A stretch of 64,000 bases of DNA from Podarcis melisellensis. Lineage: Eukaryota. Location of the stretch: assembly GCA_964234715.1 (NCBI GenBank), contig OZ174275.1. One strand, 5' to 3'. The notes beneath the pieces were generated by a model, which had not been told where the DNA came from, did not search any database, and saw only the letters and a list, made by a program, of their open reading frames with translations. The translations under genes were made by a program, and so were the position numbers. This document shows, piece by piece, positions 1 to 64,000 of the stretch (position 1 is its first letter; each line of letters starts with the position of its first letter).

Positions 1-1105
1 GCAGTGGGCATATAGCTGGGAAAGCTGCTTCATACAGGGATCAGCTTCATGATCAAGTTCCCCACAAAGACCTCAGTCACAGCTGACCCACCTATTACAG
101 ATGTCATATCATGCCATATTACAGATGTCATATATTATATCATGACTGCTGCTCTGACATCATTAGGAAACTGATCCACAAGATGTTCCTACAGTCTCTG
201 CACAAAAATTCCCTAAAATTTTCTGAAAATCCTGCTGTGCTTCCAAGGAACTGAATGCACATCTTCTTTGCATCTTTAACAAAACTATTATGCTATGGAC
301 ACCTTCATGCAATTCACTATTTACCCACTAAAACAGATAAACTAACAATAGTGAATAGGACCATTTCCCCCCTGTAAGGATAGCTTCATATACAGGGAAG
401 TGTTCTATGTGTAAACTAGATAACTGAATACGTAAATGAAGTTAATTTCTCAAATATCCGGTTGACATTACTGCAATCTGCTTTTTCTTGAAGGAACAAC
501 AGCAGCAGCACAATCACTTGTACAGGAAATTTTCCCTTCAAGCTGGGGTTTCTCAAGACCAATAATAGAAAGAACATGAATCTCAATGCCATTTATATTC
601 TGGTGACTTTTAAGGTGATCAGTATTGGAGCGCATGCTTGCCATACAGAAAAGTCCTAGGCTCCATTCCTGGTAAGATTTCCATCTGAACCCAAAAGATC
701 CAATGCCAGAGCTCTGTAGACCAGAGATTGGCAACTTGTGATCCTCCAGATACTGTCCAATGGCAACTCCCATCATCCTTGTTAACTGCACTAGTTGGGA
801 CCAATGGAAGTTGGAAGTTCAGGAACATTTGGAAGGCCCCTAAAATTCCCATCCTTAGTGTAAACAGCACCAACCATACACTCAGCAGTGTATGATTTCA
901 GAACAATTTGCATTTGACATAATTGGGGGTATTTGTACTCCATGAGTGGTATCCATGTAGGTTTATCTGTGTCTCTTATGAGTCACCAAAACGAAGAAGT
1001 TGACACCACAGACTTTGGCTCCTACTAGTAAACTGCAGTTACATGTAGGGTTTACAGTACATGTTTCATTATGTGTAGTTTTAGACTGAAGTAAAGCATG
1101 GCAAT

Positions 1106-1324
1106 CCTGCCAACTTAGCAGTTCGAAAGCATGTCAAAGCGCAAGTAGATAAATAGGTACCACTCCGGCGGGAAGGTAAACGGCGTTTCCGTGCGCTGCT
1201 CTGGTTCACCAGAAGCGGCTTAGTCATGCTGGCCACATGACCCGGAATAAAGCGAGATGAGCGCCGCAACCCCAGAGCCGGCCACGACTGGACCTAACGG
1301 TCAGGGGTCCCTTTACCTTTACCT
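1106..1324 (+). mobile_element. Sauria SINE, 5'-truncated
   Basis: Core gcaagtagataaataggtacc and (ACCTTT)n tail; 14-bp TSD taaagcatggcaat at 1092-1105 and 1325-1338. Confidence 0.9.
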
Positions 1325-3035
1325 TAAAGCATGGCAATATTTTTCCTCACATATTATTAAGGAATAACTACTTATAAAGGTGGTACAGTTAAAACTCAAG
1401 AACGTTTCACCCTTCCACTACTGCTAATCAATGATCAGCAAGTTCTCTCAGTCAGAAAAAAAAGTTTTGTACACCACGTTTTACTCCCTACTCAATATTC
1501 CTTAGCTCTCTGTGTTACAACGTAAGCCCTAGGTTTAGTTAAGTAATAAGACAAAAATCTGTAGAAGAGAGCTGATCAATACATATATTGTGTCAGCTAG
1601 AAGAGACATATAAAATAGACCTAGAAATATCCAATTTGTGATTTATTAAAGAATTCGGATAGGACTGCCAGATGTGTTCTGACAGTATAAAAACAAACAT
1701 AATTAAACTTGTGCCATCTGTAGGCACAATTTTGTGCTCAATACCGTTTCACAGGGTTGAACAGAGAGATGCATGACTGCAACTCTGCCCATGCAGTGGG
1801 GAATTTGCCCAGCTTCTTCCAGCTACAGCCTCTTAGTCTTTGCCCTGTGAAAAGCTGCTCTTGAGGGTTGGAAAGCCCACAGGAATAGCACAAGGCATGG
1901 CTCAAGGAGGCTGCTCTGGAAATTGATCTAAATTGGAGAGTTTCTGCACAAACAGAATCTGTATCACAGCCATGAGGCTATATACCACAGCACTACTCTT
2001 TTCTAAAGTGGAAACAATTAGATGACAAGTTTTTTGTTTTTATAATGAATCAACCCCCATTAGAATTATGAATCAAGAACACGGTGCCCACATACGCCTT
2101 CCCTAAATGAACATTGCAAAGTTAATTCCCTGAAATCGATGTAGGTGAATGCCTCACTTTCTAGTGTCCTACTCTGAGTGCTTCCACTTTGTTCCCAGTT
2201 TTATTTTCCAACTCTGGCCACACACAATGGATACAAAGCATAAGTACCTGTTACTGCACTGGTTCATGCTCATTCCTGCTATCCTTACTTCTGCCTTTCC
2301 ATCCCAACTCCTGTTCTCTCCCCACCTCATTGATATTTAGAACGCGAGGTCCATGGATCAGAAATTTGTCTTTGGTGCTCATTTTTCTCTGTTATGCACC
2401 ATGTACATGTATTGCAATCAATAATAACAACAATACTCAAAATACCATTGTATGAAAACAGTTATGGTCCACCAACCACAAAAACACTACAATATGTAAG
2501 ATCATTAAAATAAACACCATTTGCAAGATAAAAATGAAGAGAGATTTAGTACCCACTGAGGTTCTAGTAGAAAGGCAATTTTAAGGAAACCCCAAAGGTA
2601 GTAATTCCCTTTCTCAAATTCAAGAAACATTAATGAAATCCTATTTTTGTTTTCTTAAAAGTAAATTCCATCATAGTTAGTGAGGCTTACTCTTAGGTAA
2701 GTGTACATAGGATTGAAGTCTAAATTTAGCCACCACCTCCACCAGCCCAGTTTGGCAGATACCGCCTTTCATAACCTCTTCTCAAAGCTGGCTAATCATA
2801 ATTTTAGTACTCAGTGTCAACTGTGATCATTAAGCACTTACTGTGTAAATATCACGAGCTTCCTTAGGCATTTGCTTATTTTTATTTTTTTTGCAATTCA
2901 TTAACATGATATTATTTCCCAGCATTAGATTTAGGAGAGAAATCCGTTGCAGTTGTGCAGATTTTTTTGTTCTGTGCCTGGGCATTAAGACCATTTTTGA
3001 GATTCCACGCATATACAATCAAAATAGCAGTATTG

Positions 3036-3971
3036 CTAGACAGATAGTAAAAAAAAGATGACGACGAAGCAGAAGCGGGGANNNNNNNNNNNNNNNNNNN
3101 NNNNNNNNNNNNNNNNNNNNNNNNNNNNNNNNNNNNNNNNNNNNNNNNNNNNNNNNNNNNNNNNNNNNNNNNNNNNNNNNNNNNNNNNNNNNNNNNNNNN
3201 NNNNNNNNNNNNNNNNNNNNNNNNNNNNNNNNNNNNNNNNNNNNNNNNNNNNNNNNNNNNNNNNNNNNNNNNNNNNNNNNNNNNNNNNNNNNNNNNNNNN
3301 NNNNNNNNNNNNNNNNNNNNNNNNNNNNNNNNNNNNNNNNNNNNNNNNNNNNNNNNNNNNNNNNNNNNNNNNNNNNNNNNNNNNNNNNNNNNNNNNNNNN
3401 NNNNNNNNNNNNNNNNNNNNNNNNNNNNNNNNNNNNNNNNNNNNNNNNNNNNNNNNNNNNNNNNNNNNNNNNNNNNNNNNNNNNNNNNNNNNNNNNNNNN
3501 NNNNNNNNNNACTGAGCGAGTATGCATGTGTGTTAAATGCAGAGCTCCCTTAACAACTGCAGGACTGCCATTTAATCTGTTGGTAGATGGACCACTTCCT
3601 GTGGGAATTCNNNNNNNNNNNNNNNNNNNNNNNNNNNNNNNNNNNNNNNNNNNNNNNNNNNNNNNNNNNNNNNNNNNNNNNNNNNNNNNNNNNNNNNNNN
3701 NNNNNNNNNNNNNNNNNNNNNNNNNNNNNNNNNNNNNNNNNNNNNNTTTGATGCGCCGGGTTTTCTTTGTGTGTTGTTTATATTTTACTGCAGTATCACA
3801 ACTACACAAGGTATTCGTCAAATGNNNNNNNNNNNNNNNNNNNNNNNNNNNNNNNNNNNNNNNNNNNNNNNNNNNNNNNNNNNNNNNNNNNNNNNNNNNN
3901 NNNNNNNNNNNNNNNNNNNNNNNNNNNNNNNNNNNNNNNNNNNNNNNNNNNNNNNNGGATGAGTAAATATT
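3036..3971 (-). CDS. Probable large last coding exon of the same gene, partly masked: ...HLTNTLCSCDTAVKYKQHTKKTRRIK...IPTGSGPSTNRLNGSPAVVKGALHLTHMHTRS...PRFCFVVIFFLLSV*
   Basis: One minus frame stays open through all unmasked islands between three N-runs. The acceptor is either aaacAG at 3972-3973 (phase 0) or lies just inside the mask after a pyrimidine tract (tatttactcatcc). The true stop could be hidden in the mask. AATAAA (minus strand) occurs at 2881-2886. Confidence 0.55.
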   Translation of the reverse strand, partial: NIYSSXXXXXXXXXXXXXXXXXXXXXXXXXXXXXXXXXXXXXXXXXXXXHLTNTLCSCDTAVKYKQHTKKTRRIKXXXXXXXXXXXXXXXXXXXXXXXXXXXXXXXXXXXXXXXXXXXXXXIPTGSGPSTNRLNGSPAVVKGALHLTHMHTRSXXXXXXXXXXXXXXXXXXXXXXXXXXXXXXXXXXXXXXXXXXXXXXXXXXXXXXXXXXXXXXXXXXXXXXXXXXXXXXXXXXXXXXXXXXXXXXXXXXXXXXXXXXXXXXXXXXXXXXXXXXXXXXXXXXXXXXXXXXXXXXXXPRFCFVVIFFLLSV

Positions 3972-5348
3972 CTGTTTATCTCTCATTGTAATTCAGGTTA
4001 GTTTAAATACAGGGCTTCAAGATATCATTACAATCTATATAGATTTATTACATAATTTCCAAACACAGTGCCTGGTGGAGTTTTACTCAGCCAAACTAGT
4101 ACTGGGGTTTTCTATCTAAACCAGCATTTTAAAAAGGGAAGAAAGTAAGCCTTTCCATTATATATACTCACATATATATATACTGTGACACCTGGCAGAT
4201 AACACTCTTATTATATATTTCCTCATCAATTATCCAAATCTTAATTATCTAAATTTCCTTTTTATGTGGAGCAAGGTCATGTCCCTGCATACCCTTTAAT
4301 TAAACAGAAATCCTCTTTGTCACCCAAATTTATTCAGGTATTAATGCCAATACGATAAATTTTATAATTTAAAATGGCAAAATTAGATAACCACACACAC
4401 ACACACACACACACACATGCCCCCTGCCTTATTGAAATAACATACCTTTAAAGTACATGTTTTATTTTTTTAGCCTGCATCACAATAACATTAAGGCCAC
4501 TTTAGGCAATAATGAGCTGATAAACGTCATTCTCTGGAAAACGGTACATTAAACATGCAGGCAAAATCTTTGATAATCTCATTTCATCTCTGATGCATCC
4601 CCCTGGAGGACATGAACTGGTTTTTAATGAAAAAAATGGTTATGTCTTTGCTCATCATACCTGTAGCAAGGCTGGCCTGGTCTAAATTTAAGCTTTACAC
4701 TTCTTGATAATAAAACTCTATCCAAAAATGTTTATAAGCAAAGCAATAGCCAGACATTTGCAGTACTTGTGATAATTTCCCTAAACCTTATTTGGAAGAT
4801 ACCTGACAACTCCAAAAAGTGTACAATACTGGCAACGTAAAGCCATGGAGTCCAAGCGGTAAACACCAAATTATATTAAAGTTGAAGAAACACAGCATTA
4901 AGGGATGCCAACTTGCCTTTGAGAATGAACAGGGGTACTTAGCAGTCACTGCTCTCCTTTCTCAATATACTGTATCGGTTTTCAACAAATCAAATCAAAC
5001 CTCAAGAGATAGGTACTCGGTTGCTCCGTCAAGAAGGAACTTATGAGTTAGATGCGAGCAGCTTCTTCTTTTTTAAGCCCTCACAGTATTGCTTATGTCA
5101 AAGTATTCAAAAAAAAAATTGAGGAAGAAGGGAAAAAGAAAAAGCTGTGAGTGGTCAACTTAGTATTTAACTTAAAAAATATTGAATATAGTTGCCTTTG
5201 CTCTTCATCCTTCAGGTTTTTGGTTGTTTTTTTACATTTGTATACACCAAGTATCACTTATATTCGCTGATCCATAATGGCCGCTCAGCCCATCCATAAA
5301 AGGTGGGTGGCGGTTGTGACCTGGCGCATGAGCTCCTTCACCTCCCCG

Positions 5349-5960
5349 TGTAATAAAAGGTCATATATATATAAATATAGAAAATAAATGTTCATAAATG
5401 TACGAATCTAGCACGTACATAGATATGTGGACCATTTTGACTCCCAAACTGACCAAATGTTTTCTCTGCAAGGAGGTGAGGGAGCCTTCCCATTGTCTCA
5501 GGAATTAAGTGATCACCATCTCAAAGGAATGGCCAGACTACCAGGAAAAGCAATCAGATAAGGCATTATCAGATAACCTGGCAGACAGGAAAAACAACAA
5601 CATTCAAATTTCTGTTGTAGACCGCCTTTTCTGTGACGTGGGTATGATGTTTGTGGGGTGTGGTCTTGGGTTACACTCCTTCTGTGTTGTATGTATGATG
5701 TATGTATGGAGGGGTGGTCTTGAGCTCCAGGGCAGGGAATTTAAAACGTCTATATAAGGGCAGGCTCACCTTTGTCCAGGGTCCTCCTCATCTCTCCTGC
5801 GTGTGAGGGGAGCACCCTGTTGCAACAGCCTTAATAAAGATCAGGCTTTGCTTCTCAATATTCTCTGGTTGGCCTCTGTTATTTTCTCCTACTGATGGAG
5901 AACCTACAAAAGACTCTATAAAGGGCTCTTGCATACCCCATAAGGGAATAAGGGCAGACA
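5349..5960 (+). mobile_element. Solo LTR (ERV/Gypsy-like)
   Basis: TG...CA ends, TATA box (tctatataag, ~5750), AATAAA (~5833); no clean TSD. Confidence 0.55.
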
Positions 5961-6238
5961 CGCCAGTTTCCTATGTGGTCATTGGCTCGCACCCCCTGGC
6001 TATAGCAGAGCATCACGGGTCACCCACCAGACCCTGTTTTGAATCGTGCCTATCCGTGGTGGCCTGGGGGACGTGATCAAGGGAACGGACATGGAGTGGT
6101 AGTTTTCTCTCTGGTCCACTTCCAAACCATAAAGAACTAGCCGGTGCTGTTCACTGCAGCCCAAGCCACTCCCACCACTGCATATGTAAATGGAGAGGAC
6201 TGGGGGCCCTTCTCTTCTTTTATGTAGTCATTGCAGTT

Positions 6239-6480
6239 ACAGATAGGTAGCCGTGTTGGTCTGCCATAGTCAAAACAAAAAAAAAAAATTCCTTCCAGTA
6301 GCACCTTAAAGACCAACTAAGTTAGTTCTTGGTATGAGCTTTCGTGTGCATGCACACTTCTTCAGATACACTGAAACGGAAGTGTATCAGTGTATCTGTT
6401 TCAGTGTATCTGAAGAAGTGTGCATGCACACGAAAGCTCATACCAAGAACTAACTTAGTTGGTCTTTAAGGTGCTACTGG
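6239..6480. mobile_element. Penelope-like element remnant, inverted (fold-back) pLTR structure
   Basis: Near-perfect ~83-bp inverted arms; hammerhead motifs on both strands; TSD tagtcattgcagtt. Confidence 0.75.
6406..6444 (+). ncRNA. Minimal hammerhead ribozyme; an antisense twin lies at 6331-6369 on the minus strand
   Basis: Same CTGAAGA...GAAAGCTC core. Confidence 0.7.
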
Positions 6481-6541
6481 TAGTCATTGCAGTTTTGGAT
6501 GAGAGGCAGAAAGGACTTTAGAGTTCTGAAAACAGGGGCAA

Positions 6542-6630
6542 ATGGCTTTTCTCCATATGAAATGGACTTATGAATTGTAGCTTTTCTCCATATGGCTTTT
6601 CTCCATATGAAATGGACTTATGAATTGTAG
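6542..6630. repeat. Local tandem duplication of ~39 bp
   Basis: atggcttttctccatatgaaatggacttatgaattgtag occurs twice. Confidence 0.9.
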
Positions 6631-7744
6631 CAGGTTCTTGCTTTCTAATGACAAATAAAAACATCAGAAGAAACTAATGGAGACATGTTTATAGGCTTTA
6701 CGACATTCTGCAAGAAAAAGAAGAAATTACTGCGAAGGTTGTGAGTCCCTAGTTCAGGGTAGCCAACCTGCTCCCCTCTCCATGTTGTGAACTGCTCCTG
6801 ATGCTGTGGACGATTCCTACCGTCCCTGGCTATTGGCAATGCTGCCTGGGGCTAATGGGAGTTGTAGTCTGAAACAGTGGCAGGGCACCATGTTGACCAT
6901 CATATAACCCATTCTATATGAACTGTTTGCTGCTCCTCACCGGAATTCCAGCAACCATAAATCTTTTTTCATGAGAAAAAAGGGGAATCAGGCACCCAGC
7001 AGAAAATGTTTGAGCAACTACTTGGAGAAACGGAGATGTAAGCAGCTTGCTTTATTCTGCGAACAACCGTCAAGATGAGCCTCTGCCAGGTTTATTCAGT
7101 GGTGGCCAACTTTATTGGCAAGTGCCATTCTGCTGTGTATAGATGATGGAGAAATGATAGATAGTATGAGAGACAGCTGACAGGATGATCATAACAACAC
7201 TATCTCCTACTTAAGACTTGACTTGTACCCCTCTAACCCCACTGCCATGAAGGAAAGAAAGAAAAAGCCAGCATCTTGAATAAAGATCTAGCATGGGTTA
7301 GAAATGGAAAAAGGGGTGGTGAACAAAGAAAAGATGTTTAAATACACAACACAGTAACTCTTCCATAATACTAAGGGCTAAGCCAATGTGGTACCCTCCA
7401 GACATTGCTGGAATCTAGCTCAGATCAGCTCCAGTCAGCATGGCCAATGCTGGGATCCACCATCTGGGCAGCACCACATCAGCTACTCATAGACTGTAAA
7501 CTCCATGTGCAATTCTTTGAATGAGCCCATTATTTCTGAACTGCAGCTAAATTGAACTGAATAAAATCCTAACCCCGGGGGGTGGGGGAGAGATCGTAAA
7601 AAAATCACAACACAAAAAAGAATAGTATTTACAGCTCTAACGCATACTTCCTAAGCCTCCAATGGCCATGACAGATCAGGGATTTTGCAAACTGAACTAC
7701 TGTACGTTGGAACACAAATATACTGTTGCACGCCCCCCCCCCAA

Positions 7745-7980
7745 TCCATGGATGGATTGCTAACAGATTCGGTGGGTGGCTAACAGACTGAGGTTGAATC
7801 CTGACAAGACAGAAGTACTTTTTGGGGGGAGGGCAGGCAGGTATGGGTGACTCCCTGGTCCTGAATGGGGTAACTGTGCCCCTGAATGACAAAGTGTGCA
7901 GCCTGGGAGTCATTTTGGACTCACAGCTGTCCATGGATGCGCAGGTGAATTCTGTGTCCGGGCCAGCTGTCTACCAGCTA
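7745..7980 (+). mobile_element. L2-clade LINE RT fragment
   Basis: Encodes WVANRLRLNPDKTEVL...SLGVILDSQLSM. Confidence 0.8.
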
Positions 7981-8394
7981 TGTGTAAGTCTCAGAACTTG
8001 CAAATGGTCTCTTTGAAAGAATTAACCTTTTGAACCTTTCTTAGGGTATAGTGACCCCTAAAGGTACTAAAGTTGAACTGGCTACAGAGGTTCTAAAATG
8101 TAATAGAATGAATACATGTTTGTTGCTGGCTGTGAAAAGGGGAGTCTGAAGGACACCTTTGGATCTTGTTAGGTGCAGTGGTCCAGTTTCCTCTGAGCCA
8201 CATCTTAGAAACCTTGATCTGGCAATAATGGAAAAGGAATTCAACAAGTGGGTATAGTGACCATTCATAAAACAGCCATAAGTCAAGGAAACATTTCCTG
8301 TGGAGATCACAACTAACCCCATTGCCAACTACAAAAAAGGAAACTCATGCCACAACAGTCTGCATAATAGTTAGGATGGCTTCCCAAAGGAGAT

Positions 8395-8443
8395 TTCTTT
8401 CTTTCTTTCTTTCTTTTCTTTCTTTCTTTCTTTCTTTCTTTCT
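8395..8443. repeat. (TTTC)n microsatellite
   Basis: Directly visible. Confidence 0.95.
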
Positions 8444-10778
8444 CACCCGTGATATTCAACGTTTAACCCACTTCCCCATAAATTCTCTATATTTTATGCT
8501 TTGTGGACCCATTTCATGAGTTGTTGTAAAAACAGAACAGTTGGGTGGTGAACTCCAGTCCACAGCTTGGATGTGGCCTTCTAGGCCTCTTTCCTCCCAG
8601 TCTTTGGCACTCTCCCCAAAGCAACCTCTCTCTGTGCCCTCCTTGAGTGCTTTTGTCTGGCTAAAACATCTCATTGAACTGTGATAATGCCCCTTGATTG
8701 CCAGGATGGAGAAATTTGTAGAGAAATCTCTGGCCTTTGCATGGCTGGAATCTAGCCTCCTGTACAAAGGTAAACAAAATCACATCAATGGCTCTACCCG
8801 CTGAGGCTTCTGGCTCTTCCTACCTCTGGCAAGCAGCCCCTGAATAGTTTTCAACCCCTTGGGGGCTGAAAAAAAGGGTTCCCAATTTCAATAGTAGAAT
8901 ATGCTGGTACAACAGGGTGCTGGTCTTGCAGTTTCACCTTGTCTAGATTCCAGTCCTTAACATTTCTCCTCCATCCTGCTCACTCACAAGAGGGCCCAAA
9001 CAACATTTAGGAAACAGCCCTCCTTCTACATTCATACAAGCACCAAAGAGCACAAAGCTCTGCAGGAGAGAAATGGCCAGAGAGAAGGGAGATGAGAGAA
9101 ACCCCTTTCTTAGGAGAGTTTAAGTGGAAAGTTAGATATATGCGAGAGGAGGAGTAAGTTCCCTTCAGGACTGAGATTGAAGCAGCACGAAGCACTGGGA
9201 CATATATACACACAAGTGTGAATGTAATGTGATTCTAACTAGGGATTTTCTGATCTATTATGTTCTTGTGTTTCTTGTGGCAAGCCACTCACAGCTGTGG
9301 AGTAAATGACATTTACTACTACTCCTCCTTCTTCCTTCCCTACACAACGCTGAATCTTCTGCCCCAAGGGACCCCGGTAGACAGATCAGAAGGCTCCTGG
9401 TTTGAATCTTGGTCAACTCAGAATCCAGTTTCTAACCACAAATGTCAAGTTCCCTGCCTCCAGCCCATTTCCCAATGCAGTTTTATGTTTGAAGAACTCC
9501 ACACTCCTCCTTCTTTTTAATCTTTCCTTTTTAGCACATTACATTTAACTGCTTATTAAATCAAATTGAAGCAAACAAGATGGCTGCTCTGGCTACTGGC
9601 TCTCTTCAGTTTGTAAGGGATTAGCACTAGGCAATGCTGTTGCTAGCCTGTAACTTCTCCATGCCTGCAGCTTGGTCTTGGTTTTATGTGGAGAAACAGG
9701 AAGCTGATGCTTTTCAGAGCCTGTAATTTAGAGCTGCTAGGTCAACCAGAGATGCACCTAAAATAATAGTACAAAAAGGGTTTTCTGTTTGTAATTTTGA
9801 TTAAAGTGGATATTCTTCAGAGAGAATGAAATCAGTCAGTCACTTTGATATTGACTCAAAAGCTGCTGGTGATAGGAAGAATGGATGAATTGCTAGTGTT
9901 GATGTACTTTCAGTGCTTCCTTGGAAACTAGAGAGAGATGGGCGTAGTGCAATTAACCGTGAAGTGTACCTCTACTGAACCACCAGTACAGCTCTCCAAT
10001 GCTAAAAGGGAGGCAGGTTTCCTCTTGCATTATTTTGCATTCATAAAGATGTTCTAAACCCTTTCAGGAAAAAGAAAAGCGGCAAGACAAGGAACAGCAC
10101 GTGCAAAGAAATGCAACATATGCCTCTCTCTCTCTCTGCACCCATGATCCATTTGCCAAGGCTGCATATGTGGACCTCTTCCGGCCCAGATGCAATTGAA
10201 CTGACCTTTGGAAGGGACAATGGGGCTTCCGTCTGCACCTGCCGCAGGTAGTTCCTCCCAGCTGATACCACATTTATTTACTTGCTTACTGTCTGCACTT
10301 ACAACCCACCCTTCAACAAATGGTTGCAGTAATGTCATAATTAAAATAAGTAGAACTTACACTAACGTCAGAAACTAAAACTGCAAACATCTAATGACAA
10401 CAACGAACAAAACAGAACAGCTAGTCACAGCAATTTATTTTGTTAATCACGAGTTCCATATAGATGCTGAAGGTCCTTGTGTTTCCATGTATGTGTCTCT
10501 GCCTAAGCATTCTGGGGGGGCACACTGTTTGGCGTGAGCTGTCTTGTCCTCCTGACCAGGTTACTGCCCCCAGCTCTGCTCCTGAATCTGAACTGGAAGG
10601 AAAAGAGTGCTTGGGGGAGGGCCTCCTCTTTGTTATCAAGGGCAAGGCAGCCAGAACTGCTGCCAACGTTGGCTATAATTTTCAGAACTGTAACTTTCAG
10701 AACTCTTGCTCAAGTTGCAGCGTTGGATGGTAGAGCAACTCTCCACGATACATGCGATAAGTAAGGCTTAATTCGCTT

Positions 10779-11200
10779 AAAGCTATGGTTTTCCCAGTAG
10801 TAATGTATGGAAGTGTGAGCTGGACCATAAAGACGGCTGATCACTGAAGAATTGATGCTTTTGAATTATGGTGCTGGAGGAGACTCTTGAGAGTCCCATG
10901 GACTGCAAGTAGATCAAACTTATCCATTCTGAAGGAAATCAGCCCTGAGTGCTCACTGGAAGGACAGATCCTGAAGCTGAGGCTCCAATACTTTGGCCAC
11001 CTCATGAGAAGAGAAGACTCCCTGGAAAAGACCCTGATGTTGGGAAAGATTGAGGGCACAAGGAGAAGCGGACGACAGAGGACGAGATGGTTGGACAGTG
11101 TTCTCGAAGCTACCAGCATGAGTTTGACCAAACTGCCTGGCGTGCTCTGGTCCATGGGGTCATGAAGAGTTGGACACAACTAAATGACTAAACAACAACA
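10779..11200 (+). mobile_element. BovB (RTE clade) LINE 3' fragment
   Basis: Encodes RVPWTASRSNLSILKEISPECSLEGQILKLRLQYFGHLMRREDSLEKTLMLGKIEG; (CAA)n tail; imperfect TSD aattcgctt/aattcactt. Confidence 0.92.
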
Positions 11201-11410
11201 AATTCACTTGGAACGGCATGAAGCAAGGAAGCCTACAGGAGTAAGATGCAAGGAAAATGGATGGACAGCATGGATAATGCAGCTAGGACACACATCTAGA
11301 GTTTTTCTTTCTAGAATTGAAGGCATAGTCCCTCTCCCCAATTGGCAATGGGACTGAAATACATGGGAAGGGAAAGGTTAGCTGTTCCCTCTGCAGCCCT
11401 GATTCCAATA

Positions 11411-11571
11411 CAGTCGTACCTTGGTACTCGGACATTTTGGCTCCCGAGCATCGCAAACCTGGAAGCGAGAGCTCCTGCAGCCAATCGGAAGCCGCGTCTT
11501 GGTTTTCAAACCTTTCTGGGAGTCCAATGAACTCCCGGAACGGATTAAGTTTGACAACCAAGGTACGACTG
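11411..11571. mobile_element. Tc1/mariner MITE (CAGTCGTACCTT TIR family)
   Basis: cagtcgtaccttgg...ccaaggtacgactg; TA TSD. A relative lies at 27022-27242. Confidence 0.85.
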
Positions 11572-11684
11572 TAAATATTGTTTCCTGCCCCCCTCCCCCG
11601 CCACAATTAACCTCAGGGGGAAAGCTCCCATTCATACCATTGGGAGCTCTCCCACCACCAGCAAACTGCACCATAGGACATATA

Positions 11685-11968
11685 CTGTATTTTTCACCCT
11701 ATAGGACACACTTTCCCCCCTCCACAAATGAAGGGGAGATGTGTGTGCGTCCTATGGGGCAAATGCAGGCTTTCGCTGAAGCCTGGAGAGCGAGAGGGGT
11801 CGGTGCGCACCAACCCCTCTCGCTCTCCAGGCTTCGCGCAGCTCTCCGCAAGCCGTGGGAGCCCGGCGCTGAGCTCAGAGTTGCCTGCATGCCGAAGCCC
11901 TTTATTTCCCCCCCAAAAAACTAGGTGCGCCTTATGGGCCGGTGCGTCCTATGGGGCGAAAAATACGG
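11685..11968. mobile_element. pogo/Tc2-like MITE
   Basis: TIRs ctgtatttttc...gaaaaatacgg; TA TSD. Confidence 0.8.
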
Positions 11969-11984
11969 TACTCGCTGTCAAGAT

Positions 11985-12311
11985 CAGGGCTCAGCAAACT
12001 TTTTCAGCAGGGGGCCGGTCCACTGTCCCTCAAACTTTGTGGGGGGCCGGACTATATTTTTTTTTTGGGGGGGGGAATGAATGAATTCCTATGCCCCACA
12101 AATAACCCAGAGATGCATTTTAAATAAAAGCACACATTCTACTCATGTAAAAACACCAGGCAGGCCCCACAAATAACCCAGAGATTCATTTTAAATAAAA
12201 GGACACATTCTACTCATGTAAAAACACGCTGATTCCCGGACCGTCCACGGGCCAGACTGAGAAGGCGTTTGGGCCGGATCCAGCCCCTGGGCCTTAGTTT
12301 GCCTACCCATG
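11985..12311 (+). mobile_element. Non-autonomous hAT element
   Basis: cagggctcagcaaact...agtttgcctacccatg; perfect 8-bp TSD gtcaagat; internal ~62-bp duplication. Confidence 0.9.
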
Positions 12312-12674
12312 GTCAAGATCATGGCTGCAAAGGGTTAAACTCCCCCCCCCATCGCACACACCGAAACCCCAATGCTAATACCTCCCCCTATTTGTAATTA
12401 CAGAAAGAAAACTCAGGTGTGCTTCCCAGCCATTGTGCAATTAGGATAGCAGTTCAGCCCTCTGCTACGTATATATTATCCTTCCAGACAAACAAAAAAA
12501 AAGGTCTGGTTTAAAAGGAACATGCTTGCAGTTACATCACTTAACAGAAAAGAAGTGAACTTTTTTTAAACAGTCACTTTTACCTACCAGCAGGAACAAA
12601 TGCATTCCATCCAGGCATTGCCTAGCGTTGGCATAGCCCCTGGGGTTATGTATCAATACCTCAGAAGTCCTTAC

Positions 12675-12771
12675 CTTTTGACCAGTCCTCCATTTGTATT
12701 TCTGAACTTGTTTGATCTGGCAAGGTCTCCGCGTCTTACTCCAAGACTTCAGAGCTAAAGTAAAGCCAAGT
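12675..12771 (-). other. Candidate 97-nt internal or alternative exon
   Basis: Strong acceptor ttttacgtttatttatctAG and donor AAG|GTaagg. It is open only in phase 2->0 (LGFTLALKSWSKTRRPCQIKQVQKYKWRTGQK); in phase 0 it contains a stop. Confidence 0.35.
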
Positions 12772-14068
12772 CTAGATAAATAAACGTAAAACAATATATC
12801 AGAACACACCTATACCTTGCCCTTATTTGTCAGGGAATTTACAAGACAAATGACTCAAAAAAAATGTTTATAATAGGACAATAAAACCTGTTTATTTTAA
12901 CAGGTGACATTAAATTGACTTTCACAGTAAAAGATATTTCTGTTCACACTTTCAGTTTAGATAGATTTATTCTGTTCTCTGTTGAATTTAATGATGGTGT
13001 TGAGAAACATATTAGTCCTCAAAGCCTGATCCTGGCAACAGTTATTACAAAATAGAATGAGTAGGTCCAGGAAAGCAAATATGATTACTTTTTTCTTGGT
13101 CTGCATTACCAGTGGTAGTTAATGCAGGATTAGGTCACGTCAAGGTTTTGCTCTGCATAATCCTTAGGTATATATGCAAGTATTACAGAGAGAAAGTTCT
13201 CACAATATTTTCAGATTCGTATTAAGATACATAAATCACCATGTTAACATTTTTAATTTGTGAGAATAGTATGTCCATTAGAGACAATGTGGAATTACTG
13301 TTATTATGCCTGCATTATCACAGTTTTGTGACTTTTTGGTTGGTCTTAATAAAGGTATTACCCAACCATGGGTTTTGGAAAGTTTTTCCCTTTCCTGGTC
13401 CAACATGGCTACCCTTGTTCTTCATGTTTCTTATAAGAAGAAAATTTATTTCTTAGGAACCCCAGATGGCCATAAAATGAAATAAAATGAGAAACCTAGC
13501 CATCATGTGGTTATCAAGTTCAAAATAAGGAACAAGAACACTTAAAAAAAATTATAGATAAGTAGCTTATACTGTATAGCCCGTACTTGATTCAGCTCTA
13601 AGAATACACAGTGAAAGCAAGATGAGAGATTTTAAGGGACTTTCTTCTCAGGAGTGAGAGAGAATATTACCTCAGACCCTGAAGTCTGAATTTCTTACAA
13701 AAAGTCCTCAAATGAAGCTGTAACTTTGGCTTTTTCAGTTCTGTGTAACTGTGTTGATTTGGGGTTGGCAATTCCCCCCCCCCCATATAAGTTCCTCATT
13801 TACTTTTGGATTAGCTGGAAATATAGAAGGTTATTATTAATATCAAAGAAATGTGTTTTAAGTCAATGAAGTCTTTCCTCTACATATTGCACAAAAAGGT
13901 CCATAATAATTGCAGTCTTTTAATAAGGTATTCATATAGCAAGAGATGAAGAAAATACAGTCTTTAATAACCTCTGGAGTATTTTAAAACATGTCTTAGG
14001 GCCTTAAAGTGCCTAGTAATATACTATTTAAAACCACAATTTTATCCCTCCACAATATACAGTCATAC

Positions 14069-14363
14069 NNNNNNNNNNNNNNNNNNNNNNNNNNNNNNNN
14101 NNNNNNNNNNNNNNNNNNNNNNNNNNNNNNNNNNNNNNNNNNNNNNNNNNNNNNNNNNNNNNNNNNNNNNNNNNNNNNNNNNNNNNNNNNNNNNNNNNNN
14201 NNNNNNNNNNNNNNNNNNNNNNNNNNNNNNNNNNNNNNNNNNNNNNNNNNNNNNNNNNNNNNNNNNNNNNNNNNNNNNNNNNNNNNNNNNNNNNNNNNNN
14301 NNNNNNNNNNNNNNNNNNNNNNNNNNNNNNNNNNNNNNNNNNNNGGCATGCTCTTTTATACAC
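14069..14363 (-). CDS. Coding exon (295 nt) of the same gene; reads K-CIKEHA...[masked]
   Basis: Acceptor ttttcctatacCAG precedes 14363. The N-run ends exactly at the donor GTatga (14068). The phase-2 start completes AA|G (Lys) from the upstream exon, and the exon ends in phase 0. Confidence 0.75.
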
Positions 14364-16281
14364 CTGGTATAGGAAAATGCTGCCCTCTCCTGGATATCGA
14401 ATGTGATTATCCACTCCAACAGCCACACTAATGTGAAGTATGGCAAAATGCAAGGTGTGAACACAGGAGAATCTTTGAAGGTTAAAAGTCATTACTGCAT
14501 TTCACACGCACAAACCATCAACTATGGTATTAGCCATAGTAGATTGCCAGCAAGAATTACTTAAATTACACACAGCCAGCGTTCATGGGCTTGCAGGAAA
14601 ATGAGTCTTGTTGATCCGCAATGGAATTAGACGGACAGCTTTATTCACAAAGCACTTCTTACACAAATATAACCTGCTCGGAGAAAATCATTTACAATGT
14701 CACGTATAAAGACTATGCAAATGTCTGTTTTGTGGAATGTACACAATTTAGGAAAAGGCTTCCCAAAATATGTTTCCACAGAAATATAGAACTGGCACAG
14801 TTATCTTGCATGATGATGGCTGCAATCTTATACCCATTTATAGCTGGGAGGAAGCCGTACTGAACTCAATAGGACTTCTTTCCGAGTAGAGATGAATAGG
14901 ATTTCACTGTACATTTTTTCCTATGCAGGGATTATATCCTACCCACGTTTAAAATAATCCCCCTAACCAGCGTATTAAAGATTTAAGGCTATTCCAGGGT
15001 CATGAACATATTCTATTTCTAAAGAGAAAATATATTCTATACAGTCAATTTTTGAAAATACATTAAAAAAAATCTTTAAAACTGCACTGGGAAAACTTAC
15101 CATTGCCTTCAGTTATATATCTATAATCCATAACCAAACATTAATAAATAAAATTATTATTATTAATAATAATAATAATGATGAAGGCTGTTAAATAGTG
15201 TACACTGATGATGTTTAATAGCGTATACTGAAAATGCACACAGATTACAATAACTTATTTTCAGAGTACAACATGCATTACAATCTAGTTCAAGTTAGTT
15301 AAGACCCACTGAAGTCAACAAGTTATTTGTGACTAATTTGATATCAATGACGCTTAAGGGCGACAAATTTTAGCTGCCTTGGGGCTACGTTGTCTTTTTA
15401 ATCACAGTTAAATAATTTCTGTTGGTGTTGACTGAATCAGGAGTTTTCTTTGACAGCTGCCTTCAGATACCGTAAAACTATAATAATTATTTTCAAAACC
15501 AATATTATTTAGTTTACAGTATTGTGGTAAAGTGAGAAGGAAATAAGCTTTATATATCTGTGAAACCACATACAGCCTTCCTCTGTACAGACATCACTAA
15601 TGTGTCAGTGTGTTTTTGAAGCTTTAAACAAATCAAGAACATAAGCACACTTAGATATTTGTTTACATCAGCCACCAGACACTGCAATTTGTGTAAAAAG
15701 CATAAACATATATAAACATAACCAAGCATTGCCAAATTATACAAATTAAAAGATACTAGAGTATACCACCCTCTCTTAACAGACAGAAGCAAATGAAAGG
15801 TTATGTTAAACAAACAATAATATGGAATTTGAATCACAACACTGAGTCACTTTTAAGACTTTGTGCTTTAGTCTCTCCATGGATGCTTTTTTTCTTTTTT
15901 GCAACAAAACATGCTTATCTTATTAATCTTTAAATGTTTTCAAATAACCCTTGTAGATACGAATTCAATTATTTTATTAGAAGACATATTATTAATTTTA
16001 AAATGTACAGCACATTTACTTTGCCCTTTAATGCCATGGTCTTATTTTTCTATTCAAATCTTGTACACTGTAAGTTAATTGCTTTTGGAAACTACTTATT
16101 ATTCATGTAAAAATTAATGTGCCAATGTGTTTAAATCCTTTTAAATGACCATTCATGCATCCTTCCCGTTTAAGTACCGATGAAATCTGTCAAAGATATC
16201 AGTGCAAGATGGTTTTAAAGAAAGTTCCAATAAAGATTTTTCCCCCTGCTAACATAAGATTTTCATTTTCACCAACTTTAC

Positions 16282-16494
16282 TTGAATTCCATTAATTTNN
16301 NNNNNNNNNNNNNNNNNNNNNNNNNNNNNNNNNNNNNNNNNNNNNNNNNNNNNNNNNNNNNNNNNNNNNNNNNNNNNNNNNNNNNNNNNNNNNNNNNNNN
16401 NNNNNNNNNNNNNNNNNNNNNNNNNNNNNNNNNNNNNNNNNNNNNNNNNNNNNNNNNNNNNNNNNNNNNNNTGAATTTGGATTCAGACATTATG
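16282..16494 (-). CDS. Coding exon (213 nt) of an unidentified minus-strand gene; reads (I)MSESKF...[masked]...KLMEF-K; ATG at 16490 may be the start codon
   Basis: Minus-strand acceptor ttcttccAG precedes 16494 and donor GTaaag follows 16282. The frame is the same on both sides of the N-run 16299-16471. The exon ends in phase 2 (AA|). Confidence 0.75.
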
Positions 16495-17215
16495 CTGGAA
16501 GAAATCTTTAATAACAGATCTACTGGTACATTTCTGTATTCTTAAGCAAGAACGAGATCTTCTCATAATTCAAACAATTAAAAGAAACACGTCTACATCT
16601 TAAGGTTTCAGGCTTTCTGTAAATACACACAACACATCTTAACTCTAATGGAAACTTCGGCATTTTCAGAACAAAGGACTGGGTACCTATTAAAAAGTAA
16701 TACTCATGTCTCTCCCAATACGCACCTTATTTGGTCTTAATTCATAGGTGCTTTGCAGTTACGAACATGTGATTAGATAGAGGAGACCTTCAGGTCTCGT
16801 TGCAAGAAGGTGCATCGGATTCAAACCCAAGACTTGGCACACATATGTCTATCTTGTTTTTATATATTTTTAATGAAATTAAGTAGTCGTTTACCACAAC
16901 CTCGTTCAGCAATAGCTTTAACCAAAAGCAAACCATAAGCCTTTCCAGGGACCTCTCCAGGAAAAGAGTGAATTATTTTTTTAATAAATAGTCACAGGAC
17001 CTGACCTCCTCTGAGAGGAGGATAGTGTTGAGAAACTGCTGCCTGATTATAATGTGGGTAGGCTATCACTACAGATTTGCTTTAAAGCAAGCAGGGAACC
17101 GTTCCTTAGCCCAAGAGCTGCATCCCTTGGGCTCACCCATCTGGGAAACACTTGCTGGTGGTTGGCAAGGCCAAAAAAGAGGGTGTGACCAAAGTGGGAA
17201 GGGCTAAATCTGGTA

Positions 17216-17441
17216 CAGTGGTACCTCAGGTTACATACACTTCAGGTTACAGACTCCGCTAACCCAGAAATAGTGCTTCAGGTTAAGAACTTTGCTTCAG
17301 GATGAGAAGAGAAATTGTGCTCCGGCGGCGCGGCGGCAGCAGGAGACCCCATTAGCTAAAGTGGTGCTTCAGGTTAAGAACAGTTTCAGGTTAAGTACGG
17401 ACCTCCGGAACGAATTAAGTACTTAACCTGAGGTACCACTG
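17216..17441. mobile_element. Tc1/mariner-type MITE (CAGTGGTACCTC TIR family)
   Basis: TIRs cagtggtacctc...gaggtaccactg; TA TSD. Confidence 0.9.
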
Positions 17442-17842
17442 TATATACATACACCACACCCAGACAACACAGAGGGAATAGAGAGGAAGCCCCAAGCGTA
17501 GACCAAGGTCTGATGACTGACAGTTCCCCCACCATCTTACAACTAAGCCTGATTTGAAGGGGGGAGAAGTATGTTACTATTTCTTTATGGCACAACTGGG
17601 CAACCTGCAATCTGACCCACTTTTATGTGGCCTCTAACATCCCCTGAAGTCGCTCCATTTCCCCACGTAAATTGCTTCTTGCCTGTTAGCTTCCTACTTT
17701 TCCTGACTTCTAAAAATATTTTGCCACTCTTTCTTTGACGTTTCAGAGCAAATGCAAAAGGACATCATTTCATTTGATAAAAAATAATGGATCGTTTTTA
17801 AAATCCATTTTTTCTTGGAGAAAACAACTTCCCAAACCACCA

Positions 17843-19181
17843 AGTTATAAATATAATATATACCCCATCTATGTGCCCACCAGTCCTACCAGTCAATAGA
17901 TGGTAGATTGTGTCCTCCCTAAAAGAGGGCACGTGTTGCGGTGAGATCTGGAGATTGACTTCTTGGCTGTGGGTGGGTCCACTGGATAGCCACAACACCT
18001 GATAGGTAGGTCCCTCGATGCTGGTTTTCAATCTGGCCAATGGGGTTGCAATCTAAACTGATCGAAGGACCTATAAAAACCCATGCACATGACCCAGAGC
18101 TTCCTCTTTTGGCTTGTGCATCGGAACACCCACCCACCTCTCCCTAATTTTAGGGCCTTTTGCGATTGACCTTGCTATGCCGTCGTGTGTCGTCTGTCGT
18201 TGGAACTGGGGCACGGCAGGAATTTTCCCACTTGGCTGATTGGCTGTTGCCATTTGGGTTCCACCTGCCGCGTAGCAAGTCGTCACAACTTGTAAGGTTG
18301 CGGATAAGCATTGGTTCATGTGATAAGGATGGGAGAAGGGTCTCACCATCCCTATGTGAAGGGTATTCCGTTAAAGGAATCCAGGGACTCAACTTAGATT
18401 GGCCAACCCCTGAAAAGGGGTTGTGCCCGTGCCTGAGTCCAGGGGAGCATTTGGGGAGTGAAGAGAGTCTGCTCCCAGGTTTTTCACCTTCCTCAGGAGT
18501 TCACTCTTGGCTGACCTATGATAGAGCTCTGGGTCAGTGCTACCTGCAAGGATGTAGGGAGCTAGTCAAACCAGAGCCTATGCAACCACTCACTTTTCTG
18601 TAATCATAAAGTTGTGGCCTAAATTCTGCCAAAAACCAAAACTAAAATTTGAGTCAAATGTATCTTTATTTAGGAATTAGGAGGGAGGTCTCTGGGTCTG
18701 AACACGCAATCCACCTTATGGCACAGGATAATCAGTGGGTGTCTCCTTTATGGGGGAGAAAGGCTTTTATTTTTCTGACACGGTGATTGGAATGAAAAGC
18801 TATCATAGTTTGGAAAAAAGTAAGGGGTGTGTGATGTGAGAGAGAGTGAGAGCGAAACAAGAGTTGTGGTGTAATTGAGAGGAAGGAGGGGATAGGGAGG
18901 GAAGGAGGGGAAGAGAGAGAGAGCACAAACTCTGAACTAAAGGCTGAGAGTATTTTGTGGTGTACTGTGTCTCCCTCTTATGTGATGAGGCAGATCTGCT
19001 GCGTGGTAAGAACATGTTGGCTGCTTACTTCCATGCACACTCTATCTATATATATGTAAAATAAATCTACTATTAAAAATGTCATATGTCCCCAGTGATC
19101 TCTCTTCCAAAGGACAAGCCAAACCCAGGGAGCACTGCCACTGAACCTCTTGACACCTGGGGAAATGTGGAACATATAACA
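17843..19181 (+). mobile_element. Two solo LTRs, apparently nested (inner ~17909-18725)
   Basis: Inner element has tgtgtcc...ggcaca termini, agat/ggat flanks and TATA (ctataaaa, 18072). Outer element ends ...tataaca, with aataaa at ~19060. Confidence 0.5.
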
Positions 19182-22100
19182 ATACTGTTCATGGCTTTGG
19201 GGACTTCCGGGAGAGAGAAGTGGTGGTTTGGCTATCACTCTGTTAGCGCCTGCTGACAGAAAATAATTATGTGGCAATTGATAATAGACAGATAGTATGA
19301 CTATTAATCACTCTGGAAATAAGGGTGATCTGGGAATTAACCTCAAAACACTTTGATCAAAGCCGTTTTCCTGCTGTCTGCACCTGGTGGCTTGGAAAGG
19401 AGATAGAATGAGCTGGCAAGCTGAGGCGTTGCCATTGTGCCCAAATGCCATGTGGTCACCTGTTATAGGTAAAGAAGATCCACAACTTCTCTATTTAAAA
19501 ATACTTCTGGGGCAAAGAAAACAGTAACAAGATACCCCTCCATCTACAATCTCAAAATCTGTAAGCACTGTCTTCCATCACTGAAGAAAAACAGAAAGGA
19601 AAAACAGATTGTTAAAGTGACTAAAGCAGAACAAAAAGTCTTATTTATGGTTGTGAATGAGGAGAATCCCTGTGTGAAAAATCTTTGACCATTTTCTGTT
19701 TCCTGCCACTAAAGAAGTGAAAAAACCGAAATTAAAATGGCTATCAGTAGCTGTGGGAAAGGAATTTTCTTTGAGATAAGTTGCAGCTGTGATTTTAAGG
19801 TAATAGTAAATGTTACGGTAATAATATCCAGAACATCAATAGCATCCAGTATGATAAAGGTACTTTTGGATCACCCAATGACTGTTGGTATTGTTCAGCA
19901 GTTGATGGCTGAACAATTAAAAATAATCAGATCAATGTTTGATGAAGAAAATGGGCCAAAGAGATATGCCCTTTTAAAATATGCTTTTTTGGGGGTCTAT
20001 TCAGTTGCTGTTTTTACTTTTATTATGTATTTTGTGATTTTATATCTTGATTTTATTCTGTGAACTGCCCTGAGACCCCCGGGTATAGGGCGGTATATAA
20101 ATTCAATAAACAACAACAACACCACAGAAAATGGAAATGGGGAATACTCAGAGGCTCCAAACCAAACTGATGAAAAGTTGGCATGACTGGAACATAAAAT
20201 AGTTAAACTGAAGAAACAAATGGTGATGCTGAAATGCAAATGAGTTCCATTCAAGGATTTGGAGGAGAAGGAGAATATAAAATCATAAATGGTAAAATGG
20301 AGAATTATTTGGATATGGTATTGATGGAACTAAGTGGGGGGGGGGAGTTTTGGGAAAACTTCAGTCCTGCCCTTCTAGCAGAAAGAAAGTATTCTGAATA
20401 TGATCTGGAGCAAATTCAGAGAATGATGCTATTAAAGTTATGGTACTCTCTCTAGAAAAAGACTGGAAAAAAGGGAAATAGAAGGTCCAATGGAGGAGAT
20501 CAGGATACTATCATAAACACAACAGGAAATGGAAATACAAGAAGTGGTACTGAACATATGGAACTAAACATGAACTAATGGACATATGGGGGGGATATAC
20601 AGAATATTGGCCCAATGTGTGATCACAGTGGAGAGTAATGTTGATGAAAATTAATGAATGTAAAGTTAAAAGGAAAAATAGAGTTGACATTTATTGATAG
20701 AAATAACCATTCGAGAACCCATGTTGGAATTTTCATGGGAAAAGAAATGAATGATTCTGACACACCTTGACTTAAAAGAAATATTGTTTAACAGAAAGTA
20801 GAGAACATGGATGTTAGCATGGACTGGATGTTTTAAATCTTTATTTTTTTTTTAATGTAACAGACAGATGGAAAATTGGAAGTCTTCTTTTTGTATGTTT
20901 TTCTAATATTTTTGTCTACTTTACTTTATTTCTTTTTCTTCTCTTTCTTTCTTCTGTTTCTCTTCTTTCTTTTTCTTCTTTCTCTTTGGAATCCTATATT
21001 TGGGGCTTTTATTCAGGTCCAGAGATTGTATACTCATGGGGGTGGCAGATGGTCAACGGAGGACCCTGGCTGAGAGACAGGTGAACATTGTGTCCCAAGG
21101 TGAGAGGCTGAGAGGAGAAAGGAAAGACCCCAGGTGATAGCTGGGAGAGGCTACTGTCCTCTGTGGGTAGCAAGAGCTAAGAAATACTTTTAAGTGAGGA
21201 CTCTACTTATTTGATTTGTGTTTTTTGTAGTTGTAATTTTACTGCAGTATTGGTGCAAACAACAGTAAGGCTGCAGAAACACATGGTAGTTTAGTTGCAG
21301 AAAGGTAGGAGGCTACATCAAAGCACAGAAATAAGGATAATAAGTGACAACAGGAAAGCAAAGCCATGAGTTTACACACTAATGCCCAGTATTCACTTTG
21401 TTCATCCTAAATGAAACTTCAGAGGGAATTCAAGACAAGTGTTCCAGGTCGCTGAAAATGAAGGAAGAAAAGCAATGCCACCCACCATCCCTGCAGCTGC
21501 GCCCCCCCCAATTGCTATTTTAGGATGCAGAAGGGGAGGAAAATGGCAAGTAAATGAACCAAGGCTAAAACACGGGAGGAAATCACATTGGACCCAGTGG
21601 GCCTTGCTTTTCTGCAACAATGCAGAATAATAGTGTATCCATATTTGCATCCCATGACCACTGGATATTTTTTAATGAGCAACCTCAAGCTACTAGAATG
21701 TTTTTCCAGCTTTCCAATGTACACAAGTTACCATCGCTGGCATGTTGGAGACTGCCTTGATTCTGTTTTTGTCACACCGTTTTCAGATATCCATTCCCCC
21801 AGGCAGGTGACTTATTTAACCCTAAATTGGCATTTCTCCCTGTTTCAACCCTGCTGCCCTTGTCCTCTCGAAAGCCTCTTGTAACTTCTGGTCATATCCC
21901 TCTTCGGTTATGCCCAGTCAAGATCCCTCTGCACACAGTCACATGTGCCCACAGGCCAGAGACTTACCATACTCGAATTTGGAGCACATCAGAAGAGGTT
22001 CAGTGCAGAAAATGTAAGTTCACCTAGCTGAATTTATCACAGAATCAAAACAAAGTTTATCCCTCCTATTTGAATCAGGCATATAGGAAGAGTATATTAA

Positions 22101-22749
22101 ATGTGCTATCTCCATTATAACATCAACTGATAAGGAAGCAAAAACTGAAAAAAGTACCCCCATTTTCCTGGAGTTAATCAGATACCAGGATCTTTTAAGA
22201 TATCCTGAAACGTTTTGCCCTAGGCCAAGCTAAACTAAATCACTTAATCTAGGAGGGTACTGCATATAAAAGCAAAGTTAGCTTATAGAATAGTTTCCCC
22301 AGGGAACAAACAGCCTGTTTTCTTAGCACTCTTATTCATGCCAAGTTTTGATGTAATGACAAACTCCACCACAAAAGGACTCGCGCTTCCACAGAGCTAG
22401 AAAAATTTACTGGCAAATCTAAAGGTCAAAAAATTAATAGAAGAAAACTCAACTCAGCCCAGAACAGGTGCTGAGAAGTTTTCACAGCAAAAAGGATAAA
22501 AGGTTATAGGCATTTTTAATGGTTACCTAAAAACAAAAGAATCTGTAGTTCAGACGCATTTAAATATCATCTCCACCTCTAAACTGAAATTGTGGTTTGA
22601 ACACTGAGAACATTTCATCAAAAGCAACAACTACCTCATATTCTATTAACATTCCTTGATAATAAAAGCACTACAGTACTCTGAACACTATAAAACTTCA
22701 TACTTCTGTGCCCATAACATTTCATTTCTGCTCCTTGGTGGACTTCTCA

Positions 22750-23260
22750 CACCGGAAAATGAAAGGGGTGATGAGAATACTGTCCCATTAGTTCTCTTGG
22801 ACTTCTCAGCTACTTTTGAAACCATCAGCCATGGTGACCTTCTGGGTTTTTTATCTGAGTTGAGCTTAGCTGCTGGAGTTTTACAGCGGTTCTGCCGCTT
22901 TCCAAAGAAGTAGTTTCAGAAGGTGGTTCTGTGGGGACTTCTGCTCTACCCCCTGACCTTTGGCTTATGGGGTGCTTCAAATCCCCATGTTTTTAATAGG
23001 CTTGTTCACACATTTCACTAAAAACCGGCACAAATGATCTCAACACATGTGCAACTGTTTCTGTGAAAGAATGTCCACTTGTTGATTTGTGCAGCTAAAT
23101 TATTGTGCAGACAGTTACCCAGAAACTCTTTGAATGCTAGGTATGAATAACTGTGCAAGTTTTCCTATGACTGCTCAGGTGGTTGTGGCATCCAGAAGTT
23201 TCAGCTCCACTTGGTGAGGTCAGGCCTGGCCACAGTTATCCATCTTCTAGTCATGACCAG
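22750..23260 (+). mobile_element. Degenerate L2-clade RT fragment; another at ~47560-47690
   Basis: LVLLDFSATFETISH resembles the LLDLSAAFDTIDH motif. Confidence 0.7.
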
Positions 23261-23817
23261 CTCATTTATTTCATTGTTAAGAGCATTTCTGTACCACATC
23301 CCACATAAAGTCTCGAGGCACTTAAAATATTAAAATACATATCAACATATTAAAATACAGAATGATAATGCAAACAAAAACTAGTAGATCCTTGCAGAAA
23401 GGAGGATTTAATCCCTCAGCTATCAGCAGGTGAGCAAAGGGTTAAATCCTGCCTGCCAGGAGAAAGCAAAATTCATCTCCCCCATGCAGTGGTCAATTTT
23501 GCCTGCTTGGGAACCACTGAGCAAGGGATTTTGACAGGTGGGCAGAATACCCCACTTGTCAATCATTTGATATCATTGGAGTGACAGGTGGGTTGCCCCA
23601 CAGGCCTGTGAAAGTTGGCCGATGGGGTCAGATAAGAATCTGGCCCATGGAATCAGAATGTGGCCCACCCCTGACCTACAGCAGTCTCAGGACCATGGAA
23701 GGTGGGGAGGAAGACCTTAATTCTTGCCAACAGAAAATCATTTTTCCACAAGGTAATTGGAGGTTTCTATTGAAAAGCAGCTTTGGAGAGACTGTGTCAG
23801 GACCATAGCAGAGTATC

Positions 23818-24350
23818 AGAGAATCACAGAATTATAGAATCGCAGCATTGTTGAGTTTTAAGGAATCCCTAGGGGACATCTAGTCCAACCTCCTGCAACG
23901 CAGGAATCTCTACTAAAGAATCCATGACAGATGGCCATCCAACCTCTGCTTAAAAACCTCCAAGGAAGGAGAGTCCACCACCTTCCGAGGGAGTCCGTCC
24001 ACTGTTGAACAGCTCTTACTGTCAGAAAGTTATTCCTGATGTTTAGTTGGAATCTCCTTTCTTGGTTTGAGACCTACCCTCCACAGCAGGAGAAAACAAG
24101 CATACTCCATTTCCTATGTAACAGCCCTTCAGATAACCATCTTCAACGATCATATCACCTCTCCGACACCTATTTTCCAGGTTAAACATAACCAGCTCCC
24201 TCAACTGTTTATCATAAGACATGTTTTCCAGGCCCTTTATCATCTTGGTTGCCCTCCTTCGTACATGTTCCATTTTGTTCCCTCAATTCCTACGCTCAAT
24301 TCATTTATAAAGATGTTGAACAACACCAGGCCCAGGAGAGAACCCTGTTA
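23818..24350 (-). mobile_element. CR1 LINE 3' fragment
   Basis: Encodes EHVRRRATKMIKGLENMSY...LRELVMFNLENR..RGDMI; (ATTCTRTG)-type tail. Confidence 0.9.
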
Positions 24351-25068
24351 ACTACCTTTTACCATTATTCCAAAGCAACCATTTACATTTACATAACAGA
24401 ACCCATAAATATTAATTGCGTTCTTGTAGTCATAATGGGATATGGATTTTGGGAAGCTTGCTATTAGGGTTCTGGAAGATCTTAGCTGGGAAAATCTAGC
24501 TTTGTGTTTCTGCTACAAACTACAGCTGCTTTGGCAGCTCCCAACTATTCCTGGCATATTACTTCAGAACAGTAATGTTGAGATATTGCTGGAATCATGC
24601 CATAATTGAGGAATGGCACTTTTTAAGCTTGCAACTGAGGTCAACCTTGCATAGAATATAATCAGACAGTTAGAGAGAGACTTGTGGGGCCTGAGGGCTC
24701 TTTCCATGCCAACTGCAATCAATGGCAAAATCAGCAAATATTTAAGAGGAGGGGAAGCCCCAAGCAGGGATAAATATGAGAGTCAAATCAAAGGCGTCCT
24801 CTTCCTCATGCGATTAGAACTGCTTGAAGGAAGGGGAGCGAGCACCAAGCTAGCTTCGCCCTTCCATGACAAATGGAATGTGTATTAGAATTAACCATGT
24901 TTCTCACTGCTCTGCAACTTCACTTTCACATTCCAACAAGGGATCTATCTGCACTATACATTTAAAGCAGCACCACACCAATTTAAACAGCCGTGGGTTC
25001 CCCCAAAACAATCCTGGGCACAGTAGTCTGCTAAGGGTGCTGAGAGTTGTTAAGAGACACCCCCCCCC

Positions 25069-25569
25069 TGCGGAAATGACTGGCAGAATCCGAGACCAGG
25101 GAGAAGAGTCGGTGGAAGAAGACTGGAAAAAGTTTAAAGACTATTTACAGAAGTACTGTAAAATTAATGAATGTTAGAAAAATGTTGGAATGAAGTTATA
25201 TGGCTTTAGTAGAAATGTTATAAGGAATTAAGTACAAATAGATTATTAGTGTATTAAAGGAAAATAAGGTTAGAACATGTTAAGATAATTATAGGACAGA
25301 AAACAGAGGAAGATGGAAAGGAATTGCTGAAACAATTAACAGAAGTGGAATACAAAAAGGGAGGTGTGAGGAGGTCATTGAAACAAGTGAATGAAAGAAA
25401 AGATATTGAAATTGTTTGATGTGTTTTAAACTGTCTTTGTTTTGTTTTGTTAGTTTAATGTGTTAGTGTTATGTAGTGTTTTTGTTTTTGTATTGTATTG
25501 TACTGTTTATTTTTTTTGTAGTGTTTAAACTGTTGAAAAAGTAATAATTTTTTTTTATTTTTTTTTAAA
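25069..25569 (+). mobile_element. L1-like LINE 3' end inserted in an older repeat
   Basis: ORF end AEMTGRIRDQGEESVEEDWKKFKDYLQKY, AT-rich 3'UTR, TSD aagagacacccc. Confidence 0.7.
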
Positions 25570-26077
25570 AAGAGACACCCCGCCCCCACTCCCAGAGTCG
25601 TGTAACTATCACTCCTTCTTTCCACACAACTCTGGGAATTGTAGCTTTGTGGCAGAAATTCTATAAATCGCTGCATGTGCTCAATGACTTCCATGAGGGC
25701 AATGGAACACCCTCTCCTTCTCCAACCCTTTCTCTTGATCCATGTAGTTAACACATGCTTATGTCCAGTAGAATCTGTACTGAAGAGAACTACTATAATG
25801 TTTATCCAACCCAGGATCTCAAATCCTGATCCCGTCTGCACTATACATCCTGCCAATTTAAGAAGTCATGCCCCCCCCCCCCAAGAATGCTGGGAGCTGT
25901 TAAGTGCTATTAAGGGCACTGTTAGAAATTAGCCAAGCGCTGGGAGCATTTTGCCACTGGCGGGGTTCTAATTGAGACCATATGGAGATCTCAGGATGTC
26001 AGGCTGCTGACTGACATCTGGCTAGCCCCTCCAGTTTTCTTAAGCAGCTAAGCAGAAGGGCTTATTTATTGCATGTA

Positions 26078-26318
26078 CAGTGGTACCTTGGGTTACAGAT
26101 GCTTCAGATTACAGATGCTTCAGGTTACAGACTCTGCTAACCAAGAAATAGTACCTTGGGTTAAGAACTTTGCTTCAGGGTGAGAACAGAAATTGCGTGG
26201 CGGCGGTGCGGTGGCAGCGGAGGCCCCATTAGCTAAAGTGGTGCTTCAGGTTAAGTACAGTTTCAGGTTAAGAATGGACCTCCAGAACGAATTAAGTTCT
26301 TAACCAGAGGTACCACTG
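26078..26318. mobile_element. Tc1/mariner MITE, same family
   Basis: TIRs and TA TSD. Confidence 0.9.
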
Positions 26319-26887
26319 TATAGCCCACTTTTTTCTCCAAGGGGTACATGGTTCACACCCCTCCTCAGTTAATCTCTACACTGACCCTGAGAGGTAGGTA
26401 AAGAGGCTGTGACTGTCCCAAGGTCAGTGAGCTTCATGACTGAGTGGGGATATGAACACTGATCTCTCAGGTCCTAGTGCGACACTCTAACCACTACATC
26501 ACACTGGCTTCCTATAGTACTTCTGCTATATAGATTAAGTAGGCAAATAAATTAATATATATATATATATATTTTAAAAAATGACACTTACAGAAGGATC
26601 TGAAATATTTGACTTATAACTTGAATTAGTTTTATTCTGTAATGTTTTATTTGATGTTTTAAGGTGCTGTAAACTGCTTGGAATTTTTACCTTTAAAATC
26701 TAAAGTGGCATAGAAATGAAACTAATAATAATAAAAATAATAAACTCCATGGGAGGGGAGGAATGGTGCCTAGACATACCATTGTGGCGAATGTAACCCA
26801 GGTTTAAGGTGCCATTTAGCAATTAGCTTATATATCTGAGTTTCTAACAAACACTAATCAGTGTTAGGATGCGCAGAGTTGTTAAGG

Positions 26888-27320
26888 CAGAGCTTTCCAA
26901 ACTGTGTGTCACGACACATTAAGTGTGTCGGTTGCGGTGTGTTTTAGGTGTGTCATGCGAATACTCTCTGAACTCCTCCTAGGGCTGGAAAGGAGTTAAT
27001 TTAACTTCGGGTTTGCTAGTACAGTTGTACCTTGAAAGTCAAATGGAATCCAATGTGGAAGTCCATTCGACTTCCAAAACGTTCGGAAACCAAAGTTCGG
27101 CTTCTGATTGGCTGCCTGAAGCCCCGCCAGACGTTGGGCTTCCAAAAATAGTTCGCAAACCAGAACAGTCACTTACAGGTTTGTGGCGTTCGGGAGCCAA
27201 AATGTTTGAGAACTAAGCTGTTCAAAAACGAAGGTATGACTGTAAAACTGAAGTACTGTGTCGCAAAATGATGCACGTCTAAAAAGTGTGCCACCAACAT
27301 GAAAAGTTTGGAAAACTCTG
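26888..27320. mobile_element. hAT MITE containing a nested Tc1/mariner MITE (27022-27242)
   Basis: TIRs cagagctttccaaact/agtttggaaaactctg; TSD tgttaagg/tgttatgg. Confidence 0.85.
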
Positions 27321-27339
27321 TGTTATGGAGACCCCTATA

Positions 27340-27597
27340 CAGTGGTACCTCGGGTTAAGTACTTAATTCGTTCCAGAGGTCTGTTCTTAACCTGAAACTG
27401 TTCTTAACCTGAAGTACCACTTTAGCTAATGGGGCCTCCTGCTGCTGCCGCACCGCCGGAGCACGATTTCTGTTCTTATCCTGAAGCAAAGTTCTTAACC
27501 TGAAGCACTATTTCTGGGTTAGCGGAGTGTGTAACCTGAAGCGTATGTAACCTGAAGCGTATGTAACCTGAAGCGTCTGTAACCCGAGGTACCACTG
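27340..27597. mobile_element. Tc1/mariner MITE with expanded 17-bp subterminal repeats
   Basis: TIRs and TA TSD; about four tandem copies of tgtaacctgaagcgta. Confidence 0.9.
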
Positions 27598-27598
27598 T

Positions 27599-27750
27599 AA
27601 TAGAATCACAGAGTTGGAAGGATCACTGAGAGTCATTCGAGTCTAAACTCTGCAATGCAGGAATCACAACATCGGTTCCCCACCCAATTTGAAGCCATAA
27701 CAGACCCTGCTTAGCTTTGCAAATATGCTAGCAGTTTTATTGCTCCACCA
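27599..27750 (-). mobile_element. Putative 5S rRNA-derived SINE with CR1 tail
   Basis: aagctaagcagggtc (5S box A region) on the minus strand, upstream of a CR1 3' end. Confidence 0.5.
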
Positions 27751-28569
27751 CTTAGTTGGAGAAAAAACCTATTAAACTTCACTCACGTTTTAAAATAAAT
27801 ATTTTTTTCCTTACATATGGATTTTTTTTCTTTAGTTGCTTGTCTTTTTCACTTAAGAGGCTGCTACCTGGGCTACAAAGAAGAATTTACTGGCTTTGTC
27901 TTGTGGCGTAATGAGAAGTTGCAAACCTTTATACAACTGATGTGTGTGACATAAGACATATTGTATTACCTGGATAAGAAATTAGAGTAGAAATGAGCAT
28001 TCATCAGGACAGGGGTGCTTGTAAAGCAGTCCTTTGCAGAACACGTGGGTGGAGTACAGGTAAATTTAAGGTCAAGCCATTTTCAATAAATATCTTATCT
28101 GTAGTTCAAGACTCCCAAAATAGATTGCTATGACAAAAGGTGATACACAGAATTGCTCAACGAATTTTTTTTTTTAAAAAAACGTTTCCTGCTGAGACAC
28201 GGTTCAGCAACTTGGACTATATAAAGGTCTTTATAGAAATCTATTTAATTTTTTCTTTGATTATTAAATAGAAAACTTGGGTGACAAATATAAAATTTAC
28301 CACTCATTATTCCAAGTCAGACACACGTGTAGCACACTGTGGGTGTTAGAGTAGAATAAAGCTGGTATCCTCAAAGAAGGCCTTTTGACTGTGTAGGGGC
28401 ATCCAGTAACAGAAAGGTACTGGAAATAAATTTTTGCCCATTCTCACTCCTGTAGGTGGCATGTGGAGGGCTGCAGGGAGAAATTGGCCAAAAAAACCCC
28501 TGAAACCTACTTTCTCTCTTCGTCAGCATATGCCTCCTCTGGATCAAAGCTCTTATGTGAGCACAAGGG

Positions 28570-28570
<1 letters not shown>

Positions 28571-28613
<43 letters not shown>

Positions 28614-28980
28614 CTCTACCCATTTGGCCGGGATTGCCCTAGCCACTCTGGGCGACTGCCAACACATATAAAAAATATTATAACACCAAACATTAAGAGC
28701 TTCCCAATACAGGGCTGCTTTCAGATGTCTTCCTAAAGTTGTGTAGTTCTTTATCTCCTTGACATCCCACAGGGAGGGCACCACTACCGAGAAGGCCCTC
28801 TGCCTGGTTCCCCGTCACTTCACTTCCCGCAGTGAGGGAAGCAACAGAAGACCCTTGGAGCTGGACCTCAGTGTCCGGGCTGGAGAATGGAGGTGGAGAC
28901 GCTCCTTCAGGTATACAGGGCCAAGGCTGCTGAGGGCTTTAAAGATCAGCATCAACACTTTGAATTATGCTCAGAAACAT
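28571..28980 (-). mobile_element. L2-clade LINE 3' end with (TTA)n tail
   Basis: Reverse-complement match to 60320-60753. Confidence 0.75.
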
Positions 28981-29127
28981 GCAGTAGCCACCCAAAACTG
29001 GTTCAAGTATTGTTGCTGACATTAAGTGGCAGTTCATGCTGATGGTAAAGCTACATGAGCTCCTGACCGAACACCCATTCCTGAACTGTTCTACAATAAA
29101 TGTTTCCTCACACCTAAAGGAGTAGAC

Positions 29128-29620
29128 CAGAGGTTTTCAATCTTTTAAAGTCCGTGTCTCCCTTGATCAACTACATTCTTTCTGCGACACCCCTGTGGGG
29201 CTCAGGAGCCCAGCTATGTCACCCCTAGCCGCAGAGCTGGCAGCTCTCACCCTTTTTTCAAACACCCTCCCTTGTGGAGTGTTCCCTCAGCCTCCTCTCC
29301 TCTCGCCTCTCTTGGGAGCCCTCCGGGCAGCTGCTGCCGCCACTCCTAGTCTCTAAGCTCCCCCCCGCCCCAGAGAAAGGTGCCTCTTCACACTGCCCTA
29401 CAGGGGCCTAGGAAGCACTCTCTGGCCAGTCCTAGAGGCACCATTTGCCCAGGGAGCTTGCAGCCAGGTCTGCTGCAACCAACAGCTATGCAAGCCTTTG
29501 GGAGGCAAAGACACGAGAGGGAACCAGGAAAGAGGAACAGAGGCCAGTGTTGCCTGCGGCACCCCTGACTGTCATTCAAGGCACCCCAGGGTGCCACGGC
29601 ACACTGGCTGAAAACCACCG
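29128..29620. mobile_element. Non-autonomous hAT element
   Basis: cagaggttttcaa...ctgaaaaccaccg; TSD gagtagac/gagtaggc. Confidence 0.8.
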
Positions 29621-30512
29621 GAGTAGGCTATGGCCAATAGGTGGCAACTGGAAATGAACGTTTGTGTATTAATGGCCATGAACACTGCAGTGGCCCAGCT
29701 CCTTCTGTACCTCTTTATAAACTTACACACGAGAAAGAGGAGTATTTGCTATTGCATGCAAATGCTTTTTTGGAAAGTGGAATAGCTGAAAGAAATAAGA
29801 ACGAACGAACAGAATTGTAATTCTTCTATTATTTAGTAACCTTCAGTGACTTTAATATCACTTCAAATCCCTAAAAAACAGGTTAGAAACAAATATTAGC
29901 CTTACCAGGATGGCAAAGGAATGGATCAAATTACATTTCAAGGGGAACACTGTATTTTAATTAATGCTACCTAGTGCCTTTACAGACAGCAGTCACCTTC
30001 AATGCAGAGTGGGAGTAACAATTACACCTCCTAATCACACGACGTGAATCGGGGAAATAGTCTCCTACAGGACAGCCTATTATGAGGACCACATGGGTAT
30101 TTGTCTTCTCCTTGTCTTGACATCCAACTCAGAGCACCAAAGCCAACTGTAGAGGCAGAGCCAACACTGGAAGAGGTTTTGAAGGAAATAAATAAAAACT
30201 CAGGCCTTGAATTGGGAAAAAATGAAGGGGGGGGGGGAATCCTAAAGTGGCCATCTTGTGAAGGTTTTCGCTCACTATGCAAGTGTGCAAAACTTTACTA
30301 GAGTCAGCTACAGGTGTCATTTGTGCATTGCCAAAAAAAAACAAAAAACAAAAACCAGAGAGGAAATGCATGAACCAACCAAAGAAAAGCACACAGATTT
30401 GCAAAAATAAAATAAAATGGTATGTGCTAATAAACATAAGTGCATGTATTTGTGTTCATGCACACATAAGTATGTATATTTGTGTGTTCATGCACAAACT
30501 TATTGAAATAAT

Positions 30513-30660
30513 TCTCACAGAATCACAGAGTTGGAAGGGACCCTGAGGATCATTTAGTCCAACCCCCTGCAGTGTAGGAATATGCAGCTGACCCTTAAGA
30601 GGATTCGAACCTACAGCCTTGGTGTTATCAGTACTGCACTCTAACCAATTAAGCTTTGCT
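30513..30660 (-). mobile_element. tRNA-derived SINE with CR1 tail
   Basis: B-box ggttcgaatcc on the minus strand plus a CR1 3' end. Confidence 0.75.
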
Positions 30661-30696
30661 ACAAAGCATAGTGGTATTGTATGATCAGGGGATAAG

Positions 30697-30916
30697 CAGG
30701 CGAAACCAGAGCAGCGCACGGAAACGCTGTTTACCTTCCTGCCGGAGCGGTACCTATTTATCTACTTGAACTGGGGTGCTTTCAAACTGCTAGGTTGGCA
30801 GGAGCTGGGACCAAACAACGTCATGCACACCCCGTCACAGGGATTCGAACCACCGACCTTTCGATCAGCAAGCTCAAGAGGCACAGTGTTTTAACCCACA
30901 GCGCCACCTGCGTCCC
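30697..30916 (-). mobile_element. Sauria SINE, 5' half
   Basis: Reverse complement of the gggacgcaggtggcgctgtgggtt head through the central domain. Confidence 0.85.
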
Positions 30917-32499
30917 ATACTAATATATATAAGGTATGCTTAATTCAAGGCAGTGGAACTGTTTGGCTTCCTTGACCGTTATCAACTCCCACGTTATCAA
31001 CTCCTGGCAGCACAGAAGTTTTCTCAAGGACACACTCTTCTGAAGGCTGTTTGCCTTTAATAGTAGGAGATGAAACCTTTTTAAAAAAAAACTTCCAAAC
31101 TGAGTTGGAAGGGATTATTTCATCTTGTGGAAGATCCGGTCCTGGAATGGCAAGAGTAAACACTGGAGACCCTACAGATCTGGAGCTGCTGTTTCCTCTA
31201 AGCCGTGGATAGGAAGCTGTGGGCCTCCGCACGTTTTAGAGTAGACTACAACTTACATCAGCACCAGACAGCATAGCTCATTGCCAGGGATTGTGGGAGT
31301 TGTAGTCCAGCAACAACTGGCAGATCACAGGTTCACACCCCCCCCCCAAAAAAAATAGGCAAGTAACTTTCTATTAAAAGTCCCCTCTTCCTAGATGGTA
31401 ACTGTGATAGGCTTTATAAAGACTGCTTTCGTAATTTCTCATTCCACAAAGCTCATTCCACACGAGGTTCAACAGGCCCCCCACATTTCACGAAAAGAAC
31501 AGGAATTGAAAGTTTAGCAGAAAGGAAGATTTGGCAGCAGCTGTGGCAGCAAACCTCAAAATGAGGCAAATCAGGCTCAAGCCCAAATTCTGAAGGGTCT
31601 GGGCTTGCCTGGAGTGAATATTTTTGAGCTGGGAAAGTTCACTTTCTGAACTTCCCCCATAGTTGAACTTTGCGTCCTTTACTAAAAATTGTAATTGCAA
31701 ATTTGGAATAGAATACAAAGGAAGAGTCACATTTGCCAGCCATAAAGTTTACTCTCCCATGATACTTTGTCTTGAGAAGCTTTGGTTTCCACGAGGAGTA
31801 TGAAAGCAAATTTGGTCCCCCCCCCCTTTTATTATTTTAAGTTGAAATTTATCCTAATCAAATAAAGAGATAATCTCCAAAGAACCTCTTTGTGCAGGCA
31901 AAGTTGGAACGAACACCTCCTAACCCACAGCAATCTGAATATCTTTCACACAAGAAACTCTGTTGACAAGAAGCATGCTGAAATGTGGACACATCATATA
32001 TTAGAGAAGAAGATATAAAGTACACCATACTGGTAAAGAACTATTTAAAAATGCATTAAAGAAGCTGTGTTAAATACAATGCTAATTAGAGATTAAGATG
32101 GCTTTTACTCGCAGGCACCCTTTAATCACTTATATTTACTTTGCACAGCACCTTTACTTTTATTTACTTCTTCTGCATCAAATGAGGGGAACAAAGCAGC
32201 TCTATCATCTGTACCTTAAAACGTCTGCGTGTGTATCATTAGGGCACACTGCAGGACTCCTCAGAAACACAGCATTGTATAGTTGGAAGGGAAATAGGCA
32301 ACGGTAGTGAATAAGTCTACTGCTGCTACCTCTTTAAACAGCATTAATTCAAGAGTCTGGATGAAGTCTGGACAGGTGGACAACCATAAATTTCTGCATA
32401 TTACATTTCTACATACTTTTTGCCTACTTTCTGCAAGCTACCCAGGAGGGAGTTGCACTGATGCCAGACAAGGCAGATCAGGAATTGCTGGTCGATGTT

Positions 32500-32690
32500 A
32501 GACAAATAATGAAGGGAGCTTCTGCTTTGAATGCAGAAGATCCCAGGTTCAATTCATGGCATCACCAGGGAGAACCAGAAAAGAATCCTTCCTGAAAGCA
32601 GGAACGAGAGCAGCTGCCAGTCAGTGTAGACAATACTGAGCTAGATGGACCAGTGGTCTGGCTCTGTGTAAGGCAACTGTCTATGTTTCC
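32500..32690 (+). mobile_element. Old tRNA-derived SINE
   Basis: tgcagaagatcccaggttcaattc B-box followed by gtcagtgtagacaatactgagctagatggacca. Confidence 0.6.
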
Positions 32691-32728
32691 CCTCTCCACT
32701 ATTATTTATGGTACCATATCATATATAT

Positions 32729-33080
32729 GGACGTGGGTGGCGCTGTGGGTTAAACCACAGAGCCTAGGACTTGCCGATCAGAAGGTTGGCGGTTCAAATC
32801 CCTGCGACAGGGTGAGCTCCCGTTGCTCGGTCCCTGCTCCTGCCAACCTAGCAGCTCGAAAGCACGTCAAAGTGCAAGTAGATAAATAGGTACCGCTCTG
32901 GCGGGAAGGTAAACGGCATTTCCGTGCGCTGCTCTGGTTCGTCAGAAGCGGCTTAGTCATGCTGACCACATGACCCGGAAGCTGTATGCTGGCTCCCTCG
33001 GTCAATAAAGCGAGATGAGTGCCGCAACCCCAGAGTTGGCCACGACTGGACCTAATGGTCAGGGGTCCCTTTACCTTTAC
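32729..33080 (+). mobile_element. Sauria SINE, full length
   Basis: Head, core and acctttac tail present; TSD tatcatatatatg. Confidence 0.92.
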
Positions 33081-33104
33081 TATCATATATATGTTCCCTG
33101 AAAT

Positions 33105-33240
33105 CAGTGCTATTTTTCTAGAAGAAGAGGCTCCAGAACTCAGCACAAACACTTCCCTTGTTCTCTTAGAATGATAATGGCGTCCACCTGAGAGGTGCCA
33201 GAACTGAGTTCTGGCGAATACTGGCTCGAAAAAAGTCTTG
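33105..33240 (+). mobile_element. Short hAT MITE; second copy at ~39686-39808
   Basis: cagtgctattttt...aaaaaagtcttg; TSD cctgaaat/cctggaat. Confidence 0.75.
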
Positions 33241-35776
33241 CCTGGAATAGATATATCTCACTGCTTATTCAAGTTGCCTCGTTCTTCAAATTGTGATAAA
33301 ACTTGAGTGTATGTCATGAGGAGGGCAACAGATCTCCCATCTCGTTTTATTCATTTTTTTATTTCCCTCAAAAGTAATGTGTTTTCTAAGCGAGGCTTTT
33401 CATGCTCCGACCTTGGCATCCACCAGGACCATACTGTGATTTATATTGAGAATTCCAAGCCTCATCTAATCTTATAAATAAATGTAAAATGTATAAAACA
33501 ATTACCCTAGAATAAAATTGAATTTTATCTCTCTGTAATCAGTTTTTGTCTATGCTACAAATTTCTGTGTTTGAATACAATTCAAAAATTAATAACAGAC
33601 ATAATTTATTTTCTGACTTTTCATTACTGTGACATTTTAGCAATTTTTTATATATATACACAGGCTTAAATTTTATCTAGGGCTTCAACCCCACAGTTTA
33701 TTTTTAGCCATGGGGCACTCTTCTGGAATTTCTATTTAAGGAATATGCTTGTTCAAGAAATACACTTCCCATTTACAAACCAAAATATACAGCATAATGA
33801 AATGGAGGGAGGGGAGAAGGCTTTGCTACAATGTAAAGATAGATTAAGGAGGGGAAGTGTTGCGTTGCATGTCAACGATCCAAGGACTTATGTGTTCTTT
33901 TGATGTTGGCTGCAAGAAGTCAAGTTTAGTGGGCAATAACATAGAAAATTATAGTAAAGTTACTGTGTGTGTCTGCTATTTGCTTGTATGTTTTTTTATA
34001 CTATTTTATGCTTGTATGTATATTTTATATTGTATAATATTTTATTTTATACTGCTTGTATGTTTTATCATTGTTTTCTTTTAACGGGGTATTATAGCTA
34101 CACTCAAGTGTTGTGTGCTCCTCCATCCACTTTTCTTAAACAGGTAAAATATATGCTTGGCTTTTATGGTTTTGGTCCCAGATATGGCTAGGCATATGAC
34201 CATCATAAGTGGCAATCATAAAGCCTGTCCAGTTTGCATTCTCCACCTCTTATTTCATGCGACAGAAGCTAAAAGCTAGCCTCTAACTCTTGATATCTCT
34301 TTGCCTTTGATCCTGAAGGCCATTCAGCCATACACTTATCTTTACAGTCTGTTAACCTTCATATGACTATTTAAATATTGTTATGGCTGCTGTAGGGGTT
34401 AGTAAATTGTTATGTAAAGTGAATATGTAATGTGAATTGTTATGTAAAGGTGTTAGTGAATTGTTATGTTTCCAGTGTTGTGAGCTGCTTTGAGCATGGC
34501 AAACCACAGGAAAGTAGCATTTGCCACTGGGGATGGTTGCTTCAGCCTGCCTTCCTCACCTTCCACCTATAAGGTTTTTTCCGGTTTTTAAAAATTATTA
34601 TTTTAAAAATTGCTTTACTATTGAATTGATGTTTTTTTTAAAAAAAAAGTCCCGTCCCCCCGCCGCCGCCTACTGCTCTGGAATCCACTTGTCAGATGAA
34701 GCTGAAAATGTTCAAAACCAAACCAAATAGGAGCATTCATAAGGGAGCTGTCTGCCAGAAAAACTGATGGTGCTTTCTGACATTTAAAGTCTAGGCATAA
34801 AAGTTGTGGGATGAAGGGAGATTTGGTAGGCACTACTGCCATTAGCAATGGAGCTACCGGTACTTTGGATGTGAAGGTTTGGGGGATTGTGAGTTGACTT
34901 ACTGGTAAGCATATGCTCAGTTAAATTTTTGACGAACTGCTAATTATTGGATTGGAAGTGTTACGCTGCAGGGGTTGCAATTGTTGTTACTTATTATGGC
35001 TATTGCACGTCAACTGTTTTCTGTGAACCGTTTTGATAGGAAGTGTATTTGTGAAAAATGTGGCACGTAAATAAATTGCCTGTGACTACACAAAATATGA
35101 GTGATTGTGATGGTAAGCAAGTGAGCTGTATGTCACTCTGAAATAGGAGTTAGGGCCTGAAGAGAATTTATAGATAGTACTCAGCAGTATTGAGACTGGC
35201 TTATGTGCACTGAAAGGCGAGTCAAGACTTCTGTCCTTTTCTTTTTTAGTCACATAGCTACTTTTTCTATAAAGCCAAGTTTCCCAAACTGTGGTCCACA
35301 GACAGGTAATCCATGGTATTTCCATAAATATATATTTAAAATCCATACACTGTCTAGCACAGACCATTACAATTGCTACAGCAGGCAGAAAAACCATTAA
35401 GTGGTCTGCTAAGGCCCTCTGCCATTTCTGGAAGTGGTCCATGGCTGGGGAAGAGTGGGGGAACTACTGTTCTAAAGCATATAAGAAACAAGTTATGATG
35501 GGACATTTGTCCAGGTCCATCCAATTAAAGATGCAGTACCTCAATCTCATAGGGCGGATTCTAGGGGGGGGGGGAATTACATTGGGCTTTGTCCACAGAA
35601 AGTTAGGTGCATCTAAATTTTGCTTAAGAAATTGCACTTGAAATCATACAGAGTTAACACCTCAACTCTTGAACATGCACAGATTTGTGATAATTTAGGA
35701 GTGAATTGAAAGCAGGTTTATCAAATGTCATTTGAACCAGTTGCATCTTAACCCTTCCACTGTACTTTGAAAACTG

Positions 35777-36160
35777 GGGATGCGGGTGGCACTGTGGTCT
35801 AAACCACCGAGCCTCTTGGGCTTGCTGATCGGAAAGTCGGCTGTTCGAATCCCCAGAACAGAGTGAGCTCCCGTTGCTCTGTCCCAGCTCCTGCCAACCT
35901 AGCAGTTCAAAAGCCCACCAGCGCTAGTAGATAAATAGGTACCGCTGTGGCAGGAAGGTAAATGGCGTTTCCGTGCGCTCTGGTTTGTATCACGGTGTCC
36001 CATTGTGCCAGAAGCGGTTTAGTCTTGCTGGCAACATGACCTGGAAAGCTGTCTGTGGACAAATGCTGGCTCCCTCGACCTGAAAACGAGATGAGCGCTG
36101 CAACCCCGTAGTTGCCTTTGACTGGACTTAACCATGCAGGGGTCCTTTACCTCTACCTTT
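35777..36160 (+). mobile_element. Sauria SINE, full length
   Basis: Full-length match; TSD tactttgaaaactg. Confidence 0.9.
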
Positions 36161-37593
36161 TACTTTGAAAACTGCCCCAACCACCATCAGTACCAACATG
36201 CCTCCATCTTTTCAAAATGCAGTGCAGCAAAAGGCGTTGATTGGCCACAGCACAGGACACCAAAGGGATCCAGCAAGGCAAAATGGGGACTAACTGATCA
36301 AATCTGCATTCTAAAGGCATTTTGCCCACCAAAGACTCAAAACTACACCAGTACATTGGTTATATCTCCAAGGTCTGATGTGAAGCTTTTATAACGGGAA
36401 GCAGGGTACCATATTTGCCCAACAGCAGCCAAATCAGCGCACTGTGCTTTGGAAGGCAAACTATTACTGTGGAATCAGGGTGACAATATTTCTAAGAGAG
36501 TTACATGACGGTTAAGGCACTCTTAAGCTAGATTTCATAATTAGAAACTTACGTAATTGGAAATGTTTTGATAGCCACCCTTTAAGAAAGAAACAGGCAA
36601 GCAAGCAAGCAAGCAAGCAAACAAACAAACACTGGGGCGCGTGCGCGCGCACACACACACACAGAGCAGTTAGCTGAAGAAATAGTTAAAATTAAAATGC
36701 AGCTGAACAACATTGAGGAACAGCTGGTGTAATTCTATGCTTGATGGCAAAGTAATGAAGCTCTTGGTGGCTTGACAAGACAAGCTACAAGCTTGAATGA
36801 AATTGTTCAGCTAAAAGAATTAGAATGAAGTTGATGACGGATGCGTTACTGAACATGACAGGGTGTCATCTATTTTAAACAGGATCTTTACTAGGATGTA
36901 CTGAAAGAAATTTTTCCACTACCGTGAACCCACTAAAGCTTTTTTCAGTAAAATCTTATTGGAGCTTATTCAGACAATAGGCTAGCTCCAACTGTAACTA
37001 ATTAATTTTTTTTTAAAAAAAGACACTATAATCTATTTTCAGTGCTAATAATTCAAATCTGGGGGGTGGGGTGGGATAACCTGTGTTATTCTTCTATATC
37101 CATTCCACGAAAAAGTAACTCTAACTCTTGCTACAACTCATAACTCTGCAGTGCACTCCATTTCTTACCTATAGGGTCTCTCAAAGGGCACATGCTGAAG
37201 TTATAATAGCAGATTCCACTCCTCATTAACTAGTAATAGGTAGTTTTAGTACCTATTTCCCTAGATGTTAATGAATAAAGCAGGGTTGGAGAACTTGGGG
37301 CTCTGGGTGTGGTCGGGCTCCCAACTCCTATCAGTCCCAGGCAACTCAGCCAATATTGTACCCCAGCAATGCCCGGAGGACCTGCCTGGGCTTTACTTAC
37401 TGACATGAGCACCTGTTTTCTCCAGTACAAAATAAGAACTCATGCATGCCAAATGCATTTGGATGAACTAAATATTAAGCACTGTACTGTACCCAGGGTT
37501 GCAAGACAGTTTGAAAAACTAATCTATAAATTAAGTTTGCACGTGATTAAAAATAGTATGTGACAAAAGCAGCAGACATGTGCAGGATTCCTA

Positions 37594-37612
37594 GATGATG
37601 ATGATGATGATG

Positions 37613-37656
<44 letters not shown>
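37594..37656. repeat. (GAT)n(AAT)n compound microsatellite forming the tail of an L2-type 3' end (to ~37720)
   Basis: Directly visible; followed by ccccagccactctgggcggc. Confidence 0.9.
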
Positions 37657-37836
37657 TTATACCCTGCCCATCTGGCTGGGTCTCCCCAGCCACTCTGGGC
37701 GGCTTTGAACAAAGTATTAAAATACGTGTGACATCACTATAGAAGATGTCTTCTCATGTGAGAAAAGGGAGGCTCTCTCCAATAGTTCTTGCCCCCTGCA
37801 GGCTTTATAAGTACATGTAATAAAAAGGGCATGACC

Positions 37837-37980
37837 TGGGATAGCTCAGTTGGTAGAGCATGAGACTCTTAATCTCAGGGCTGTGGGTTCAAGCCCCAGG
37901 CTGGGTGAAAGATTCCTGCGTTGCAGGGGGTTGGGCTAGATGAACCTCGTGGTCACTTCCAACTCTGCAATTCTATGATT
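37837..37980 (+). mobile_element. tRNA(Lys)-derived SINE with CR1 tail
   Basis: tagctcagttggtagagcatgagactcttaatctcagg...gttcaagccc followed by ttccaactctgcaattctatgatt. Confidence 0.8.
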
Positions 37981-38452
37981 TCAACTAAACCTTAAGAAAA
38001 ACGTCCTGATAGTGTGAGCTGTTTATTAGTGGAAGAGACTGACTTAGATAGTGGTGGAATACTGGTGCTATTTTTGGAGTCCATTCTAAGCCTTGATACC
38101 TACCAGAGCAGGTATGAGGAACCTATGGTTCTCCACCATGGCCAGCACTCAGGATGATGGAAGGTGCAGTCCAATATCCCGAGGGCCACAGGTTCCTCCT
38201 GCCTCATTTTCATGAACAACAGTTTGCTTTAAGTACTCTTAAAACCTCCCTATTAGTTGTGCAATACTGTACTGCAGAGTTCAAATGAAAAAGAAAATCC
38301 ATATGGCTAATCTCTGCAAGCCAATAATGTCCAAGTGAGAAGCTCAAATTTATTTCATCCATCAAAGACAACCCGAACAAGGAAAAAGGTACTATTTCAA
38401 CAGAATTCTAAGTTGCTTTGTTCAATCACTTTGACAAATGTCAAAACATTAC

Positions 38453-38589
38453 CTTTCCCTGCCTTGCATTTAACACTGTTCCTTGAAGCTTGAATGTGTT
38501 CGTTTATACTTGCATAAATATCAGTGCAGACTTCTGCAGATTCCTGTTCTGTATGCTGCACAATGACATGACTCAACCAAATCCATAAC
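38453..38589 (-). other. Candidate 137-nt upstream (5'UTR or coding) exon of the minus-strand gene
   Basis: Acceptor gtttattttcaaAG and donor AAG|GTaatg, in non-repetitive sequence. Confidence 0.4.
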
Positions 38590-39138
38590 CTTTGAAAATA
38601 AACTTTACACCTTTCTTCTGGGGTATCAGATATAGCTCAGAAGCATAATTACACTACAATAGCACTAGTCAAATCTAGGTCACCTAGACTGTGTGTGACA
38701 GACATGAATTACTGGAGTCTCAGCTCAAAGACATTCCCTTTATGACATAGTTGCAGGTTTTTGAAGCTTCACTGCTAATAAGAAATTCCTCCTCACTAAA
38801 GTGGTATTATTTTGGCACTGTCTTTGTAATATAGCACTTGATATAAAAAAGATGTCCCATATGTGAAGCAGCAAATTCCAACCCTGCCGGTTCAATGGTT
38901 AAATATAATTAATATGATTTCTAAAAACAGCATTGCAAACATAAGTAAATGTCACCAGTTGTACACTTTCATATGAAGGCCTGGAGAGCGTCGCAAATTG
39001 GAAGTGTAGACGGGGAATTTCATGCACTTCTCAGTTAATACACATAGCCTCCAAGTGATTGCTGAAGCTACTGGACTGGATCCAGAAAATATTAACCAGA
39101 ATCCTCCTTATGCTTTCTGCCTCTTCATTCCACTAGAA

Positions 39139-39480
39139 CAGGGGTCAGCAAACTTTTTCAGCAGGGGGCCGGTCCACTGTCCCTCATGCCTTGGGGCGGG
39201 GCCAGACTATATTTTTTGGGGGTGGGAAATGAACGAATTTCTATGCCCCACAAATTTCTATGCCCCACAAATAACGCAGAGGTGCATTTAAAATAAAAGC
39301 ACACATTCTACTCGTGTAAAAAGACCAGGCAGGCCCCACAAATAACCCAGAGGTGCATTTTAAATAAAAGGACACATTCTACTCATGTAAAAAGACGCTG
39401 ATTCCCAGACCGTCTGCGGGCCGGAATGAGAAGGCGATTGGGCCACATCCGGCCCCCGGGCCTTAGTTTGCCTACCCATG
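39139..39480 (+). mobile_element. Non-autonomous hAT element, same family as 11985-12311
   Basis: Perfect 8-bp TSD cactagaa. Confidence 0.9.
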
Positions 39481-40186
39481 CACTAGAACTCTCTGTCACT
39501 TGAAAAGCTACTTCTGAGATGGACAGACCCCTCACAGACTAGCATGGGATGGAGAGGGTGGTTAGTGGGCCAATAATTTAGAAGAATTTGGCAGTGAGGC
39601 CTTGTACAAGCAGAATTGCCTTTCCATGTATGCAAGAACCTAAAAAAAGCCGGCTAGATCAGGCCAAAGGCCCATCAAACACAACAAGTGCTATTTTTCT
39701 AGAAAAAGAGGTGTCAGAACTTAGCATGAGCATCTTGTTCTCTCAGAATGGCAATGGCGCCCACCTGAGAGGTGCCAGAACTGAGTTCCAGCAGGGGAAA
39801 AAGCCCTGATTAGAACACTTGTTTCCACAGCAGCTAACCACGCCACTGAATAGCGATAAAACCACACATTTTGTCAATTTATGCTGGCTCTCAAAACATC
39901 TCTTGGAGTCTATGCATATCGCTTGGCAATGCTTGAAATTACCACTATTTCCCCCTTTTATGGGTACCCTCATTACTGGCATTCAGGTGCCAGCTGAAAA
40001 TCTGGTTCTCGTTCAGGACTTTGCACATTATCACCATGGTTATCAGAATTTGATCTTGTGTTATCTTTTATTGTATTTTTCCCTAGAAATATATGATGGT
40101 GTATTGACTTTATTTCAACTTGCTCAGAGATCCTAGGATGAGGGCCAGGAATAAGTAAGTGCTCTTCATTCAATTCACAAAAATGA

Positions 40187-40374
40187 GGTACCTCGGTTTA
40201 AGAACAGTTAGGTTTAAGAATGATTTGGTTTACAAACTCCGCAAAACCGGAAATAGTGTCTTGGTTTGAGAACTTTACCTCAGTCCAAGAATGGAATCGC
40301 CTCAGTTTAAGAACAGTTTTGGTTTAAGAACGGACTTCCGGAACGGATTAAGTTCGTAAACCGAGGTACCACTG
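40187..40374. mobile_element. Tc1/mariner MITE, related subfamily
   Basis: ggtacctcggttt...aaaccgaggtaccactgta. Confidence 0.8.
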
Positions 40375-40546
40375 TACTGTAAGACATACAATTTTGAAAT
40401 ATTTGGCCCAGATATCCCCACTTGTTCCAACAATATTCCTGTGTCTTCATCCTCAACCTGTTAGCCTCCCAAATTTCAAAGGAATGTGCCTCAAGTATGT
40501 GATTCTAGACCTAAGACAAGGCGATCAGATACACATTGTTGGCGCA

Positions 40547-40565
40547 TAGCTCCATCTAGTGGCGA
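40547..40565 (-). promoter_or_regulatory. Candidate CTCF site
   Basis: Minus strand reads tcgccactagatggagcta, close to the CCASYAGRKGGC consensus. Confidence 0.45.
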
Positions 40566-40578
40566 CAGGTACTATAAC

Positions 40579-40777
40579 CAAAACAAAAAAATTCCTTCCA
40601 GTAGCACCTTAAAGACCAACTAAGTTAGTTCTTGGTATGAGCTTTCGTGTGCATGCACACTTCTTCAGATACACACGAAAGCTCATACCAAGAACTAACT
40701 TAGTTGGTCTTTAAGGTGCTACTGGAAGGAATTTTTTTGTTTTGACTATGGCAGACCAACACGGCTACCTATCTGTA
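40579..40777. mobile_element. Penelope-like element remnant, fold-back
   Basis: Same family as 6239-6480, nearly identical; TSD acaggtactataac. Confidence 0.75.
40634..40672 (-). ncRNA. Minimal hammerhead ribozyme
   Basis: Reverse complement gives gtatCTGAAGAagtgtgcatgcacacGAAAGCTCatacc. Confidence 0.7.
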
Positions 40778-42543
40778 ACAGGTACTATAACATTAGCTTT
40801 CATTTTTTTGATGTGTTTCCACACACACATGTCTGGCGAGTGCCTTTGTTTGTGTGTGCTATGTGCAGCGAATGTGGATGTGTGGTCTGCTTGTGTGCTG
40901 CATGTACTTGTGCAAATATTGGCTATGCTCACTCTGAGTGTGGCCTTCAAGCTGAAAAAAGCTACCCAACTTGGAATTCAACTTGGAAAATGTCTGTCTG
41001 CCTGCTCCCGCCCCCCAATTTCCCCCCTTTTATTTGATGTTTAAAAGCACATTTGGAATTCTGCCTCTTAGAAAAATGAATAAATTCAAATGTCATATTC
41101 CAGGTCAGCCACAACAATGTTTATTTGGTGAGTTTCAAAGCCATCTATTCAAATTCATATTTAAAATGTCTCAGTTGCATGAAGTGCAGCAAACAGTGTT
41201 TGTGTTTCTTTAGAATGCTATTATAATTTATAGTATAAAGGTAAAGGGACCTCTGGCCATTTGGTCCTGTCGTGGTCAACTCTGGGGTTGCAATATACTG
41301 TGCTATAAATTTCCACAGCATCTATCAAGAGTGACTAGTACAAAAGTACAAAAAGTAACAATATTGGAATTTATTCCCATTTAATTCTCCCTTCCCATAA
41401 GGCCACAGAAATTTTAAACCAGAACAGTTAGACAAATTTCCCTGGTTATGGGGAAAAGGAAAATAACAGTTTCGAGCTACTAGTATCAGATCTTTGCAAG
41501 AACTCACTGCTCCATTTCTTCTTGTATTTGACAGCTACCACTGCCAATATTTTAATCCAGATGGGAGGGGAAACAAACCATTATCTGGTGATTTGATACT
41601 CATAAGAATTCTGCTCCTTACCCATTTACTGATGGGTGGATGAGGAATCCAACTTTCTTTCTGTTCAAATTAAATTCACTTGGATTCCCAACCTCTCCTT
41701 GTTTTGAATCAAAAAATGATAAGAGAGAGAGAGAACATTCACCCTCCGCTAATTAACGAAAAACAAAACTAAGAATCCTGCAAATTTCCTGCTCATACAT
41801 GTCTAACTGAAGGCCATAAAATGAAAGAGAAGGAATCATTTATATTCACAGAATAGTTAAAGATGTGGAAGTGAGGAACAACATGGAAGTTGAAGGTCTG
41901 TGAAAAACAAGCTTTTGACTTCTTGCACCTTCAAAATACAGTACTGAGCACAAATTGGAAGTGGAAGAAGAGTAGTTTTTTTCCTGGTTTAGACATGCAT
42001 GCAAAAAACGATTGGAGGAAGATGTCATAGACAATATGTTGTCTGTAGCACCTAATTCAGATTTTAATGGATGCCCGCCTCACTTTGAGAACCATTCTTG
42101 CCATTCTTTGCAAAAATTATATTACAATGTGCTTGTTAATTATTCTGAGTTTCTTGTTCAAATCACTTTGAGAACTTCAGTTTAAAAGTCTTTTTAGATT
42201 GTAAAAGAAAAAACAAACTATTTTTTTTAAACTTTCTATTTCGTAGTCTTGCCTGTAATGTAATATTTCTTTTGAACACACCAAGGTAACAGAATGCAAG
42301 TACAAGTTCAGAACATGATTTTCAAACACCAGCTCAACCTAGACACCTGTTTTCAAGATGGCAAGGACAAATGCACAACACAGTGATGGCATCATCCCAC
42401 ACTATTTAATGGGGAGAAAGTAGGAGAAGGAAAGACAGAAAATACACTATTGTAGTGATCTACTTCAAGAAAGATCTCTGAAATATATTGATCTACTAGC
42501 GGTACTTTGTAACTAGAGCAACTATTTCATCATTCCAGCAATT

Positions 42544-42577
<34 letters not shown>

Positions 42578-44641
42578 AATAAATTTTATTTATATCCCGC
42601 CCTCCCCAGCCAAAGCCGGGCTCAGGGCAGCTAACAACACTAAAACAGTGCAACAATATATAAGACAAGACAGCATCTCCCTAAAGAAGTTAAAATTGAT
42701 CAGGCTAGCTGGTAACTTAACAGGATACATTTCCCCCCTATTCATCTATTTTATTATTATTTTCTTTAACAAAAGGACTCTGGTTTATCTTTCAGCCCCC
42801 ACCCCTTCCCATTCCTCTAAGCTGTTTTCCTCCAAGAGGGCCTCTGTGAGCCCTTCTAATAATCTGATCAAAGTAACCCCTACCATCTGGAAGTCTCTCA
42901 GATCCAGATCCAGTCTGACATGCATGCCAGCATAAAAAGAAAAACAATCAAATTTAGCAGAATATATCACAATTCCAGAGAACGTAACAATCCAGTATGT
43001 ACAGCAGTACAAGAGCAATAAAAACATAGTTTTTGCTGCAGAATGTGGACATTCCATGCACACTACAGCCTCTCTATTTGTTATGGGAGCGTTTCAAATG
43101 GCCTCCCAGCTGGCTTTGAATAACCACATAACCAGTGTGCCATTTGAATTCTTGACAACTATCTGTGCCCAGGAATTATGTGCTGCCTGACCCCACTTCC
43201 TTGCTCCCAACATCCCACAGGATACTGTCAAAACTGACTGCAGATGACAAAGCTGTCTGCAAATGTGATATGAAGGCTGGCAACATTCACCTTGCCTTAT
43301 GGGAATCCTTTCAGACAACCACAGTATCCATATCCATGGTATCCATAGCAGTGACCAGAGGATAAATTAGCACTGGGAGAAGTAAAGAGAGAAGAAACGC
43401 CATGATGCACCTGTAGCAACACAGCTGCATGCCTTCATCTGCCCCAACTGCAACAAAACATTTCTCTCTCGTATCAATCTTTGCAGCCACAGGAGGGCCT
43501 GTTTTTCACCCCCGAAGGAACACTCTTCCATTGTCTCCTGAGACAGACGGGTGTCAACAAGTAACAATTGAGTTTTTCAATCTATAAGACTTTCAAATGC
43601 CTGTGGTGGCCAATAAAGACCTCATGAAAAATAAAGTTATCAGTGACCACTAGTCATAATGGCTATATGCTACTACTTTAGAGACAGAACACTTCTGAAT
43701 ATCACTTGCTGTGGATCACATGCAGGAAAGAGCTATTTTGTGGGCTTCTCATAGGTATCTGGTTGGCTAATGTGAAAACACTATAGTGGACTCGATAGAG
43801 CTTTGTTCTGACCCAGCAGGGATCTTACTACTTTCTTACCAAGCAAACCAGAACAGCAGAATCACACTACTCCACCAAATTCATGATCTATTCCCACAAG
43901 CACTGAAGTGGGAGGAGGTAATTCAGAGGCTGACACTTTTTGTAAAATGAGATGCCAGGTCTCGGTGGCATCACACTAAACCGAGTGTGAGGTGGGTAAG
44001 AGGAAGAAAGCACAATTTTACACGCTGACAGACCAATGGAACTCCAGTTCTCAAACTGTGAATTTAGAAGTCTGTGGTCAAGCTAGACTGGGAGTTGCAT
44101 TAAATTTTCTTGTGCGGGTAAAAAGGTCATGTCCGAGTCTATCCTGACAATTACTGTTCCACGAAGAATCAGACTTTGAAATACGTGCAGAGATGGAGAG
44201 AATGTCGCTACTTTCCTTTTAAACCACTTTGACTGCACAGCCAAAGCGATCTTTAAGCTGAGAACCCTTGAAAACTTACTCCAGACTTTAGAGTCTAAAA
44301 GAAACTCAGGTTACTATCAACGTACTGTATTTCTCAGTGAGGGGGTAAGACTAACGGGGATCAACTTTTAATAGGATAAACGCCATGCAAGTCAAGCGGA
44401 GATTGCAGATTCCACTTTACTATTACATGTATTGTTATTATTAGGGACAGCACAGGAGATAACACCCTGCACTCCCCCTTCTTCCTCCTCCTCCAGTGCT
44501 CCCATCCTATGAGGCTCTTGCAAACAGCATCAGCCAATTTAAGCTGCGGGGCTTTCCAAACAAGTGCCAAAGAAGCAATCCTATAACTGCTCGAAGTAAC
44601 AGAACACCAAGGATGCAGCCTCGGGGAAAGGCTGCCGTTAC

Positions 44642-44800
44642 CTTTCATTTTATTTTTTTTGCTCCAGCCGGTACCGCCCAGAGCTTGCCAAACACGCGCG
44701 AGGTTCAGAAGACACTCCTTCTGCGTGCAGGCGCCGCTCCCTCCAGCTGCTGCCGCCGCAGCTCAGCGCCGAGCCCTCAGGATCATAGACTCGCGCGACC
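44642..44800 (-). other. Probable first exon of the minus-strand gene
   Basis: GC/CpG-rich segment ending ATG AAA G|GTaacg (donor at 44641-44640), just downstream of ETS and GC-box motifs. Confidence 0.55.
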
Positions 44801-44910
44801 CGCCCACTTCCGGAATCCTTTAGAATGCAGCGCCCTCAGGGCGGAAGTGGAAAGGGAGGGGGCGGAGGACTCTCGGGATTGATACTAACTGTGATCGTAG
44901 CGCGCCTTTC
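44660..44910 (-). promoter_or_regulatory. CpG-island, TATA-less promoter with ETS/GABPA and Sp1 motifs
   Basis: CpG-dense. Contains cacttccgg (44805-44813), gcggaagtg (44841-44849), ccgccc and ggggcgga GC boxes, and ctcgcgcga. Confidence 0.7.
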
Positions 44911-44974
44911 TCTCTCCCCGCAACAAGCAAATGGCAACAACCTTTTCCTGTGTTCTAATGCGGGTCTTTATTCG

Positions 44975-45624
44975 ATGGGGAATTACGTACAAGCTAAACA
45001 AGCTATAGTTCAGGACCCCACTCTCTTGGGGGCCCCAAAAAAATTAAAAGGAAAAAAACACCTGGATGTACATTTCCAAAATATAAGATAAAAAACAAAT
45101 AAAATAAAACTTACATACAGCAACAGTGTTTTGTGTTGTGTAGGCTCCTATGATGTAAGTAATGGGCCCCACCTGCTAGCCTGCTCCCTAAAATATCCCT
45201 GGTTTGCTCATTTCTATATACAGTGGTACCTCGGGTTACATACGCTTCAGGTTACAGACTCCGCTAACCCAGAAATAGCACCTCAGGTTAAGAACTTTGT
45301 TTCAGGGTAAGAACAGAAAGCATGCTCTGGCGGCGTGGTGGCAGCAGGAGGCCCCATTAGCTAAAGTGGTGCTTCAGGTTAAGAACAGTTTCAGCTTAAG
45401 AACGGACCTCTGGAACGAATTAAGTACTTAACCCAAGTTACTACTGCATAGGGTGCCTACATTCTGCATGTGCAAGTGGCTTGTTAGGTCCATAAGTTAC
45501 CATATAGCATATATTCAACACAAAAAACAGTGGCAATTTGTTGTTGACAAAGGACAGCTGGGCATATAAAGGGCCCCATTACCTTCAGTAGCTGAGGGCC
45601 TCATCAAACCTAAATCCTGCCCTG
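44975..45624 (-). mobile_element. Non-autonomous hAT element, same family as 49740-50447 in inverted orientation
   Basis: Reverse-complement similarity; ends gggcctcatcaaacctaaatcctgccctg. Confidence 0.8.
45221..45446. mobile_element. Tc1/mariner MITE nested in a hAT element
   Basis: TIR family match. Confidence 0.85.
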
Positions 45625-46355
45625 TGAGGTTTCCTTTCAGGAGCGTTTCTCCCTTTCCCAGTTTTATCCTAACAACAACCCTCTGAGGTGTGTTAGGCTG
45701 AGCTCCGCATACCAAACAGTGTAGCCACTAGGCCACATTAGCCACCTGTCCGCTTGTGGACGTGGGTGTGCTCTTGGTGGAAGGATTTTAGGAATGTGCT
45801 AGCTACGTCAATCTCCCAGGGTGACAGTTCCTCTGTTGCCATGGTGAATAAAGGAGAAGGAAACTGAACTGATATGCTAGGTTAAAAAACAACAACTTTA
45901 AACACTATTCTTTAGCTAAGAAAAAAATTCACACTTTCCACAGTATTTTTTCCTCCCCATTTCCTCAGTTAAAAAGAGCAAAAGCCCCTGTCTTTGTTGC
46001 TCCCTTTTGTAGCTTAAACTTGAGTTTCTCCATTGTTTTCTATGGGCAGCTCACACTTCCACCCGACAGGAGCCTGGGAAAGAAACTGGGAAGCTCTGTG
46101 TCCCAGCAGCGGACTTGTTACTCTACAATTCCTATCTCTATGCTCAGCCCTGCACAATAAAAGCTCACAGGGTGAACCAGAAAGGCTAACAATGATGGGG
46201 CCTTTGTTGCAGTGACTGGGTGGGACGCCTTGAAATATTTCAGGAAAGCAGAGGTTTTAGGACTGATTTGGCAAGAACTTGGGGTGCGTGGCTGTTTAGC
46301 TTCCGATAGAGAAAGAAGGCAGCTTATTTGTTTAATAAAGCACACTAGGGCAACA

Positions 46356-46705
46356 GGTAAAGGTAAAGGTACCCCTGACCATTAGGTCCAGTTGAGGACG
46401 ACTCTGGGGTTGCAGCGCTCATTTCGCTGTATATCCCGAGGGAGCCGGCATTTCTCCACAGACAGCTTCTAGGTCATGTGGGCAGCATGACTAAGTCGCT
46501 TCTGGCGAACCAGAGCAGCGCACAGAAATGTCGTTTAGCTTCCTACCGGAGTGGTATTTATTTATCTACTTGCATTGAACTGCTAGGTTGGCAGGAGCAG
46601 GGACCGAGCAACAGGAGCTCACCCCATCGCGGGGATTCGAACTGCCAACCTTCTGATCGGCACGTCCTAGGCTCTGTGGTTTAACCCACAGCGCCACCCG
46701 CGTCC
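46356..46705 (-). mobile_element. Sauria SINE, full length
   Basis: Runs from the ggtaaaggtaaagg tail to the gcgccacccgcgtcc head on the + strand. Confidence 0.9.
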
Positions 46706-47894
46706 AGAGCAAAAGAAGTGCAGAAATTCATGTTCTAGAGGCTTTCAACCTGCGGAGAATGATTTTGTTCAGCACCATGTGCAAGGCAGGATTTGGGCTT
46801 TTTGTCATGAGATTCAAATCATGAACCGCATGAAATAATGATAAGGAAGAGGGTGCTTTAAATTGGAAATCGAATATTATGCCAAGGCACTTAAAATGGC
46901 TTGGAGGGGAAAGGGAATATAATTGATTTGGTATCTTTCTCAGAAGAATGGGCAATATGCTGGAATGGATTGACAGTTTTATGCTGGCTTTCAGGGTTTT
47001 AGTTGCTGCAGTTTCAGTAAATAGATTGAAATACACATTTAACTGACTTTTGTTAGTCATCTTGGGAGGGTTTTCCCCCAGAAGGTAGAGTACAAATAAA
47101 TTAATTAAATAAACCATAAATGTATTCAACTAAGTTTTGCTCCCAGTTGTTTAGTAGTTGGCAAAGCAAGATTTTATTACTAAAAGTAGGATTTTTTTTC
47201 TGCGAAGCTAGTCACTCCCAGTTACTATTGAGCCCAAATCTGATAAGACTCAAATAGGCACATAAATTCCAACTCAGCAACTTCACTTTGAAGTTTCCCT
47301 TTGAATTTTTGTTGTTGTTGAAGTATGGGAAACTTGAAAGTCCTACCGGGTGCCCAAGGAGACGATTAAGTGTCAACAATTATTGTAACCTATCCTGGAA
47401 CCATTTTTTGGAGGGTGGGCTTTAAGTCTAATAACAGGGTGGCATTTTACTCACTGAAGTTAATGGGCCTAACTTAGTCATGTTCATGAATTTCAATGGG
47501 TTTACTCTGAGTAAAACTTAAATGCTGCCCTGAGTCTGTCTAGGTTGCCCTGGTGGATGACATGGGGAGTGCAAACTTCTTACTTGATATATCAATGGCT
47601 TTTGATACAACTGACCATGTCATCCTCCTGGATTGACTGTGGGATGGGTATCAGAGGCACTGTATTACAGTGGTTCCTATCCTACCTGCAATGAGGGAGA
47701 GATCTTCAACCCCAGGAGGAGCATGACATTTCCCCACTAGAGATACTTCCCCTCCCCTAACACCACGTGTATACAGACGCTGTATACTGTCTTGTTATAT
47801 TGTAATTGGCCAAGGCCAAATTAAGGTGGTTGGGGGCTCTGGTGTAGTTGCCAAAATAGGGTCCCCTTCCCCTCAAAAGGAATTCATGAAATAA

Positions 47895-47934
47895 GGTATC
47901 TGAAGAAGTGTGCATGCACACGAAAGCTCATACC
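47895..47934 (+). ncRNA. Minimal type I hammerhead ribozyme
   Basis: ggtat-CTGAAGA-a-gtgtgc at gcacac-GAA-AGCT-C-atacc: stem I ggtat/atacc, stem II, and a palindromic mini stem III. Confidence 0.7.
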
Positions 47935-48025
47935 AAGAACTAACTTAGTTGGTCTTTAAGGTGCTACTGGAAGGAATTTTTTTTGTTTTGACTATGGCAG
48001 ACCAACACGGCTACCTATCTGTAAC
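47895..48025 (+). mobile_element. Penelope-like element 3' remnant, single arm
   Basis: Same family; begins at the hammerhead motif. Confidence 0.75.
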
Positions 48026-48059
48026 TGGAATATACATGCTGAGGTATCTTAAAGACTTT

Positions 48060-48350
48060 TTTGATGCCATGCATCTGCCTCAGGAGACAATGGAGGAGTG
48101 CACCTTTGGGTGTCAAGTCAAACTATTGGAAGGTTACAGCGCCTGTGGTGGGTGTAGAGGCCAATACGGGATAAACATGGTTTGTTGCAGCTGGAGCAGA
48201 AGAAAGTGCCAGGTTGTGCTGCTGCATATGAACCATGGCCCCTCCCAGTAGTCTTTCCTCCTCTGGTCGTGGCATGGTTGATGTTGCCAGCATTTGTTTG
48301 CAGACATCTTTCTATGCAGGGCCTGGTGCCTGAAGCCAGCTCCCTGCAGA
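48060..48350 (-). mobile_element. RTE-type LINE 3' remnant; related copy at ~43380-43560 on the + strand
   Basis: C-terminal zinc-finger-like FFCSSCNKPCLSRIGLYTHHRRC. Confidence 0.65.
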
Positions 48351-49739
48351 GCACAAATTGAGTACAGTATTACATAAGCTGTCATGGACTGTATGTGCAA
48401 CTATTTAACTGATGTTTTTCAGTTACAGTAATTTTTCTGAGTTCAGGTGACACAGTTACTGAAAAGTTTAATCTCCTGAGTGGTTTTTCTTTGACAGCCA
48501 CTTTTGCTGAATCTTTATGGGCCCAGATTGCTAGAGCATTAAGCTATTTTTTTTTTACCCTTCATGCCAACTTTGTGGTTAAGATGTATCTAGCATCATT
48601 TATCCCAGTTGATACCTGTTTTGGATTTAAATCGATTTTATGTATCTGCTGCTGTTATTTTAAACTGTTGTTTATATTCATAATTGTTTTTATAAAACTG
48701 GATTTATATATGTAACAGAAATTTCAATGTAAATATAAAATATCCATGATGCTAAATTGGCTTTTGTTTATTCCATTTTAAAAAAAGTTTTTTATTAACA
48801 ATTTCAACATAACAAATTATCAAAACAAATCATCTTCATTATTCCCCCCTCCCCCCCAACAAACCCTCCCTCTGCATGTTAATCTCTGCATGTTGTAAAA
48901 TTGGATACATCCATTTGTTTATTCCATTTCCAGGTTGCTTAGACCGCATACATCATTTGGGGCCGGGAGACATTTTATCCTTACAATGCTGTGAGGTAGT
49001 TTAATATAAGATATAGTGATTCACCCATAGTCTCCAAGTGTACTTAAGGGCTGACTGTCTCCATGTCACACTGGCTATGCCTATAGATTGTCAAATTTAT
49101 TTATTAAAATTTATACATTGCTTGACTGTAAAAACAAACAAACAAACCCTCAAAGCAGTTAATGATAATGTTGCCAGATTTACAAGTGTCCTCATGCACA
49201 CACAAGACCTTTGCATTCTCACTCTGCTGCTGATTATTTATCAAAGTTTGACCTCACCTCCTTGTTACGAAAGCAGTCTGGAAGTAATTCTTAATGGGAC
49301 CAACTAGCAGAGCTAATCCTACCGTCAGGGAGTGTGAGGCAACAACTTTGGGTCATTGATTTTCATTGTTCATGAAAGAGCAGAAAATTATTATTATTAT
49401 TATTCTGTTTTTTTTTACTGCAGGGAAAAGGGACAGGCATTTGTGCCATTTCCTCCCTCCTCTCCTAAAACAACTGAACCAGCCATGAGTACTCTGTCAT
49501 TTGACAAGTGTCAGGGTGCAATTTCTTACTCCACATCAGGCAGCAAAGTTACCGGTATCTTAGCCCATCGGGTCTGAAGCAAGAATAGGAGAGCGTACTG
49601 GTGGGGTGCAGGTGTGTTTTCTCTGTTTTGTAGCATCTCCCAAACAGCTGATTGTACAAGCTCTTTCTTGGGAGTGGAGTGGGGTAGAAGACAGCTGACA
49701 AATGGGGAGTCCCAATTTCTCAAAATCAAGTTGAGCGTG

Positions 49740-50447
49740 CAGGGCCGGATTTAGGTTTGATGAGGCCCTAAGCTACCAAAGGTATATGTCCAGCTGTCCT
49801 TTGTCAACAACAAACGGTCACTGTTTTTTGTGTTGAATATATGTTATATGGTAATTTATGGACCTAATAGGTATCTAAAGTCATTTGCACAAATGTATCA
49901 CTTACATCGGGGACACAGGTGGCGCTGTGGGTTAAAGCCTCAGCGCCTAGGACTTGCTGATCGAAAGGTCGGTGGTTCGAATCCCTGCTGCGGGGTGCGC
50001 TCCCGCTGCTCGGTCCCAGCGCCTGCCAACCTAGCAGTTCGAAAGCACCTCCGGGTGCAAGTAGATAAATAGGGACCGCTTGCCAGCGGGAAGGTAAACG
50101 GCGTTTCCGTGTGCAGCTCTGGCTCGCCAGAGCAGCGATGTCACACTGGCCATGTGACCCGGAAGTGTCTCCGGACAGCGCTGGCCCCTGGCCTCTTAAG
50201 TGAGATGGGCGCACAACCCCAGAGTCTGTCAAGACTGGCCCGTACGGGCAGGGGTACCTTTACCGTTATCACTTACATCACAGGAGCCTACACAACACAA
50301 AACACTGTTGCTGTATGTAGGTTTTATTTTATTTGTTTTTTTATCTTATATTTTGGAAATGTACATCCAGGTTGGTTTTTTCCTTTAATTTTTTGGGGGG
50401 CCCCAAGAGAGCTATAACTTGTTTAGCTTATGCGTAAATCTGGCACT
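49740..50447 (+). mobile_element. Non-autonomous hAT element carrying a nested Sauria SINE
   Basis: cagggccggattta...taaatctggcactg; TSD tgagcgtg/tgagcgcg. Confidence 0.85.
49909..50266 (+). mobile_element. Sauria SINE nested in a hAT element
   Basis: Full-length copy; TSD tatcacttacatc. Confidence 0.9.
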
Positions 50448-50732
50448 GTGAGCGCGGTAGACACCCGGCGGTGTTTTCTTGCTAGCCAGCCGAAGCGAGA
50501 AGGGAACTTATAGGGGATCGTCTTCTATCCTCGCGCCCCAACTTCCTAAACCGGAGTCCTTTTAGACGTTCTCGAAGGGATCAGCCCGGCATTCACCGAA
50601 CCGGGTCTGCCACATTTGTCTCCTCCTTGCGCAGCGGAGGCTCCGGCCCCTGGGCTGGCTCTGGCTCGGGTCCCAGTCGTGTGGTCTAAAGGTTACAGCG
50701 CCGGGCGCCCCCGGCCAACTTCGTAGGGGTGG

Positions 50733-50735
<3 letters not shown>

Positions 50736-50798
<63 letters not shown>
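50736..50798. repeat. (GA)n microsatellite inside the CpG island
   Basis: Directly visible. Confidence 0.98.
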
Positions 50799-50799
<1 letters not shown>

Positions 50800-50804
<5 letters not shown>

Positions 50805-51138
50805 GGCGCTTCTTGCCAAGGCTCCGACCCGCCTGCTCCTCACTCCCCTCCCTCTGCTTTTCCCGCCCCGTCGCTATTTCCGAGCCCAGGGGAAGACGCC
50901 TTGCCTCCCCTCCCGCCGCCACCCAAAAGGAGGTGGTCCGACCTCCCCGGCGGCGCAACCTCGGACGCGCTCCCAAGACAGTCGCGGGGCCGCTCCTCCT
51001 CCTCCTCCTGCAGCGCGACACCGGCGGAGCTCCACGCGGTTTCCCACCCACTTCCACGCGCGCTGGTGACCATGACCGGGAAAGCCAGGGGCTTTGGGCG
51101 CGAAGCGGCCCACCAGATCCTGGCCGGAGGATCCGCGG
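50800..51138 (+). other. Probable first exon of an unidentified plus-strand gene; start approximate; ATG at 51072 gives MTGKARGFGREAAHQILAGGSA
   Basis: Perfect donor CGG|GTAAGT at 51139 inside the CpG island. The accATG context is good, but it could be a uORF. Confidence 0.6.
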
Positions 51139-53206
51139 GTAAGTCGCCGGCGACTCCGGGAAGGCACCCTTTGCGCGCGGGCGCGATCTTGCCCTCCTCC
51201 GTTACTGAAGCCCCTTGGAGAGGTTTGGGCTCCCGCGCGGCGGCCTGCTGCTTTTTCAACCGCTGCAAAGTTTGCCCGGGTGCCGGAATCCGCCCCCTTT
51301 CCCTCTCTGCCCCGGCTCCTCGGTTTGTATTCGCGTGCGCCGAGCTAGGCCCGCCTCCTCCAAGCCCCATAGGCTCCTCTGGCCGGGCTTCTCCGCCCTC
51401 CTCATGTTGCGTAAAGGGAAGTCCCGGGTTCTGGGCGCCGCCTCCGCTTGCGATTCCTTCCTGAATGGGCTCCTCTTCGGGCTTGAAAGGAAGGCGGAGC
51501 TGATGTACCAGGAAGGGCTGTTTGCTTCTGGAGTGAAATAGATAAACGTGTGTTGGTGTGTGTATGATGCGATATGGCGGGCAAGTCCAACTCCCAAGGA
51601 CTGCCACCTACTCCCAGTATTAAAAGCTGGCAGTGACATTAGAGGGAGGAGGAGCCACAGTTGTTAAGCTTTTTTTTACGGAAGATTGATCAGAGTTGTT
51701 GACCTTTTTGGAGAGAGGACTGACCAGAGTTGTTGAGCTTTGGGGGGGCAAATGCCATACATGACAAACATTCATTCTCTGTTATTTTAATCTCAGTGCA
51801 GTTCAGCATTTTTGTTTAGACCTCATTTAGCTCTGTACATAGCTGTGTATTATAGTTGTAGATAGAATAAAAGAAGATACAGTACTCTACAGAGCTGCTC
51901 TCCAAGTCATTTATGCTCTGCTATACTCTGCTGTGCGACGACTGTCTTCTTGTTGGAGTGAATCCGGTGCTCACAACTCTAAGCTGTGAGTCCACAGCAC
52001 TTTGACCTAGTCCTGTGCAGAAGGTGGTCTCTGGAAGTGCTACCCAGCTCGCCTGGCCCAGTCGGGGCTGAAGTGGATGAGTCCAGTCGGTGGCACTGGC
52101 TCAAGGGCGATGCTGACAATATATACATATATACATATATATATGCATTTATGTATATATATGTATTTATAGGACCAGGCAGACGGTTTCTAAAGCATTA
52201 AGCGGCACTTCCTAGATTCTTCTCTGAAAGGATTTACTAAGTTGTTTCTGACAGTGACTGGAGAAATTGAGATGTGAAACCGTTAAGGCGAAATGTGTTG
52301 TATGGGAAATCCAGCCGGAAGACAAGATGTATATCATGGAGTTAGTGATCTAACATGGTTACCCTTCCTGCCTCTGTTCCTTCCCCCTCCTTAAGTTTTT
52401 GATGGTTTGAGACCAGTTTTTGATGTCCTAATCAGTTGGGCGGAGGTGAAGCCCCTCACACAGCTGCCTTAGTCTGGGAGGATAGTGCTGGAAACCTACT
52501 TTGATGTTGGAAATTATTGTGGGAAAGCAAGGCATTGGGAGGAGCTGGCAATCTATAAAATCGGATGGTTTGGGCAGAAGTTTTGAGAAGCTAGTGCAGG
52601 GATTGATCGGCTGCAGATTGAGGCGACTGGGGGAGTCACTTTGCCACTTCTTGAGGGCTTCCAAGTGGCAGATAGAAGTGCATGCTTGGTATGTATATAT
52701 TGCTTGCTGTTTAGAATTAGTCTTCTCCTCCTCACTCACTTGTGTTCTGTATCGCTTCTGAATTTCCTTTTAAAACAACCACCTTGTGTTTGGCAAGACA
52801 TTTGTGGACTTCCTCCACCTTCCTTAGCTGCTCTGATGTGAATCAAAGCCATGTAGTTTCAGAGCACTGGGGAATTCACATTCAGAAGAGAGGCATTTGC
52901 TGTAGCGTTGGTTTGATCCTCTGGGTTGAACTCAGGTCTCTATATCCACATTTTTTTCCTTGTTTGGATTAAATGGCATCTCTGTTAATTGATAAATTAC
53001 AGGGGCTGTGTTTATCTGAATTGGTTGTTAGGAATTTTTTGGGTGGTCAAGTTGTGAATTTATGGTTCCTAAAAGATGTGGGTAGCCAGTTGTTGTTTTA
53101 TTCACATATTAAATAATAATAATCCCTGGCTTTTGCCCCGAGTTGTGTAAATTATGTTGTAGGCCTGCAAGTCATGATTCTTACAATAAAGCTCTAGTAG
53201 GTGTTG

Positions 53207-53458
53207 CTGCTAGGTTGGCAGGAACAGGGACTGAGCAATGGGAGTTCGAAAGCACGTCAAAGTGCAAGTAGATAAATAGGTACCACTCTGGCGGGAAGAT
53301 CAATGGCGTTTCCATGTGCTGCTCTGGTTCGCCAGAAGTCGCTTAGTCATGCTGGCCAGAAGTTGTAAGCCGGCTCCCTCAGCCAGTAAAGTGATATGAG
53401 CGCTGCAACTCCAGAGTTGTCCGCGACTGGACCTAACGGTCAGGGGTCCCTTTACCTT
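53207..53458 (+). mobile_element. Sauria SINE with 5' truncation and 5' inversion
   Basis: TSD taggtgttgctgcta; 53207-53244 is the reverse complement of an internal SINE segment. Confidence 0.85.
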
Positions 53459-55169
53459 TAGGTGTTGCTGCTATTATTGTTAATTTATTACCCATCCTTC
53501 ATCCTGAGGTCCCAGGCTGAGTGACAACAATTAAAACACAATTTTAAAAACAACTTATGATCACCAGTATAAGGTGAACCCTAAAAACACACACCTCTGG
53601 TGTCAGTGCAAAGACTACCATTCTGAGGATACTTAAACCTATGAAAATTCCATTAATATTAAATAGGGCATGTTCTGAGTAAACATGGTTAAGTGGACTA
53701 GAACAAAGTTAATACATGTATTAATATATCTGGGGTCATGAACAAGAAGTGGCCTCGGATGCAGATAAACATTCCCATTTGCATCAGAAGGTGTATTCAG
53801 GCAGTTCAATGAGATTCAGAAGCACATTACAATGTAAATGAATATTTGCATGCAGATGTGCTGTTATCAGGATTGTGCCCAGGAGGCCCCTTACACATGC
53901 AGAACTCTTTTCTTTTGCAGGCTGATTAGGTTAGGCTTGGGCCTTGTGTAAAAGACCTGAGGTTGAACAGAGGACCTTTTGGATACCAGCAAGACTGAAA
54001 CAAGCTGCAATGATCTGACAGCCAGAAACAGTGTTTTAATTGCTTGAAAACATTCAGCCCAACTAACAGTTCTGTATAATTTGAGGCCTTTTATTTGTAT
54101 TGTGAACTTTGGTTGGCCTGCCCTATTTTACTGCTCTTCTGAGCTTAGTTCTAGTGGGCCAGTGCTACACTCTATTTTATTATCTTCACAGCTGCTTTGA
54201 GCTTCCCTGTTTTGCACACCATCATAGTTATTGGTATATGTGTGTGCTGCATATATGTATCATACCCAACAAACACTCAGTTCAATGCGAACTCTTTGAG
54301 GTTTTAAGTTAAAACCTAAATGAACCTGGAATCCAAGGGGTAGGATTTACTCTTTGTCTCTCCATTTTACCCTTTTTGGAAGCACAATGATGTGTTTGTT
54401 TGCTTATTTTTAATTAATTAGAATGAAGACAAGGAGGCCCTTCTGCTCATTCACAGAGAGAGGACATTCAGGAACAGACAGATTGCCAAATAGCGCTGCA
54501 GGCAACAAATTGGAGACTTTGGGGCAGTTATTCTTGACCACAAAACTAGCAAGTAATATGATGTTTATCTTGTAGCATTTCTCTTTCTATAAATAAGACA
54601 TAAGATCAGGCAAATGGGCCATCTAGTTCAGCATCTTGTTCTCATGGTGGCCAGCCAGTTACAAGCAAGACCTGAGCCACAAGAGCACTCTCCCCTCCTG
54701 TAGTTTCCAGCAACTAGTATTCAGAAGTATACAGACTCCAACTGTGGAGGCCCAACATAGCTGTTATGTTATGCTATGCCAGCCGGACCCACCTCTATAT
54801 GCTTGTTGACACTCTCAAAGAACTCTTTTAAAATATTAGTTTATTGATTTTTTTAGAATCCAGCAGCAAAACAAATCAATAGGGTGTACAAATAAATCAA
54901 AGGAAAACAAAAGGCCATAACTGTGACTGAGTGAAGTACAGGGACCCCCTGTTTTGTGCAGGGGTTGTGTTCCAGGTCATCATGTTTATACCCCGTTATG
55001 GGCTCTTCCCGGTCTGAAAACAGCCTGCGCATGTACTGCCACACATTCTTTGAACGCGCGCAAGTTGCCTGTACTGTACATAGTTTGTTTACATCATTTT
55101 CTTCATCTGCAGTATGAAGATATAAATATGGAACTCTAATAGGGCTGTGAGACACGACTTGCACTTGCA

Positions 55170-55690
55170 TAAGCCATGCTGATTCTGTTTGTTTTCTTTA
55201 TCTTTAGCAATACTTTCCACCAGTTTTCCTGAGACAGATTTTAAGCTAACCAGCCTGTAATTTCCAGGATCTCCCTGGATCCCCCCCCTTTTAAAAAGTT
55301 GTTACATTGCCCACTTTCTGGTTCTCTGGTATGGAGCCTGATCTGAGGAGCAAGTTACATATTTTTGTTAGAAGGTAAACTATTTCACACTTGAGGTTTT
55401 TTAAAAGAAGACTCTGGTGAATGCCTTCTTTACTTGACAATTTGTCAGTTTTATATTTTGTCTTTTTGGCCTAGATTTCACCATCACTTTCTGCCTCAGT
55501 TCCTCTGACTCACTTCCTGCAAAAGTTGGTTCAGGCCCTGGGATCTGTGCTATATCCTCCATTGTGAAGGTGAATGCAAATCATTCATTCAGTTTCTCTG
55601 CAATCTCTTTATTCTCCTTCAGCAGTTGTTTTTACTCCTGTCCACTAGGGGCTCAACAGCCTCTCTGGATTCTCTCTGGCTACTAATGTA
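55170..55690 (-). mobile_element. Degenerate CR1 ORF2 fragment
   Basis: Reverse complement contains gatcctggaaattacaggctggttagctta (DPGNYR.VSL motif). Confidence 0.65.
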
Positions 55691-55694
55691 TTTA

Positions 55695-55920
55695 CAGTGG
55701 TACCTCGGGTTAAGAATTCGTTCTGGTGGTCCGTTCTTAACCTGAAACTGTTCTTAACCTGAGGTACCACTTTAGCCAATGGGGCCTCCTGCTGCCACCA
55801 TGCGATTTCTGTTCTCATCCTGAACTAAAGTTCTTAATCCGAGGTGCTGTTTCTGGGTTAGAGGAGTCTGTAACCTGAAGCATCTATAACCTGAAGGGTA
55901 TGTAACCCGAGGTACCACTG
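55695..55920. mobile_element. Tc1/mariner MITE
   Basis: TIRs and TA TSD. Confidence 0.9.
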
Positions 55921-56521
55921 TACTGCAATGTGCAAATAACTGAGAGAAAGACTATATAGTGGCTGGAACCTAAGAATCGGGAAGTCCAGCGATGCCTCAG
56001 TAGTACTAAGTTGGGCAAAGAAGTTCTCCTCAAAGCACCAGCCCCATGGCTGTTCCAGGAATTGAACAGCTACAATGCCCAGGTCAGGTGGTTAGAAATG
56101 ATCCTGCGATTCAGTTCTTCACACAGACATGTGGGTGGATGACAGTGAGAAATGCTCTCACTCAGGAGGAGATATTGGGTGGAATTGCCTTCCCTTGCTA
56201 ATGTCAGCTGTGGCTCATTTTGACTGTCATTATGCAGTTTATCCAATTTACTTGATTGCATTGCAGTATTGGATCTCTGAGTGAGTAGGAAGGATGAGAA
56301 GATCACTTGCACAATGTTGAATTTCATCCTTGGTGATAAAATGTTAACTCTATGGCAACATTAGAAACTATACAATTTCTCATGGTTTGTGTGAAATATT
56401 ATGGCACCAGGTAGGCAGAAATATGTTTTGAGCACTTATTAACTAAACCTATTAACTATTAACTAAACCTATCAAATACATCTGTGCCAGTCTGCATGAA
56501 TAAGGCTTTAGATGCCTGGAT

Positions 56522-56581
56522 GGATAGACAGATAGACAGATAGATAGATAGACAGATAGATAGACAGATAGATAGATAGAT
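56522..56581. repeat. (GATA/GACA)n microsatellite
   Basis: Directly visible. Confidence 0.95.
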
Positions 56582-56844
56582 TACTTGGCAGAGACCATGG
56601 TCAATAATCAGTTTAGCTCTATTAGCAGTACATAAATTTCTTACCGTATTTAGTAGTAGACTGCAACCTTTCTGCTGTTCCAAGCTGAAGTCAATAGGAC
56701 TGACTTCCATAGAGTAGCATTGCATAGAGTAGCACTGTTAGTTGCTTAAGGGAATTGGTTGTGCCTGCTCACATCTGCTGCACCCCTCGTCAACCCCCCC
56801 CAAAAACCCAGTAAGAAGGTTGCTTTGTCATATATGTGCTAAAT

Positions 56845-56863
56845 TGGCCACTGGATGGCAGTA
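56845..56863 (+). promoter_or_regulatory. Candidate CTCF site
   Basis: tggccactggatggcagta. Confidence 0.45.
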
Positions 56864-57067
56864 TAATGCTGCTTTAATATATTTTAAAAACTGATAAAAG
56901 AACAAAACATGTCTAAACATGCTGTCTTCACAGGTGAGTATCAGATTTATGTAGCATGGATGGGGAAAGCATTTAGTAGAGAAAATGAAATACCATATTT
57001 ACTGAGAAGAAGTTGTATTTATTTTCTTTAGAAAAGCCAACTACTACCTACCCCCATTCGGTCAATA

Positions 57068-57308
57068 CAGTGGTACCTCAGGTTACAAACTTAATTCATT
57101 CTATAGGTCCATTCTTAACCCGAAACCGTTCTTAACCCGAGGCGTGCGTTTGCTAATGGGGCCTTCCACTGCCGCTGTGCTGTTGGCGCGCGGTTTCCAT
57201 TCTTATCCTGGGGCAAACTTTGTAACCCAAGGTACTACTTCTGAGTTAGCAGAGTTTGTAACCCGAAGTGTTTGTAACCCAAGGTGTTTGTAACCCGAGG
57301 TACTGCTG
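57068..57308. mobile_element. Tc1/mariner MITE
   Basis: TIRs and TA TSD. Confidence 0.85.
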
Positions 57309-58179
57309 TATAGCTCTCCAAGGCAGCTCACTTACAGTAATTAAAAATAGCCATTTTAATAAAACAACACAAAATTAAAATTGACAATTTACCAAAAAAA
57401 TGTCGCTGACAACAGCAATACATCCTGCATAAGATTTTCACAATTTTTATGTTGCCAAAGCTGAGGTGTGAATAATTGTCATCTAGAAAGTGATGCCATA
57501 GGTTCTTGACAGATGAGAAGAAGTGGGAGAGCAGCTTGATGTATATCTTGAAAATGGATTGTACCTTTGTTTCTGTTTAAGCATTGATGCAAGGATAAAA
57601 GAGTCCCAATTCCATCTGCCAGTTCCTATACCTTTTACCTTTGCTGTGTGCCTTCAACTGCAATGCTCATGTTTCCCGGCAGAAAATATCACTAGTGGTG
57701 TCCCTTTGTAGCCAATGAGGAGCTATAAATGTTACTGCTAGCATCATTTCCCGGGGTTGGGGGTGGGATTCTAGTTTGACATTTCTTTTCCTCACCCCCC
57801 ACCCTCAGTGGGAAAACAGTGCTGCCAGCTTCACTGCCAACATCTTTTCACATTTGTAGGAGGAGGAGTCCTCCCCCAGCTTCTTTCATCTTTGAAGGAG
57901 CCCTCCACTGCCCTGCTATTCCAACCCTGTTCCCTAAAGTGACACCCCCCTCCATGGGTGAAGAGGTTCAGTGTCCACAGCCCAGAGACTCATTAGGATG
58001 GCCTCATCAGAAGATCTTAACACACTAGCAAGTTCATGTAGAAGCAGGTAGCCCTTCATATAACTTACCCATATTCAGCCAAATGTGCCCAGGAAATGCA
58101 TTTGTATAAGCATTGTTCTGCAACACCTGAATGGATAGTGAAATTTTAGATAGGAAATTTAGTGTGTTATTGGTGACAG

Positions 58180-58213
<34 letters not shown>

Positions 58214-59056
58214 GCATTTTCAATCATTTCCAAACTTATTTGGCAAGTTCATTTCCTGCTTTGCGTACTATTTGCACTTCTTAAAGAGCCAAACTACATG
58301 TTACATTAAGATATCTTAAAAAGTGCATTTAATGTTGGCTCCTTGGTTTTTCATGGAAATGCAGAAGCATACCCCACCTGACCCAGTTGAGAGCATAACA
58401 AGTTGGGAGGTAGGGATCAACCATTTCTTTCCAATGCCAGATGGCAGCTGAAAATCACTCTGCTACTATTTGCCCTTAAAAGTGCTGTGGGAGAGCAGCT
58501 GAGCTGGGATCTTTTGACATTTTTTGTCTCCAGACAGGCACAAGAAGGAAAAACTTAACCCTCCCTTCCTCTCCATACTTCGCAGTCTGGATCAGGTTCC
58601 ATTTTTTAAAAAAAAGAAGAAAAAGAAATCTAGCATGCTAAAATATAATTTCCGGAAGTTCAGTTATGAAGAGTGCAATATTAGACCAGTATTCTGAAGC
58701 TGTTTTGCACTAAAACTTGCTTTATTTAAGAAAGTGTGCTTTGTAGGCATAAACTGCAACCCAGTATTAGATGGGAATCAAATTGCTTCAGGAAGCTTTA
58801 TAGCTGTATATAGCTTTTGTGTTTGTGACTCATTTGGGCAAATAGTTCACCATGCACATGTGTTAAGGGCAGAATGACAAACAGGTCTATCTCTCTAGTC
58901 TAGAGGATACTGAAGGAAGTAAAAGGTAGCATTGTGGTGAAAACCTGGCATTTGTTTTCATTGTAGCACAACAGACAGCAAGATGTTCAACCAAATTTGA
59001 CATAAAACACACGGATACATAATGGCAATTTATCCTCTTGTATAAGCAAGATACAT

Positions 59057-59423
59057 GGGACGCGGGTGGCGCTGTGGGTTAAACCACAGAGCCTAGGACT
59101 TGCTGATCGAAAGGTTGGTGGTTCGAATCCCCGCAGCGGGGTGAGCTCCCGTCGTTCGGTCCCAGCTCCTGCCCACCTAGCAGTTCGAAAGCACCCTTAA
59201 GTGCAAGTAGATAAATAGGGACTGCTTTATAGCGGGAAGGTAAACGCCGTTTCCATGTGCTGCTCTGGTGCCGGTTCGCTAGAGCAGCTTCGTCACGCTG
59301 GCCATGTGACCCGGAAGTGTCTGCGGACAGCGCCGGCTCCCGGCCTCTTGAGCGAGATGAGCGCGCAACCCTAGAGTCGGTCACGACTGGCCCGTACGGG
59401 CAGGGGTACCTTTTTACCTTTTT
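59057..59423 (+). mobile_element. Sauria SINE, full length
   Basis: Full-length match; flanking repeat tataagcaagat. Confidence 0.9.
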
Positions 59424-60319
59424 TATAAGCAAGATCTGTCATATCCCCACCCCTACTCCTTGGTAGCTGCTTTTAAAGTAAAAAAGGGGAGGGGAAAGCT
59501 GTGATTTCAAATCACAGACCTCCCACATCAACCCGGTTTTCAGCTCTTATCGAGGATTTGGAAGCAACAGGTTCAATCCAATTTCCAAATTTACTTCAGT
59601 GGAAGAAATTGAAGGTGTTACCAGGTGGGGGACTAATTTGCAAATGGTAGCAGGTTCCTCTTCCTCTGCCCCAATTTAATGGATCAACCCTTCAAAATGA
59701 ATATTAAAGGGGGGGGATATGGACTGGCATTTTGCTGCCAATCATGCCACGTGGACAGTGTAAAAAGCTTGCATGCATGAGAACCACCAATCTCATGATC
59801 AACACCCATCTGGATGCAGCCATAGAAACACTTAGGTGAAGCTGACTGCTGAAGAATGACTAACGTGACAAGAGTTTCCACATTTGCCATCCCAAGCTGT
59901 TCCTGAAAATAGAAGCACAGTATTGCTGTTACTTTAGCTGTAGTGGTGGCTCCTAGGTGCTTGCTTGTAATATTAGCGGTTACAGTGCAAAAAAAGCCAC
60001 TTTACAAAGTGCAATGTTAAGAATATGTGGGTCGTGGCTCTCTTCTTTAGACACTCCTTATAACAACCATGTATTATAACCTTTATATCAAGATCTTTTT
60101 CCAAGGAGCTAAAGATCCTCCCCTCTCCCCATTGTTATCTCCCAATGACCCATTGAGTTGAGTTGGTTAGTTGGATTGAGAAACAGTGACTAACCCACAG
60201 TTATCAAATTTCCTGGCTCAAGACTCAAGAGGAGATTTCAACCTGACTCTTCCTGTTCCTAGTCCAACAATCAGATCCCTACACCTGGTTCGGTATGGTA
60301 GGACATTGTTAATATGGTT

Positions 60320-60702
60320 CCCAAGCAGAATTCAAAGTGTTGGTGCTGACCTTTAGTGCCCTAAATGGCCTCGGCCCAGTATACCTGAAGGAGCGTCTCC
60401 ACCCCCATCGTTATCCCAGACACTGAGATTCAGTGCTGAGGGCTTTGTGGCGGTTCCCTCACTGTGAGAAGCTAAGTTACAGGGAACCAGGCAGAGGGCC
60501 TTCTCAGTAGTGGCCTGTGGAACACCCTCCTAGCAGATGTTAAAGAAATAAACAAGCATATGACGTTTAGAAGACATCTGAAGGCAGCCTTGTTTAGGGA
60601 AGTTTTTAATGATTGATGTTTTAATGTATTTTTAATCTTTTGTTGGAAGGCGCCCAGAGTGGCTGGGGAAACCCAGCCATATGTGTGGGGTTTAAAAACT
60701 AA

Positions 60703-60753
<51 letters not shown>
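60320..60753 (+). mobile_element. L2-clade LINE 3' end with (TTA)n tail
   Basis: Encodes FKVLVLTF.ALNGLGPVYLKERL, then cccagagtggctgggg 3'UTR and a microsatellite tail. Confidence 0.8.
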
Positions 60754-60906
60754 GTTAACAGGATGAACATGGGCAAAGTTGCAGTGGCTGATGGAATCCA
60801 ACAATATCTGGAGGCCCGCAATTTTCTCATCCCTGGCCAAAGACTGCTTAGTGAGGCAGAAATGATATTCAAACTGTCACTCAACCATTGCTCTATAGTA
60901 ACTCTT

Positions 60907-61013
60907 GTTGTTGTTGTTGTTTAGTCGTTTAGTCGTGTCTGACTCTTCATGACCCCATGGACCAGAGAACACCAGGCACCTCTGTCCCCCACTGCCTCCC
61001 GCAGTTTGGTCAA
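60907..61013 (-). mobile_element. BovB extreme 3' end
   Basis: (GTT)n followed by tagtcgtttagtcgtgtctgactc; TSD agtaactctt. Confidence 0.85.
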
Positions 61014-61139
61014 AGTAACTCTTCTATGTAAGATCAGAACCATCATTAAAAACTATTGACATTGTGCTTACAATTAAGAAAGCACCATGAGTACTGTGGC
61101 TGCATAGAACATTTCTGTTTACACAGGGCTTTTCTGATA

Positions 61140-61337
61140 TAGTGGTACCTCGGGTTGCATACGCTTCAGATTACATACGCTTCAGGTTACAGACTCCGCT
61201 AACCCAGAAATAGTGCTCCAGCGGCGCAGCAGCAGCAGGAGGCCCCATTAGCTAAAATGGTGCTTCAGGTTAAGAACAGTTTCAGGTTAAGTACACACCT
61301 CCGGAACAAATTAAGTACTTAACCCGAGGTACCACTG
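61140..61337. mobile_element. Tc1/mariner MITE with internal deletion
   Basis: TIRs and TA TSD. Confidence 0.85.
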
Positions 61338-63655
61338 TATATGGCTTCACTGTTGGTTAGTGTGTATCACTGTCCAGATTTTGACTATTTTTATTCTGTT
61401 TTATGAATGTGTTACATTCACTGCCCGGATACTGTTTATTGTGTGGTAGCCAATGTAAGTGCCCTGCCCATGTCATTGACTGGTAGGGAGGTGTGTGAGG
61501 GGGGAGGGGAAGAATGAGGCATGGGGCTTCTTTGGGTGGTAGTGTTGTTCAAGCATTATGTGTTCTTGAATGATATATCCTATTGATTCAAGCAGGTGAG
61601 TTAAGTGTAGCTGCACTGGTATGGTATGGAATCCACATGGTATGGAGCCGGGGAACTCAAAGGGACAGATGCCACACATTGTTTGTAGCTGTTGAAGTGT
61701 TTTGCTTTGACTGATTATGTTCCTTTAGAAATAGATAAATAAATAAATATTGTTGCTCCCTCAGTACCTCTGTTATATTACATTAGTACAGGCCTTCAAA
61801 TATTAAAATTGTCAGAGCACTAGTCTTGTTTCTCAAGTACTGAACAGGGGATATTACCCAAAATTAGAGTAAATATAAATCAATGTCATATTCTTGGTAT
61901 GAAATTATGTTACTTTAATGTCAATAAACTTTAAATTCAGACTTTTCTTATTAGAATAAATGTTTCCTCTTAAAATGCATGATAATCACAATCAAGACTA
62001 AATTTGTTCTGTTATTTATTTTTTAAATGATTGTACATGTTTAGCAGACTTTTGATTTAAATCCCTGTGGATATATTGGAGACAGATGTTTAGATGACCT
62101 CATGTTTAAAGTAATGTTATATTTGGACACCAGATTAAATTTTCTTTAAAATCTTTCCTTATAAGAGAGGCCGTTAGAAGGTAATCAATAATTTACCTTA
62201 GAAACATGCCATTTTATTGAATGATATTCTTAACATTTGTAGGTGTGTCTTTTATACATATAAAATCTATATTTCAGAAAAGTTCTGATTATGCAACAGT
62301 TGTTTACATATGAAAATAATGTTTCTGGCTGGAAGATTAAATGAGAAACAGATTTCTGAAGTCCCTTGAATTTGAATGCAAATTTGCCATATCATTCTGA
62401 CTCCCCCCCCCCCACCTCAACTTTGGTAAATGGCTGCAATAAGCTTTTAATAGTACTGGTGGGAGAAGACTCATTAATTTTGAATTGTAAATATCTTACA
62501 ACTGATTTCTTTTTTCTTTTAAAAAGCACAATCCTAACCACGTTTGCTCTGAAGTAAGGCCAACTGACAAGTGTGCTTGGGATTTTAAGCAATCCTGTAA
62601 TTACTTTTAAGTAACACAACAGTAGGCTGGTATGCCAAGTTTTAAAAATCAAAAAACTGTACCCACCAATTATAATAATTGGTCTATAATAATTAGAAAT
62701 ACATAGTGTTACTTGGGCGTTAAAATGATAAATTGATCTAAATTGAAATACTCTGTTGGAGGCCTTCTCTTTTGTGTGTTTTGTCATAAGCAAAGTTTGT
62801 GCAACTAGTATGTAAATTTTTGCAGCTCTCATTAAAATGCCGGCATTAATTTGGAGAACTGCACACATTTCTTATAGTTCACTGTAGTAAATAGTGTTTC
62901 TTAGCTTTGAGTGCCATAGCATTAGTTATTCAATTTTATCTAAAAACAAAAGAGAAAGGTTGCAATATATGCTAATAAGAGTGTTTTGCAACCAAGAAGT
63001 ATGATACATACATCTAAGGTTGCCAAACTGGCAAGAAAAAAAGTTGGCCTGCACCATTTTTATTTATTTTTCTTTGGGGCCAGTTGCCTGAAAAACTGGA
63101 GGCTGGCTCCCTCCTCTGTCACTTTATTTTAACTGTACAGCTTAGAGGAATAGTGCTGTCTCCTTCCCCACACCTGCCAAAAAGACTGCATAAGATCCAG
63201 CAAAGAAACAGGACTAATGTTTTTTTCCCCCTGTTTTTCCGACCTCATGCTGGGCACGGCTGCAGTTGCACAGATACATCACTGCCTGCCAACAGTACAG
63301 AAACCTACTAGAAAATAAGTTCAGCCTTTCCTCCTCTGAGGTTCAGCTGTATGCAGACTGCTGGAATTTGTCTGGTTGAAGGTCTGTCTTGTCCTCTAGA
63401 TTGCAAGCGGCCTTTCCCAACCCGGCCAATGGTCAGATGGGATGTAAATCACATTAAGACATTGCGGTATAAAGCGATACATAAAGAGTAGTATAATAAT
63501 TAAAGCTGGAGTCCAATATATCTGGAGGACACAAGCCTGGGGAAGTCTTGGGGAAGGGAAACATCCTTGCATTTGCATCTATTGGGATCCCTGGAAAAAG
63601 CCAAAGGAGGAACAGGGACCAGTTGGAGGCAGCAAGCAAGAGATTGAAAAGAATA

Positions 63656-63880
63656 CAGTGGTACCTCGGGTTACAGATGCTTCAGGTTACAGACTCCGCT
63701 AACCCAGAAATAGTACCTCGGGTTAAGAACTTTGCTTCAGGATGAGAACAGAAATCGCACAGCAGCGGTGTGGCAGCAGCGGGAGGCCCCATTAGCTAAA
63801 ATGGTGCTTCGATTAAGAACAGTTTCAGGTTAAGAACGGACCTCCAGAACGAATTAAGTTCTTAACCCAAGGTACCACTG
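63656..63880. mobile_element. Tc1/mariner MITE
   Basis: TIRs and TA TSD. Confidence 0.9.
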
Positions 63881-64000
63881 TACTGCCAACTTTTTTCAGC
63901 TTCCCCCCTCCCAGTTCTTGGTGCCCCCACTGTAAACAGTTTGAGATCCACCTGCTGAGCCAAGTAACTGCAGAAATTGGGACAATACTGTCACCTCCCA

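What the first reader, a model, noticed from the sequence alone, without database searches (positions are those of the whole stretch)
3036..16494. The N-runs hide the coding core of an unidentified ~470-aa minus-strand gene
Seen in sequence: all five N-runs lie inside minus-strand exons; one ends exactly at a GT donor (14068); exon phases chain correctly (213 nt ending AA|, then 295 nt starting |G TGT ATA AAA GAG CAT GCC and ending in phase 0); one frame stays open across the last exon. Inference: these are masked conserved coding blocks, and the unmasked islands are variable linkers (a basic KYKQHTKKTRRIK stretch and a G/S/P-rich stretch). If no stop is hidden in the mask, the protein ends in a hydrophobic PRFCFVVIFFLLSV, which would suit a tail anchor or GPI signal. 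This is the main protein-coding unknown in the window, and I cannot name it.
Basis: partly seen in the sequence, partly recalled or inferred. Interest (0 to 1): 0.75.

Follow-up and report, generated by a model that had tools for sequence, protein, structure and literature searches.

The report
Masked exons of an ordinary conserved gene

Summary
On the minus strand an ATG exon (16490-16282) and a 295-nt exon (14363-14069) have good acceptors and GT donors. One mask ends exactly at a donor, and the phases chain (209 + 295 nt = 168 codons).

In the 3.0-4.0 kb block one minus frame stays open through both unmasked islands to TAG 3036 (p = 0.026 in shuffles). This also argues that the N lengths are exact, meaning deliberate masks and not gaps.

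It gives a 302-codon ORF: ATG 3058 lies 24 nt before the first N, and TAA 3964-3966 follows two codons after the last N. Both strands open by chance: p = 0.0026.

The proposed acceptor at 3971 is weak. The visible hydrophobic tail is only 12 residues after Pro-Arg, and a basic KKTRRIK patch looks like a nuclear signal. A tail anchor is therefore unlikely and a GPI signal unsupported.

Every search on the unmasked pieces was blank, so the gene cannot be named without the masked letters, which I did not look up.

Verdict: an ordinary conserved gene of low interest.

The parts
16282..16490 (-). First coding exon. ATG is at 16490 and the acceptor ttccag| ends at 16495. The donor is CAA|GTAAAG after 16282. 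It is 209 nt long and ends in phase 2. Of these, 173 nt (16299-16471) are masked.
   Evidence: The donor score is at the 90th percentile of all GT sites on this strand. The other two frames have stops right after the acceptor.
14069..14363 (-). Second coding exon, 295 nt. The acceptor is ccag|G and the donor |GTATGA lies exactly at the end of the mask. It ends in phase 0. Of these, 276 nt (14069-14344) are masked.
3036..3971 (-). The minus frame is open from cag|AAT (3971) through both islands to TAG 3036-3038. Three masks lie inside it (132, 136 and 429 nt). The acceptor may instead be hidden in the first mask, behind the pyrimidine-rich TTTACTCATCC.
3058..3966 (+). Rival plus-strand ORF of 302 codons (MTTKQKRG ... 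DE*). The ATG (A at -3) lies 24 nt before the first N. TAA follows two codons (D, E) after the last N. An in-frame TAG lies 6 codons upstream. The palindrome CTAG at 3036-3039 bounds both ORFs.
3747..3824 (.). Unmasked island A, 78 nt. In the minus frame it is hydrophilic with a basic KKTRRIK patch. In the plus frame it is hydrophobic and Cys-rich. Only one frame is open on each strand.
3511..3610 (.). One frame is open on each strand.
2881..2886 (-). AATAAA on the minus strand, about 150 nt after TAG 3036. It is the candidate poly(A) signal of the minus gene.
50500..51500 (.). The only strong CpG island of the window (GC 0.64-0.68, CpG o/e 0.8-0.9, with a (CT)n run). It lies 34 kb upstream of the ATG exon. 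It is a candidate promoter or 5' UTR exon of the minus gene; this is untested.

Best explanation
The N-runs are exact-length deliberate masks laid over the human-like, deeply conserved coding parts of an ordinary vertebrate protein-coding gene on the minus strand.

Shown:
- Two canonical coding exons (ATG 16490; 168 codons) have proper splice signals at or next to the mask edges.

Inferred:
- The gene is transcribed from a distant upstream promoter, perhaps the CpG island at 50.5-51.5 kb.
- It splices 16282^14363, then from 14069 into the 3-4 kb block.
- That block then supplies about 310 more codons, a stop at 3036 (or earlier, hidden in the mask) and a short 3' UTR ending after AATAAA 2886.
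- In this reading the protein has conserved N- and C-terminal domains joined by hydrophilic linkers with an NLS-like basic patch. That fits a nuclear regulatory protein better than a membrane-anchored one.

Its name cannot be recovered from the roughly 75 visible residues.

The confidence of 0.5 is for the full three-exon model. That the runs are masks over exons of a real, ordinary conserved gene I hold at about 0.9.
For: Exon anatomy and phases.

The minus frame is open through both islands in exactly the phase left by exon 2 (p = 0.026).

Two or more of the six frames are open in only 1.1% of shuffles. The block is therefore coding and the N lengths are right modulo 3.

The block is the only masked (human-like) sequence in the 14 kb downstream of the exon-2 donor, so it is the natural next exon. 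Nested opposite-strand genes are rare (own knowledge).

The islands translate on the minus strand to hydrophilic, linker-like peptides, as expected for the least conserved parts. KKTR fits the K-K/R-X-K/R NLS pattern (pattern from own knowledge).

AATAAA lies 150 nt after the stop.
Against: The acceptor at 3971 is poor.

A plus-strand ORF is bracketed more tightly by a start and a stop.

If the minus frame is real, the plus frame stays open in only 3.6% of codon shuffles. In the reverse case the figure is 23%.

The word search of the minus ORF (172-546 aa range) found nothing. The 1.84-billion-representative search of the island-A piece also found nothing, although an identical island would score 57 bits.

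A T8 run lies inside the supposed coding tail.

No RNA evidence could be obtained.
Confidence: 0.5

Rival explanations
1. There are two genes. The minus gene has only its first two coding exons in this window, and its intron 2 runs past the window start. The 3-4 kb block is a separate, conserved gene on the plus strand with an unspliced coding sequence of 302 aa (ATG 3058 to TAA 3966). It would be nested in that intron, and the open minus frame would be its by-product.
For: The plus frame is open through both islands (p = 0.032).

The ATG has A at -3 and lies 24 nt before the mask. An in-frame stop lies 6 codons upstream. The stop codon follows two codons after the last N.

P(minus frame open | plus real) is 0.23, against 0.036 for the reverse case.

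The A8 run would then lie in a 5' UTR and not in coding sequence.

The minus acceptor is weak, and the minus ORF has no database match.
Against: It needs a nested opposite-strand gene, which is rare (own knowledge).

There is no CpG island or other promoter-like feature in the 3 kb upstream. The CpG-rich patch at 1100-1320 reads, from my own recall of the sequence and without a repeat-library check, as a SINE copy.

The non-conserved islands would encode hydrophobic peptides with 5 cysteines in 58 residues, which is odd for the least conserved parts of a protein.

The plus pieces also found nothing. The 302-aa length range could not be searched, because 3517-3607 may no longer be sent to search tools.
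Confidence: 0.32
2. The block is the minus gene's last exon, but the stop codon is hidden in one of the masks. The protein is then roughly 175-290 aa. The rest of the block, including one or both islands and the hydrophobic 'tail', is a strongly conserved 3' UTR.
For: No protein in the database carries the island peptides.

The islands and the tail are AT-rich, contain a T8 run and lie close to AATAAA 2886.

The rough codon-usage score is not coding-like, but the test is uninformative: the null SD is 12 bits.
Against: Non-coding islands would leave two of six frames open in only about 1% of shuffles.
Confidence: 0.1
3. The N-runs are ordinary assembly gaps of estimated length, and the exon-like flanks are coincidence.
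For: The scan program's generic note says so. Continuity could not be tested with reads.
Against: The lengths are irregular (429, 136, 132, 276, 173).

Every run sits beside an ATG, a splice site or an ORF end, and one ends exactly at a GT donor.

The frames are kept across the runs.

Confidence: 0.03

Closest known systems
Ordinary deeply conserved vertebrate genes (often regulators in gene-poor regions) whose exons keep high nucleotide identity between reptiles and human
   Same: The exons are human-like enough to be masked, while the introns are not. There are few exons and long introns (1.9 kb and 10 kb). The nearest CpG island lies 34 kb upstream. No other conserved sequence occurs in 47 kb.
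   Different: The particular gene could not be named. All searches on the visible residues were blank.
Intronless genes nested on the opposite strand in an intron of a larger gene (for example MAB21L1 in NBEA; own knowledge)
   Same: Under the rival reading, a single-exon conserved ORF lies antisense inside intron 2 of the minus gene.
   Different: Here the host exons are the first coding exons. No promoter-like sequence is seen upstream of the ORF. The strand is not settled.
Tail-anchored and GPI-anchored proteins
   Same: The minus reading ends in a hydrophobic stretch.
   Different: Only 12 hydrophobic residues are visible and they are preceded by Pro-Arg. The visible N-terminus (MSESKF) is not hydrophobic. 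An NLS-like basic patch lies in island A.

Membership tests
Canonical spliced protein-coding gene (GT-AG introns) | Start codon, AG acceptors with a pyrimidine tract, GT donors and compatible phases | tested here: met
   Met for exons 1 and 2. For the third exon the visible acceptor is weak (25% pyrimidines), so that junction is inconclusive.
Canonical spliced protein-coding gene (GT-AG introns) | Spliced reads across 16282^14363 and from 14069 into the block | not testable with these tools
The exons are almost wholly masked in any case.
Tail-anchored membrane protein | A single C-terminal transmembrane segment of about 16-25 hydrophobic residues close to the C-terminus | tested here: not met
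   The visible tail has 12 hydrophobic residues bounded upstream by Pro-Arg. The length criterion is from own knowledge.
GPI-anchored protein | An N-terminal signal peptide plus a C-terminal omega site, spacer and hydrophobic tail | tested here: inconclusive
   The hydrophobic C-terminal 12 residues would fit the tail part. The N-terminus is visible for 6 residues only (MSESKF, not hydrophobic) and is then masked. The omega region is masked.
Protein with a classical nuclear localisation signal | A K-K/R-X-K/R basic cluster in an exposed region | tested here: met
   KKTR lies within KKTRRIK in island A, minus frame. This is a pattern match only, and it is valid only if the minus frame is the real one.
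Any Pfam family / solved structure / database protein | Significant sequence match | tested here: not met
   There were no hits for any unmasked piece on either strand. The two PDB rows at E 0.38-0.48 (yeast eIF3a) are at chance level. The masks hide about 85% of the residues, so this says little.

The most novel reading that the evidence does not exclude
The 3-4 kb block codes on both strands. It would be the last exon of the minus gene and, antisense to it, a conserved 302-codon plus-strand ORF, each with its own start or stop at the mask edges. Both frames are open through the visible islands (p = 0.0026 in shuffles). The same palindromic CTAG bounds both ORFs.
Probability: 0.02. Interest if true: 0.7.

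Novelty: already known. Interest (0 to 1): 0.1.

Why it matters
It matters little for biology. By construction the masked exons resemble human sequence, so this is a conserved gene with a human orthologue that any annotation of the unmasked assembly will name.

It matters for the scan in two ways. First, 'unknown gene' calls that rest on masked exons are artefacts of the masking. Second, an open frame across N-runs should be checked on both strands before a protein model, a length or a membrane anchor is proposed.

Tried and rejected
Searches that were blank:
- Word search of the minus last-exon ORF with X (172-546 aa).
- The 1.84-billion-representative search with the minus island-A piece. 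A local control shows that an identical island scores 57 bits and an 80% identical one about 31-46 bits.
- PDB phmmer, exon by exon and on both strands. One search was a frame slip.
- Pfam.
- Paper search for MSESKF.

Other attempts:
- A codon-usage log-odds score, using a human table recalled from memory, does not discriminate: the null SD is 12 bits. I discarded it.
- The CpG-rich patch at 1100-1320 was considered as a plus-strand promoter and rejected. It reads, from my own recall and without a repeat-library check, as a SINE copy.
- The islands were considered as short introns and rejected, because they have no GT/AG at their edges.
- Recalling candidate genes from memory gave no match to MSESKF / KLMEFK|CIKEHA.

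Steps left out on purpose:
- The joined three-exon protein was not searched.
- No other copy of this genome, nor any contig holding the masked letters, was fetched.
- No attempt was made to fill the N-runs.

Reads:
- After I kept 3517-3607 out of search tools, with one slip: the Rfam scan of the whole window included them by oversight. It found nothing there and nothing was taken from it.
- Local scripts read the window file only.
Full report
**What is there**

The window has five N-runs and no others: 3082-3510, 3611-3746, 3825-3956, 14069-14344 and 16299-16471. Their lengths are 429, 136, 132, 276 and 173. Earlier notes of the scan say the genome is a lizard's. The look-up by place returned only this same stretch and one unrelated note.

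**Exons 1 and 2 (minus strand)**

- ATG 16490 lies 4 nt after a ttccag acceptor. The other two frames hit stops at once.
- The mask begins 19 nt after the ATG.
- After the mask come 17 nt (K L M E F, then AA) and the donor GTAAAG. Its crude score is at the 90th percentile of all GT sites on that strand.
- Counted from the ATG, the exon has 209 nt.
- Exon 2 begins ccag|G at 14363 and reads (K)CIKEHA.
- Exon 2 is then masked up to 14069, and the very next bases are GTATGA.
- 209 + 295 = 504 nt, which is 168 codons ending in phase 0.
- These two exons are as good as exons can look when about 90% of their letters are hidden.

**Are the N-runs gaps or masks?**

I could not test continuity with reads.

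- The lengths are irregular.
- Every run sits next to an ATG, a splice site or an ORF end.
- Reading frames are kept across the two internal runs of the 3-4 kb block. Two or more of the six frames stay open through both islands in only 1.1% of shuffles.

The minus frame that follows from a phase-0 acceptor at cag|3971 is stop-free through both islands and ends at TAG 3036-3038. Shuffles keep it open in 2.6% of cases.

Three points weaken the model.
- The acceptor is poor. It has 25% pyrimidines, and AG dinucleotides lie between the CTAAC branch-site match and the proposed AG. A better acceptor may be hidden in the first mask behind TTTACTCATCC, but then the phase argument is lost.
- The word search of this ORF covered the 172-546 aa range, which includes the predicted protein of about 480 aa. 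It found no protein with the island peptides or the tail. The search of 1.84 billion representatives with the island-A piece also found none. A local control shows that an identical island would give 57 bits.
- The visible hydrophobic tail is only 12 residues long and follows Pro-Arg. It also contains a T8 run.

A plus-strand frame is also open through both islands (3.2% of shuffles). Both strands are open together in 0.26% of shuffles.
- That ORF runs from ATG 3058 to TAA 3964-3966, 302 codons, starting MTTKQKRG and ending DE.
- The ATG has A at -3 and lies 24 nt before the first N.
- An in-frame TAG lies six codons upstream. It belongs to a CTAG palindrome that also gives the minus stop.
- The plus stop codon comes two codons (D, E) after the last N, one visible base completing the preceding masked codon.
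- Codon shuffling gives P(plus open | minus real) = 0.036. It gives P(minus open | plus real) = 0.23.

Points against the plus reading:
- It would have to be a gene nested antisense in intron 2 of the minus gene, which is rare.
- Nothing promoter-like lies upstream. The CpG-rich patch at 1100-1320 looks to me like a SINE copy; this rests on my own recall and was not checked against a repeat library.
- The least conserved parts would then encode hydrophobic, Cys-rich peptides. On the minus strand the same parts encode hydrophilic, linker-like peptides with a basic KKTRRIK patch.

A rough codon-usage score does not discriminate, since its null SD is 12 bits.

I put the three-exon minus model at about one half. 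The nested plus ORF gets about one third. A hidden early stop with a conserved 3' UTR gets about one tenth.

**Naming the gene**

Nothing could name it.
- Pfam, PDB and the word searches on each exon or piece, searched apart and by reference on both strands, were blank or at chance level.
- A paper search for MSESKF was blank.
- About 85% of the residues are masked, so these blanks say nothing about novelty.
- I did not search the joined three-exon model.
- I did not fetch any other copy of the locus, and I did not try to fill the N-runs.
- After I kept places 3517-3607 out of search tools, with one slip. The Rfam scan of the whole window included them by oversight, found nothing there, and nothing was taken from it.
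- The plus ORF could therefore not be searched in its own length range.

**How it most likely works**

- Shown: two canonical 5' coding exons of a conserved gene.
- Inferred: transcription starts at a distant promoter, possibly the only strong CpG island of the window at 50.5-51.5 kb.
- Inferred: splicing runs through 16282^14363 and from 14069 into the block.
- Inferred: there is a short 3' UTR ending after AATAAA 2886.
- If the minus frame is right, conserved N- and C-terminal domains are joined by hydrophilic linkers with an NLS-like patch. That points to a nuclear regulatory protein and not to a membrane-anchored one.
- The tail-anchor reading fails on length. The GPI reading cannot be tested, and it sits badly with the basic patch and the non-hydrophobic visible N-terminus.

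**Verdict**

This is a real but ordinary conserved gene whose identity is hidden by deliberate masking. The proposed anchor is unsupported. Interest is low. One look at the unmasked frames, or stranded RNA-seq, would settle the strand and the name.

Noticed in passing
window 37834-37907 (+): A tRNA-Lys (CTT) is predicted by ARAGORN and matched by Rfam tRNA (39.8 bits; gathering score 29). It lies alone in an otherwise featureless stretch. It could be a true tRNA gene or the head of a tRNA-derived SINE.
   Followed up: partly
window 6287-6488: There is a near-perfect fold-back: 94-nt arms, 96% complementary, with a 14-nt loop. It gives only sub-threshold matches to generic miRNA hairpin families on both strands, and no hammerhead family at E <= 1. 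Tandem 43-nt repeats follow at 6539-6631.
   Followed up: partly
window 1090-1320 (+): A CpG-rich patch (16 CpG in 400 nt) reads, from my own recall and without a repeat-library check, as a SINE copy. It is not a promoter.
   Followed up: partly
window 50730-50810: A long (CT)n/(GA)n microsatellite lies inside the only strong CpG island of the window (50.5-51.5 kb). It creates spurious ORFs of more than 120 aa on both strands.
   Followed up: no
window 12093-12227: Two tandem 64-nt copies (97% identical, spacing 71) lie in intron 2 of the minus gene.
   Followed up: no
window 2300-4000: Fourteen small runs (122-438 million letters, 2015-2019) from four other coded organisms hold about 8% of the sampled 31-letter words of this stretch. 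Some unmasked part next to the masks is therefore identical in other species. This could be conserved flanks picked up by capture or transcriptome libraries.
   Followed up: no
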